Shown: piece by piece, positions 1-64,000 of the stretch
Position numbering within the stretch: the stretch's first letter is position 1
How the letters are laid out: the number at the start of each line of letters is the position of its first letter
Program-made: the position numbers and the translations under genes
The notes under the pieces: model-generated
What the model was told of the DNA's origin: nothing
What the model saw: only the letters and a program-made list of their open reading frames with translations
The model's database searches: none
NCBI GenBank assembly: GCA_040954595.2
Contig: CM082596.2
Span: 2,536,999-2,600,998 of the forward strand
Direction of reading: 5' to 3'
Origin: Balanoglossus misakiensis
Taxonomy: Eukaryota > Animalia > Hemichordata
DNA: 64,000 nt

Positions 1-32
1 CAGATGAAATTTTCATGAAAATGGATACTTAC

Positions 33-3000
33 CATATAGGCCGTTTTCCTCTTTGCGCAAGCCAAGCCAAGCACTCCGCAAATGATAAACTGTAAGAAAA
101 ATAAGATGTTCATGGTGATTGAATCAGTGATATTGAGTTTGGTGAATAGTGTTTTACATATAACTATGTTAAATTTCAGGTATGCAAAATTAAGTAGACC
201 ATCAAAGTAGCCATATCCCAGGACTTCAAGGGCATGAATGGAGCTTAGATGATTCAGCATGTATCAAGTGGTGAAACAACAGCATGCAAGTTCTCATACC
301 GAAAAGCTAGAAAAAACAACTGAAAGGTAATAGACTCTGTTACTTTAAAAGTAAATGGGTTACTGGTATGTAAATGGGTCGAGTGTGAGCAAATCTTACT
401 TCCGAGATGTGAGCAGTACTTTTCGTAGTGATATAAATGTCTGAATGACAGAAAAGTACATGGGATAGGTCAAGCCATCTACTTCTTTTCATAGTGGCAT
501 GATGTAAAAGGTAAATTATTCATAGAGTTTAACAGCATTTTCGAAGGCTAACCCTACTAGAAAAAGTACAGTAACAGCATTCCATGTGTTGTTTTACTGT
601 AGTTAACATTCTCCTGCCTTTCCCTGTTGGATCAGAGATGGCCTCCAATCCCCCTGTTAAATAGTTCCCTCTTTTCAAAAAACGTGTCACCATAAATGAG
701 ATTTCAGGTCATCATGACTTGAATGCCTCTTAATCAGTTGACTTGGGAAGTTCGAGGCCAATCTTCGTAACCTTGAATTTTCCCCAGAGCACTTAGTGGG
801 ACATAAATTAGACACCAGACATATTGGTTCTTTCAGTTTCATCCATGTCAAGTCAATCACAGTCCAGTACTGGTAGACCATGGCTTGCTAGTACTGAGAT
901 GTGTATGCGATTCCTAACATGCTATGCAAGGCAATTTAAAATTTAATATATCTTGTTAGAGAATATAGGTATTGAAAGATGCTATCGAGAGAAAATGTCC
1001 TTCTTCTGACACTTTATGTGATTGTGGAGGGAAAACTCGTCAGTGTAATCAGACAAAAATGTCACAGTTTTCCCTCGCGAGAGAGAAATTGACAGGCAAG
1101 GTATTCGCAAGTCAAATCACGTGTTAAAATAAAACGAAATAGAAGTCATCTTTTTGGTGGGATTATCTAGATCTAATTATTTTCTTCAAGACGTTAACTT
1201 GTGTTCCATGAATAGAGACTGTAAGGGTCATGACAGGGGTTAATGCAGGCATTTACAGCGTTTATTGGTAATCGCGTCAGCGTAGAATGCGTTTCTTTTT
1301 TCCCCTTTCAAATCGGGGTTGTGGTTGACAGCTCGGCTGAATGTTCACAAACGTGACTGCCCATATAAAGTGGGGAATACATTTTAGAATCGCAGAGGGT
1401 TTACACGTCAACTGTTTCTGTAATAGTGGTTCAAATGATGGGTAAAATTTTGTAAAGGAAATGTTGAAAGGAAAGACCTTCACATGATTGTAATTAAATT
1501 TAACCTGAGCAAGGACGGCAGAGGAGGCTTGAAGATAATGATACACTCAGCAAAGAATGGTCAATCCGTTGAAGGAAATCAGAAAATGGGCCGGTTGTCG
1601 CAATACTCAGCCACTCAGAACATTCTCAGGTATAACCCTAGGAGAGTCAAGAATGACATATGTAGAATGCATGTGCCTGGGGAAATCAATACTATTACGT
1701 CACTGCACTTCATGGGTGCGTCGGCCCAAGTGAGCTGCATCATGGGCCTTGGTCAGATTTGATTGGTCATGGCAGATGGTCGCTAACTTTTTCGCGCAGG
1801 GCGTACAGTGCTTGTTATTGGTTCTGGCAGATGGTAGCCATCGTCTGCACAGGCAAAGAAAATTTGATTGGCTCTGATGGATGGCAATAAAGTACCTTTC
1901 AGTTGGCAAAGAAAATTCTCGGCTCAATACCAGCCGTATTGATCGTTTCTGAAAAAGGAGACGAAATAGCCGAGTCAAACCATTAATATCTTCTGGTGTG
2001 ATGATTGATCAGAAATGCTCAGATAACACGTTCAACACACGTATGGAAACAATCATAGAGACATCAGAGTTGAATAATTATCTCGCACTTCATAAACTTT
2101 GTACGTGAATTGAGTGAAAATCAAACAGATTTGCAGATCTAATGGTGAAAATGTCAAACTTATCACAGATACTCTTATGCAGTACATGTACAATGTTCTA
2201 AACTTTAAGTGGCACTATCCTGCCCAGTTGCTTGCACAAAACTTTAGCAATGGTGATGTGTTTCTTCTTTGTTGTATTTGTGTCTAAGCTTCCAACAGGC
2301 AATATTGTGCTTTGATCAGGTGATAGTTTTTGTAACAAAGTTCCTTCTACAATGTATCATACTGCAGTAATGTCCAAACACAGCCAATAGAGGAAACACT
2401 GTCGTCTAAGCCCACTTGGCACCAACAGCATTTATTGACACAGTCTCATCTCCTGGCATGCATGCCCGGACATGGCTGTTGTATCGCTCTTGATTGAGCT
2501 ATGAATCATTTATTGTGCACGTAGCACATTGGAGAAGAAGATTCAAGATGTGTTCTTTTAAAGATGTAATGGAATACGCAGTTAAGGATCATGTTGCTAC
2601 ATGCGGGGATTTTATGCTAGACTCTTCAAAAGTCTAACGTGTCAACTACATAAACATGGAACATGAAATATTACTTTATCATTGGTCATTGTGCACGAAT
2701 TACTGTTACACTCAAGCAGTTGGTGAATAATGATGCTTGGATATGTAGTAGTTTTGAATGTCTCAAAGTATAGTCGATCATAGGTCGACACAGAAACTGA
2801 GTATAAAACATTTTGAAAGATCCCTGGAAACTATCGACTATATTAATCACCTTCTTGCAGGAACTATGGCGACAGTTCCAGATCCCATGGTCTCACATTC
2901 ATTCTGGACACACAGATAACTCTAATCATCCGTTACACGATACGTATTGTAAACAATCATTATAAAATGTGTGCGGTTTGATTTCTCACGATCCAGGCTC

Positions 3001-4692
3001 GCAGAAAATATGATACTTTAGAAGATTACGTGTTAGTAGCCTACTTATTTAAAGGCATATATAAACCTTTATATTTCAGAAATTAAATTTAACTTCACTT
3101 TTTGACAACATGCAAACTTACAAAAACATAAAACGATAGTATGTTATGTAAGATCATAATGAACATCATGTATTGAAATTTGGTTGTTATGCCTGTGTAA
3201 CGTTGGTTACTGCCCTGCAGTGTGTAAGAGTGACCCCTTTGAATTTTACATGAGTAGACTTCTAGATCAACGTGTAATAGTAGAAGGAAACAGTCACTGG
3301 CCATTGAAAACAGATATAATTGTAGCTGATAGACAACGCGATGCAGCGTATATCTTTAATGTACTGACACACTTGAATTTGCGCAAACTATGTCGTGGTT
3401 CATATCGCGGCAGGTAAGCGACACGTCGAAGATCCAATGTGACTGAGCGACCTCGCACGAATACGGCCATAAATACAATTAGTATAAGCTTTCACGAGAT
3501 CTGGCAGAGTGGCAATTGGTTTAATTAAAACACCTTGGCCTTCAAACGACGGTTGGGCGCCATTCGAACGTTGATGACTGCAAATTGAATCAAATGAAAC
3601 CATTTCTTTCGGCCGTGAAAGACATAATTGCGGTGTCGCGTAGTTTCTGTACAATTCGTCATCACGCACCACACACCCTAAAATGGCACCCGATGTTGTT
3701 TCCTTCGAGTTGCCTTGGTTACCCCGAGTTATGCCTCCGAAGGTGGGTTATTAGGTAAAACTTGTAATTTTATTATTACGATCGACACACAGTGCACCCA
3801 AGGTGTGCCAACGTGATTTGCGTTTAAATGGCGGACTTAACTGCAGACACAGCCTAATAAATCAACTCCGGCAACTCGTTAATGAATATGTCGACGCAGC
3901 CTTTGTTAGGCTTTAATTTGAGCACTTCCTGCTTGAGAAATTAATTGCATTTTGCTCCATTACAAAGGAATGAATGGAACGAGCGTTGAATCAAAGTGAT
4001 TTGTGGAACCGCACACGGCAACGCATTAGGACAAAACGGTGAACCTCCGGTGATCACGGCACGTCGAACGATCTTTGCTCTGTTTTTTTTTCTTTCAAAA
4101 GGGAGGAAAAAAAGCCATATATGCAAATGATGGCTCAATCTCTGTTATAACTGAATAATTTGATCAGAAAAATCAACATCGGTCTCTATTATCAGTTTGG
4201 TTTGCACACGCAATAAGCGACAACTGAATTATTGCTTTCAAAAGGTGAACCAACAACAGTCACATGGCCGCACATCGAGCGACACTATAGGAAACGCGCA
4301 CCAGCGGGACTGCGGTTTTACGTAAATGGCCGGGAATTAAACTCTACCTCTGCATTTGAAAAATGTGCACGATATACTCTCACCCTAACCGGCGCTTAAA
4401 ATTCTAACAGCACACCGTAAGTAATACGACCTGGAGTGACATTTCGGCTTCTATATTAACTGAAGAATGGGCGCCTATAAATAGAAACGAAGATTAAATT
4501 AAGAAATCTCCATCAAGTGAAAATAAAACCCAGACTCCTACTCACACAAGCTCCGCTCCATACCGGTGACACTGTATGGGCCAGCCACATGACAGCCCTC
4601 GACGACGATATGGCCCCTACTCCAAACGATATAATCCCCAGTAGAATGTGAAACACCGCCTGCACGGCTAGAATGATCAACACCGAATGCAT
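33..4692 (-). CDS. TMEM196: TMEM196-like multi-pass membrane protein, first two coding exons; gene continues beyond the left edge
   Basis: Not in the ORF track. Exon 4692-4546 encodes MHSVLIILAVQAVFHILLGIISFGVGAISSSRAVMWLAHTVSPVWSGAC and ends at a gtgagt donor. Exon 89-33 (ttacag acceptor, gtaagt donor, phase 0/0) encodes FIICGVLGLACAKRKTAYM. The joined peptide matches my recollection of vertebrate TMEM196 (SPVWSGVC/FLLCGICGILCAKKKSGLV). Confidence 0.78.
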
Positions 4693-7600
4693 CTCCGAAA
4701 TTGGGACTTCACTGGGCGTCGCTGCTCACCGATGCGCTCACCATTCTACTTTCCTCTGTTAAAACTGAAAGATAAAAACACACGACCATATAAATTCTAG
4801 TCATCGGCAACGTACTGGATAACACACACGGGATTCACCTTGACATGCCGCTCCTCCATTCATCGTTAACACAGAGGAACGGTGGCAGTTGCAGCTGAAC
4901 AGAAGCGCGTGTTTCCATTGAAAACGCATAAAAGTTTACCAATAAAAAAAATATCACTACCTGTGTACAATTATGTTAACGGCGACACAGTGCGTTATTA
5001 CTCCATGTAGATATACCGAGGCAGCTCAGGGGGAATGACACACGGGTTTCTCTCGACACACCACTTTACATGAATTAAATTCAACGCAGCAATAACACTC
5101 TTATATAAAATATACAGCCGATTATTACGACTGGCAGACCCACTTTTAAATTCTGTCGTACCGTGCGAACACATCTGACATCAGACGACGTGTGTTATGA
5201 ACCTCCGCCCACCAAAGTGGACTGCGATTGCGTAGATTGCCTCAAACGGTATTAAAGTCGCTGGATTGTGACGTAATCTAAACACACCGACGCGGTTTCA
5301 GATGGAGCAAGAGAGAAGTCTCATACTAGCTAGTCATCACAGTACCTTCAGTTGCATCCCGAGCATCATCAGAATCGGTTCTTGATATTTGCAGCGTATC
5401 ACTCTTTTATGTTTGCTGCCAAAACACGGCCAATCAATACCACAGTCGTTTAGGCACAGCGGGGAAACATGTCTCCATCACCGATTGAAACCCCAATCTC
5501 CGATGTACTCGGTACGCGTTCGATCAAATTACCATGGTAACCGTGCGATATGGATAATTGTGCGAGTTCACTTTGAGCGTCGATTTCAGACTTAATGCGA
5601 AGGAAACTCAACACTATCTCAGTGTATGCCCGAATATAGAAGAACTTTAAAGGCACACCCAAGGCCCCACTCTTCTGGTCGAGCTGCCGAGTGTACTTTG
5701 ATGACGACCGTGTCACACTAGACTCGGCAAAACACAAAACAGATTAGCGAAATTCTCACGCACCGACTGACTTCAGCAAATTAAAGCCAGCAGCTTAAAA
5801 GTACGACGTGTTTCCATAATTCTTTGTGACAACGCGAGAGGAGATAGGAATACTTAGTACGAAAAATCAATACACGGCGAATTGCAACGAGGCAATCGAC
5901 AGCTTCGACAACTCTAACACTTCAAACGATAAGTGCGGCGAGAGAGAAAGAAATAACACTTACAATTATCCGACTCTGCGTAAAGGGTTATTCGAAGTGT
6001 TGCCGCGCGTTCCGCAAACAGCTCAATATCCATTCGGTGTTTTATATTAGCCAAGCGTTCGCTCTGAAAAGCTCGCCTGACAATTGATATGAGAGCGCTG
6101 TATACACCTACGGGCGGATCTACACTTTGAATTAGTCAGTGTTGTGAACATAACCTTCACAATAATACAGCCCCGGGCCTGTTTGAGGTGGATTTTTCTT
6201 CATTCCACGGGTTCTTAAACAGCCGAAACAATCAACGACGGACATACATGTACACCGACAATAGTTTACCAGTAACCTTGAAGCAGAACTCGAGTTTGTT
6301 AAAAAAGAGAAAACACTGAGTATATCGTGTCTTAGAAATCTATATTAAATGTAAACTTTTTCATGAAAGGGGAGGTAGGCAATCTTCGTTTCCATGCTTA
6401 AGGTGAATCAATAAGATTTATTTTACACTGTTTTATTTCGGAATAATTACAATATTCGAGACAGAAGGTCGAACCTGCGCTGAAGATATCAGACGGGAAA
6501 TTTTATGAGATAATATCAGTTTAGACATTTTCACGAGTCTATGCAGTGGACTGCTGCAGGCTGTGCGAATCAAACGGTCGATAATAACTTCTTGACACCG
6601 TTTTTAACCTTAACAATATATCAAGCGATTTCATGGAAATTTCAGTCAGTGCTTGACAGATAAGATATAGTGCGTGACAAGACAGTTATAACTATGTTAG
6701 TATTAGGCAGATGTTAACGCAAAATAGACATCATATTTTTCAAGTATCTCACTATGTTAGCGCATACTGTCGTCACAGGAAATTTACACGTACGTAATTA
6801 ACGGAAATTAACATCCGGGGCTGGTAAATATGAACAATGAAATACAGTTTACGGCACATTAAACTTGAAAGGGTCCTTTATCATTCTCTTTACTCAGACA
6901 TTAAAACATGAAATATGAATGATTTGGTCCCAGGTCCATTTCCGTTGTCATGTGACCGGATGCTTTGCGGTGTTTGCGTTAGTACAAAATATGTGATTGA
7001 AATTAATTTAGTGTAATATCACGTTGAGGCGCGCTGTAATTAACTATTGGATCGTTTGTTTATTTTTTACCTGTTTTCTTTAAAGGGTTAGTAGAAAGAG
7101 CCGCCAGAAGTTTTGAACACGCCCCACTCGAGAAACACACTAATGAGTTTGCATACCACGAAATAGCAAGGACGAAAAACAACAAAAATTGCATTATTCA
7201 AATGTGTCATTTGGGGCTATAAAATGAAATCTAGTTTCTCTCTGCTCTTTAATAGAGATCGATACCATCACGCAATGCAAACTACTCTTTATGAGTTTTA
7301 TCATCAATTTCTATATCAGAAACATCTGCAGAAATTCCAATATACTTATGCTTCTATTACAGGACATTAGTGTCTGCCATCGTAATAGTTTCGAATAAAT
7401 CGTTCCTTTGTAGCTTTGATATTCCGAAATGAAAGGCCCGGTGAAATATAATGGCGGCGTTTGTTCAACTAAACCGCCAGGACTATTTCCTCCAGGCTGG
7501 TATTTTTTTTATTACGACGGAAGCTGCCCAGCACTCATCGATTGTCGCAACAAACGCAAGGGGCGAATAAAAGATATGGGTAATATACAAAGCGCTTTTA

Positions 7601-8333
7601 TTAATTCTTTTCTAAGCGGCTTTACAAATCGGCCCGTGCTATCTGCAGAGCTGCCTACTGTACCAATATGAAGCGTTTGATTACAATGCGTTGGGATAAA
7701 TTTGTATTCTATGGGCGGAAATAGCAAATCATATTAATTATTTTAGAAACATGACTATGCAAGCTGCACTGAGATAAAAATGAAATAGATATAATCGGAG
7801 TTGATCTCCAAATTGCGCTGTATAGGCCTAAATAATATTGAAGATGTGTGTATCTTATGCAGGTAACACTCCTCGTCTCATTTAGAACAGTTCAAAGATG
7901 CCTACACTTTAGTAAAAAATCACCCTGATAACCCATCGCCACTTCCTTCGCAGTTTACTGAACAGATACTGCTCTGGCTAAAACAGCGGCGAATGACGTT
8001 CAACTCCGAAAGAAACCCAAAACCATTTACTGGTGAATTACGACCCTCGGCAGATATCAAAAACAATCCATCACGAGCGATAAAAAAGTACCGGTTACGC
8101 CGTTGTCTGACACTGCAGTAGACAAATATTCTCGCGATAACCGACAATCTCTCAGCAGGACTCATACTATCCAGGAATACTTATTATCGAGTTCATTTAC
8201 ATGTGCTACAGCCGTTTTTTCAACCGACGACAACAAACGGGGAACTTTCGCTCCTTTTCGCAGACAAATATTTCCCATTTTTTTCCGTCCATCAACGATT
8301 GATACTCGAGAATAGAAACACGAGGAAACCTAC

Positions 8334-8711
8334 CTGTGATGGTCGTGATGTCTAGGCAGAGATTATTAGCGTTTACAGGGTGTCGATTTTTGTCCTTGGA
8401 GGATTTTAGTCACAACTCAAGACGTTGGGAAACACCATCAACTCGAACATGAAACAAAACGTGTAGTGTTCACGGCCTACGAAACAAGAGTCCGCCCTAC
8501 CGCCTTCACAGAGAAAGAACATCTGGAGAAACCAAAGTGGTTTCCGTCGCCATGGTTCCTAAAGCAATATGGGCAGCAAAACCGTGTTTCTTCAGAGACT
8601 TTTTGCTTTTAAGTTTAACCGTACCAGGTTAAATCATATAGACAGTACTGTCTATGGTTAAAGTGACTGGAACGATGACGTCATCAGATGGCGAGGGAAA
8701 CCATTTATAGG
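8334..8711 (-). promoter_or_regulatory. Candidate promoter and non-coding first exon of the TMEM196-like gene
   Basis: Minus-strand TATAAA at 8709-8704; palindromic CRE ATGACGTCAT at 8675-8684; donor cag|gtagg after 8334; a matching acceptor tctttcag| at 4764 upstream of the ATG at 4692. Confidence 0.4.
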
Positions 8712-10814
8712 AGAGCGAAGGCAGCAGAATGATAAGACCATCGCAAGCCTACTCCAAATAGACCATTATCCGAGATAGCAGTCGGTGAAAACCTTCGCGA
8801 GAGTAATTAGGCCTGCAATGACAAACCAGTGCACGGAGCCGGACATATTAAGTTCAATTATTACCTAGGTCGCGATCGATCAGCCTCTGTGATTCCGGCA
8901 TCAGAACCAATATCGCGCAACGATGGTTGATGAGAAACAGATCTGTGAGTGGGAAGCGGGGGGGGGGTTCTATTTCTGTCGCAGGAGTAACACATCTGTC
9001 TATCTATGGATAGATGGATAAAGCGAACACATAAAGATATTGCAGTGTCCAACGCGTTTAGAATCCCGAGAATCTGGTAAAATCTTATCGTCAGTAAAGA
9101 GAAAAATGTGCAGCAATTATGGATGAAACAACTTAAAGGAGCAGTCGGGTTTTTTTTTCGTTTTTCTTGAGACTTAGTCAGCAGTGTCTCTTTCACCGCC
9201 TGGCGATTCTGCCACTCCATTACTTGATCACGAGCACCGTGTATATTCGGCTGATTAGCCAAATTACAGTGGGCTCGGGGACAAAATTCGAATTTGGTGA
9301 TTATAGCCTAGGGCCAGCCAAATGAGAAAGGCCTTCGATTTTCTAAGCTGCAGCCTTCTGACACGACAAATGTCACACCAGTTTTGTAGGCTGTGTGCTG
9401 AAACATTCGCCTTTCTAATGGCGAATACAGCCTGTTGTTGTAGTAGACATTTATCAAAGAATAATGAGCCAGCGATTTTCAACATGGTGCAGTGAAATGA
9501 GTGTACACAAGAAAGACTCTAAAAACATCAAATGTTACCGCTATTGTCGCTTTTAAAAGGCCGAGTGCAATGATATATTTATTATGTAAACATTGCTTCG
9601 TGTAAACCAACGAGCCGGACTACTTTTTGTCGTTTGACAGATCAAATAAACTCTGCTGGCACGACGCATCTTCCCCGTTTAACCCCGAATCAACTGAGCT
9701 GATTTTCTGGCGCCATGGTTGATTCAAACGAGGGTCTTTGTGGGTGATTCAACAGAGGCGGGAGTATATTCTTGCAGAATTTGTGACGCGGAATTTCTGA
9801 AGAAAGCAAAACTCGTGTATGATGTTCTGTAACTAAAAGCCACTCAGTGCCAAAGACAGATTTCGCATGTCGGGCGCTTTCGATATTTGTGGATTAAATT
9901 CTCAGAAAAGTTTGAATTCGTGCAATTATATTGATGGTAGACGAAAGTCACAAAATGGATCACGGGGTTGACTAAATTGTGGATTTGAGTGAGTAGGCCT
10001 ACAGGGCATTGAACATGAAATTAGAAATCAACCAATTTGCTTAATACCATTTAATGGATGTAATGTTATTATATTGGTTGAATTTAAGGATGGAAACATT
10101 TGAAATTAAATTTCATTTCACTTTGACATTTTTCGCTCATGGGAATCACAATGCCGAGTAAATCCCGCTATAAATATTCCGTGGTCGGAAACAGACTGTA
10201 AAGTGTAATCTTTTAATCACGAAGTTCCAGGACTGTAGTAATTTTCTGATGATTGAGTTTGACTTGTACTGAACCGTCCAGATCTGCTTAAAACATCCAG
10301 ATGGGAACGTAATTGTGATATTTACCACGTAATATGTCAGTTTTAATCTTGAAAATATGTTTAGCCTGTTGCAATGATTTTCGTAACCAGATTCTGATAT
10401 CTGGCGGTTTGAGTGCCAGTGGGATTAATTTAGGCCTGGCCCATCTGTTGTACGTGTGTCAGAGTATTGATAGCCGAACAAAGAAGATTTAATTACGTGT
10501 TTCATCGTTAAGATGACGAAACAAAATAAATACATTGCTATTGTGTGGCACGCAATACTAATAATTGCCACATACACAGTGCTAAAAGTATCATCATCGT
10601 CATCTTAGTAGTCAAGGTAACGGAGGACAACCTCCTGTGGCGAAGCGCCATCAACGTTGTTACACATCTATCTACAATATACATGTATACGACTTTATAC
10701 ATTTGTCAACACATGTACATGTCTTGTAGATGATACAAAGATTGTAGATATGAACGAAAAGGCGCCCATGTGCAGGCTCATCTTCTATTTTGGCCTGATT
10801 GCATGAGGGAAACA

Positions 10815-10960
10815 CCATACATGGCCGGAACGTCATTTGGGGGCACACGTGTGCCGTGCAATGACGTCGTACTTAGACCGCGTAAACAAATGAACATCAG
10901 TAAACAAAGCGATGACCCAGTCACGTGACCAGTTCAAGTTTGGGGATGCTATCTATAAAC
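10815..10960 (+). promoter_or_regulatory. Candidate promoter of the EGF-domain gene
   Basis: CArG-like CCATACATGG 10815-10824; palindrome GGCACACGTGTGCC 10842-10855; CRE-like TGACGTC 10862-10868; two Forkhead GTAAACAAA sites (10882, 10900); E-box GTCACGTGAC 10920-10929; TATAAA 10954-10959; possible first-exon donor gtaagt at 11119. Confidence 0.55.
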
Positions 10961-11582
10961 TGCCACTGCATGCACTGCACTGCCTTGCGGACAATCGACG
11001 TCATCTTTGACCGGACACAGTTCGTGATTTTTTTTTTGCGGTTAACTTCTGGTCCGATGCGGACAATTATAACAGGAACTGAGAGGAACTTTGTTAGTTG
11101 GATCTTCAGAAACAAAGTGTAAGTAGTGGACTTTAATATACGCCTACATAATAAGAACAACCCTTAGTCAATATGCGGAATACGTTTTGACAAATAATTT
11201 CAGCTCGTGACAACAGCGAAGTTCAGCAGCAGATTTCGGTATCCACTGCTTCGTGTGTCGCTGTGGACGGCTGGGACACCAGGCCAAAACCACCGGAATA
11301 CCCACTTCGCCCATCTTGGAGAAATCGCGTATGCACAAACGTGAAGACATTTTCAGCTTTATCCAGGGCAGCAACTGGAGATGCAGAATCGTGGAATATA
11401 TCGCATGTCTCAACATAGGGTCAATAATGTGAACTTTGACCTGGGATAGCATTGTCTTACTAAATTCTATCGGGAGGCGTGTTGCCCTGTCTGTACTCCC
11501 TTGAAGTGACATCCTTCATCACCTCACGCGAGAGAGAGTCTGTCACAATCATTTATATCGGTGCTAAGGAGTTTTTTGCAAA

Positions 11583-14500
11583 ATGAGGCCAGTGGGAACT
11601 TTTCTGTTGGTTTTCATATCTGTGCTGAGTACGCGGGGAGTTCAAACAAGGGAGGATTTTTGGTACGGTTACTGGGGCGACGCTAGCCCGGAAAATGACG
11701 AAAATGACTTCGATGCCCAGTTGGCCGCTCTGGAAGAGAACGGCGGCACAATGTACGACGACATGGATAACTTTTTCCCGTTTGATGACGAGACGTCGCG
11801 GCAGAATTTCGACGATTTGGAGCTGGAATTTGGCAGACAGCTGCAGCTCAACGAGGACGAGCTGTTGGCAGAGCTGCAGAAACAAAAACAAGACACGGAC
11901 AGGCGGTTTGACATCAACGAGTCTACGGACATCGGGAACGAAGTCGGCGGGGGAAGTTCCAGGTACGAAAACCGGGAACTGGGAAATGTCGTAGAAGACA
12001 ACGTATTAAATCCTGTGAACGAGGATCCTGGCGCTGGGGATTCCAAATTCGAAATCAGTGACGAGCAGCAAAGTTCACCTGGGGCGAGTAAACACTTCCC
12101 GCAAAGACTTTTTGATTCCCAGGTGGTATCAAGTGATAGTCCAGGCACTGAAGTAACGACAGTGATTGGTGGAAATTACACCAGCGGCGTTGCGTCATCA
12201 CTATCATCACCGCCATCTTCTTCTTCACAATCATCATCAACAGAATTGTCATCACATTTGAACCAAGAAAAACAACATGTAATCTTGGACGTCACTGGAA
12301 CGGGGTCAATGCCAGCGTCTCGTGTCAACATCGAAACAAGCAGTAAACATCCGGAGACTAGTATCGGACATGTCGGAAAGACGGCCGAAGTCACTCAGAC
12401 GGTTACACCCAACATTGTACGGCCATCTTGGGAAGCTGGCATCACTCGAACCAGTTCCCCCACTCCTCCTTTGACCAAAGTGGTCCTCATCAGCAGTAGT
12501 AGTGGTAGCAGCGCCGGACTTGACTCGAGCTCGATGTTAACGTCTTCATCGGATTTGAACCAAATTTCTGCGGCATCTGCAAGTGGTGTTTTTAATCCTT
12601 CTGTCATCAACGTGACCCGTACGCTTTCACCCCTGACTGCAGCGCAGTCACTCAAAGCCAGACTCAAAGATACCACGTCACCAAGTCAAAGAACTGACGC
12701 CTTCCTTCACGCGACGTCGCCACCAGCCGTATTGGAAATTCTGAGAAATTCAACACCAGGGAAAAGCGTGCATGTTTTGGACACACTCGTCGCCGACAGT
12801 TCGGAAACTCTGCCGGATACTCCGACAAGTGTTGATTTTGAGAAATGGAGCGAAATAAATCGTACGAGTTCTACTTTAGAGAACTGCACGACTTCAACAA
12901 CAGAAGAGGTGTCGAGATTTGCAACCAAGGTAGACTTAATTTCGATGTCACCATCTTCAAGCAAAGCAAATATAAATTTTACGGAAATGAAAAAGTCAAA
13001 ACACTTTCTGGAACCCTCGCCTGTTTGGCCAGAAAGATTTCAAGAAGAAACTCTCAGTTTACAACTGTCAACGCTGAACTCTGTGATAGATGGCTTGGAT
13101 GACGTCACCACAAGCCGTGGTGACGTCGACTGGCCTGGGGTTGTGCTGCAGACGTCATCAAGGACATTCTCACCTGGAATTTTAGAAAGCCACGAGACTA
13201 GTGAAAATGAAAACAAAGTCGCGAGGTCTCGCCATGAAGGTGAAAGTTGGATTAGGCCTACATCAACTTATCGGCCGGAGTTAGTCACATCTTCTGGTGT
13301 GCCAGAAGATTCCTTTGAAGATGCCTATCGCGATAGCAGTAAAAGTGTGAACTTAAAAGTCACTAGCACGGTCGTCAGTCGGGAATCGTCTGGTTTAACC
13401 ACGTCATTGCGAACAGAAGGCAAAGTTTTGGCCAAAATATCGCCATCGCCGACACAGACAAGGGCAGACATCAGCACCAGTAGTACGACTGGTGGCCAAC
13501 CGACCAAACAGACTGCTGTCCTGACGAGAGAATCGTCACCAATTGCTCGCAGTAGATTTGAAATATTACCGACCGAAGTGACTCGGATCCAAAGTAGTTT
13601 CTACTTTCCGACGGAATCGCTCTCCATGGAAACACGGCAGAAGCCAACACCTGTTGATTCTACCTCTGCCAGCCTCCTTTTGGATCATGACGTAATACCA
13701 CCATCTCCCAAAACCGGACTGGCAGGTGCAATCTTGCAGTCGCTTTACACCCGTCGGATGAAGAACTTGTCGCGATCTGGGCTTTTGGAAGCACCGAGCC
13801 TGTCCACCACACAGCTGTCAGTTGTCGAAACGATAACCAACCCGGTAACAAGATTGGCATCTTCTGAGCCTTCCGTAACCCTTGGCAACGATTTGATGCA
13901 TAGCACCAGAGCCGATACAAGCGGCGATAACAAAGGACATGTCACCTTTATAAGCGATGAAAACAAGCAAACATCAACAAACCTTGGTTATTCACTATAC
14001 ACAATCCATCCCGATCACCTGATCAGACCGACATCACAGCGGCTTCAACAACCGGAAACATCATCAACGTTATCTCGAGACGACATCGACCAGGTCAATT
14101 TGCAAACCGCTAAAGTCACAGCACCCAGTGTACAAAGCAAAGCGTCGACGCCGACAGTGCCATCCTTCGCAATTAAATCATCAGAGTCTCCACCGCTAAC
14201 CATTACGCTGTCTGATCCATCAACTTCATCCCAACACAGAGCTACTGAAACACACGCAGTCGATAAATCAGTCGCGTTGTCTTCGATTGACCCCGCGAAA
14301 ACCGGGCAACTTGCGACGCGTGCATCAATCATAGCTGATATGCCACTTGCAGAACAGAGTGCAAGCGTTCCGGCTACAGTTACCATGACAACAGCATCGG
14401 CGCGAGAAGATAATGACAAGATAACGGACAGTTCAGATCTGGAGGGGACCCAGACTGTGGATGTGGTAACCGTGATACCTATTGACTCAGACGCTTCTGT

Positions 14501-17205
14501 CCTCATCGAACCGAAGGCTTCCTTGACCCCGACCCCTGATCGTGACGCTGCCGTGAAAAGCCCATCATCACCATCGCTCCAAATCACAGATGATATTGAA
14601 AAGCATCCAACACTGACCGGCTTAGCAACGGAAGATGCGACCAAACGCGTGACCCCGTCTGACGGGATGACCGTGGGGTCAACAGCTCACAAATCATCCA
14701 GTATCGCAGACACGGTGAGAAGTCCGACAATAACACACACAGCACCGACCCCAACAGCCAGGGAACCCGCATCTCAAGCCAATAGGACGTTCACAGCCAA
14801 TGCAACAGTCACTGACCACGTGGAAGTTACGCAAAAGCAAGAAGTTGCCAGGCCAATCGGTCATTCGCTTACGTCACCACAACCCAGTAACTTCTCCGGG
14901 CCAATGAACAGCACAGTGACATCAGATTGGCCAAAACATCCACACAACACATCTTTGCAACCACAACCACTTTCACAAAGGCCGAGTGGTAACCGCACGG
15001 GTTTGCCGCAACCAAAAACACTACCACTAAATTTGATCGTATCAAATAAAACTACAGATGCACTGAACACGATAACGCCGACAGTAAACGCGAGCGAACA
15101 GGCCAAAACAGCGTCCAATACCACGAACGCCAGAAAAATATCCCTGACACACATGATGAAAACGATTGCTAGCAGTAAACCAACTTCAGGGTCAGGTTCA
15201 GACTCTGTCGAAAAGGTCGACGAACCGACCGTAGCAACCACTGAGGACACGCTCGACTTTGACCGAGGCCAGGGTCACCACGTGGCCTGTCCTCCGAAAG
15301 CGGCGGCAGAATACTGCGTCAACGGAGGCACCTGTCTACGCATACCACACGTGGGAGTGCTGGCTTGTGAGTAAGTATTACATAATGTTCATTTTAGTTA
15401 CCATTTTCCATATATAAGTATGTGCTTACCTCTTTGCATTCTTGCACCGAGGCCTGTTAAAGTATACAGTCTGTAGCGATAGCGAGCACGTACAAGGCTC
15501 AAAAATAGTCTCAATCGTTCCGAGTAGGCAGCTACACTAAAGCCATGATTAAAGATATGATAGCACTTTTAAAAACTATTTTCGAAATCTGTATGCTACT
15601 GCGGGACATGAATATTGAGATGCCGTATCATGTTTTTCACATGCTATGTACGATGATACAATATCGAAATCGCTCGTGCGTGCTGAGTGGGCTAATGAAT
15701 TGATATTTGATCCAAGACTGTACATAAGTGACAAAAACAACTGCTTGGGTGTTTTAGTGGAATTTACAAGTATGGGGTGGTCAAGCTCGGGACCAGAGAA
15801 CTTATCCTACAGATCTCTCTATCTCACCTCTTCCCAGGTGCGCCCCGGGATACCAAGGTATCCGTTGCAAGGATTGGCTACCGGACAAGTATCGTATCGA
15901 TCTCACGTCAGACGAGATAATCGATACTGCTTTGGGATTCGCTGTCGCCGTGACGTCGCTGGTTCCCATTGGCGGTGTGACTACGTACGCGTATTACAGT
16001 TCGTAAGTATATGATTTTTTTCTGCGTCTTGCAGGGGAAAACTAATTTTAGTCCGACTTGAAATACTAGTGATGGTGGTTAGCCAGTGTTCACATTCTGG
16101 TGTCGTAATTCAAGAAGAGACCCGTTGATAGGAATTTTAATAATATTCCTGGCTTGCGGCGGCTTTTGTTAATAATCACCGGGATATGAAACACGATATA
16201 ATTGAGAGAGAGAGAGAGAGGGGGGGGGGGAGAGAGATTTGTAAGGTTACAGTGTGAAGACAGGGGCCGTGATCTTAGGCCTTGAGGAGTTATATGAAGT
16301 TGAACTTAGGCGACTCCCGCGTAGTAAATGATAAATGGAACTGAACTAGGATATACGACAGATTTAAACATTTTGAGAAAACGCTATTAACGTGAGCGAT
16401 CAACGTGTGTTTCATATCATCGTCGGATTTGTTCGAATACCACGCAACAAGTATGTGTATCGGCCATCTCCCCGAGCAAATTTTAATCAGAGTTTAAAAT
16501 TTGTGTCATTCCACTCGTATCGGCTGTACACTCTACTGACAGATCGAAGCAAGACAACCTCTCTCAGCTATGCTATTTTCATTTGCTCCGTGTCAGAAGG
16601 TTGACAAGGACTAGCAGATAATTTTCTCAGTGTTGTGTTACAACGTGTTTGATGCAATTTAGTTCATTGGATCCGACAGCGCTGCGTGTACACTTTTCTT
16701 ATTTCCAGAATCGACGTCTTAATTGAAACGTATATTGCTTGCACTCGTTTGTAGAAATGCCGACCTTCTTAAGATATGTGTGCTACTGTAATAGTCGCCG
16801 AGAAAAAAAAATCTCGCAAAACTGCTGTCTGTTTGTTCGCGTCTTTTTTACAAGAGGGACTATGGTTCATGCACGTTGTGGTGACGTTTCGAGCCCACAC
16901 CAATTCCACGTCATTGGTCCGACAAACACGCATCAAATGGCATGACAATGCTCTTCGGGAAAAAAATCACAGTTCTGTTTACTGTACCCTGACATTCGCG
17001 GGGAATGTTTACATCTATCCCGTCGCCTTAAATGACCTATGACGATGCCTATCTAAAAGTTTGTTGTTGGCTGTTGATGAATGTGCAGTGGTTGACACGT
17101 CTTTTTTCCCCATTTGACTTTTTCAGGAACAATGTTCCCGCAAGTGACGAAATATCAGATCAGGTGAACGCTTTTAACAAGTATGATCAAGATTTCGACG
17201 AGTAA
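11583..17205 (+). CDS. Type I membrane protein (~1343 aa): signal peptide, acidic N-terminal region, ~1100-aa S/T/P mucin-like stalk, single EGF domain, TM, short acidic tail; putative EGFR/ErbB ligand precursor
   Basis: Exons 11583-15370 (GA|gtaagt), 15838-16002 (cag|G...TC|gtaagt) and 17127-17205 (tttcag|, TAA) total 4032 nt in frame. EGF: CPPKAAAEYCVNGGTCLRIPHVGVLACE|CAPGYQGIRC. TM: ALGFAVAVTSLVPIGGVTTYAYY. The last exon is less certain than the first two. Confidence 0.85.
16204..16237. repeat. (GA)n / poly-G microsatellite
   Basis: gagagagagagagagag followed by a G run and agagaga, in the second coding intron of the EGF gene. Confidence 0.9.
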
Positions 17206-18333
17206 ATTAAATAAATGCATTAAATATTTGACCACGTAATGTCAAATTCTCAGAGATGCGTTAAAAGCGTGTTTGTGTGCACTTACCTTGAATTCTTGTC
17301 GGCGTCACTCCGCGACTGTGTTGTGCTGGCTGAGATGGATATCAGAATGAGAGATTTGCACTTCAACCAATTTAGGATTCGACGACCTTTGAACTCAAGG
17401 ACAGCTTCGCCGTCAGCTTTAATAAATCTCGTCACCGGCACTGCGATTTTTAAGTGGATATCGAAACCTCCACCAATCGACGCGGTGATTTGCTTTGCGA
17501 CACTGCGTTTGCAAATCTCCAATATCGAGTCCTCAAGGCTCTGGGAAGATTGAGACAGGGTTGTACCGAAGTCACAATCCATCAAGAGGGTTTGCCGAGG
17601 CGAAGATGCCTTGGGGATTAAAATGTCCCCCTTTCGTGCGACAGTTGGCAAATGTTAATCACAAGCACAAGTGATACGAGACAAAAATATATCACATACT
17701 GCGCACTGCATACCCGCACAGTAGCGCTGTTTACTCGAATGACACAATAACCATTTCAGGTATTTTAATTTTTCCGAACTTGCCTGTGCTATATTTTAGT
17801 TTTTTATAACTTTGATACAGCTGGATAGTTGATGTATTAGTTTGATTTTTTTTATTTCTGTCGCGTTCCGAACCCAGCGTGCGGTAAAGCTATTTGTAAC
17901 ACTGTTGAGAGGCTGGGTTATGTTTCACAGGTTCGCAAGCCAACAGACTATTTTCATTCGCAGCTGTAGATAGTGGACAGTTTTGGTCTTATTGAATGTA
18001 TTTTTGCTATTTATACTTATTGATAAGGTATATTTTACACATCTACTCTTATATAAGTTTGTATAACTCCAGAATATAAGCCTTATTATGATACAAGCCG
18101 ATGTCGTGTGTACCATAGAGGGCGCTTTGTAATTTTTCCTTCACAATAAGTTATCACCATAGTTACAACATATGGCTCATGTAAGCATAGTTGTAATCTC
18201 TTTTGATTGGGGGAAAACTGCACAATGAATTACTCTGTAGACAAATTCAATTTTTAACCCATCTGATTATGGAAGTTTATTACAAATTTCCCACATTACA
18301 TCACCAATTATCATTTATAAAGTTTTGCATCCA

Positions 18334-21300
18334 TTAGATTTCTGCAATAATGTAAGCATCAGCCAAACTGCCTTTCCTCATGTCGTGGAGTTGATCACCT
18401 CGTGGAGGCAAGGCCAGTAGGGCGTTGGCTGTCTTCAGACTTAAGAGACGACTGCTTCTCTGGCTTCCGGTACTGGTGGCACTGGGTACCGGATCATCCG
18501 GGGACCACTCCAGAACCACCCGGTGGAATTCCGGCCTGTAGTCTAATCTCACGTCGGATGATATCTGGGAATGAGAATTCAGAGTTTGTTTAAATCTAAA
18601 ACTGAAAAGTGTCAATCATAGTGGAGGGGGTTGGTATGAGTTCTCTTTAGCTGTATGTAAACTTGAATTTGTGTGATTATCATACACAGAGAAAATTCTT
18701 TTCGCACCTTGGCCTTGACCTTGGTGAGCTGAGGTTTTGGATGACCCATCATTTTCCTCAGGGAGGGTACGACAAACAGATTGCAGCATACAACACCAGA
18801 CACAGGATTGCCTGCAAAAATAAACAGTAGAATTAGAAAAATATATATGATTGAAAGCCAATATAAAAACAAGAGCATGGTTGACAGCAAAACTGCAGTC
18901 TTAAAATATTTTCATATTTCTGACTGATATGATGATTTTACTTACCTGGAAGGGCAAAGAACAGTTTCTTTTGTCCATTATATTCCAGAGTAGCAAATGT
19001 GGTGGGTTTCCTACAAGACACAAGAAAATGCAAATCACAGATTTATACATTTCTGACAATAATGTCAGAGGGAAACTAATTCGGCGATTTGCCAAAAATC
19101 AACTCACCCTGGCTTGAGAAAGACTCTCCCAAATGCAACAGTGGCACCCAACTTGACTTGCAGAACATGTTTGAGGTAGTCCTTCTCACCCATGGACACA
19201 CCACCAGTTGTGATGACCACATCAGCTTTCTCCAGGGCTCCCTTCATGGTCTCTTCCAGTGATTCTACACTGTAAGGGATAGATTCATTTACAGTGAAAC
19301 TAATCAATCAATCAATCGATCAATCTATCAGTAGTTAATTCTCCTATCAAACACCCTCTCTAAGAACTCAGCAGACACATTGTGTGGGTTCTCACCTGTC
19401 TTTGGCAATGCCTGCATCCACTGTGGTGTACCTGTGTTGTTTCATGAGTGCCAACAGAGTTGTTCGGTTGCTGTCATAAATGTGGCCCTCCTTCAAAGTT
19501 TCTTCTGGCTCGGCCAACTGTAATATAACAAGGAAATCTATTATTGGTATTGACCTCTGCATTGGTGCATGATCTTGGACCCTGTAAAATCTGGCAGATA
19601 TAGGGGCTTTAAACTTTCACACTTGCCTCATTTCCTGTTGACATGACAGCCACGATTGGCTTGGAATGAACCTTGACCTTTGTGACACCAACCGAAGCCA
19701 ATAACCCGAGTTCTGAGGGTCCAAGCTTGTTTCCCTGTCTGAGAATGGTTTCTCCCTGCTTGATGTCCACTCCAGTAGGTCTAGAAGTTCAAGCAAATTT
19801 TTAATGACAAGAAAACTCTTTATTGTCTTAAACTAATACCATGACATAGCTGAATATTCACCAAGGAATCATATGCCTTCTTACCTGATATCCTGACCAA
19901 CTTTTGGTTCTTTCAAAATGCGAACTTCCAGTTCAGTGCATCCCTACATGAAGGTCAGAAAGATGACATCACGGTGAAATAAGAGTACATCAAGAAATCT
20001 GATAGGTTCCTTGTCTTTGTCTGTAACCAGAGCAGTGTGTCAGTAAACAGGCGCTGTTTTACTCTGAAGTATACCTGCTCTCATACTCACATCATCTGCA
20101 TCCTTGATCAGTTGAGTGTCTTCAACCTGCACGATGGCATCAGCCCCAGGGGGCAAGGGAGCCCCAGTTGTGATTCTCATAATCTGACCTGATGTAATCT
20201 TTCTGGTTGGCATATCCCCAGCAGTGCTGTCACTAACAACTTGTCGCACACCTGCACCATCAGAAGCTAAGCCAATGAGAAATTCCAGTTAGAAGCTAAT
20301 CCAAAGAGATGACAATTAACTAACATTAACTAACAGGCATGAATGACTACTTAGGTAAATATACTTGATCAAGAACAGTTTTGCTATTGAGTGTACAACC
20401 AGGTGAGGTGCCCCATGCACTGACCAATCACGGGCGTAATTCTGAAATACTAACCAATCACAGCATAGCCATCTTTGACAGAGGCTGGAAATGGTGGCAC
20501 AGACACTTCAGCAAGCACATCACTGGCCAAGATATAACCCAGAGCACCTGTCAAAAAAAATCATTTCAAAATACATTATACAGTCAAGCCTTTCAACATG
20601 ATGGGCTGTGTGAAGTTTGTCCTGTGCCACATGAGAATGTCCTCTCATATTAAGGGCATAGCCACCCATGATCTCACAGGGTCTCATGCAGTATAGTAAA
20701 TGGTCTATTCTCAGTGTTCAAAATAATGGTGTGTTTCCTCCTCTTACCCTTGGTATCCCTAGTTTCTGCTCCCAGTACTGGTGTGTTCTCCATCACTCTC
20801 TGCAAAGCCTCTTCAAACGTGATCAGTGGATATGGCGAATGTCTTGGACGTCTTGCCACCTTTTCGACATCGTGGCTGTGATGGCCTGTAAAACAATGTA
20901 TTTGTTTCAGTTCTAGAGTTGATCTGAATGACTTCAGTGGATCAGTTGAAGACTGATTAACTTCTTGAAGAACATTCTCCTCTGTACATGTGAAATGAAT
21001 GCATCATAAACTGATTATTTTTACACACCACCTGCATATTCTTGCTGTTCAGGGTCACCGTGATGATGGTGATCATCTCTGCCTCGACCTCTGCGATGCC
21101 GGGGACTGTCTCTGTCTTCATTATGACCTCGTTGGTTTCTATGGCGTTCACTCTTCACTCTATGATGATGGTGGTCATCTTTTCCATCATGACCTCTGGG
21201 GTCGTCACCATGGGAATGGCGGCGACGCTGATGATGATGGCGATGGTCCTACAATAGACCAGTGATCTTTATTGTAAACTAGCTATGCCAACTTTAAAGC

Positions 21301-24300
21301 ATTTTCACTTGATTTTCAAAACAGATTAGAACCATGTTGATCATTTCAGTTGATAACGTGTTGAGTAGACATGCATGAGCACACTGTCATTTTTTCCAAC
21401 CCAAATATTCAGCAATATTGTACTGCTGACCTCACACTCATTCAATGATCAAACACAGAGTTTATAATGGCTAGACATATTTTGGTTTATTTCTATCAAC
21501 AGTACAGTATGTTTCACAAAATATGGATGCTTTGTGTGTCCCATTGTTGATACAAATTTAAGAGATACCAACATGGCAGTAGGTGTATCTCATCTACTCA
21601 AAATAATGTACTCTTTTTTCCTTCATTATGTTTTCTTTTTTGACATAAACAGGAAATTCAAATGATACAATGAACTATATTATATAATGTCTGGAGGTAA
21701 AAAGGAGTAAAGGTAAAATCTAGGGTATAAATCCAGGTACTCAGTTTGTGCATATCTATGCATGCTTATTGTAAAATCTAAAAATATTTTTCTTAAAAAG
21801 AAGCTGCTTTTTGAAAACACATTACAAATAAGTTATAGGTTTCAGCTTTAAGATATCCAACAAGTCAGAATTGGATATCACATAATCTGGTCAATAAAGA
21901 TGTTGCCGTTTGCATTTCAGTTCAAGCCTCATCATCTGCCTCTGAAGACGAACTTGACCCCACGGGACATTCAATGCTCTCCAGGGCTTGCATCGCTGTT
22001 CTTGGTCTTGACCTTTTTCTCCTTTGACTCTCACCTCTTCTACCGCGCCCGCCTTTATCTGTTGCCGTAGTGACACTGGAATTATCGCCCTCTGTCTTCA
22101 TGGCTTTGGGTACCACCTTCTGCGGTTGTTTAACTTTCCTGTGTTTGGGCTTCTTGGTTGCTTTTGATCCTTTCTTGGCCGGTGAGCTGGCGTTTCCGGC
22201 ATTGGACGAATTGCTCTCGTGGGGGCTACCTCCTGCCCCAGTCTGGCTATCTTGCTTCTGGGTCTGACCTTGTGCGTCCTTCACGCTGTAGCTAACGTCC
22301 CTTCTCCTCTTCCTCATCCCGGAGATGAAGAAAGAGACCCTCTGCTTGGAGATGGATTTCACCTTCTCCACGGATGCCGGGTGCGACTTCAACATTCCGT
22401 AAATGTCCTTGGGAGACTGGCGGTCACAGCGCGACATAATCACGTCTCTCACATCCTGGTCAAGACGCAGACTTTCCTTGGGAGGAGGGTTCCATTGGAC
22501 TGGGCTGTCTTCAGGAATGTGACTGCCTGTAATCTTGACTCTCCAGTGGTCTAGGTCACTCAAGAAAATCTTTAGTGCAATTAGAAGTGAACAGTTGTGT
22601 CGATCTTGTTTGTGGGCAACTCCTTTACAACCTAAAAGAAATACAAAATACAGTAAATATCATGTACAGTTATTCACAAACAAAAAAGATAATATCACAT
22701 AAATTATTTCATTGTTGTTGTGTTTTCAAGTCAAATTTCAGTATTTTCAGTGCAAGGGTGGAATGTACCATATTTACTGACCTGGCATACACTTTCCATA
22801 GCCCCCACAACCTCTCTTACAGTTGCCATGTCCGGGACACCACAGATACCATGCCACGACATACTGATCACGTTGCTCATTGCTCTGTATTTTGCGAACA
22901 CGCTTCAGTCCTTCCTCTGTGGCTACAAATCGGTCGTCTACGCGGTTGCGTTCGTGAACATGCTGCCCTCGCTGCCAGCTCCCTTTGTCGATGGCACCGT
23001 CGTCTCTCCTCATCGTCACGAGGTTTCGCTTGACATCGCGTTTTCCGCGGTTGAGCGTCATGTCCTTGAAGAGGTCGTGAGTCTTGAGGAAATTTTTGAG
23101 TGGCTGTCCCACTGGTACCTCCGTGTAGTCCTTGCACGACTTCCATGAAATTCTCTCGCTTTTGCCGGATGACACTGTGCTTTCTTTCTTCTTCTGTTTC
23201 TTGCTGCGTTTTCTGTCTGTTTCAACGTCAGGTTCGTCAAATTCAAACACATCCACGGCGCTTGCTGTCTGCTGATTGGCCACCCCTTGTTGAGTCGCAT
23301 CATGCGTGTCCTCTCTATCTTCGTTCTCCACACTTGTGTTCGGATTGTCGTCACTTCTTGTGTTAGGGAAGTCGGGATCTTCCGTAATGGACACTCGGAT
23401 CACATCTTCCTCCGGCACAATCCAGTAATGCTTTCCTGTTAAATTTTCAACTTGTTGGATGCCTGCGCCGTCGAAACTCTTCGTATTGGGAATTCTTTCT
23501 GATTGTTCAGAGGACGGGCCCAAACAGGGATTTGACGTTTCTGAATGCTGTGGTGAAAACTCATCACCGTTTGCGGGGTGAATTTGAACCGGGTAGGCTG
23601 ACTTTATAGGCAGCGGTGTAGCAGATTCACTCTGTCTTGAAGGACAAACATGTCTTGAAACGACTGGCTGATTAAGAATGGTTATGTCTGCTTCGCGACT
23701 GTCACAGAATTCTGTCACCTCATCTGCTGTGTTTCTTGTATCTGATTCTGTGTCTTCGTCAGCTGGGGGATTATCTGTGGTCTGATCGACAATGGGTGAC
23801 AGTCAGCGTATTCAAGCAGTGAATGAACATCTTGAATGATGCATCAGGGGAGTGTAAGATATTGTAGAGTTTAGTTACCTGTTGGACTTCAACGTGAGTT
23901 GTTTCCACCTTCTTCTTATTGTCACGTAACAGATGAATTGCGTGGGGCAAGGCTGGTAAGATGATCTCAAAACATTCCTGTAGTGACAGTGAGAAACATT
24001 TATGAAGTATGTGTATCAATATTAAGGACACATCAACTTTCCCTAATATTTTGGTATAAAGTGGAATTCCAAATGCCCCTTGAGTCTCTATTCGTGTACA
24101 CGTTATTTGATGACACACACATACCTGTGATCCTTTTGCACTTCCGGGCAGATTGACGATGAGAGTCTTCCCACGAATCCCACACACTGGTCTGTGGAGA
24201 TAAACAACAGAAAATACATTGATTTCTATGGTAAAGATGGATTCAAAACCGGCCCATTGCATTCATATACACGTTTATTGAACACAGACAAAACATAGAG

Positions 24301-25802
24301 TAGCGCCTGTTTACCTTGACAACATTGCCATCTGTGTGATTCTCAATGATCCTATGAGCATAGCCGTTGCCATACCTGGGCATTCTTTCTCTATCACTGC
24401 CTTGGTTGCCTAAAAGATAACAGATCCCATGATATAGATTTAACTACTGATGTTCACTTGAAAATTTCTGATTGCATGTTCTGGGACATGTACAGATAAT
24501 AATAAAACATGTCCTTGAGTGCCTAAAAGTTACCACCAGAAGAAACAGGTTCGGTGAGATAGTAAATGTGATGAACTGTCCTCACCTCAGGAGTAACATC
24601 TCTGGGAGCAAAGCCAGTTCCACCAATTGTGAGTATCAGATCAGTCTGCAGATTGTCACTCCAGTCGATCAATGTCTCCTTGATTTTTGTGGTGTCATCA
24701 GGAACAATGGCTTGAACTGCAACTACTGCATTGAGGCTGGAAATCAACAAAAAGTAGCGATTATGGAAATTAACTAGGGAATTATAAATTAAAACTCAGC
24801 TTGCCTAATGTATTGTATTTACAAAAAATATAGTAACTCTTTCTCCACCATGATTTGGTCCAACTCCATTGTTCTCGATGGGGTGAAAAAAGGAAACTAC
24901 TTTACCTCTTCTCATGTTTCACCAACTTGCACAGATTGGATCCACTTTTGTCTTCAGCTTGACCCAAAGAGCACCTGTCGCTGGCTGTTGCCAGGCAACA
25001 AAGATAGAGATGCAAAGCTCAGTTGATTCAGTTATGAAGAACTGCATGCACCTATTTTATTTGTGTACATCCATACAATCTCCTGCTCAGTTGATGATGA
25101 TAGCCACAGCACATCCATATCGTGCTACAAACAACATCATCAACCGAGCAGAGATATTATCTTAAAATTATGGACTTATATTTCTATCGCCTCCCCCCCC
25201 CCCCAAAAAAGTTTTTTTTTCCTCCTCATGATCACACAAAAAATTGTGTCAAGAACTTGTAGACGAAAGTTACAAAAAACATCAAAAAGTTTTATATTTC
25301 AACCACACCTTTGTCACATTCCTTACATGTCAAAACAAACACATTGTATATATTAATAAATAACAATAAAATATGCAAATGACGAGCACTGTAAACTAAT
25401 GGTGCCAAATACAGTTTTAACAATAAACAAAATAGTTGTCACTAGGTATGTAGTATGTATGCCAATCGGGGCCTTACACCACTGTTAACAAATCGATGAT
25501 GCATACATGACTAGTATTTACAGTTTGCTCAGCTCGATCGCGAATGAACACGTGAAATAGACACGGGCGGAGTTAGGCGAAGCCATCATCGTCGCGTTGT
25601 TATGCTGTAACATACAGTTAGGCATTAGCTGTGTAATTAACATGTCGCCAAGAGTTCAAATAATCGGGGTGAAACAGATGTATGACCGTAAGATAACGCA
25701 ATCGCATTCGGGATTATAATATTGACTGGACGGCGGGTCAACCTTACCGGTTAATATGCCAATTCTCATTCGATCGTCGTCTACGCTCTGATCGTGCGCC
25801 AT
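18334..25802 (-). CDS. GPHN: Gephyrin (molybdenum cofactor biosynthesis; MogA-like G domain plus MoeA-like E domain), 17 exons, 688 aa
   Basis: Exons (high-low): 25802-25748, 24984-24906, 24736-24586, 24409-24315, 24191-24125, 23977-23879, 21248-21032, 20885-20748, 20547-20455, 20266-20091, 19943-19885, 19780-19627, 19517-19396, 19269-19108, 19010-18946, 18811-18708, 18564-18334 (2067 nt, in frame). Motifs: [97 protein letters not shown] at 18281-18276. Confidence 0.96.
19302..19330. repeat. (ATCA)n tetranucleotide microsatellite, imperfect
   Basis: aatcaatcaatcaatcgatcaatctatca in a gephyrin intron. Confidence 0.7.
21922..23781 (-). CDS. Two alternative terminal exons inside gephyrin intron 6 encoding 569 aa: acidic linker, Cys/His-rich putative zinc-binding domain, basic tail
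   Basis: Exon A 23781-22782 (ctgac branch point, atcag| acceptor in phase 0, CCA G|gtcagt donor) and exon B 22631-21922 (tttcttttag| acceptor in phase 1, TGA) join ORFs 22774-23718 and 21922-22563 into one frame. AATAAA at 21491-21486. Confidence 0.8.
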
Positions 25803-25951
25803 ATTGTTTTCTGGCCCTGGTCAGTTGCAGGAGCGCCCTCATTGTCAGACCCGGCTAGCTGACATTGATATGTACATTGATATGTACATGTGAGTTTGAT
25901 CAGGTCATTCGTTTATTTCTGAGACGAGTGAGAGTCCCAGGGCTTGTAAGT
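25803..25951. promoter_or_regulatory. Candidate bidirectional promoter, gephyrin / ZIP transporter
   Basis: Gephyrin ATG at 25802 (minus). A plus-strand donor gtaagt at 25946 can pair with the acceptor tttcag| at 26920 ahead of the ZIP ATG. Contains a 12-bp tandem duplication (acattgatatgt)x2 at 25862-25885. Confidence 0.55.
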
Positions 25952-26964
25952 AATCGCTCATATCACCAGAGAAGAGTAGAAAGGAAAGGTATGTATGGAC
26001 GATCATCCTGAACCTTGCGATTAATCGTTATGTTTGTGTACGAACAAGGGAACCCGGGGGCGAAATTTGAGGGAACCGTGGCTCGAAGTTTTCACGTGTC
26101 TACCGCTGGGGTTGCTGCAGTTTTTTTAGCATCACAACTCCCCTTGACGATTTTTGTTGTAAACACAAAAATAGTCAGGGGGAGTTGTGGGGCTACAAAA
26201 CTGCAGCAACCGCTGGGGTAGGCTTGATGTCCAAGATTCAGCCCAATACCAGGGGTTTTGTTTGCCATTTTTGGGATTGGCTGTTACACCCCCCGGTTGC
26301 CATTAGTGCAACCACTCAAGTTCACGTGGTGTCAACACGTGAAACTGCACTGGTCAATGACCTTCTCCATATTGCGCAAATGGAATGTACTGAATATCGA
26401 TTTTTTCCATAGTGTAGTTGAAGAAACAGAGTGGTTGTATAATTTATTGTCTGAGTCAGTTGATAAGAAACACACATTGTATAAATTGTTGCAAGTCTCA
26501 CAAAGACAATTTGACTGGAGGAAAGTGAATGGGTTGTAATTCTAAGGGTGTCATCTTTTGTGTAGTCCCTTTTGTACATTTCTAATTCAGTTTGCAAATT
26601 TGCAAAATTAAATGTGTTTTAAAAACCACCCATAATATGAAACTGGAACTAGTCTTGTGTCAAAAGCACCAGACTGTCATGTGTCCATAACATCATTTCC
26701 TCATTTGGCAATGTGATGTTGATCGCTTCAACACACTTCTGTCATGCAATTTCTGCCCTGGAGTACTTCCTTGTTTCACTTTTGCACATGATTTGAGGGA
26801 TTTCCAATGATCATTGATTGATACAATGCAAGTGTAATTGGCAGATGCGTCAGTTGTACTAGCTGGGCAAGTAAAAGAAGCAGGATAAAACAAGTGCATA
26901 TTTTTGTCTTTTGATTTCAGGAAAGTTTACTTGGCTTCTGGATATATCAAGTTATTAGAGGAAA

Positions 26965-27981
26965 ATGGATGTGGTGACAGCAAAAGTAATAGCACTGTTT
27001 GTGTTGTTGATAGAAGTTCTAATATTTGGTTTTATACCTCTGGCATTTGTTAATGCTGTGAAGTCCCAGGATCAGTTTAGTTTGACCAGACGGATCATCA
27101 GCTGGCTGAGTTGTTTTGCCGGAGGCGTCTTCTTTGCCACCAGTATGCTCCACATGCTTCCTGAAGTCCGGGAATTGATCGAGCACGGCCTGGAAGGGAT
27201 GGGAATCCATTCCCACTTTGCCCTGGCGGAGTTTGTGACTGCTATTGGCTTTTTCGTGATCCTGGTCACTGAGACTCTGGCGATGTTTTGCCACAAGCAA
27301 AGCGAAACGCCGGCTCCGGCAAAGTCGGGTGGAAATCATCGGATAGAGGATGCTGCCACCTATGGCGCTGCTTCAGAGCGTGTCTCACTTTTTGAGGAAG
27401 CAGAAGGGAATCCAAAGGATGCAGCGGAAGGAGACTCGCCATCGCCCGGTCAATCGCAGGAATGCGACTTGGTGGTAGAAGAGACCAATGAGCATGTACA
27501 CTTTGACACTGGCGGTTCAGCCCTCCGATCGATCATGTTCCTGCTGGCACTCTCCCTCCACTCTGTCTTCGAGGGAATGGCTGTGGGACTGCAGCGCGAC
27601 GTTGGCGGCACCTTCGAGCTGTTCCTGGCCATCGCTCTCCACAAAGGAATCGTGGCCTTCAGCTTTTCCCTGAACCTCATCCAGAGCAACCTCAGCAAAG
27701 CTGGAATGATCGGCTCCGTCATCACCTTTGCCATCATGTCACCCATTGGCGTAGCCATCGGTATTCTCGTCAGCTCCACCACGGCCACCGGCCCGGAAGC
27801 GGAATTCGCCAACGGAATGCTGCAGGGCCTGGCTACTGGCACCTTCCTCTATGTAACATTCTTTGAAATTCTTCCGCACGAACTGAATGTGAAACGGGAC
27901 GAACTTCTCAAAGTTTTATTCATAATTTTCGGCTTTGGCTTGATGACGGTTATTGACATAGCGGTGCCACACAGCCATTGA
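26965..27981 (+). CDS. ZIP (SLC39) subfamily II zinc transporter, ZIP1/ZIP2/ZIP3-like, 338 aa, intronless CDS
   Basis: CFAGGVFFATSMLHMLPE; TM4 LALSLHSVFEGMAVG; TM5 AIALHKG; MSPIG; LQGLATGTFLYVTFFEIL. About 8 hydrophobic segments with a variable cytosolic loop. Confidence 0.95.
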   Translation: MDVVTAKVIALFVLLIEVLIFGFIPLAFVNAVKSQDQFSLTRRIISWLSCFAGGVFFATSMLHMLPEVRELIEHGLEGMGIHSHFALAEFVTAIGFFVILVTETLAMFCHKQSETPAPAKSGGNHRIEDAATYGAASERVSLFEEAEGNPKDAAEGDSPSPGQSQECDLVVEETNEHVHFDTGGSALRSIMFLLALSLHSVFEGMAVGLQRDVGGTFELFLAIALHKGIVAFSFSLNLIQSNLSKAGMIGSVITFAIMSPIGVAIGILVSSTTATGPEAEFANGMLQGLATGTFLYVTFFEILPHELNVKRDELLKVLFIIFGFGLMTVIDIAVPHSH

Positions 27982-28495
27982 AAGTCAAGTTCAAAGTCAT
28001 TTCATTGCCAGTGACTAAGAAAGTCAACCAAGGTCAAAGTCATCAGATTATCCCAGTACCGTGCTATTTACAAGAAGAAATTTGTTTTTCACAAACCTTG
28101 GCAGAAAACATCTATTTTATACATCATGATTCTGAGAAACACTTGTTTAGCTTGATATATGGTCAATTTTATAATTGAAAATCTTCAATAAGTAATAAAA
28201 ACAGTTTCAATTCTCAGTAAGCTTTTACCAAATTAACTTTTTGTATGACTAAATGTTTCTTTTATAAAATCTTTTATACATAACTGCCTTGAAGAATTTT
28301 TTTAGACAAATATTTTAGGAATCTTAGATAAATTTAGTGAGTGAATGTATTGTGAGAAAACAGCTTGCCTTTACAGGATTTATAAATAACGATTTGGACT
28401 TTTGAAGTTTTTTTAGCTTTTACTGAATAAATATACTTTGAAACAATAAAAAGTGCATGTAATCATTTTGGATCATGTTTTCATGTATGGGTGAC

Positions 28496-30486
28496 TCAGT
28501 CATCTAACACACTATCTAACCAGTCTTCCAATTCATCTGCTGTTGGTTCATTGATTGTCTTCTCTGGTACTTTGCCTTGCGTTGATTCTGCAGAGAGATC
28601 AAACCACAGAAACACATATTCACAGTCCCAAACACTGCATTTGAAATATAAAGTTTATCATGAGAATCAAAAATATGCATTTTTGCTTGGCTTTATAAGT
28701 ACCTGTATTATCCTGACCTTTTGTTTCTGTTGAAATCTGTTGTTCTTGGTCTTCAGGGGGAGATGGCTGTACATCTGAAAAAAATAAATCAGTATTCCCA
28801 ACATTTGTAATCAAGATGGCTTCCTTTATCTTTCAGTGATAGCACAGGTGCATTTTCCTCACATTTATCTCTACTTTCTATGGTATCTTTGGTTGGCTTT
28901 GCACAGGTGCCTAAGCCTTTAGTAACCAGTGACAAAACATGTACTGATCTTGTCGAGGCAGTCTTGCATGTTTACCTGTTTGTTGGCTGGACGATTGCAC
29001 TGACTGTGGCGTATCCAATGACAACAAGAATTCAAGTTCATCTTCGTCAGATTCCACATCTTTAGTTGCAATTTCTTTCACATGCACAGCTGCATCAGAC
29101 TTGACTGCCCCACTGATCTCCGCTTTCAACTGTTCTTTCTGTCTCTCATCGAGTTCGGCACTTTTAGGCATTGTCGGCAATTTTTCAGAGTCCTTTCTAA
29201 AACTGTATGTAACGTCTCTTAATTGATCTCTCTGAGGCACACTTTCTTTTATTTTTTCACTGATTTCTCTGGTTGTGGAGGCGGGTAGCTGTGGTGGACT
29301 GGTCTTGGATGCAGGCAACTCGCCCTGAAGCGTGGTTTGGTCAAATTTTGGCTCCTCTTCAACAAGTTGATTGCCCACCTGTAGAAAGTTTGCCACAAAT
29401 GAACTTGAGTAACACCCAATGTCACTATATGCAGATGATAGAAATGAAGTTTCAAGTCAATTTTGTCACTTGATGAGTGACACACACACAGGCACTGCTC
29501 TACATACCTGGAATATCTCTGGTTCGATCTGAAGTCTAGTGTGCATGGGAAGTTGCATCAGTGCCACGCTGAGTGCATTGATGTCAATAGACATCACATC
29601 ACCAGTCAACTGTCAAACAGAAATGTAATATCAGTCGATCATCTCAGAACATGGGTCAATACTTTCAACCACAGTTGTGTCTATCAGGAAACTTTGCTAG
29701 GAACTCTCCACCAAGTTATCAAAGTCGTGTCTTACCTGAAACCTTTCTGTGTCTTCCTCCCAGTCTTTCTCGTCATGGAGGCGGAACTGAGAAGATGCTG
29801 CTCCTGTAGAAGAGAAGTGAACAAGTGTTGGAAAATAGAAATATGCAGAATACTATATGAACACTAATTCCACCATTCAGATAACTTACCTGCTTGAATC
29901 AGTAAGGTATTGAAATCTGCTCCTCTAACTTCTGGCTTGTCTTCATCATCTGGCAGTTCCTGGTATCTATCCCAATTGCTTTCTACTTTCCTCCTGGAAA
30001 AGGCCTGGGAAATCAATGAATTCATCCAAATTGATTTTGCTTCTTAAATAATTTTAATAACAGTACAGACAGACAGACAGACAGACAGACAGAAAGAATA
30101 CTTATAATGTACATGTACTATTATGGTGATCAGATCGACATTATTGGTCACGTGAGGGCGCACTGTTTACGTTTTTGCCACTGCACTTTCATTGTCAAAA
30201 TCACTGAAAATCCACCTTCCAGGAAAGCCAGATTGCAGCTTTTTCAGTTTTCTACAATAGAAAATATACGTACAGAGTGTGTTGTGGTTTCTGCGTTGTC
30301 TTTGCTTGAGTTAAAACCAGGCTTTGCATTCTCTACTTTCAATGCCTGCTCATGACTTCCCACCAATCTCGGTTGGCTGGTGTCTTTCCTGCTTATTTCA
30401 CGATGGTCACTCTTTGCTGTTGACCTTTTCCCATCTCCACCCTTGTGTGGACGATGGTGCGATTTCTTGTGTCGATCTTTCCTCAT
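28496..30486 (-). CDS. AVEN: Cell death regulator Aven (~349 aa)
   Basis: Exons 30486-30274, 30004-29890, 29803-29736, 29609-29508, 29378-28976, 28774-28718, 28587-28496 (1050 nt, in frame). Motifs: FSRRKVESNWDRY, RGADFNTLL..AG..SQFRL..EKDWE, ALMQLPMHTRL, DELEFLLSL, C-terminal ELEDWLDSVL. A 48-nt exon 28910-28863 and an alternative donor at 28703 are possible. Confidence 0.9.
30067..30092. repeat. (AGAC)n microsatellite
   Basis: agacagacagacagacagacagacag in AVEN intron 1. Confidence 0.9.
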
Positions 30487-30642
30487 TTTCCCTTGCACAT
30501 TGCAGCGTAAATCTGTCAAAAGTCTGCAACAGTAATGGACGATGGAAGGTGGTATAATAATGAGTAAACTGGGGGTCCTCACTCACTTGTTTTGTATGTT
30601 GCTAGGGGGTACTTTTATCCCGAGGATTCAAGATGGCGACCG
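30487..30642. promoter_or_regulatory. Bidirectional promoter AVEN / UBR
   Basis: Divergent ATGs at 30486 (minus) and 30633 (plus), 146 bp apart. The UBR ATG sits in a YY1/Kozak-like CAAGATGGCG. Confidence 0.7.
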
Positions 30643-33600
30643 ATGACGAAGAAAAGCTGTGCAGGTTGCAAGAAAACAATTCTCGCAAATTAGCACAGGT
30701 AAATTTTGTCGATTTTGCTAGTAGATATTTGTCATAAAGTCACCCCTTGCAGTGTGGTACACGAGACATGATCTTGCAGGCTCTGATTCCCCCGCGATCA
30801 TGTATCATGTATGTTGCAAAAATTTAACCGGCTGGGGAAACATAAACACTGCCGCATATCATCTATGCTGTGGTAGGATTCACTGTGGTTTCTTTTAACC
30901 TAAACCTTCAAGAGCAGGCACGGACCATGGACATGGTACGTTGATGCATGGACGAACATTAGCCTGTGAAATACGTAGTACAACCTAGTCACTCTTTTTC
31001 GGAGTATCGAGCTCGAGCGAGCGACCTGGGTTGACCGCAGGCTCAAGATCAGCAGAGGCCGAGTCGCGTGCACAGTGGCAGGCTAGGGAATCAACACAAG
31101 CACACACGCTGTCTCCATACTGGCAGCATTCCAACATGACATCACACCAGAAGCTCCTTGTCAAAGTTTTTTCCCGTAATGGTGAATGTTGTCACAGTCT
31201 GTGAATTACAAAAAAAATGCCCCACCCCCCACCCCTACCCCTTGAATTTAGACTGCACTTTTTAGCAGAAGCTTTGAGAATAAAAAATGTGGCTGGGAAC
31301 TCCTTCCAGAAGTGCTCAAGACAAGTACATTTAAACCAGTTACAACAAGAGGCATACTCATGTTGAAGTGTTGGACTGAATCCTATATGTACAAAAATAG
31401 AAATGATTTTACAGTAAATGACATCAGCCCTTGTTATGCTTTTATTTTCACTTTCATTAACTTTGTTCATTCAGTTCATATAAAGCTATGTCACACAATA
31501 CATATAATTCAAAAGGTGGGCAGATTGGAATGTGAATTAGACTCATCTATCGGGAGAGAAGTGTCACCCTTTGAGTAGATAGGGAATACAAAGAAAAGGG
31601 CAGATGCCAAGGTCAGTTGTGATACAATGGAGAGGAAGTCGAGATACTGACATCCCACAATTGATGTGTTCGAGTGAAATATACTCCAATGCCATAAAGG
31701 TGAAGGTTATTGAGTGTCTTTGTCGTCGGTTCTCCGCATGATTTGTCAGTCTTGTCTGCATAAATTATGAAAGAAACAATTCCGACATAATCAAGTGGGT
31801 CTTCCAATCATCAATAGATAAAAATTGGCACAGAATCTCAAGCAAATGCAGCAGTTGTTATGTGTGATGATGCAACAGGTGCAACTTTTTATGTTCATAT
31901 CAATGTATCAGGTGACAGCTATCAAAGGTCAACTCAGGTCACAAGGTCATGACATCAATGTTGAACCAATGGCACATAAGTATCGCTACAACAACAACCC
32001 TCCCCTAAATCACTGAGACAGATAATTTCAAAAAAGATTATAATAAACTAAGGGAGTGCCTCTTTGTAGATTTCAACACCATGTAAAATCTAACAATCAT
32101 CCAAAATTATTTTCGATCTGAAAGTGTGTAAAATTGCGGTATGAAGGAACTGGAAATTGTGAATGGTTGTATAATATAAATCTTAGATATTCAAAAGAGG
32201 AGCAAGTAATGCAGTGGTTCGCAGAGAATTTCAAAAATTCATCAGTAGCAGGGTGTGTTTTATTTCAAATGTAGAGTACATTCCAGTCGTTGATATTTCA
32301 CTTGAAGTAAAAAGTTACATCATGCAGTGAGTGGTTTCATGACCTTAATAAAACCGGGAGATTTTAAATGAAATATTTTGAGCAGAAGTAAATGCTTAAT
32401 TTTTCTAAAGTGAATCGTACGCCAAAGGGTGTGGATATCTAAACTGTCTGCTACCATATTACTCCCATAAAAGTTACAGCAGCATTGGGCGCTGCATTCT
32501 CAGTGATCTTTTGTTTGACCTTTAAGTGAACATACCAAAGTCATATTATCACTGACATGCGTTTATTTAATTATATGTATCAGGTCACTTGATATGTAGG
32601 TCACCATTCGCGAGATAACATTGGCCAGATTAAACATGTCTCTTAGGTTATTTGACAGAGTTCGCTTGATGTGTATAGCGTCTGAGTCAGGGTGGTTTAT
32701 TTAAAGAACTAATTCTCAAGTCAGATAATGAGTTGAATTGAGTTTGACTTCTCCAAAATTTTCATTCCAGCAATGGCAGCAATGCAGCGATGTGAAGGAA
32801 CTACAGGCAACTTTATTCAAATACTGGTCATGTCACGTACCCAACATTTACACCATAGAAGATGAATCGGATGTACAGCCACGAGACAGTATGGGCAGAG
32901 ACCTGATCTTTTCACCGTTGGAGTGGTACATCTGCGGAGGTTCTGATCCCAAAGCTGTCTTTCAGAAACTCAAGCAGGAAGATGACCCACCCAAGTTGTG
33001 TGGCAGAGTTTTTAAAATGGGCGAACCAACCTACTCCTGCCGGTAATTTTTTGATACAATATAATGTCAAAAATTTTAGTTACTGTGCAGTTTTTTTAGC
33101 CATAACTTAGAGAGCTTTGGAGTCAATCCTTTATTTGTCATTATGTTATTGGTGCAATGATAAAACTCTAAAATGGTTTTGAACTTTTTGTTGCAGGGAC
33201 TGTGCTGTAGATCCAACCTGTGTGTTCTGCATTGACTGTTTTGAGAAAAGCGCTCATCGGACCCATCGATATAGGGTAGGACTCCAACAAAGGTGTATTT
33301 TCAAGTCAGACAACCAGATGTTGAAAAGAAAAAAAGTCAGAATTCCCAGTCTGATTCCACACCTCATTTGATATGATTACATCTGGCATTTTATACTCCT
33401 GAGTCCTGATAAAAAAGTTGCCTGAAATCTTGCCGGTATGTTGTTTATATCTGTAGATGAGTACATCAGGAGGTGGTGGATTCTGTGATTGCGGTGACAT
33501 TGAGGCCTGGAAGCAACATCCTTCTTGTGAAATACATACTGTAGCACCCCAGGAATCAACACAGGTATTGAACTTTGACCATCATTTCTTTGTATTTTAA

Positions 33601-36600
33601 TCATATTATTCGTTTAGTTTGAATACAGTTCGGAATAGAAAGATAAATGGGACTTTCACTTCTCTAAATATCTGTTTCCTCAAAGTGTATTCAACCATGT
33701 GCCTGTCAGTGCCGCATTGAAATTAATTGTGTCAGATTGCTTGACAGTATTGGATATCACTGTGTACTTTTTAATAGGAATTAAGATAAATAATGCATAT
33801 TCAATTTATTAACACAGTGTCCATCGGAGAGATTACCTGTGGATTTGAAAAAGAGAACTGAGTGGCTGTTTAATATTGCGTTGAATTATGCGTATGATCT
33901 GTTGGCATGGGAACAGTGTGACACCCTGCCACATGGTCTGCAACCAAGGTATGTGTAAACATTTAGTTCTGTGATAAATAGCACATGCTGCTTCGTACAG
34001 CTTGTAGAAAAAATCTCTCTGTTATACCAACCATTCCATAAAAGTAACACATCAAATATCACTTTCAGTACACTGGAAGACTCCTACTGTACCATGCTGT
34101 TCAACGATGAAGTCCACACCTATGACCAGGTATGTAGACTTTCAATCCATCAGCTTGTATTATCACGATGAAGAGACCTATAGTATACATTTCACTGAAT
34201 TAAGATATGAACTATATTTGAAGCCTGACAGAATCTGTTGATATTTTTGTTGTCAAGGTGATCGAGACTCTGAAGAAGGCTGTGGATTGCAGTCATAAGG
34301 AGGCTGTGGACTTTGCTACTATTGTTGACAGGGAGGTAAGTGAGACGTACTTTACCTTTTGTTATCTGGGAAGCAAGTGTGTATAACTATGACTGTACCC
34401 AAAACCAATGAGTAACAACGAAATATGCCTTCTCAAAAATATACATGAATGTTCAAATATACTGGTAAGTGGGACTGCATTGGGAGATGTCAGGCCTCAC
34501 CACTTTTTCTCTGAAACCTGTCACAGGGTCGCAGCAGTGTATGCAACGGAAACTTCCGTCTCTGCGAACAAGCCCGCAGTATCATCCAACGTAGCACGTC
34601 GCGCCATGGCAACAAGGCTCTGAAAACCCATGTCATGCACACAGCAGTGGTGGCGCACCATTCTTTTGCGATGAAACTTCTGTCTTGGCTGACCGAGATT
34701 ATCTCCAACTCAGGTACGTGTCCGCTTGAATGTCGAGTGAAAAAAAACGATGTGTGAAAGACAAATGCAAAATATTTCTGAAGTATGAAACAAGTATACA
34801 TACAAGAAAGAATCTCTGTGACACCACAGAAAAACAATATCAGTTTTAACTTTTGCTTTGCATGTTTTTCAGATGGTCTGCGTCAGTTACTGTGTGTGGA
34901 AAGTAATAAGGCATTTCAGGACACGGACCAGGCTCTGGTTGAACACGTCATCCTGACAGATACAAAACTGTGGAAAGGTTTGTATTGTGTGGACATTAAT
35001 ACCGTACTTCTTATTCTATTTGATCCAGCGGGGACTTTGTCATTTACAAAGACTTGTTTTACATATATGAACTTGTAAATGGAGCTGTACTGTTTGCATT
35101 TCATTGTCAAATAACGATGATTAATTTTTTTCTGTCTCTCTCAGTGGCTCGCTCTCACTGGCATCAGCTGGTCATGAGCAGTCTCCTTATCGACCAGGAA
35201 TTCAAGAAGCAGTTTGCCATCATGTACACCAAGGTGAGGATTTTACCCTGTTTTCTGATAAACACTGGTTCATCAACAGTTCTTACAACCTGGAGAGACA
35301 AAATAATTTGTGTATTTCTCTTGTTTGATACAGAATTATTACAATCTTCAACGAGACTTCATGTTGGACGACCACGATCATGCTGTGTCCATAACATCGC
35401 TTTCTGTGCAAATGTTCACGGTGCCAACACTGGTATGTCAAACTTTCATTATTCGTAATATTAGGGTCATGATCATAGTTATGATGTTGATAGTTTGCTG
35501 TTAAAGAGAAATCTGGAATAATCATGGTTTCATGAGAAAATGGTTTCATGAGAAAATTATTATCTTGCTATAAAGTGAACTTTTTTCAATTTCAGTCTCG
35601 AATGCTGATAATGGAGTGTGACTTACTGTCCATGGTTCTCAACACCTTCATTAGATTCTGTATTCCAAACGGGGTTAGAATACGTAAGTGTTTACTAAAT
35701 TTGTTATCTCCTGGAAGAATGGCATTTTTGATTTGAAAAAACTTCTGAAAAACCACTGGAAACTTTGAGTTTACAAGCCCTTTCCCTGCCAATTTAACCA
35801 CTACTTATCTCTCTTTCTCTCACTTTCTTACAGCTGACACTAAATTGACCTTGGATAAGAATCTACTGCAGCAGAATTTCAGACGAATTCAGTTTGCTCT
35901 GCTAGATCTCAGGTATATATTATCCTCCAAACCAGATGAGTGGGAGCCTAAGTTGAAAGAGAAATTCTTGAAAGGTCTTGAAGTGTTCTTGGAATTGTTA
36001 TCTGCAATCCAGGTAAGGCCAAGTACCCACAAATCAAATGTTTTCATTGACGTATAAATGTACAGGAACTACACTGTACTTGCCGGAGCAAAATTAAAGT
36101 CTGTGGTATGGAGCATTATTGTCCGATTAACCAATGCATTTCTGATAAATTTTATATTCTCCACAGGGAATGGATACTGTTACAAGACAAGTGGCTCTGC
36201 ACATCGAGGTGGAACCGGAATGGGAGACAGCATTCAACGTGCAGATCAAACTTGGTTCCTGCATCTCTCTGTTCTTGGAGTGGTGTGCTTCAGATGTAAG
36301 TGCAAAATCAGCCCATCCCTCAACATGTTTCATCACTGGGTTGGAGCGCCCTCAACAGTTCTATTGCCATGTGTGTGTCTGCAATTGAGGGAAAACAATT
36401 CACCAATTCTCCTCTCATCACTAAAGTCAGTAAATTAATTCAGCTATTGTCCTTGCAGACACTGTTGTTTGCAAAGCAAAACGCAAACTTTTGATGACTT
36501 ACTCTTATTGTTGTTTTTCCCATTGACAGAGATCTGTTCTGGTTGAGGCGTACAGACTAACGATGAAGACGCTGAGATCAATAACAGGCACATCCAAAAT

Positions 36601-39600
36601 GATCAAAAGGAAACGTAAGAAACTGTTGTGCAGTGTTTTTGTGGCACCAGTCATTCATCACCATGCATGGGACAGCTCATTCTCTCCGGGATTGATAACA
36701 TTTTTCTGTGAATCACTGAATTCCATGAGCAGAATGTTCCCTGATTTGATTGGACATATTTTGTCATGTCTTTTTTTCAGTTGCTGGACATGAATGCAGC
36801 TGTATCATGTACGATGTTGCCACACAGCCTGTCACTGTACACTCTCCATTGTCAAGATTTCTGGCAGGTGAGTGCAAGCCATCTCAGAAACTGAAAATAA
36901 CACGCCAGAATAAATCTGCTGATGATCAAGCTGAGAATACTTGCAAAGAATACAGCATGCATTGCTCAAATTGTAACATGCTTGCAATTGATTCCCCCCC
37001 CCCCCCTTCTGCTTGTGTGTTAGTTGAGGGAACAATTGAAAACAATATTTTCTCTCTTTGCAGGTCTGCATGTTTGTCTACAAAAATACAGGGTTTCGTA
37101 TTTCTCAGAGGGATTCCTACCAAGCGTAAGTTGTTTTGCAAAATGATATATTTGTCCTGGAGTTTGTTTCTTTAAAAATGTGGTTAAAACTTTGGCGACT
37201 GACAGTAGACAATACCATTTACTTATTTGTTTGTTTCCTTGTGTCTTTTCCCTATACAGGTGCCATTGTCCCCAGCTGAGATGGTTGAAGAAGCATTGCA
37301 TACACAAGTTATGATCAGTCAGGTACAGGCTGGTATGTGGAGAAGAAATGGGTACTCTCTCTTGAACCAGGTAATGTCTGTGTTTGTGTATATCTGTCTG
37401 TCTGAGTTTTCAAATTCACAACTTGATAACAGCTGTAAGATGGGCGCATGAATTCGTTGCGATTGTAATCAGATGTAGTTACCCCATTTGAATGTCTATG
37501 GTCACTTCAGGATAAAAACAAAAATGCCCGTTGTCTATAACGGTGAACCAGTCCTGAGTGTTTCATAATGTTAGTTAATTGAACTGTCAAATGTGCTGTA
37601 CCTATTTAGGTCAGCCGCCCTCGTGAAATCTACTTGTAATCCTGTTGAGTTCGCAGGCAGATTAGGTTCAGTTGACATCACCTGATGTAGCCATCAGCTG
37701 TAATTTTCTGTCTGTCTTCAGTTTCCAACCAAAGTCCCTATTCACTGAAGTCCCTTCACATCTGTGATGAACTGCAGCGCCCTCTGTTGATGTCAGACAC
37801 CCTGTCTGAGATTGTGTGGTTTTTGCTGCAGGCATCAGTGACAAATCTCGTGTAAATGCCGCCAAGATCGTGATTAGCATAATGACTCGCTTTTCTAATA
37901 GAGCAATGCCCCCCTTACTAGATTATCTGACATTAATAGCACCTGCATGTGTCCACATTTACATGTAAATAACCGTGATATTCTGAACCACACGAAGTAG
38001 ATCACAATTTCTACACTTCGCGATGCCACACTGATCCACTCTTTGCAAACTAAACTCACTCACTAAATCACAAGTGGACCCATCTCTTTTGACAAGAAGT
38101 GATCTGCACTCAGTCACGCACAATCCCACATGGGTGCAACACAGTGATACAGGTATAATATATTACTTTAATTGGACACTAACCCACGCAGGTACATCGC
38201 GCCAATAAATTTCAGTTTTTCCTCGGTGGGTGTGTAACAATTGGATTTTGAATGCAAATGCATGGGATGGATACATCAGGCGTGTGGCGTGTACCGTGGC
38301 TTTGCGTTAAAAGTGAATTCATCTCGGTGTGAATATGAGATTCATTGCCAGCTATTCTCAGGAGCCCAGCTGAGGGCTGTCACAACAAAGCAGTGATTTC
38401 CTTGTTAGAGAGTGTGGGCTGGCTTCCTTGTGGTGGATTGCAATTCGCTTGGTCCACTGTGAAAAAGACTGACTATATCACAACAGAATAATAGGTTTCT
38501 ATCAGAAGTGTAGGAGTTGTAGGATTGTATGCAACTGGCTTAAGTCTCTGCCGTAAATCAGGCGTACTGAACTGGCCAAAGCAAGTGAAATATGAAAGAC
38601 TGTCATCCCCGATTTGTGGCAAGCTTTCAAAATGCCACTGAATTATTGTCATGTGCATGTGTCGATTTATTGATGGGCGGGCATCCAGTAGAGAATTCAG
38701 AATGAAGAATGTCTTGTAGTATCGATTTCGAGTGAGACATCAAGTAGAGTAATCACAGAGAAAAAGACACAACTTCTTTGATAATTCACCGGATGCACAG
38801 GTTGGCTCGACTTCTGTAATTCCCAGAGCTCTTGCAGCGTACTTTTGTTCCTTTTCCTGGGTCATTCCCATCACCGAGTATTAAAAACACACTTCAGTTG
38901 GCTGTAAACAGCGTTGAAAAATTGATGTTTTCACACCTGAAATGCGCTAAATTTGGATTCTGGATTGTGCAAGCTGTCAACATGAGTGATAAAATATCCA
39001 ATGGACTGTGACTAATTTGCCCATGACAAACATCACAGTGATTTGAAGTACTATAAATTTGACGATAGCTGTAATAATAACGTGGTAAAGGTTGTTGCAT
39101 TAATACTTGAACTGGTATAACGAGAATAGAAGTTAACTGTCGGTTGTCAAATAACAATTTAATTGGAAGTGGATTAGTCTGCATTTATCTATATTTCTGT
39201 GGATCGAGGAGATAACTATTTTGTGTAATGTACTAGTACTCTGTCAGTTTGAATTTAGTGGAATAGATTTTCAAGAACTTGAGACACAGCAGGGATCTTT
39301 GTTCTCAAAGTTTCTGGTTTTAATAATTTTAAGTGTGGAGAACTCTGAAAAGAGTATTTTTTCAGTTTTCTCGAGGAAAGTAGGGGCAAATGCCAGAGAC
39401 TTTATTCCTCTAAGTGAGTGCACACAAAGTTCAGTCATGACTTAATTACATCGGATGTGTTGTCCCAGGAGTGGGACTTTGTTTACCGTTAGAGTGCGGA
39501 AAAAAAATCCAGAGAAATTTGCATTTAAATATGCTGAGCCTAATTCGATTCGTAGGGACAAGAAACACCTTCCTGTGGTGCACAGCTTGATGTCAGAATT

Positions 39601-42600
39601 TCACGTCTTGCTAAAAATCTGCAACGGCTTGTGCGTACACTCAATCCAAAGCATTGACCTGATAACGTCATTTTATCACTCTTCTGGAACAATCGACATA
39701 TTCACACATTTTTTTGTCAGGTTGATGGATTGTCAACTTTCTCAAGTGGCTTAGTGACTGAAATAAACTGAAGTTTTCTCCGCTTGGATGAGTGATGTCT
39801 CAGTCAAGTCTTGAATGAGTAATGCATCAATCAGTCAAGTCTGCGAAATTTGTTTTCAAATCTCGGCTCTTCGCGTAGTTCTGTAGCTGATCCTGAAATT
39901 TGTTTTCTCAGCAAGAATCGATGTGATCAGACATTAAACGTCTTGTCAAACTCAGTAGGACGGTTCTACAGCTAATGCATATATGATAGATGAAAATCAC
40001 TCTGTTGAGAATGTGAATGTATTATAACAAAATGGCCGTCTGTAAAATGTGTGAGTGAAATTCTAAAGTCAGAGCACATGACTGTTTTATTGCCATGTTA
40101 TTACTATTTGTTGTACTCATGATGCAGGATAAGTAGAAAGTGAAACAGACCTTTTCAAATAAAAGAACTCTATGAATTATGGACTGTTCAGTATAATCCC
40201 TGGTGTATCATTGAACAGTCTGGCTAGAGGAACCCAGGTAATTTTGAGGACAATGATTTACAACCCTTTGGAGCGCCATTCAAATAGAAGAGAAAATTTT
40301 AATTCCTTCCTATATTTGGTGAATTAAAAAAAATGAGGTTCCTTCCACAAACGAGATGTACCAATTCAAATTTTTAGTTCCATCGAGACAAAAGACCTAC
40401 ATGTATAAAACTTCTGTCTACATTGGGGAAGCATTGCAGCTCTCTTGAAAAGTGTATCACGGATTTCCTTTTCTCTATTTTCTGTGTTCAGACTCTTAAA
40501 GGTATCAGAGGAGCAATTGAAACACTTAAAATGGTAAATTGTCGCACCATAAATACCATCCCAGTGGGTGTCATTCCAATTAATTGTCAGGCAAGCCATT
40601 TACTGGAGAAGTTCCTTTTTCGTGTTTTATCAGTATCGTCCTATAAAAAGTAATTGTTTCGTTTTCTGCATATAGTGTCATTTTGGCAGATTAATATTAT
40701 CATATTATCATATCTGAAGCTGCTGTGTTTGACTAATTCCATGGAAGAGAATATATCTAGTTTGTCAACTGTTTATCGTTACCGTAGATGTGGAATGTCT
40801 TCACAAAGGTGACAGGAAACTGGTGACAGTTTTTGAAATCAATTACTGAATTTTTTTTTCCAAAAGAAACTATCACTGAAACCTTGTAGTTGAATGATTG
40901 AATGTCACAATATGGCCATTACGAGCCTTGTAGTTGCGAAAGTCACCCCCCTACTTCGAGGTCAAGTACACATTAGAGCACTTTATACAGATAAATTTGA
41001 TTCCATAGTTGATGTCTATCTGTCACTCTGGCAGCAGAGAGCCCTGACTGGTACGAGTAACAGGTCCCGTCGTCGCGGTGATGGAGCAGCAAGGGCTGCT
41101 GAATTATTCATTCTGCGGTTATACTCTGAATGATTTATCAGTTTAACAGCGACTGTTGATATTCAAAGGTTATTGATTGTATCTTGGCTGTGATTTAACG
41201 GTTTGCCGAGAGACAGTGCGTGGATCAATAATTAAGAAATGGCCGTTGATAGTTCTATGAAGGCTACCTTTAGCAGCGAGAATCATTGTTCCCTACGAGA
41301 TGCCTCAGTACCTTTATACTGGTATTTTTTGCCATAATTTAACATTTTACTTCACTTCATAATCAAAATTGGTGAGATTTGTCATTTCCTTGTAAATTTT
41401 TCACGTTAGTTTGCACTACGTGCCAAACAATGCTCAGTCAAACAAAAATACCATTGAAGTCACTGATGATGCTTTTTCGCAGATTCCTTTCATATAATTA
41501 AGAAAAACAGAGCATCAAATAATCATTTCCTTCATACGTCACCAGCACGACCAGAATATTGTGTAAATGAAATTAAGTGGGATAATTGAAGCTCCTGTTT
41601 TCATGAGAAATGAACTCTGCTGGAAAAAGACAATGATCAATGACTGGAAACTCATATTAGGCGTTGTGCCATAAAATTTGAATTCACCCCCAGGAACTAG
41701 AATTTTCAAAAAGGACAGCACAACAAAAATCTACACAAAACAAAAATGATGAAACACATATTTATTGTCTTTATATAAGCCACTGTCACCAATATGGCGA
41801 GATGGTAGAGCTGTAGTCATACACAAAATAATCATTTGCAAAATTTAGTATCTCTGTCATATATAAAGGAAGGCAAAAATTCTGGCTCAAATAAGTTTGC
41901 TGTCACAATTCTTCACTGTTATGTAGTTCTGGTTCAAACTGAAAAAAGCAAGAAATAACCGGCTGACAAAAGAGTTGAGACTGACCTTAAAAACAAGTAC
42001 TGTCAGAATATCCAAAGTCCACAATAAATTTCAATGCACTGTAACGTATTCTTGAATCATAGTGTCTGGAATAGAAAATGAATGTCAGTCATATCTCCTA
42101 CTCCAGTTTTGTGTCCCCACTTATCTCTTGATCCATATCTGTATTGAACCGTTTGTGCTCGTGCACAGTGCACAGTGACAGGCTTGTTCGATGCTTTGAG
42201 CCCTTTCCTCTGGAAGTTCATTGGTTTCTTTGTCTATGGCACTACGTGAATCGTAAGGCAGACAGTCGACGCTATATCGCGAGTTTTCTTCCTCTTCTGT
42301 GCACTCTGGGAGAATGTCCGGCAGTTTTCTCTTGCTGAATGTGTTATAATGTTTTCCATTGATCATATATTTGTGTCCGTTGTGGTCGGGTAAATTCTCA
42401 CTTCTGGCTGAGGTCGTTGAACCTTTACGGGCTATCCGCCTCTCGCTTTCCTCGTACATGAACGCACTCGTCGACTGGAGTGAGGATTTCCTGCTACTCT
42501 TTCGGATGGAACTGGCGCGGCTTGGCGACGAGGTACTGCCTTTCAAATTACAGTGGAACAAATCGATGAAAGCCCGTCTGAAATATTTATTGAGGAGTCC

Positions 42601-45600
42601 GTAAATCAGTGGATTGAGACAACCTGACGTGCAGTACAGAGAGGTGACGGTCAGGTACACGTTGACCGACAGACTCTCATCCCTGTCGACCATGCGTATC
42701 ACCGCAAACGGCAGATAGCCAAGCGCGAGTGCCAGGCATATTGTCACGCACGTTCTAGCCAACTGGATTTCCTCCTGCGTGAGGTTGAGTGTTGTTCGGC
42801 GATGCGTGACGTACTTCGCGACTTTTTGCTTGGTCCAGTGTACTTCCAGCATGATGTGACCATAGCAGAACATGACGAGGAGTCCAGGGACAAGGAGAAG
42901 CACGACCAGGACAAGAATAAATTGATACTGGCTGTCGCGTGAGTTGAGCGAACATCTCAGCAGGGTGTCGCTGTATGTCACGTTGCCCCACTTTCCCCAG
43001 TACGTGGGTGCCATCACGAGGATCGGGAACACCCAGATGAAGACCAAGACAATTGCAAACGTGTGCTTCTTTATAATCCTCCACGCTATCTTCATATGCA
43101 CAATGTGGAGGTAGCGGTTCAGTGCGATGAACGCTGTGTGCCACAGCGAGATCCCGACCAATATCGGCACGCAGTAAGCCATCACATGGCACATCTTGTC
43201 CCCGATTCGCCACCGCCCGTTCAGAAACGTGTCGATGCAAGGCGGCAGGATAATCAAGATGAACAACAAGTCGCTTATGGCCAGACTTCCGATAAAAATA
43301 TTCGTCAGTTTCTTGAGTTTCGGGTGCATGGTTACCACGAGAAGAACCATAATGTTACCGATCAAACCGATGATTAGAAAAGCGATGAGACAGATCGCGG
43401 CTATGCACCTGGATACCAACAAATACACTGCAGCGTTGGTTTCATTAAAATTTGCAACGTGTAAATTTGTTAAATTCAGCACCTGTGTGGAATTCATCAT
43501 ACTTCATTCGGTGATGTTGTCAAATTTTCGAAATCACAACTCACAGCTCTTCAATTTCAAATGACAAAAAATATAACAGGGCAATTGAATTACTCCTGAT
43601 TAAGTTTGTTTCAGGCAGTGCACAAAATCCAGGAAAGAAGTCCCTGTAGGATTGGTTTAAGAATTAATGCTGTATCGTACCAAGTAGTTTGTGGACTTGG
43701 TTGAAACAGAAATTGGATTTGGCTGTAATGAAATCACTCTCAATACAAAGTATGGAATGGCTTCTCTAAGTTACATCAAGAAAGTTGCTGATGTCTGGAA
43801 ACTATTCTAAAAATACCCTGAAAGCTTTTACTTCAGTCGGAAACATTCTTACGTGGGCAATGAATGTCAATGAAATGGAAAACAAGATACGCGACTGGAA
43901 TTTTAAGCCTCAGAATTACATCCTAAAAAAGCCAATACATGTGGAATGTTTATGGTGTACCCGGAGAGAAGAAAATAGATTTGTCAGCCTGGAAGATTGT
44001 TCCGAAATGTTCCGAAGAAATAGCCCTTAGTTTATAGTGCTGAGAATCTCGATTTCAAGACACCGGCGAAAAAGACATCTGAAGTGATGAAAATCCAAGG
44101 TGATATTGATCCATGTGAAATAGACACGCATATATCTCTTAATGTCGAGCTTCAAGTGTTTTCAGGTGTGTTGACACAGGTAATGAAATGTAAATATTTG
44201 ATCGGCCAGATAAACTGTAATGTCCTTTCCTGTTCAAAATGGTAAAAAACGGATAACTGGTACTCAAAAATACTTTCAGAGTATTCCTGTATTTTCTCCG
44301 AAAAGGATTAACACTGTGTCTGAAGGTGATCTCACAGATCCTGTCAGGTGTTGGTATTGTTCGAATCAGATCATGGTGTGAACCAGCTGATAAAATACAG
44401 ATATCCAGATGAGTTCTTGATTCTCTAATGATCCTCTTCGACAGGTTAAACTTTGTCACTTGTATTTCTTGGATTGTGCTTTACCTTCAAAGGGATTGTC
44501 TTCCTCGAAAATGGATAGATCCATATTCCATGGCATCTGATATCACACACGGCAGTGCTAGAAGTCGTCTCACACACACAATCCGAGGTCATGATTTCCG
44601 CGAAGGAATTGATGACGGATCATCATGTTGGTTTCACACGTGAGACGAAACGCATACCTGCGTGTTTGGTGTTTATGGTGCCGCACTCCGAAGGCCAGGC
44701 ACGAGGATCAACATGCAGCTCACAGAGGTGTTTGATCTTTCCCAGACGAGTCAGTCAGTGTAACAAACGGATTTAGTGGACCTTATTCAGGCAAGCTGTG
44801 TTTCAAACTTCAGATTCCAATGTACGCCGCTTGAAAACCTGTAGGCATCTGTTTTCTCCTCAAAGACGGATCTGTAATTTGTGTTTCCATGTAATCTCAA
44901 TCCAATCTCAGAACATCCCTCCTCTAGGACTAGACCATTCTGCCACTGGGGAGGTCGCTGCTTCCCCTGGACTGAACCATTCAACTGGTTGAACGATATG
45001 TAATTTACAAGCATCCCAGTGAGCCGTACCATTCCTCACCGGGGGGAGAACCGACTATCTCATAGAGAATTTTTATCAGCTCACACCCCCTCCCCCACAC
45101 CTGATTAAAATCAATGTGTTGCCACGTTGGAAATTGACTTTAATGGAGGACATTAATGTCCAAATATGTCTGGGTTTGTACCATGACTAAAACTTTATCA
45201 ATAGTACTTGGTAATTATCACAAATCAAATAACCCATATCTCTGATGTTTGTTTTATGAACAACGTCAATAGTTTGGCTGACTACATAGGGTGTGTGAAA
45301 GAATGCGGTCTTGGCCTCAGCTCAATCAAAACAATGCTTTATAGTTTTGATTTCAATGTGTGGTACATTTTGCACGAATACTGTTGTGTAAAAGGTTTGG
45401 AAGACCTCATTTTTCACTGATAAGATGGTGTGGTGTGTAGACTACGAAAGATGTAAATTCTCGTCAGCTCACTAAAGATCACTCATCCATGCTGACATAA
45501 GAGTCATATGTGATTTTCATCAGACATGATAATGGTGATTTGATCCTCTACAACATATATCAGAATTAGAGCCATAAGGAGAACTTATGTGAGGTGAATA

Positions 45601-48600
45601 AATAAACTGCATTGACAAAAAAATGTTAAGTTCACAGAAGTTGAATAAATAAACTGGATTATAAGTGCAGTGAGAGATAGTACATCACTACATGCACTAG
45701 GTGGTTGAGGGAAAATTCATTCCCATCTGAGAATAACATGAAGATTTGGCTAATAAAGGCCAGATGGTCACAATGCATGCAGTTCTACTGTCTATGGTTT
45801 AGGTGTCATTACAGTGATTGCTCTAGGGTTGATAGTCAATCCTTCCCTATGTATCTGTAATACAGAGCCAGTTGGATCTTGTGTTGCTATAGCAACTCCC
45901 CAGTATCTCTGAATGTCCATTTCTACCCTTCTGGCTTTAAGAAGCAGCTCATCAACAGATCTCAGGAAGTGCCTGTTTAGTCGGATATAGAAAAGACATC
46001 CTGAAAAAAATACTGTGAGTCTAGGTCAAATCAGTTGCCAAATTTAACAAACCTTTCAGATCCTACAACCACTGTGTTATCTTAATGTTTTACTTTAGTT
46101 TTCCTTTCGATGAGGTCCTGAAAGAAAACAGAATGGTTGTTTGTGTCAGTGATGGCATTAATCTTCATCTGCTGTGGTTAAACGTTTCAGCCATTTTGCT
46201 ATCTCTGAGTTTAACCAGACTGAAATGAATGCAAGATGTTGACAGTAATCATGTTCATTAAATTGAGAAGAGTAATTAAACTGCATGAATTAACAGGTAA
46301 TTTACTTTGGTAATCACCAACTCTTTTCCTGTGCTATTTCTAGGTGAACGACCCGCTACTCTGAACATTTATACATGGCGTGTTTTGAGAACATCATATG
46401 CATCCAGTCGTAATCTCCCCCCCCCCTCCATTCTCTAATCTCATTAATCTAATTAAATTATCTGTAAATGGTGTCCTAATATCTTTCATGTCACAGTTAC
46501 TAGTTAATTAAGATTCCATCTGTAAACGTTCAATATTTGATGATGGCACCAAGAGTCCCTGAGTGCTGTGTGTTTAGTCTCTGTGTACACACACACAAGG
46601 TGCCTATCTGTGCAAAAGGTTAATCGTTCTCAACAAGGAGGCAGGAGTGAATCGCCACATAGTCACAAGTTCTTGGGTTTCTTGGAGTTTGACATCTGTG
46701 TTGTCAGATTGATGGGTTCCATCTGCAGGGTAGCAATGAATGCTTAATGTTCTGTGCAGATGAAAAGAATTAATATGAAAAAAATCATCATGCAGACATT
46801 GTTAGTATCTGTCATCTAAGAATGTAAAATCTCTCCTTCCACTAATATTTTTATAGTGTCCCTTTAATGTATGTTGTCACATGTAGGTATTTTTGGTCAC
46901 AAGGGAGGAATGGATGTTACAGATGAATAAATATCAATTAGCGTTAATTAGTTCCAGAGATAATGGCCATAGAGACAGATTAAAAGCTTGTCCTTGGTTT
47001 CAACAAGCCCTGCAGTCAAAATTGTTATTGTTAATTAAATAGAACACTAATCTGATGGACTAATTAGAGCAAAAACATACAAACCCTGAAAATCCAGCTG
47101 TCTGTTTTTATGATTGACTATAATCATGCTAATAGTTGCATTTCTGTGATTTTTATTCTATAATATGGAGAGATAAATAGAAACCTTTGGATGTAATGTA
47201 TCCTAGTGACTGGTGTGATGTCAAGATCATGTGTCGTACGTGTTGAATGCTGTGTCTTTTGTGTCAATGTCAAGTTCATTGACAGCAAAATTTATAGTCA
47301 TGCTACTAGTATTTTAAAATGTTAAATAAAGCATAAGTGTTTAGTGTATCCGTGCATACATTTGATCCAAGTTTTCTATTTTTGTCCTTTTTTTCTGTAG
47401 ATTTATTATTATCACAACGTGAGATGCCGCAGCGAAATGCAAGACAGGGACATCCTGATGTTACAAGTAAGTCCGTCTTTTATCTTTTATGGTGAAATTG
47501 ATTTACTTAGCCGGAAGGCATTAAGCTTGACGCTGGGATTTTGAACGGGACCTCAGGGATCGCCTGTAAATGTGATGTGTTGATGGTTTCCAGTTTTTTT
47601 TACTTGTCACGTTTAATGTGCGAGTCGTGTCCAGACCGTTAGATGGAGCAGAGAATGATGAACGCTTACCATAGGCACTGTTTTGTCACTTCACACCAGT
47701 AATGAATTGTTAAATCCATGCATCAAATTTTCTGTTGAAAGAAAAATCACATGCTGAGCATAGGGCAGATTTTCCTGAAATGAAAGCCCTAGATTTTGGT
47801 TTAACCTTTGCCTGATGAGTTTAAAGTTTATGTTAGATTCCATTAGGAAAAGCGAGTTTAGAGCGTTCAACATCTCATATTCCGGTTGGTCGGTAATTAT
47901 CAGTTTTCCCCAGAGTGAACTTAAGGGTTTAGCAACCGTTATGAAATTGAAGTTTTATGTTGTTAGGTGACCCATAAGTTGCACATTGAACTGTAATGTG
48001 TTTTGATTTTTGTTAATCTTTATAATAAAGGAGGAAAGTCGCTTACAGTTTTCTTCATCATGCTGTGAGCACTTTTATTCTTCAAAGTTTGTTTTATACT
48101 GTTATACAAAGAGCCTTCTGTTCACGGCTATATTTGTGTGGTTATTAGGGTCAACCTCAAACAACATTCTCAAATACATCGGTACCCAATAGTCATAATG
48201 GTGGGTCATGTTCACCTGTCTACAGATATCTAATTTGTAATCTGCTTAATCTGGTGAAAAGGAATTTGCCAAACTGCATTCTCATCTACAGAAAATCATC
48301 CCCGTGTGTTTTATCTCTAAACTTAGCATTGTAACCCTCTCATGATGTTTGTTGGCACCCTCTGTCTGTGATGAGACAACATTTGATGAGACACTGGCAT
48401 TTTTGTCTTATCTCTTACGTAATTGAACTTGACTTTAAGTGTGGCTTAGAAGTGCAGGAGGCGTGCGGAAGTTACACATTGTGGGTGGTTCATCACATAT
48501 TGAAATTTCTGTCAATCATGATTTCCGGAGTGCTGCTAAAAATAGCAGTAGAGGCTTGACACAGATTGTTACGGCTGCCTCTCATTGCATCTAAAACTCC

Positions 48601-51600
48601 AGACTTCTGATAAACGGAGAGAAAAATAGCAGTATTGAAAAAAATCTCAAAACTCATTTCCGTGTGTTTGTAAAAGGATATGAAAGGGAGTAATATTACA
48701 GACTCATTAGTGGCACTAACAAGATCCAACTAATATAAGTTTGATGTCTGACTTTTAATCTGGTTATGCAGTGTACTCAGCTGATTATGAATAGATCCTG
48801 ATGATATTAGAGGAAGTTGGTACAGTGAATTTGTCAACATTGAACAAAGTTAGCAAATATTGTGACCTTTCCCCTTCTTTTTCATAGTTTAGGGGTGCGT
48901 TTTTTGCATCCTCCAGTTTGGATCATGATGAAAAATTATTTTTCATGTAAATCTTCAACGAACTTTGGCAATAGTATTATGAAACCAGTTTGCAGTACGT
49001 TTTAATAGTGGTGAATTACATCTCCCACCCTACATGTATAGAAATGATAGTTGTTTTCTATTTTTGTTGTCAGATTGGAGCCATGCTGATGGACCCTGAT
49101 GAGTTTGTGATCACAATCCTCAACAAGTACGGTCTTGTCAACGTGTTGAAAGAGCATCCGGATAAGGGACTCTTGGAGGTGCGTTGTGCCGTGTCTGATC
49201 AGTAAACCCAATTTTGCTGGCTGCCAAACATAATAAGACTGTCTAGTCTGTCACAAGTCATTCATGACCTTTTTCTGTCTTCCGTAGGATTCTCAAAAAC
49301 AGGTCCACGCAGACACTCTTCTGGAGGAATTCCTTCTGCTGTTGATTGTCATATTAGGTATGTGTTCAAACGGTAAAACTGGGTTTCGACACAATTTTGT
49401 GTCCTCTCTTTTACTGAAAAGGCTTTATATCTTCACACATGTATTTCTAGACTAATAGTAGTGTGTCAGGATTTTTGGTTGTGAAACAAAATGAGTGACC
49501 TTTTTGTTTGTTTGTTTGTTTGTTTGTTTGTTTGTTTATAGGTGAACGTTACATGGAAGGTATTGGCCAGGTGACGAACGAAGACAGAGTGAAACGAGAA
49601 GTGATTCATCAACTATGCATCGGTCCAATGCCCCACAGTGAGCTTGCTAAAGCGCTGACAGAAAACGTAGGCACCAGGAGTTATCATACTCCACTTTTAT
49701 TACAAAGATCGCAGTTTGTTGTCGGCATGCATTTTGGTCTGCAGAGGGCGCTTTATAGAACTTACTGTACCAGACCAACCAATTCATATGTTCTAGTCAT
49801 AGTTCATAGTTGGTTATATTCCAAATCACTTCACCATTTCTGACTTGTACGTCTTTTTTCTCCGACAGCACAATCATGAAACCGGATTGGAAAATGTGAT
49901 CACCTCTGTGGCTACATTTAAGTAAGTAGTTGCTAAGCCTGTCTATGATAAAACAGATTCATGCAAGTCAGTGTTTGTGAAGTGGATGACACGTCTGATT
50001 GTGAATTTTGTTTTTTCTTCAGGAAACCAGGTGCAACTGGGAAAGGCCTCTACGAGCTGAAAAGAGATTTTTACAAAGAATACAATCCATTCTTTTACCA
50101 CTACTCCAAGACAGAACAGTCAAAGGTTAGAGATTACTCTGCAGCATAATCATTATTGCATCGTTCATCATTGCACATATGACATTTGACCCGTTAGACT
50201 TTTTTTCAGTCCATTCAAACACATGTAATATGATTATAGTCTAACCATGTTATAGTGCCATGTCTTCAACTGTGATTTATTCTAATGGGATGTGTTGATA
50301 TCTGGGCTTTCCAAACAGGCGGAAGAAACTCAGAGGAAAATGAAGAAATCTAATGGAGAGGGAGAAGGTGAGTTATATGCAGCAATGAAAATGCCACCCT
50401 TTTACATCCATGGTTTGGTCCAAATCCATTGTTTTCTTTGGTATTGGACCTCTTCAGAGAAACATAGGGGTAGAGTTAAGGTTCCAACTGAGAATGTTCC
50501 TGTATGTCCATAAATTTTTCTCTTTTTTCTTTCCGATAACATAGGATTGCCTCCACCGGCACCACCCGCCTTCACACCAGCCTTCAAGAGTGTCTCCAGT
50601 ATCCTTCACTGTGATGTCATGATGCATGCATTCTGTACAATTCTGCACAGAGCCAGTCTGTCCAAGATTCGTGGCTGGACTGAGACCATGGTACAGAGGG
50701 TAAGTTGGGTACAGAAAGTTTGTCTGGAAGTGAACAACGGGGATAAGAAAACCATGTCTACATTACCTCAAGTGTTAGTTTGTAAGGCTGTGTTTATACT
50801 GGTGTAATTGTAAGCTATACATGATTTATTTGTAGGTACTGTATCTGGTTGGAATGGCATTGCATGAAGAAAAACGATTCCATGACAACCATGAAGATTT
50901 TGGTTTTATTCACAAAGCTACATCAGGTAAGTGGTTAAAGAGCCAGTAAATGACCAAAGAAAATGATAACTCCAGCCTGATATAGACTCATCAAGGGCAT
51001 CAGCGAAGTTTGCTCCACCACATTCAAACTTGACATCTCAGTTAGTAGGTAATCTTATACTATGGCAGACACATCATTTGCAAACTTGAAGACATCACCA
51101 GCAAGCTTGCCTAACCGTCATTTGTCATTGGCAGACTGGAAAATGGGCTTCACGTGAGGCAGGTTTGCTGCATACTGTAGCAGACACACAATTGGCAGAA
51201 CTAAGACAGCTTACTGGCAAATCTAGCCACCTCACTGGCAAACTTCAGTTGCTGATCACTAGCAAGCTTTGCTCACTGGCAAAATTGGACAAATTGCTGG
51301 GAAACTTTGACAGCTTCCTGACCAAACTGTGACCATTTTAAACTAGACCATGCCATCAATACAACAATCAAGACTACATGTACATCTGTTCAGTACCACT
51401 AGACTACCATGTCAACATACACAGTGCATTACCGCTACAAGTTAGACCGCGCCATTGTTACAATGCCTATCTAGACCTCACATGATGGAGGTGGCCTGTA
51501 CCATTTGCATGAACAGCGCATGGCATGGGGGTGATGGCCTTGATATGAGGGATCTTCTCTAATCATTGCAAGTCATGGTTTAATTGGATTTCACTCATTG

Positions 51601-54600
51601 TATGTGTTGTGTGCATCACCTACATGTATGTTTTTCAATAACTTTGAAACTGAACATTATTTTTGTTTTTACTCTCTGTGTTTGTGAAAGACTAGTCTCT
51701 TGTTTGATCTTTTTTTATTTCTTTTTTTGTCTTGTGACTTTTACTTTTGTCTTGTTCCTTTGTCTTAGTTCCATAACCGTCTTTTGTTCCTCCAGAGATC
51801 CCATGGCAACCCATTTCCGGGGAAGGTTGTTTGTCTTGTCTAAGTCCTTGTCCTAACTCCAATGGTGAGCCGAGTTATTCTTCGCATCCGTAAAATAAAA
51901 TTAAATAAATAAAATAACTATCTGTGGTAATGGTTAGTTCATGTTATCATGATTTTCACACCAAAGTTTGACAATGAGTTTGAGGTTATTCTAGTAGGAA
52001 TTCTGCAAGGCTAGTGTCTGTAAGTACATGTACTTGCCTGATAGTTGTACACGTTTTGTAATATTTTGCGTGTCATGTTACGGAAACGTGTAGTATGTCT
52101 TGTGCCTGGGATGTGAAGTCTGTAAGTATGTTGACTATTAACACTGTAGTGGCTAACTCTAACAACTCAAATGAACTGTCAAACTTTGGTGTGAGATTCA
52201 CATGGCTGTGAATTAATGTTTTGTTGTCTAAAGACTTGGGGATGTTTTATTTTAATCAGCAGGGTCTACAAGTCTGCTAACTCTGCTGGAAAGTCTGGCC
52301 AAGATCAAGAGAGTGGAAGAACACAAGGATTTGCTGGCCTGGGTTTTGAAGGTAAATGTTGCCAGATTTCACTACAACATGGTGATGGAAGGGTTATTGG
52401 CTGCAGGTGTAATCTTTAACCGAGACATGTAACAGTGGTGGGTCAGTGTCATTTGATGACCTATGAAAAAAGATTTCCTTTCATGCCAACTATATTCCAT
52501 GAAATGAGCAGTTCATTCTCCTCGCTTTCCATCAGACTTTTGCCGAGGTGCAGCAACTGAAAGGGAGAGAAACCACGAACGTTGAAGTGAAGAAGGATCT
52601 GGACGCAGAGGCTGAGAAGAAGAGGAAAGCAGAACTGGCCAAGCAGAGACGCGCTCGAATCATGGCCCAGATGTCGGCCATGCAGAGAAACTTCATCAAA
52701 GAGAATGCTGAGTTGTTTGAAGTAACTGAGACTGAATTGGACGGCGAGACGAGTGCCTCTGCTATGGATACCAGGTGAGACACTACCCTGGAATGACCTT
52801 TAACCTTTGAAATCATGTCCCCCCTGTAGAGGTCCAATTCACCAAAGAGAACAATTGAGTTGAAGGACGTACAGGCTTGTCATTGATGTCTTCAGGTAGA
52901 GTTCATGATTTGTAAGATTTGATTCTGTTTCATTTTCAGTGAATTGATCTCTGATTTCCCGGTGGCTGTCGGTGCCAACAGGAGTAAAGCCACAGAGATT
53001 GCTGTCAGCAAATGCACCTGTATTCTATGCCAAGAAGATGAGGAAGTGACACTAGATGGGAGAGCCATGGTGTTGGCAGCATTAGTTCAAAGGTCAGTAG
53101 ATGTCCCCTGTGCATATACGTGATGTGAAACCTGCAGTGAATATCCTTCATTAGAGTTCTAAAATTTCTGTTTCCGTTTGTGTACAGATCAACAGTGTTG
53201 TCGAAATCAAGGGGAAAGAAAATTGAAGATCCAGGTGAATAGATTTATTATGCTCAATTCTGATATCTCCCAGGGACTAGATTATCATCATTGTTGACTT
53301 TAGTATATATGACAGTGATAATTTATTTCTCCATCCATCCAGTTATGTGGCAAGGAGTCTGACAGAAAAAGATAACAGAATTTCCAATCCTGTAGACAAG
53401 TTGGCTTGATTTTGTTTGTTGCCTGAGATGTTAAATTATATGCCATGTTATATGTTTTCTTCTCCTTGACAGAAAACTTCAATCCAATGTTTGTGCCCCC
53501 TGACTTGTACTATGGTACTCATGTGAGCACTTGTGGTCACATCATGCACTGGGATTGCTGGCAAAGGTGAGATTTTCATCCAGATTTTCTCAAGTCAAAT
53601 TCATCAACTCGTGTATTCAACTGACCCTGTCCAGACAGTTTTAAGCTGTCATAAAGTGTCTAGTGCACGCTAACTATCTGCTCATTGATTATAATCAACA
53701 GAATTAATAAATTTCTTGTTCTTTTCAGGTTCTTTGAATCAGTGGTATCCAAGGAACAGCGGCGGCCATTGCGTTTCCGAGCTCATCTGAGCTTTGACGT
53801 CGACAAGCAGGAGTTTCTGTGTCCCTTGTGTGAGTCTCTCAGCAATGCAGTCATACCTTTGCTGCCTCATCCTGGCACGTCTACAGTTCAGTCGCAAGAT
53901 GGGTAAGTCTACTTTACACCTATGCAGTCATGTACGTAACCTCCCCCTATGCAGTCATCTTTATAGCAGAAGAGGCTGCATATGATGGTTGTAACCAGTG
54001 TAGTGATATGACCGTCGTAACTGTTTTCCACCCACAGTCCAGTGTGCGATGAGAAATCAGCCAGTCTTGAAGTTTCCCACAACGAGTGGTTGGAAGGCAT
54101 CCAGAGTATTCTGCAGGCCAGTCAGGAATCAGCCGAGAAGATGCAACAGGAACAATCCAGTGGTAAGAGTTCCGGGCAACTGGGAAGAATTTGGTTTCAC
54201 ATGTCTTTAATTCTGTAAATGTTTCACACCGAAAATGCAATATCCTTCAAGTGTAATATACATTGCTTGTGTTTACCTTTCAGCAGAGGACTGTTTATCA
54301 GATCCGTGTCCTCTCCCGACCCTCACCAAAATGATGGCACAGACAATGGCACAAACTGTAGCTGAAAATTTCCAGCTTCTCTTTGAATATGTCTACTCCA
54401 TCCCGTAAGTCACTAACATCCATTTTAAACATTGTCATATACATCTGTTCAGTTTGACAACAAAAATATGCTAGTTCAAGTCAGGTCAGAGGTCTTCTTG
54501 AATAAAAATGTCTTGTGTCTCAAATGATGCTGTTTGGTTGTGAAAATGTGATTGGCTAGATCTCAACTTTTCATGGTAACTATCACTTAATTTGCATAGC

Positions 54601-57600
54601 TGGACGGGTAAACCTTTAACGTTTTCTTTTTGTGTTTATCTCAGATCTCAGTTTTCAGACAGTGTGAAAGATATGATCAAGATGTTTGCAAGAGCGACCT
54701 ACATGGTAAGATGGATTTGTGAATTAATTTTGGTGTCAGTTTTTGGATGTTTGCAAGTCATGGATTAATCTGAAAACAGTGACAGAAAACTGCTTCAGGT
54801 GTTCATAAATTTACAGCTTAATGTTTTTATTTTTGTTGTAGGTTGGTCTGGGATTGATGCCACACGATCACGACGACAGAGTTCCACTGGTTGCCTGGAC
54901 GACGTGTGCCTACACCATAAGTGCAGTGGAGAACTTGCTACGAGAGGAAGGGAAGCCTCTGTTTGGGTCTTTATCCTCTAGACAGGTAGACAGATGATCC
55001 CATATACACAAACTCGCGTTTCATTATCTGTCTGTGATGCATTGCTCTGTCAACATTATCTATCATGTGACATAACTCTTCCAACCCCTCATGACTGTTG
55101 CTCTGTTCCACAGTCAGTACTATTTTATTGTTCTTTTGGCTTTCAGAATGACTGTCTTGGTGCCCTGGTACGGTTTGCTGCGGCTTGTGGAAATATTACA
55201 AACACTACTGCATGCAGGAAACATGCAGTGCAGTTACTTTCAGGTAACTATGTTTTACTTAACTTTGATATACTGCATCAGGAAATTCATAGAAATCTAA
55301 ATTTTTGAATGAATCATTTTGTCATTGTGACCTACAAATGTATCTGTTATGATCAGAGGTTGAGGTATTAGTGGACAAGATATTATTTAAGAATTGTTTT
55401 GGAAAAAATCTTCCATTTTTTTCCAGCAATGACTGCCATGAAGGATGTTCCTGATTTGCCCTGCATCCTGGACCTGGATATGTTTACATTACTGGTAAGT
55501 TTGTGGTTTCTGTACGATCAAAGCTGGATCATAATTCATGTCATGAAGGCCATAGCGCCCTAAACAGTGTAACAGAAGAAAACCACAACAGTGCAACATG
55601 AAGCGCTGTCAAGTTTAAATTCAGAAGACAGTGCTCTCAACAGCTCTCTCTCAAATTCATGCTATGTTTGGTAATTTTTTCAGGTGAATGTGTGTCTGTC
55701 GGTACCACTTCTGAACTGTGAGGACAGTGGAAGTATTTCCAGTACACACGTCTCCGGAGAAGCCATCAATCATCACTCGGCTGTACAGGTCACACTAACT
55801 GCGCACATCCTACAAATATTATTTACATCTACATTTCAAAACGCTGGTAAGTGGAGAACCGCTATTTTACCCTTTCACCACCATGGTTTGGTCTGATTTC
55901 ACCGTTTCCTACAGTAAAGTTGGACCTCTATTCAGCGAAATAGGGGTGAATGGGCTAAAGGAGAATATTTTATATTTCAGATACTGAAATGGAACAGGAA
56001 GACCGGGAGGGGGCTCAGCAGTTGCTGGAAATTTACAAGAAACTACACGATACTGCAGGGTAAGATGTAATGCCCTTGTTAACAGAACTTGACATATTTC
56101 ATCATATCTAAGAATTTCATAACAGTTGCTGCTTATGCCAGAGAAACATGGTGTTTTATTTTCAAGAAATGTTCATACGGTACTACAGTTTCATCACCAT
56201 GAGTTGCTTTGTTTGTGTTTTTAGGATTACACCTTTGACGATACCATCGTCTTGGCAACTTCTGTGCCACGTCAAGAAGGCTTGTCTTCCATTCCTGAGA
56301 TGTGCAGCCATGTTTTTCCACTTTCTCAACGGAATTGCTAGCCCAGCTGAATTGCAGAGTAAGTTCCGATCAGTCACCCTGCGAGAACTGTTACAAACAC
56401 ATGAGGTTGTTGTATACTCTACGATAGCTATACGTACAAGAAATTGAGCAATAGCTGAAGGCTATGTTGGTATGCTTGAGAAATATGATCTATTCTATAT
56501 GTACTTCATTTTTGTGATATCCTTCTGTCATTTCTTACAGATAATGGTATAGATGAATTTGAACCACTGTGTCAGTACCTTGCTGTGCCCAGCAATCTCT
56601 CACTGCTGTTTGACACAGACAACACACCCCAGATGAAAACCATCATTGAGAGATGGTGTCAACATCCTGATATGAAGACTAAGATGTCGGCTGAAAACCA
56701 GGGCTCCTTAGTCAGGTAGGTTGTGAGGAGAATGAGTTTGTGTATTAACGTGTTGAGTTTCATTTTAATAGCAGGACTGACAGAGATGCTTTGTACATTT
56801 CAGATACCCTCTCGAAGTCAACCAGCTCATACCATTACCACGGGACTACAGTCAGCTGATCAATACTATATCACTATTCATGTAAGTACAGTACAGCTGA
56901 GTGTGTTGCTTGCATTGTAATTCTAGCACTCAGCTCAACTTGATACATTGTAGACTTTGACATATCGATACAAGTTTGCCACATTGTACTGGATATAGCA
57001 TAGCATTCATCTTTCTGGTCATTTCTGACAAAAGTGAACGAATATCCATGCATAGTGCCCTCTTGTACTGTGGTGTAATGACTATGCATATTGTTTCTAT
57101 TTTATTTGCAGGTGTCCCAAGTCTAGTGGTAATGACAGCAGAGCTCCGACGTTGTGTTTGGTGTGTGGCGAGACACTGTGCTCTCAGAGTTACTGTTGTC
57201 AGAAGCAAATAGAATCTGATATTGTCGGTGCCTGCATGGCCCATACCATGACGTGTGGTGCTGGTGTCGGAGTCTTTCTCAGGTAAGATGCAGTGGATAC
57301 TCATTTCAAAATAGACACTGATGTTAGTATTTTTTTTACCGTGTTTGTCACCATTTCTTTCTACTTTCATTACATTTTTCTCCAAACATGATCCCCACAA
57401 CTGATCTTTGTCATATTATCTTCCACCACTAACAGAGTCCGAGAGTGCCAGCTCATTCTTCTTTCTGGGAAAAACAAAGGTTGTTTCTTTACTCCACCAT
57501 ACCTGGATGACTACGGAGAAACAGACCAGGGTCTGAGGTCAGTATCAAAAAAACATACAAACTTTTTATATTTATCGTGTTTTCAAGATTTCTACACTTT

Positions 57601-57825
57601 GCATTGAACTACATGTCGTGTTATTTTCTTCTGATTATCTATATTTATTTCAACTTTATATTTATTTTTAATGAAACCTACAGGAGAGGTAATCCACTGC
57701 ATTTGTGCCAAGAGAGATACCGGAAACTTAAGAAGCTGTGGCTGATGCACGGAATCCCGGAAGAGATCGCACACCAACTGGAATCCAACAACAGTCTGCA
57801 GACCATCGATTGGCAGAACCTGTGA
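30633..57825 (+). CDS. UBR1/2: E3 ubiquitin ligase UBR1/UBR2 ortholog (N-recognin), 47 exons, 1763 aa
   Basis: Exons: 30633-30698, 32771-33042, 33197-33275, 33457-33564, 33818-33948, 34069-34129, 34258-34335, 34527-34713, 34873-34977, 35145-35233, 35334-35432, 35596-35683, 35834-36012, 36167-36295, 36530-36614, 36781-36867, 37064-37125, 37260-37370, 47401-47466, 49074-49178, 49288-49357, 49542-49666, 49869-49921, 50023-50125, 50319-50367, 50545-50699, 50836-50926, 52260-52351, 52536-52774, 52940-53092, 53188-53234, 53473-53566, 53729-53902, 54038-54162, 54284-54404, 54645-54705, 54842-54985, 55147-55243, 55427-55494, 55684-55846, 55981-56059, 56225-56358, 56541-56715, 56804-56881, 57112-57282, 57436-57537, 57684-57825 (5292 nt, in frame). 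UBR box [31 protein letters not shown]...GGFCDCGD; ClpS-like [12 protein letters not shown]; AGMWRRNG; RING-H2 CILCQE...[10 protein letters not shown]...FLCPLC; C-terminal [21 protein letters not shown]. Confidence 0.96.
42121..43500 (-). CDS. Class A (rhodopsin-like) GPCR with NRY motif, melatonin-receptor / Moody-Tre1-GPR84-like, 459 aa, intronless CDS nested in UBR intron 18
   Basis: N-glycosylated N terminus; TM1 GN; TM2 SLAISDL; WRIG..MC; TM3 IALNRY; TM4 W..P; ECL2 Cys; TM5 P...CY; TM6 YLP; TM7 CLNPLIYG; helix 8 FRRAF; Ser-rich tail. AATAAA at 41766-41761. Candidate 5'UTR acceptor at 43643 and donor after 45040. Confidence 0.92.
   Translation of the reverse strand: MMNSTQVLNLTNLHVANFNETNAAVYLLVSRCIAAICLIAFLIIGLIGNIMVLLVVTMHPKLKKLTNIFIGSLAISDLLFILIILPPCIDTFLNGRWRIGDKMCHVMAYCVPILVGISLWHTAFIALNRYLHIVHMKIAWRIIKKHTFAIVLVFIWVFPILVMAPTYWGKWGNVTYSDTLLRCSLNSRDSQYQFILVLVVLLLVPGLLVMFCYGHIMLEVHWTKQKVAKYVTHRRTTLNLTQEEIQLARTCVTICLALALGYLPFAVIRMVDRDESLSVNVYLTVTSLYCTSGCLNPLIYGLLNKYFRRAFIDLFHCNLKGSTSSPSRASSIRKSSRKSSLQSTSAFMYEESERRIARKGSTTSARSENLPDHNGHKYMINGKHYNTFSKRKLPDILPECTEEEENSRYSVDCLPYDSRSAIDKETNELPEERAQSIEQACHCALCTSTNGSIQIWIKR
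45883..45896. promoter_or_regulatory. Perfect palindromic RFX X-box
   Basis: GTTGCTATAGCAAC, upstream (minus-strand sense) of the nested GPCR. Confidence 0.55.
49503..49537. repeat. (TTTG)n microsatellite forming a polypyrimidine tract
   Basis: About 8 tttg units immediately before the UBR acceptor at 49541. Confidence 0.9.
51796..51864 (+). CDS. Candidate alternative cassette exon of UBR (69 nt, phase 1/1)
   Basis: Long U-rich tract, then tcctccag|. Open frame [23 protein letters not shown]. Donor ATG|gtgagc. Confidence 0.45.
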
Positions 57826-58193
57826 TCAGCTGTACATACAAGAGATTTTAATGATGTGGGCACTGGGGGTGCTGTTTTCCAACTCTCAGTGATTCCCACG
57901 TCCCAACACATAACTAACATTTTCATCTGCAAGTTTATGAATGCACGTGAACTGCTGCAGACTTGATAAGTGTCAGATAGTGATTAAGAGTGATGCACCC
58001 ACAGAGTATCTGAAATTCTTAAATCGAAAAGTTCATTTGATACGGAATATGAGGAAGTGTGTACTTCACAGTGCCACTGATTTTTAGTTGAATGATATAT
58101 AGCCTCCTTCCCTCTCCTGTTACCCAGTCTAAGTAACACCCCTCCCCACCTATATAAGTCACTGTAAAGTAAAACCCTAGTAGCCAAACGTGA

Positions 58194-58907
58194 AATAAAA
58201 CAGACATGTTTGCAAGGCCCCTCCGACACAACTACAACTAGACTATCAGAGGAAAGAAATCTTTCAAAACTAACATCATCATCTTGTGTCTATATTTTGT
58301 GGGAATTTTGTCTTTCTCCTACATTAGCCATTTTTGTCTCTACTTTAATCGTTAGTTCAGCATTGTTTGAATTTTCGAAGGTAGCTATTTTATCGCACAT
58401 TTTGATACTCTTTCGTGTGCAGTCCCTCTCAACACAATTTGTTTGAACTAAGAAATATTTTGAAAATTGTACTACATAAGGATGGTCGTGAGCATGCAAC
58501 ATTTGAACTATAATAGCCTGCAACACAGTAATTTGTGTACAAAATGCTGAAATGATTGTCAAGCGTCATTTTGGATATGAGGATCAGTGTTTAGGCTGCA
58601 AACTTGAACCCTAACCTCAAGTTCAAAATGGCTACCACCTGTCATTTCAAGTAGAACTAACCATCAGAGATAATCGCTGTAATTTATAACCGATGTGGGT
58701 ATGTATTAGATACTGGATTGGATTATATATAATTCAGCAATAGAGGATTGTACATTAATATTTTGCATTGTACAAAAGATATTTATGATTTTGATTTCAT
58801 TACTAATATGTGAGGTGCAAAGCTGTGTCTTTTTTCATCAAGGGGAGTTTGTTTTAGATTAGTGGCATATCTGTAGAGATAGAGTTCTTGCAGGGGTTAT
58901 AAATAAA
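58194..58907 (+). terminator. Candidate UBR polyadenylation signals
   Basis: AATAAA at 58194-58199 and 58902-58907 downstream of the stop at 57825. Confidence 0.5.
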
Positions 58908-60169
58908 GAAGACCCGGATTTATGCCAGTGTTTGTCTTGTGATTGTTGCAATTTCTGCCACTGGTGGCGCTACATCCACACCACAGCTCGGCAGTAGACC
59001 GCAATGGTAGTTTTTATAGTCGCGAATTTTATTCAATCCATGATGTTTTTATTTATTTATTTTACGTTGTCTTGTCTTTTTATCAGTATTATATCAGTGC
59101 TTATCCGCACATGTTAGTTAATTAGCATACAGCCTAATTTACATGTTTCATAATCATATATACGAACAAACAAATGTTCTCATGTAAACAAGCAATCACA
59201 ACACTGTCACCGGTACTTTACAGCAGAATGTAGCTCTATAGTGGATTGAGCATGCAGAAAGTGTACCAGTCCCCCTCAGAAATCGCCTCAAAACCAAAGA
59301 AGATCGTTGTAAATGGGCAAAGAGGATAGCAGGTATGAATTTGGGTGGTAACGATGTAGATGTGACTGTTCGCTGTTGTGTGTGTGTGTGTCCCAAATAT
59401 CTCGTACGTCTAGTGGTTTTCACTTTTCTCAACCAGCCAGCATCCGTGCCTTGATCTAACAAAAGAAACGCCAAGAAATAATCGCACAAGCTTGCGAAAT
59501 TGGTGCGAATTTACTCGAAATAGCTGTAGCTCCGCGGCATGAACTGAAACGGAAGTAAGAGCGCCACCAGCGTTTGGAGTGCGGCAACAACCGTGGTCCC
59601 AGCTCCGCATCAAGTCTTATACATTTATTTATATGCCTGGAAAACGTCAAGACTTTCCCTTATTTCGATATCGCATCTGGTGCAATTAAACTTTGGAACT
59701 CATAAAGTAGAAAAAATACCCTGATTGATGATAGCGTATCTAGGACAGTGGGGAGTAATTATTGTATTGTACATTATCCATTATAAAGATTATATCTTAT
59801 CTGCTAGCCACGGCAATTATTTGAATAACATTGATTTTATCCAAGGTAAGGCTAGGCCAGTTCTTAGAATGCTAAGACAAAGGCATATGTATTTGGAGAT
59901 TTTTTTACTATGTAAGCCGTGCATGGCAAAATTAGATCATCGCCCGGGCAGCACAGAACATTTCTACGTACAGCAGTGTCATCGAATTGGCCCTGAATAT
60001 TACACAGGAACTTGAGAATCGTCGTAATCTTTGCAAGATTTTCACGTTTGTTCACAGTAAAATAATAGACTGACCAAACTGTTTTCAAAGCCGTGATCGA
60101 CACGGCATCCAGCGAGCCGGTCGTGTGAAACGTCAGTGGATATTTGGCAACTCGCTTCGTTGCACTGTG

Positions 60170-60189
60170 GTAACCATAGTGACGTCACT
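60170..60189. promoter_or_regulatory. Overlapping X-box-like and CRE element
   Basis: GTAACCATAGTGAC (60170-60183) overlaps the palindrome AGTGACGTCACT (60178-60189). Confidence 0.4.
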
Positions 60190-63100
60190 GTCCTGTGAAA
60201 AGTCACAGTCCAGTGAGATTTGATAAAGAAACAATTACTGTTTTTTCCTTTCTTTCCCGTTTTAGTCGAAAAATCTACAAACAACGAAAACCAACTCGTA
60301 ATGCGCATGTCGTTATTATTTTAGCTCTAAATCCCCATTGATGTCACGATAGGCTGGTTGCCCCTTAAACTTTTAAAGCAAAATAAGTCACACACCCCGG
60401 GTCACATTCCTCCCGGGCAGGCAACATATGCAACAGAGGTCAACAAAGTTAAACATTCTTCAGCATATGTCCGCCGTATACATGGCATGTGAAAGCTCGC
60501 GTGATATCTCGAGATCTAACAGAAGCTTACCTGCGTGACGCACAGGTGTAGGCTTCATTTATTTCACGTAGACTCAAATTTTATACAAAGTCGTATTCTG
60601 TATCTCTAGAATCACGGCGGTGCAGGGGTCGAACATGACATTGTGCCTCTCACAGGATCCGCAAAAGCCATTTACAAGACTAAGTTTTTGTACGTGTATA
60701 ATTCCCAGCGACATTTTCAAGCTGTAGCAGATGTGACTGAACTGTATAAGCGTAACGTCATGCATATCGATCAATGACAAAAGAGCCTGCCCTTGAGAAC
60801 ATTAGAGAGGACAATTTACATTTTGCAATATTTTCGTCGTGCATGCTACGCATTCACAAGAGCAAAGATGAACTTTAGCATTATGTTTGGAGTGTCGCCA
60901 TCAAAGTGTTGTTGAGCTCATATTGTGTAAAGGGAATTTAAACGGCAATATGGCGAGATACTATATTGGAAAAACCCGGGGGCATAAAAACGACTGTCGC
61001 TGTTGTCAGCGATATCTCGAAAAGCTTTTCATATCACATCGCGCCTTTTGGTCCAGCTTGTTTTTTTACTCTCACGTCGGTTAAGTGAATTGTGTGTTTG
61101 ATTTGCTGCCAAGATTTCTTGAATAATCGTCTTTTACAAAGCTTTGCAGGGGATGCAAACAGAACGCTTTCTTCTTCTTTTTCCCTGTGGGTTAAAGGTT
61201 CTGTTGTGTTTAGAATCAAGTTGGCATGGGCGCAGGCGACTCTATCAGACAGAGTTGATCTCTTGAGCACATCGTCACAAAAGTGCAAAGCGAATTAGTG
61301 TGCGAGACGACAAACAAGAAATTGGTATAGTTGCGCAACTGTTGTGAAGTGTGGAGAGAAAGTTACTTTTAGGCAAACAAACGTATCATTGCAGATCAAC
61401 AGTGCGAAGATAATGGCTGCAATTGGTACAATAGGGCATTGTCATGCAACGCCACAATACGCAATGCCACAAGTCCGGGGGAGGTATGGCATAGGTCGTT
61501 AGTTTTGTAATGGACCTACTGACATCCAAAGAAATAATACAAACAATGGGGGATTCCAGTCGTGGTTTTGTGATTTTTCTTCAATAACGTCTCATGAACA
61601 AATGATTACAACTCGCGTCACATTATGGGCAGCGTCTGACATCTCGCAAACGGCCTTGTTGATTATTCGATCGGGTTTTATGCGATATTTTCCAACCTAC
61701 CCCGATACTGTCTTTATTATTGAAGATGACCCATTCTGTCTGCCTGGCATAATGGCTGTTTATTTCATTTCGCTCTTTACATTCGTGTAAGTCTGTGAAC
61801 AGACGCTGTACTAGAATGCGCGAAAAAAAATATCAAGACTGTTTTTCGCACTAAAATCTACATACCTTTGCTTGAACAGAATTTTAAAAAAAATGTTCTG
61901 CATATATAATTGGCGCATTAAACGGCTTGGCAAAGACACACATGCATAATTTAGACCTTTCCCAATTAAGAGCCTAATATGAAAATTTGACTTCGCAAAG
62001 TTCACATTAATCACGATTGCTTAGCATCATTAAGATGCGTATCTCGTGCAGCGGAACCTAGTTTGCATAGCTTTCATCATTGAGCAAGAATACTAATGGT
62101 GTAGAATGTAAGAAACACGTAATGGTTGGTTGATTTGGGAGTGAAATTATAAGGTGTGTATTTTTGAGGAATATATCGACAGAAGCCCATTTGAATCTGC
62201 CATCCTTGACTGTATACCAGATAGTCAAGAATATAGTACAATACATGCAAACACTTCATTTTCCACGGGGTCCTTCACCCCGACACTCCACTATACTCCA
62301 GACTTGCACGATCCTTGACTCCTGCGTGAGTGCAGTCAACGCAATGACTTCTTACACTATATGAATTTTAAATTAGGTTATGTGTCGGTTTTGAGGTTGA
62401 CTAAAATTGCAAACGAGATGTGTTCATATGAAAATTATCAGTGGACGATTTAAAATTTAGCAGATAGGTCATTAGTATGCATGGGTTTTACTAGCCAATA
62501 TGCGATTTTAAATATTGTAGCCACAATCCACAAAGTGTGATGTAAAGTGGAGTGGTTTCATGAAAGAAAACATGAATAACGTATTAGTTACATGAGACGT
62601 ACATCGAAAATTGTTTGCAGCTTTCAGCTGAGGTCGTTATTGTGGAGTGTTCGAGTTCTGACGTCACGTTTCGCTGGTATCGGGTAGACAGGTGAATGAT
62701 CACGTCAGTTCCAGATGGCAGTCTTATAAAACACGCACACAAAGCCGACCGGTTTGAGTGAAATATGGAGTGAAATCTTCTCCATCTTGAAAGGAACGAC
62801 AAAAGCCCAATGTCGTGGGATCAACTTTCGCTGATAAGGTGCGTGGCGCCAAGCCGAACTGAACCAAAAAAAAAAGAAAACGTTTACTACGACTCGTGAA
62901 GAATCCAGCTTGTTTTGATCACCAGAACGGTAACCATGGTAACAGCGACAATACTAAATCCACGACAAAACCGAGTGTGCCGCTATGAAAGGCTAAAACG
63001 TGCACAAGTCTGGAGGAACTCACTAAAAGACATACAAACATAGATTCAGCAGCCCTCTATGGTAAATGTCACCAGAGAACACAAAATAATGAGTACGGCC

Positions 63101-64000
63101 AAAGAAACGTTATAAATTTTATTCGGTAGATAAAATGGGTTTACAGATCATGAAATCCTAAATACACGGAGTTGTAAGAACAGTAGATGCAATGAATTTT
63201 GCGTATTGTTATTTTTTTCAAGATGACGTAATGCATAGAGAGATAATGCATAGTGAAGTGGAGTAGATAAAGACGAACAAACGAACTCGTAAATATATAG
63301 ATTCAGTATAATTAGTTTAATGTAATTTTACTTGACCTGTTCTCAAAGCAATGTATGTGTGTGACTTTTCTTATTCACCTTCTGAGAAACTTAGAAAATG
63401 TTACAAACTCTTTTCGAATATCCAGCATAAATGTAAAATTCGATTTGAATACATGGTGATGAATAAGCTATACACCAGTTTTAAATATGTCACCCTTTTC
63501 TCAAAAGTTTAGAATTTCTTCAATATTTGTTAATCGGTTGAGTGGTTTCAGTTAAGTATTTTTGGTAATATAAATTCAGTTTAATTTAGCTGCAAAACCT
63601 ATGTAAGGTTAATGACGCGAATGTTAGTGAAATAACGGGAACCTCCAATCGATATCTGCTCGCATAAAATTTCAATGGCGCCGTTTCCCGCAAGAATAAT
63701 TCAACACTAAACATTGCATGGTTTTGGGGTGAAATAATGACTCCAAAACGACAGAAGGCATTCAAAACATTCATACTCGCCAGAAATGCAGAAATAACAC
63801 TTAGAAATAGAATTATACTAATCAAATGTTGGAAAATTATACTGGTAAATTTGTGTCGCAATTTTGCGGCATGGTCTTTAACGCACAAAAAAGAAACGAA
63901 ATCTGAGTCGACGATCGTCGTTAAGAACACGTTGATAAAATCGAAGCGCAAACAATCAAACGTTATCAGTATAAATCATGACGTAAATGCAGTGGCTGAT

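Follow-up and report, generated by a model that had tools for sequence, protein, structure and literature searches.

The gephyrin gene of Balanoglossus misakiensis is predicted to encode two products that share a G domain and differ in everything downstream of it. Besides the canonical G+E protein, exons 1–6 can be joined to two alternative last exons, X1 and X2, giving a G+X protein that is likely an ancient and overlooked second product of gephyrin. The full explanation offered here, in which alternative last exons yield a trimeric, nuclear, DNA-binding and ancient G+X protein of about 750 residues, appears reasonably probable.

Two alternative 3′ ends in the gephyrin gene

Within the window, the whole 64-kb stretch of DNA that was analysed, gephyrin lies on the minus strand, and its exons 1–6 splice into a 182-residue frame ending in phase 0. 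This frame continues either through X1 and X2, forming a G+X frame of 751 residues with a single stop, or through exon 7, also in phase 0, forming an open G+E frame of 688 residues. The X part accounts for 569 residues, with its first Met at X residue 241, whereas the G exons and the 688-residue product are those of an ordinary gephyrin; the VPD, GGTG, DVTPEAT, LSR and NLPGS motifs are all present in the G domain. Read-through of intron 6 from exon 6 runs into a stop. The earlier note had proposed a second, mutually exclusive 3′ end; both frames are indeed open, and its exon and intron coordinates, phases, TGA and AATAAA all check. The features are as follows, in window coordinates.

25748..25802, minus strand: gephyrin coding exon 1, ATG at 25802, open spliced frame with GT donor
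24906..24984, minus strand: exon 2, G domain, from the spliced frame
24586..24736, minus strand: exon 3, G domain with GGTG and DVTPEAT motifs, from the spliced frame
24315..24409, minus strand: exon 4, G domain, from the spliced frame
24125..24191, minus strand: exon 5, G domain, from the spliced frame
23879..23977, minus strand: exon 6, end of the G domain, phase-0 donor common to both products
23782..23878, minus strand: exon 6–X1 intron, 97 nt, with a ctgac branch-point-like site and a weak acceptor
22782..23781, minus strand: alternative exon X1, 1000 nt, phase 1, encoding an acidic, poorly conserved linker and then the first half of the zinc module
22632..22781, minus strand: X1–X2 intron, 150 nt, GT-AG, phase 1, its codon position shared with relatives
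21922..22631, minus strand: coding part of alternative terminal exon X2, 710 nt, encoding the second half of the zinc module, a helix-turn-helix and a basic tail, ending in TGA
21486..21921, minus strand: predicted G+X 3′ UTR, ending at AATAAA (21491-21486)
21032..21248, minus strand: canonical exon 7, phase-0 acceptor (21248), His/Arg-rich linker of G+E gephyrin
18334..20885, minus strand: exons 8–17, E domain of the canonical 688-residue gephyrin

A second AATAAA lies at 21273. In the exon 6–X1 intron, the ctgac stands 25 nt ahead of the AG. The X1 acceptor at 23781 is weak: a crude matrix trained on the 16 acceptors of the gene itself, which score −2.6 to 11.9 when each is left out in turn, gives it −0.4. 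The in-frame AGs at 23667, 23631 and 23547 score higher, at 3.0–3.6, and both the precise first base of X1 and the length of 751 residues therefore represent a best guess. The conserved X core lies downstream of all these candidate acceptors. The joined G+X protein is colinear with a Ptychodera flava RefSeq model over residues 1–650 at 55% identity, indicating that the frame is not a chance one. The G+X isoform is very probably real, the exon 6–X1 junction in Balanoglossus misakiensis being predicted.

Distribution and constraint across Bilateria

Gene models of the G+X form are found in hemichordates, echinoderms, amphioxus, molluscs, one brachiopod and one nemertean, and an annelid model has the form G+X+E. 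Long matches to X carry a G-domain family in 12 of 13 cases, 10 of them without E. A wider, word-limited search gave 44 matches; the 29 that are named are all bilaterian, with no cnidarian, ecdysozoan, tunicate or vertebrate among them, and G is present in 24 of these 29 (20 G+X and 4 G+X+E), the other 5 being without the G-domain family. The zinc module is 52–69% identical to those of 13 named orthologues and the G domain 53–73%, and the tree roughly follows the phyla.

The intron positions are kept as well. All five unrelated contigs place the X1 donor at one and the same codon, in phase 1, and the four of four contigs that reach the X2 acceptor agree on its codon too. G exons lie upstream of X in three of five contigs and an E exon downstream in two of five; the order G, X1, X2, E in the contigs and in G+X+E models marks one orthologous locus across species. 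Silent sites between the window and the contigs are saturated, and dN/dS was taken from the L002–L003 pair, where it is about 0.015 (0.012/0.80 in the X1 core, 0.009/0.53 in the X2 core). With gene order kept and dN/dS far below 1, the expectation that X persists within the gephyrin locus under constraint holds. A young, multicopy insertion is ruled out by conservation in seven phyla; no repeats or second X copy occur within the 64-kb window.

One sequence gives an indirect view of the joined mRNA. P0192 is a protein of 935 residues requiring 2,808 nt, and its contig of only 2,952 nt encodes the whole joined G+X, so that it is probably the spliced mRNA of a mussel-like relative; the protein shares 90.5% identity with the G+X model of Mytilus and belongs to a cluster of 17 members. 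Retention of G+X likely goes back to the early Bilateria.

Relationship of X to Mutator-like transposases

Analysis reveals that X is not the novel module it was at first taken for but the N-terminal region of a Mutator-like (MULE) transposase family. A 240-residue core of X is homologous to MULE N-termini, and matching the X exons of the window directly to a pair of MULE-type proteins, P0153 and P0137, gives E values of 9e-16 and 1e-10. Against the MULE profile, P0153 stands above the cut-off (34.8 bits) and P0137 below it (20.1 bits); behind its X-like module, P0137 carries D328, D418, CxxH, E544 and a SWIM-type finger. This DDE catalytic core with CxxH, searched for from P0137, has no match in G+X or in the window. 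The tree gathers 16 gephyrin-linked cores in a single group (96/98), with a MULE-like fragment as its nearest neighbour. Judged from these sequence relationships, X very probably derives from the front end of a MULE transposase, and the domain architecture suggests that capture ran from MULE to gephyrin, making G+X a probable host–transposase fusion of the CSB-PGBD3 kind.

Architecture and fold of X

Between the G domain and the X core runs a poorly conserved linker about 200 residues long. The core itself is basic, with 48 K+R against 28 D+E in 239 residues, and the following parts are recognised in G+X.

23233..23253, minus strand: short acidic-aromatic motif, residues 359-365, putatively YxF-like, from conservation and comparison with the SGO1 motif (PMC10279526)
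23185..23214, minus strand: basic cluster, residues 372-381, nuclear localisation signal predicted from sequence
22498..23118, minus strand: zinc module, residues 404-560, WRKY-GCM1-like, interrupted by the X1/X2 intron
22300..22485, minus strand: three-helix, helix-turn-helix-like unit with a basic KRRR end, residues 565-626, predicted from a model of the sea-urchin orthologue

The putative ligands of the zinc module are C497, C503, C507, C513, C517, H527, C529 and H553 (6 Cys and 2 His). Because generic helix-turn-helix matches swamped the fold search with the whole model, a second, separate model of the module was used. This model has a pLDDT of 95, and 6 of its top 30 fold-search rows are WRKY, AFT2 or GCM. 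The best matches to the four-stranded WRKY-GCM1 sheet are weak, at Z 4.1 and tied with an unrelated chain, and none reaches Z 5: WRKY33 aligns at Z 4.1 (rmsd 3.4, 73/79 aligned), AFT2 at Z 4.1 (rmsd 3.1, 72 aligned) and GCM at Z 3.0 (rmsd 5.2, 81 aligned). Neighbours of the module in the Atlas are GCM, CaRF, ZSWIM3/FAR1 and AFT. Foldseek returned zero matches at E<=0.001 for either model, Pfam zero families for both X exons and 9 rows of alignment A1, and a sequence search of solved structures with alignment A1 zero matches.

In alignment A3, the features of insert-type WRKY-GCM1 domains are present, namely C99 (92/96), C131 (75/80) and W147 (68/79), the last being missing from 10 fungal-type MULE rows. 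An extra His, H129 (73/79), stands ahead of the second Cys, and in place of C-terminal HxH or HxC ligands there is one His, H155 (79/80), with x-Pro after it. X contains a WRKY-GCM1-like module outside any named family, of a likely DNA-binding, two-zinc type for which Pfam holds no family, the second zinc being putative.

Proposed mechanism and alternative readings

We propose that a MULE element landed behind gephyrin exon 6, that gephyrin took over the element's DNA-binding exons as a second 3′ end, and that the remainder decayed. Exons 1–6 would then splice to X1 and X2, giving G joined to a MULE-like front end. In this protein, G would serve mainly as a trimerisation module, its trimer presenting three heads, each two-zinc plus helix-turn-helix, on long acidic linkers, while basic clusters would bring G+X into the nucleus. 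The earlier suggestion of a nuclear or DNA-binding protein is likely right, and G+X would probably act as a sequence-specific DNA-binding regulator.

Within the linker, a D-[VI]-[YF]-x-F motif that resembles cohesin-binding YxF motifs is conserved in G+X proteins. With a pattern widened after inspection, it occurs in 48 proteins of a redundant set of 102, where shuffled sequences would give 0.95; it is missing in the other 54, venerid-type bivalve models included. The motif might dock a chromatin partner, for which the STAG–kleisin pocket of cohesin is the leading candidate, and docking to cohesin in particular is less likely than not. Improbable as a whole is the most extended form of the trimeric two-product reading, in which gephyrin would already in the bilaterian ancestor have come to supply a Moco enzyme together with a Mutator-built transcription or chromatin-architecture factor that binds DNA, docks cohesin by a CTCF-like YxF motif and reads molybdopterin with its G domain, lost in vertebrates as gephyrin became a synaptic scaffold.

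G+X could instead be a metabolite-sensing transcription factor, in which molybdopterin or its adenylate in G switches DNA binding by X. All 14 ordinary G+X orthologues examined for the GGTG–DVTPEAT stretch have it intact, and fungal WRKY-GCM1 domains fused to isochorismatase have been suggested as possible sensors (PMC1702500, in the part available). G would, however, stay intact in any case, since its exons are common to the enzyme, and about 200 poorly conserved linker residues part it from X. Moreover, four single-frame copies that escape this constraint (P0087, P0090, P0094 and P0098) have GGIG for GGTG and an altered LSR, at what are presumably pterin-binding positions, which speaks for a structural reason for keeping G. 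A sensing role is unlikely.

It is more doubtful still that gephyrin is a single long G-X-E protein with X1 and X2 as cassette exons. Six database models do combine all three parts (P0018, P0020, P0026, P0032, P0189, P0190), and X2 contains 15 phase-0 GT sites, but these models exit X at non-homologous sites, some at the last X residues, and include one with a duplicated E segment and one flagged as low quality. For two of these species, newer models (P0013, P0021) terminate in X, as does P0192, and the X2 stop codon is present in the window, L001, L003 and L005.

Gephyrin G domains trimerise, which makes mixed trimers plausible, and G+X might act mainly by co-trimerising with gephyrin, damping Moco synthesis or capping lattices, with X secondary. 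We consider this very improbable: a bare G would suffice, yet X is conserved as strongly as G. The capping of synaptic lattices raised earlier is itself unlikely, as receptor-binding residues are reported absent from invertebrate Mo-insertases in the available part of PMC13262936. Finally, X-only models in Saccoglossus, one sea urchin, Mytilus coruscus and Mya could point to a separate gene nested in the intron and having a start of its own, the G+X models being annotation joins. The earlier note judged a nested gene unlikely, and this reading is scarcely credible, since the first Met (X residue 241) lies within the conserved core, the upstream space is just 97 nt, phase-0 donor and acceptor candidates occur in three of three contigs having exon 6, and contigs with no room for introns (P0192, P0094) carry uninterrupted G+X frames.

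Significance and comparison with known systems

In agreement with the earlier note, which knew of no such isoform, the literature searched, with subscription papers largely outside its scope, yielded no description of a gephyrin G domain joined to an extra domain. If the alternative-last-exon explanation is true, G+X is among the oldest host–transposase fusions whose making stays readable from the gene, because seven phyla retain the two products along with the intron positions, and its host is a metabolic enzyme domain. A much-studied gene would gain a second product, hitherto unnoticed, in most of the invertebrate lineages covered, and G+X offers a direct way to ask whether molybdenum-cofactor status controls gene expression in animals. 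Invertebrate 'split' or 'long-linker' gephyrin models may represent the G+X isoform, and the oyster with separate G and E (PMC13262936, in the part available) is a candidate misread G+X.

In the available parts of PMC13262936, PMC11489736 and PMC11291035, the G and E domains of gephyrin, cinnamon and Cnx1 are described as fused or separate, without a third domain. Insert-type WRKY-GCM1 domains, according to the part of PMC1702500 available, occur in MULE transposases and in the derived Aft1/Aft2, Rbf1, FAR1/FHY3 and GCM. X likewise shows a Cys, an insert and a second Cys, then a strand with Trp, and His; its module lies N-terminal to DDE and SWIM in the transposase relatives and matches the WRKY, AFT2 and GCM folds weakly. 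X differs in having four more Cys in the insert (putatively a second zinc as in GCM), in ending with one His rather than HxH/HxC, with HxC at the second Cys instead, and in its long extra N-terminal part, the helix-turn-helix behind and the lack of a Pfam match.

The linker motif shares with the YxF motifs of CTCF, SGO1, MCM3 and Phf2 (PMC10279526 and PMC11790891, in the parts available) an aromatic-x-Phe sequence in an acidic, poorly conserved linker, and in both cases it is kept across phyla and precedes a DNA-binding module. In contrast to these, the Balanoglossus misakiensis motif has Phe at the first position of YxF, and many orthologues are without it.

The closest parallels are CSB-PGBD3, SETMAR and KRABINER (bioRxiv 10.1101/2020.05.07.082677, in the part available), in which host exons are spliced to transposase-derived exons, as is predicted for G+X; shared with G+X are also the retained parental product, the favoured DNA-binding part and purifying selection. 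G+X differs from them in its host, a metabolic enzyme domain rather than KRAB, SET or SCAN, and in its donor, which is Mutator-like, a word absent from the main text of that paper. It also differs in age: the fusions described there go back little more than 350 million years at the most, whereas G+X is likely at least as old as the protostome–deuterostome split.

Predicted alternative 3' ends of the gephyrin gene

The gene, on the minus strand, is gephyrin, whose exons 1-6 encode a 182-residue G domain and end in phase 0. As read from the DNA, these exons join in frame to either exon 7 or an alternative 3' part, X, formed by exons X1 and X2, and a joined G+X mRNA is predicted in Balanoglossus misakiensis:

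21248, minus strand: acceptor of exon 7; in-frame junction with exon 6, open G+E frame of 688 aa
23781-22782, minus strand: exon X1, inside intron 6; in-frame junction with exon 6
22631-21922, minus strand: exon X2, inside intron 6, with its own stop; G+X frame open, 751 aa
21491, minus strand: AATAAA of the predicted G+X transcript

The earlier note had proposed a G+X product with its own 3' end, and the in-frame exon 6-X1-X2 series, stop and AATAAA agree with it. The first methionine of X is its residue 241, within the conserved core (zinc module plus helix-turn-helix), so X on its own would be truncated. Scored with a crude matrix, the weak acceptor at 23781 falls behind three in-frame ones located deeper in X1, which leaves the exact length of G+X uncertain but not its architecture.

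Exon 7 (21032-21248) encodes a His/Arg-rich linker, and models from Owenia, Liolophura and Diadema also carry His-rich stretches ahead of the E domain, a possible metal-binding linker. Other frames noted in the window are:

11568-15374, plus strand: Ser/Thr-rich frame of 1,268 codons, signal-peptide-like where it starts and with EGF-like Cys where it ends; no match in a Pfam scan
26959-27981, plus strand: ZIP zinc transporter gene in a single frame; it lies some 1.2 kb upstream of gephyrin in head-to-head orientation
42124-43503, minus strand: frame of 460 codons resembling an intron-less G-protein-coupled receptor

Conservation of the fusion across animals

Sequence comparison across animals indicates that the G+X fusion is real and ancient. 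Among 57 longer candidate proteins, the conserved X1 part matched 13; the G-domain family is present in 12 of these, and E is lacking in 10 of the 12. A core-profile search returned 44 matches; the 29 with a species name are all bilaterian and comprise 20 G+X, four G+X+E and five proteins with no G family. The named matches come from deuterostomes (acorn worms, sea urchins, starfish, brittle star, crinoid, amphioxus) and protostomes (gastropods, bivalves, chiton, brachiopod, nemertean, annelid), and many core matches are labelled 'isoform X1' in RefSeq. The closest relative of the window protein is from Ptychodera (69% over the core), and the tree groups it with the two hemichordates (100/98-99). 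Identity to 13 named orthologues is 52-69% in the zinc module and a comparable 53-73% in the G domain, while linker and tail are poorly conserved.

A profile search over 1.84 billion representatives gave 225 matches, the best 150 being listed. Among 175 stored profile-matching proteins, 62 (including a few transposase fragments) end near profile position 120, the place of the X1/X2 intron in the window, and 41 begin near or just behind it. Five metagenome contigs show the break directly: in each of them X1 ends with a phase-1 donor at the codon where the window has its own, and a matching X2 acceptor is present in 4/4 contigs long enough to include it. G exons lie upstream in three of the five and an E exon downstream in two (one short contig has neither); phase-0 donor and acceptor candidates are present in all three contigs containing exon 6. 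Between the related contigs L002 and L003, dN/dS is 0.012/0.80 for the X1 core and 0.009/0.53 for the X2 core; between window and contigs, silent sites are saturated. These results reject a young or disrupted insertion, a refuting case named in the earlier note.

P0192, a G+X protein of 935 aa present only in Logan assemblies and with 17 cluster members, needs 2,808 nt of its 2,952-nt contig; its identity to the Mytilus trossulus model is 90.5%. Among mussel-like proteins the half-length ones are broken at the X1/X2 intron, as elsewhere, and P0192 is most simply a spliced transcript. Four further proteins (P0087, P0090, P0094, P0098) carry single-frame G+X on contigs of 1.8-3.9 kb with a degenerate but recognisable G domain; they form a long branch within the G+X group and are read as coming from one lineage, either as spliced transcripts or as retrocopied fusions. 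In six models G, X and E stand in one protein, but their exit points from X are unrelated to one another, as when predictors bridge an internal last exon; a minor long G-X-E form may still be made.

Probable origin of X from a Mutator-like transposase

Divergent matches carry the core at the N-terminus and a transposase behind it; one relative comes from the fungus Diversispora. Among 51 matches scanned, P0153 lies above the Mutator-like (MULE) cut-off; P0137 and P0141 have sub-threshold matches to MULE or ZSWIM RNase-H-like families. P0137 contains D328, D418, a CxxH 19 residues further on, E544 and a SWIM-type finger, an order given as the MULE arrangement in sections of PMC5499845 and PMC1702500. 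Window X1 matches P0137 (30% over 118 residues, E 9e-16), and X2 matches P0153 (40% over 67, E 1e-10). A transposase catalytic core was found neither in G+X nor elsewhere in the window.

A tree of 52 rows supports the gephyrin-linked group at 92/87, the degenerate copies falling inside it. A 23-row tree, rooted on four MULE rows and built without degenerate copies, stand-alone X-like animal proteins, other long rows and redundant orthologues, places the 16 gephyrin-linked cores in one group (96/98), nearest to the MULE-like fragment P0118. The architecture argues for capture from transposase to host.

Some of the transposase-like proteins nearest X (P0118, P0153, P0128, P0142, P0162) stop at the X1/X2 intron codon, and the intron may therefore have been inherited from the transposon. 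More distant X-like zinc modules occur in animals (P0174, P0147, P0175, P0132, P0164): Biomphalaria models link one to tRNA pseudouridine synthase 3, a 1,909-aa amphioxus protein ends with one, Octopus has one that stands alone, and P0132 contains two. They may be additional captures from this transposase family.

Predicted structure of the zinc module

Because the window core is interrupted by an intron, orthologues were modelled: X of sea urchin reached pLDDT 83, the zinc module of Owenia pLDDT 95. Residues C99, C105, C109, C115, H129, C131 and H155 are near-invariant in hosts and transposases; together with a Cys at the intron they are likely eight ligands, from which we infer two bound zinc ions. 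Pfam fits no family to X. Weak fold matches include WRKY33 (Z 4.1, rmsd 3.4, 73 of 79 aligned), AFT2 (Z 4.1, rmsd 3.1, 72 aligned), WRKY1 (Z 3.5) and GCM (Z 3.0). WRKY, AFT2 or GCM fill six of the top 30 rows, the top rank being tied with an unrelated chain. The resemblance is weak but consistent, and the module is labelled WRKY-GCM1-like. The three-helix unit behind it resembles many DNA-binding helix-turn-helix domains, the match to Mos1 (Z 6.0, rmsd 1.8, 51 aligned) being generic.

Atlas neighbours of the zinc module are first fungal clusters (0.93-0.94), then GCM, CaRF, ZSWIM3/FAR1 and AFT (0.82-0.91), as leads only; by structure, a 59-member, mostly molluscan G-domain cluster appears. A plant aldehyde-dehydrogenase cluster with the AFT family domain in 14% of members is possibly another enzyme plus WRKY-GCM1-type fusion.

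Predicted mode of action

The gephyrin G domain trimerises, so a G+X assembly would present three basic heads, each with a two-zinc module and helix-turn-helix, at the ends of acidic linkers roughly 200 residues long. Basic clusters would direct nuclear import, and G+X is likely a multivalent DNA-binding regulator. Sensing of molybdopterin by its G part would be a less likely role; the GGTG and LSR motifs of G are altered in the four degenerate single-frame copies, which suggests that the fusion depends on G structure more than on G chemistry.

The motif D-[VI]-[YF]-[DEN]-F, a pattern widened after inspection of the sequences, occurs in 48 of 102 redundant proteins (0.95 expected) from all seven phyla, mostly 30-85 residues ahead of the core. 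It is similar in sequence to the YxF motifs through which CTCF and SGO1 bind cohesin, as described in parts of PMC10279526, PMC11790891 and PMC10003631, and a cohesin-binding role is a lead by analogy.

Comparison with known fusions

The literature searched yielded no description of a gephyrin G plus extra-domain product. Such a product is not mentioned in the portions covered of the Mo-insertase evolution papers PMC13262936 (with part of its supplements), PMC11489736 and PMC11291035, and PMC12062965 holds nothing relevant to G+X; the fusion is apparently undescribed so far. Table S1 of PMC13262936 gives Pinctada imbricata separate G (KAK3093217.1) and E proteins, of which the former may be a G+X isoform parted from E by annotation. 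A fungal enzyme-WRKY-GCM1 fusion has been put forward as a sensor (a section of PMC1702500). Fusions in which alternative splicing joins host exons to exons for the DNA-binding part of a transposase are a known kind, described in the part covered of bioRxiv 10.1101/2020.05.07.082677, and G+X would belong to this general kind.

Follow-up and report, generated by a model that had tools for sequence, protein, structure and literature searches.

A MULE-type zinc module captured in a hemichordate gephyrin gene and the likely trimeric, nuclear DNA-binding isoform it provides

In the gephyrin gene of Balanoglossus misakiensis two exons, here called A and B, are placed between the exons for the G domain and those for the linker and E domain. 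The module they encode almost certainly originated, as sequence comparison indicates, from the N-terminus of a MULE transposase, and there is good though not compelling reason to think that its capture gave gephyrin a likely trimeric, nuclear isoform that binds DNA. The zinc module and the helix-turn-helix (HTH) domain behind it were likely inserted after the last G-domain exon before deuterostomes and protostomes split, more than 550 million years ago, and splicing is predicted to use exons A and B as alternative last exons. Gephyrin, a textbook case of moonlighting, is both molybdenum-cofactor enzyme and synaptic scaffold, and this would be a probable third, nuclear product of it in six invertebrate phyla, one whose module-bearing proteins are filed in databases as 'uncharacterized' or 'molybdopterin molybdotransferase'.

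Gene layout and predicted products

The window, as the whole stretch of 64,000 nucleotides that was analysed is termed here, is animal DNA, and the captured module sits in a gephyrin gene on its minus strand (Table 1). The GGTG motif of the G domain is intact in the window and the donor of G exon 6 is in phase 0. Exon A encodes a poorly conserved linker, an FxF motif, a basic cluster and the first two thirds of the zinc module; its junction with exon B agrees with the Ptychodera gene model, removal of the intron at 22781-22632 joining ...YGKCMPG to a stretch of 13 residues. The spliced peptide that the initial annotation had quoted is present, with 6 Cys and 5 His in a span of 57 aa bounded by the first Cys (22839) and the last His (22519), and the basic clusters to which it had drawn attention were located at four places (23214-23185, 22323-22300, 22155-22129 and 22023-22006). 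The zinc cluster is as it described, but the conserved part begins further upstream, near 23121 and about 95 aa before the first Cys; in the spliced protein the module corresponds to residues ~400-630.

Table 1. Features of the gephyrin gene and its captured exons (window coordinates)
Feature	Position	Strand	Remarks
Gephyrin exon 1 (start codon, G domain; CpG-rich 5′ end)	25748..25802	-	GT donor, in frame
G-domain exons 2-6 (24984-24906, 24736-24586, 24409-24315, 24191-24125, 23977-23879)	23879..24984	-	All GT-AG, open frame; tblastn with homologues
Captured exon A, 1000 nt	22782..23781	-	Phase-0 acceptor, phase-1 donor
Acidic [YF]xF motif (VFEFDEP), conserved, apparently host-added, YxF-like	23230..23250	-	Motif counts in homologues
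Basic cluster of 10 residues, putative NLS	23185..23214	-	
Predicted two-zinc, likely WRKY-GCM1-like module from MULE transposase, intron-split	22519..23121	-	
Conserved Cys codons of the zinc module	22839, 22821, 22809, 22791, 22629, 22593	-	
Conserved His codons of the zinc module	22599, 22521	-	
Phase-1 intron inside the zinc insert	22632..22781	-	GT-AG; position common to several phyla
Captured exon B, terminal (remaining zinc module, HTH, basic tail)	21922..22631	-	TGA at 21924-21922
Three-helix HTH domain, RKRRR at its end	22300..22470	-	Model helices and structural alignment
Tail motif of 10 residues	21970..21999	-	Common to the Saccoglossus model near its C-terminus
AATAAA, possible poly(A) signal, 430 nt past the stop	21486..21491	-	Weak; intron is 68% AT
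His-rich linker exon of ordinary gephyrin	21032..21248	-	Phase-0 acceptor, in-frame splice
Gephyrin E-domain (MoeA) exons	18346..20885	-	Pfam MoeA_N; tblastn with P0009

Joined to exons A and B, the G exons make a frame of 751 aa with no internal stop and a terminal stop of its own. Because exon A and the His-rich exon both have phase-0 acceptors, A and B can also be skipped in frame, and the G exons then run through the His-rich exon into the E domain. This splice pattern rests on the splice signals of the window and on gene models of other species; the homologue searches were seeded with the module, and for that reason G-E transcripts that lack it were not retrieved for any species. Among 31 named models 22 have the G domain and module and no E domain, six have the E domain as well, two (from limpets) have a degenerate G domain and one is without G. 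Motifs close to the stop are common to the window and Saccoglossus, and others to amphioxus, abalone, limpet, Gigantopelta and Lingula, as would be expected of sequence adjoining a stop that is the true end. On these comparisons the stop-terminated fusion of G domain and module is very probably a real product.

Six of the 31 named models with G, module and E in one chain, together with two phase-1 GT sites in exon B (22268 and 22034) that could join the first E exon (phase 1, 20885) in frame, would suit a different arrangement, where the module is a cassette in full-length gephyrin and the main product a molybdenum insertase with a DNA-binding linker. That arrangement is quite unlikely, since 22 of the 31 models end after the module, the tail motif lying past both exon B donors is conserved with Saccoglossus, and the copies with a dead G domain (below) are without an E domain. 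Both kinds of model exist for S. purpuratus and for B. lanceolatum, so the read-through may be a product of joining during gene prediction.

The G exons could alternatively have been parted from the E exons for good, the insertion having split gephyrin so that the G-module fusion is the sole MPT-adenylyltransferase, the E domain is made separately, and G is possibly a sensor of molybdopterin or ATP on DNA. This has little probability. In the window the phase-0 acceptor of the His-rich exon is compatible with the donor of the G exons, and the 673 nt that separate this exon from the stop have no CpG-rich, promoter-like stretch and no ATG-donor mini-exon from which a separate E product might start. 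GGTG is the active-site motif of the G domain (PMC3896444, in the parts available), and its retention in 24 of 31 G-bearing proteins accords with such a split, but exon sharing alone would explain an intact active site, and in two lineages the module is kept with a G domain that is dead. Also on the side of a split are the amphioxus RefSeq models, where 'uncharacterized' G-module proteins are accompanied by an E-only 'gephyrin-like' protein, P0039, from a contig of equal length, and the precedent of C. elegans, whose G and E domains are in separate genes according to passages of PMC11489736.

CpG observed/expected is about 1.0 at 22700-23499, which is mostly exon A, against 0.1-0.3 across most of the gene body, and reaches 1.31 at 25500-25899, the 5′ end of gephyrin. 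An elevated value in exon A, with a Saccoglossus model and one Anneissia isoform that are without G, is what a separate nested gene with its own promoter might leave, the link to G being then an annotation artefact. The in-frame junction of the G exons with exon A, the 28 of 31 named models in which the module is accompanied by a G domain with NLPG, and seven proteins, four of them encoded by single ORFs, that join a diverged, dead G to the module make a nested gene extremely improbable.

Distribution, conservation and transposase ancestry

In two word-seeded homologue searches 21 of 39 candidates, and then 12 of 23, scored E<=1e-3, and a profile search of 1.84 billion representatives gave 230 proteins at the same threshold, 150 of which are listed; with matches in all three the peptide is not a chance one. 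Among the matches listed, the module was found in at least six animal phyla, the named carriers being hemichordates, amphioxus, members of four echinoderm classes and of nine mollusc genera, the annelid Owenia and the brachiopod Lingula. No vertebrate, arthropod, nematode or cnidarian is among the named matches (150 of 230 listed, most without a name). A further homologue search limited to proteins of 2553-5000 aa found none, and 32 pattern matches in viral contigs included 0 relatives. The closest homologue among the matches listed is that of Ptychodera flava, and in the tree the window groups with Ptychodera (100/95) and Saccoglossus (100/99).

Compared with six species, identity is 54-68% for the zinc module, 57-74% for the G domain, 33-70% for the HTH and 6-18% for the linker. 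At the level of sequence the module of about 225 aa is thus about as conserved as the G domain, and the captured part, judged on the protein by its identity across phyla versus that of the linker, is under purifying selection. The six Cys and the His of RHN and of GSH are present in 29/29 gephyrin-linked rows, 5/5 rows of the dead-G clade and 19-21 of 21 rows outside, whereas among the outside rows the His of PGH is conserved in 3/21, that of AHK in 2/21 and that of DHW in 0/21. The initial annotation had counted eleven Cys and His, enough ligands for two zinc ions, and had asked whether homologues conserve them: six Cys and two His are conserved and two zincs are still provided for, but eleven metal ligands are ruled out by the variation at the other three His.

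The proposed transposase ancestry has held up well. A profile of the gephyrin-linked sequences aligns with one of nine transposase N-termini over 199 columns that include part of the HTH (HHalign probability 99.8%, E 2e-28). One relative, P0169, scores above the Pfam MULE cut-off (34.8 bits versus 27.6), and another, P0145 (836 aa), has the module at its N-terminus and then D, D, CxxH, E and SWIM-like motifs, the DDE motifs at 326-330, 416-420 and 539-544 belonging to an RNase H-like core behind the zinc domain. MULE elements are marked, according to passages of PMC5499845, by long inverted repeats (>100 bp), DDE, and (C/D)xxH 15-45 aa after the second Asp; CWFH is 19 aa past the second Asp in P0145, and P0169 has CIFH. 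An N-terminal module is also present in P0139, a profile match from the fungus Diversispora. A metagenome scan for relatives gave 35 loci, and in four (L003, L007, L008 and L015) of the 17 of >=2.3 kb that were checked for repeats, most on contigs about element-sized or shorter, inverted repeats of 105-422 nt with 93-99% identity flank the transposase. No target-site duplication of 8-10 bp was found at these four repeat-bearing elements, two of which begin at a contig end; L008 has ragged ends and stops in frame.

Across the 64 kb, four transposase queries match nothing but these two exons (tblastn E<=1), leaving no catalytic remnant in the window, in agreement with the earlier observation that no DDE core is visible, and the first-Asp motif is in 0 of the 31 named models. 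By these comparisons the window exons are a domesticated piece and not a transposase. In the main tree (51 rows, 15 near-duplicate rows being left out) the 31 gephyrin-linked rows are on one branch (98/99) with the transposase-type rows outside it, and this branching suggests that a single capture is likely. That copies from snail, octopus and amphioxus (P0184, P0185 and P0162, with P0180 and P0183) were domesticated independently was considered and set aside, the AU test allowing them to be grouped with the gephyrin clade (p 0.277). For the exon-A portion a quick tree places as sister group (97) five ORFs with the N-terminal domain, four of which break off at the gephyrin intron site; with the phase-1 position apparently common to these ORFs, the intron may have been inherited from the donor.

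Fold, oligomeric state and possible partners

The structures were modelled on homologues, from Ptychodera and amphioxus, rather than on the spliced protein of the window. A 21-row model of the Ptychodera module has a sheet and, at its C-terminus, a domain of three helices, with the Cys insert left at pLDDT<50; in an 82-row model of the amphioxus zinc module (pLDDT 92.6, pTM 0.83) the Cys insert is resolved. Foldseek, a check put forward in the initial annotation, gave nothing at E<=1e-3 for either model. Re-alignment of the 455 best Foldseek chains did rank WRKY/Aft2 highest, with eight of the top 10 rows at Z 3.1-4.4 (best WRKY row: Z 4.4, rmsd 3.4, 73/73 residues aligned), and an unbiased search of 48,161 chains placed WRKY/Aft2 in four of the top six at Z 3.0-3.7, the top row (Z 3.9) being unrelated and GCM at rank 27 with Z 2.6; all of these scores are below the noise guide of the tool (Z<8). 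In ESM features both the gephyrin-linked and the transposase versions are nearest to the GCM, ALS2CR8, FAR1, ZSWIM3_N and AFT clusters (0.77-0.90). Pfam gave nothing credible for the two exons and 21 alignment rows, the best E being 0.004 with unrelated families, and a PDB sequence-profile search gave five chance rows at E>3.

In the model C102 follows the strand 94-101 and C134 precedes the strand 137-143, which are placements expected of WRKY-GCM1 domains, and both Cys are in 29/29 gephyrin-linked rows. The insert between these core Cys is of 31 aa, a leading helix spans 13-21, strands 1 and 2 are separated by an insert of unusual length, and basic residues are conserved in the first strands. 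The Trp of strand 4 is in 29/29 gephyrin-linked and 9/21 outside rows. The ligand pair HxH/HxC after strand 4 is absent, there being one invariant His after the strand 146-155 and then non-ligand residues in nearly all rows. As three methods agree, though with low scores, and the MULE context predicts such a fold, the module is likely WRKY-GCM1-like and is filed here as such, not as a canonical member; the fold first proposed for it is to that extent sustained, minus the terminal HxH pair. The first and sixth Cys and the two conserved His (C497, C529, H527, H553) would bind one zinc in the WRKY-like sheet and the second to fifth Cys (C503, C507, C513, C517) another in the insert, as in the Zn-ribbon of GCM. 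What results would be an unmodelled two-zinc variant of the WRKY-GCM1-like fold that has living transposon relatives.

The helical stretch that had been read as following the zinc strands is present, but it belongs to a separate, three-helix HTH domain. This matches Myb/GARP, homeodomain and Tc1/mariner HTH structures (best Z 6.7, again below the noise guide, rmsd 2.1, 55 aligned), a match of models that names the fold but no family. Sheet and HTH together may read DNA, originally the repeat-rich ends of the element itself, and the inverted repeats of the living relatives, which in L008 and L015 contain sub-repeats, are candidate binding sites. From fold and ancestry the isoform is predicted to bind DNA, probably in the nucleus. 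Repurposing of the module for protein or RNA binding, in an isoform that is real and reads no DNA, would sit with the low structural Z-scores and with the unusual length of the strand 1-2 insert, but the zinc module and the HTH are both kept, with conserved basic residues in the first strands, and are accompanied by a number of basic clusters and by a motif of the kind that chromatin proteins have; such repurposing is of low probability.

Seven of the 31 G-bearing proteins are without GGTG and the TxSD motif and yet keep the G domain. They are on separate branches, three being limpet-type and four being single-ORF records on contigs of 1.8-3.9 kb, and they keep G and module with no E domain. 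We take them to be duplicates that no longer have to share their exons with the enzyme, and the limpet copies are a natural experiment separating enzyme from scaffold. Three copies of one dead G domain were predicted to form a trimer with a score of 0.90 versus 0.32 for the best control, contacts agreeing at >=92% and pLDDT being >=86, a mark that was reached by 20/30 solved pairs and 1/23 single chains (animals 7/16) in a calibration unlike this job. Since G trimers are already solved, the high score may reflect structures known to the predictor. The prediction supports a scaffold role for G, and it seems reasonably likely that G is needed as an oligomer rather than as an enzyme. It would then be a trimerization hub with three DNA-binding arms, comparable to the part that BTB plays in mod(mdg4) for the last exons with FLYWCH.

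Of 24 full models that have an active or limpet-type G, 16 show an acidic [YF]xF motif some 40-75 aa upstream of the module and eight do not, a count that leaves out four dead-G-clade rows (19/28 with them) since three of their matches are inside the domain. Among exon-A ORFs, some from related species, it is in 23/55 against 0.7 expected from shuffles, the pattern being short and written after the first set had been seen. In the transposases the protein starts with the module itself, which leaves no space for such a motif, so that by sequence it is a motif added by the host. CTCF and SGO1 bind cohesin through YxF (PMC10279526, in the passages available), and this makes cohesin a lead rather than a result. 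As in those proteins, the motif here is conserved and located in a disordered stretch. Motif and tail helix may recruit chromatin partners, cohesin being the leading candidate, though by this analogy binding of cohesin by the isoform is rather doubtful. For the tail helix a Sin3-interaction domain is only a lead because its published LxxL core (PMC6168491, in part) is too generic.

The boldest combination of these parts is a trimeric chromatin-architecture protein with three MULE-derived arms, a MogA-type hub, a CTCF-like YxF engaging cohesin, and a last-exon choice more than 550 million years old. It is unlikely; were it true, a splice choice would trade a molybdenum-cofactor insertase for a genome organizer, and these two might be coupled through mixed trimers that include ordinary gephyrin. 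The isoform is open to direct tests in sea urchin, amphioxus and oyster.

Relation to known systems

A literature search that covered sources other than subscription journals gave no report of a gephyrin-transposase module, and 'gephyrin' occurs 0 times in the main texts of PMC10027918 and of a survey of host-transposase fusions (bioRxiv 10.1101/2020.05.07.082677), whose supplements may list it. In ordinary Gephyrin, Cnx1 and Cinnamon there is likewise a trimeric G domain with GGTG, a variable linker and an E domain, but their linkers, of 11-139 aa in the portions of PMC11489736 and PMC3896444 available, have no folded zinc domain.

A MULE-related zinc DNA-binding domain in a host protein is shared with FHY3/FAR1, Aft1/Aft2, CaRF (ALS2CR8) and ZSWIM3, DNA binding being a prediction in the present case. 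The nearest named clusters by ESM features are at 0.84-0.90 and the nearest by structure is Aft2 (Z 3.7); there is no HMMER sequence match to them. We know of none of them fused to gephyrin. With the insert family of WRKY-GCM1 domains, as described in parts of PMC1702500, the module has in common the Cys at a strand end and that before the next strand, the insert, the Trp of the last strand, the leading helix and the MULE link, and with GCM a second zinc site, here predicted, in the insert. It departs from the family in having one His rather than HxH/HxC after the last strand, with the His that precedes the second core Cys by two residues as the likely fourth ligand, in its Cx3Cx5Cx3C insert in place of a Zn-ribbon, in the long insert between the first strands, and in having no Pfam match.

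Drosophila mod(mdg4) has a common N-terminal oligomerization domain and alternative last exons with a WRKY-GCM1-type finger (PMC1702500, same parts). In gephyrin, by contrast, the hub is a MogA-type enzyme trimer, there is one module and not many, and the other isoform is an enzyme. KRABINER, SETMAR and CSB-PGBD3 are cases where transposase DNA-binding exons were caught within an intron of a host gene and joined by splicing to the host exons ahead of them, and, in the portion of the survey available (bioRxiv 10.1101/2020.05.07.082677), host-transposase fusions show both constraint on the captured part and birth as an alternative isoform, as is proposed for gephyrin. The host part there is KRAB or SET, whereas here it is a metabolic enzyme domain. 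The donor differs as well, being a MULE element, and 'Mutator' occurs 0 times in the text of that survey. Its oldest fusion is of about 350 million years, and the gephyrin capture likely predates the bilaterian split; its old fusions generally keep the fusion transcript only, and the parent isoform of gephyrin likely survives. This would be a transposase capture older than the surveyed tetrapod cases and with an enzyme domain as the host part. The kind of event is already known, both as host-transposase fusion by alternative splicing and, in mod(mdg4), as an oligomer domain with WRKY-GCM1-type last exons (PMC1702500, in part); what is likely new here is the host domain, the donor, the age and the probable survival of both isoforms.

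Copies of the zinc module in other hosts

A second host-type clade with the same zinc module (P0184, P0185, P0162, P0180 and P0183, including proteins of Biomphalaria, Octopus and amphioxus) possibly represents another domestication of it, and in the Biomphalaria copy the gene model is a fusion with tRNA pseudouridine synthase 3. In S. purpuratus there is a second, near-identical module model, P0045, which lacks the gephyrin G domain and has a separate locus name, and it is either a local duplication or a haplotype. Proteins that join the module to a G domain whose GGTG active-site motif has been lost form two separate groups, the limpet-type P0056, P0057 and P0196, and P0098, P0104, P0106 and P0107. 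In the latter group each protein comes from a single ORF on a short contig, so these are either retrocopies or assembled transcripts.

Among the metagenome loci with MULE-type transposase relatives of the module, L007 (1-2353), where a partial transposase is flanked by 105-nt inverted repeats, is an internally deleted element. At L003 (1-4039) the first codons of the transposase fall inside a 422-nt inverted repeat.

Linker, base composition and neighbor of the gephyrin gene

The Owenia, chiton and Diadema models have His-rich stretches at the position matching the linker exon of the window's gephyrin gene, and a metal-binding role for this linker is possible. Within exon A, one of the two captured exons encoding the module, CpG observed/expected is ~1.0 (22700-23499) versus 0.1-0.3 over the bulk of the gene body. 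This could reflect a patch that escapes methylation, a promoter inside the exon or the presence of Arg codons. The gephyrin start codon is ~1.2 kb from the ORF of a ZIP zinc transporter, the two genes being arranged head to head.

Other reading frames

Features of the window
Feature	Position	Strand	Basis
Gephyrin linker exon, very His-rich	21032-21248	-	
ZIP zinc transporter, single ORF	26959-27981	+	Pfam Zip, E 4e-63
Ser/Thr-rich frame, 1268 codons	11568-15374	+	read by eye
Frame of 460 codons, class A GPCR-like appearance	42124-43503	-	read by eye
Frame of 181 codons, acidic Leu-rich motif	28911-29456	-	

The start of the Ser/Thr-rich frame resembles a signal peptide; read by eye, the frame enters an EGF-like repeat and stops at that repeat's first Cys. 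A Pfam search with this frame gave no match. The motif in the 181-codon frame is reminiscent of the Aven protein.
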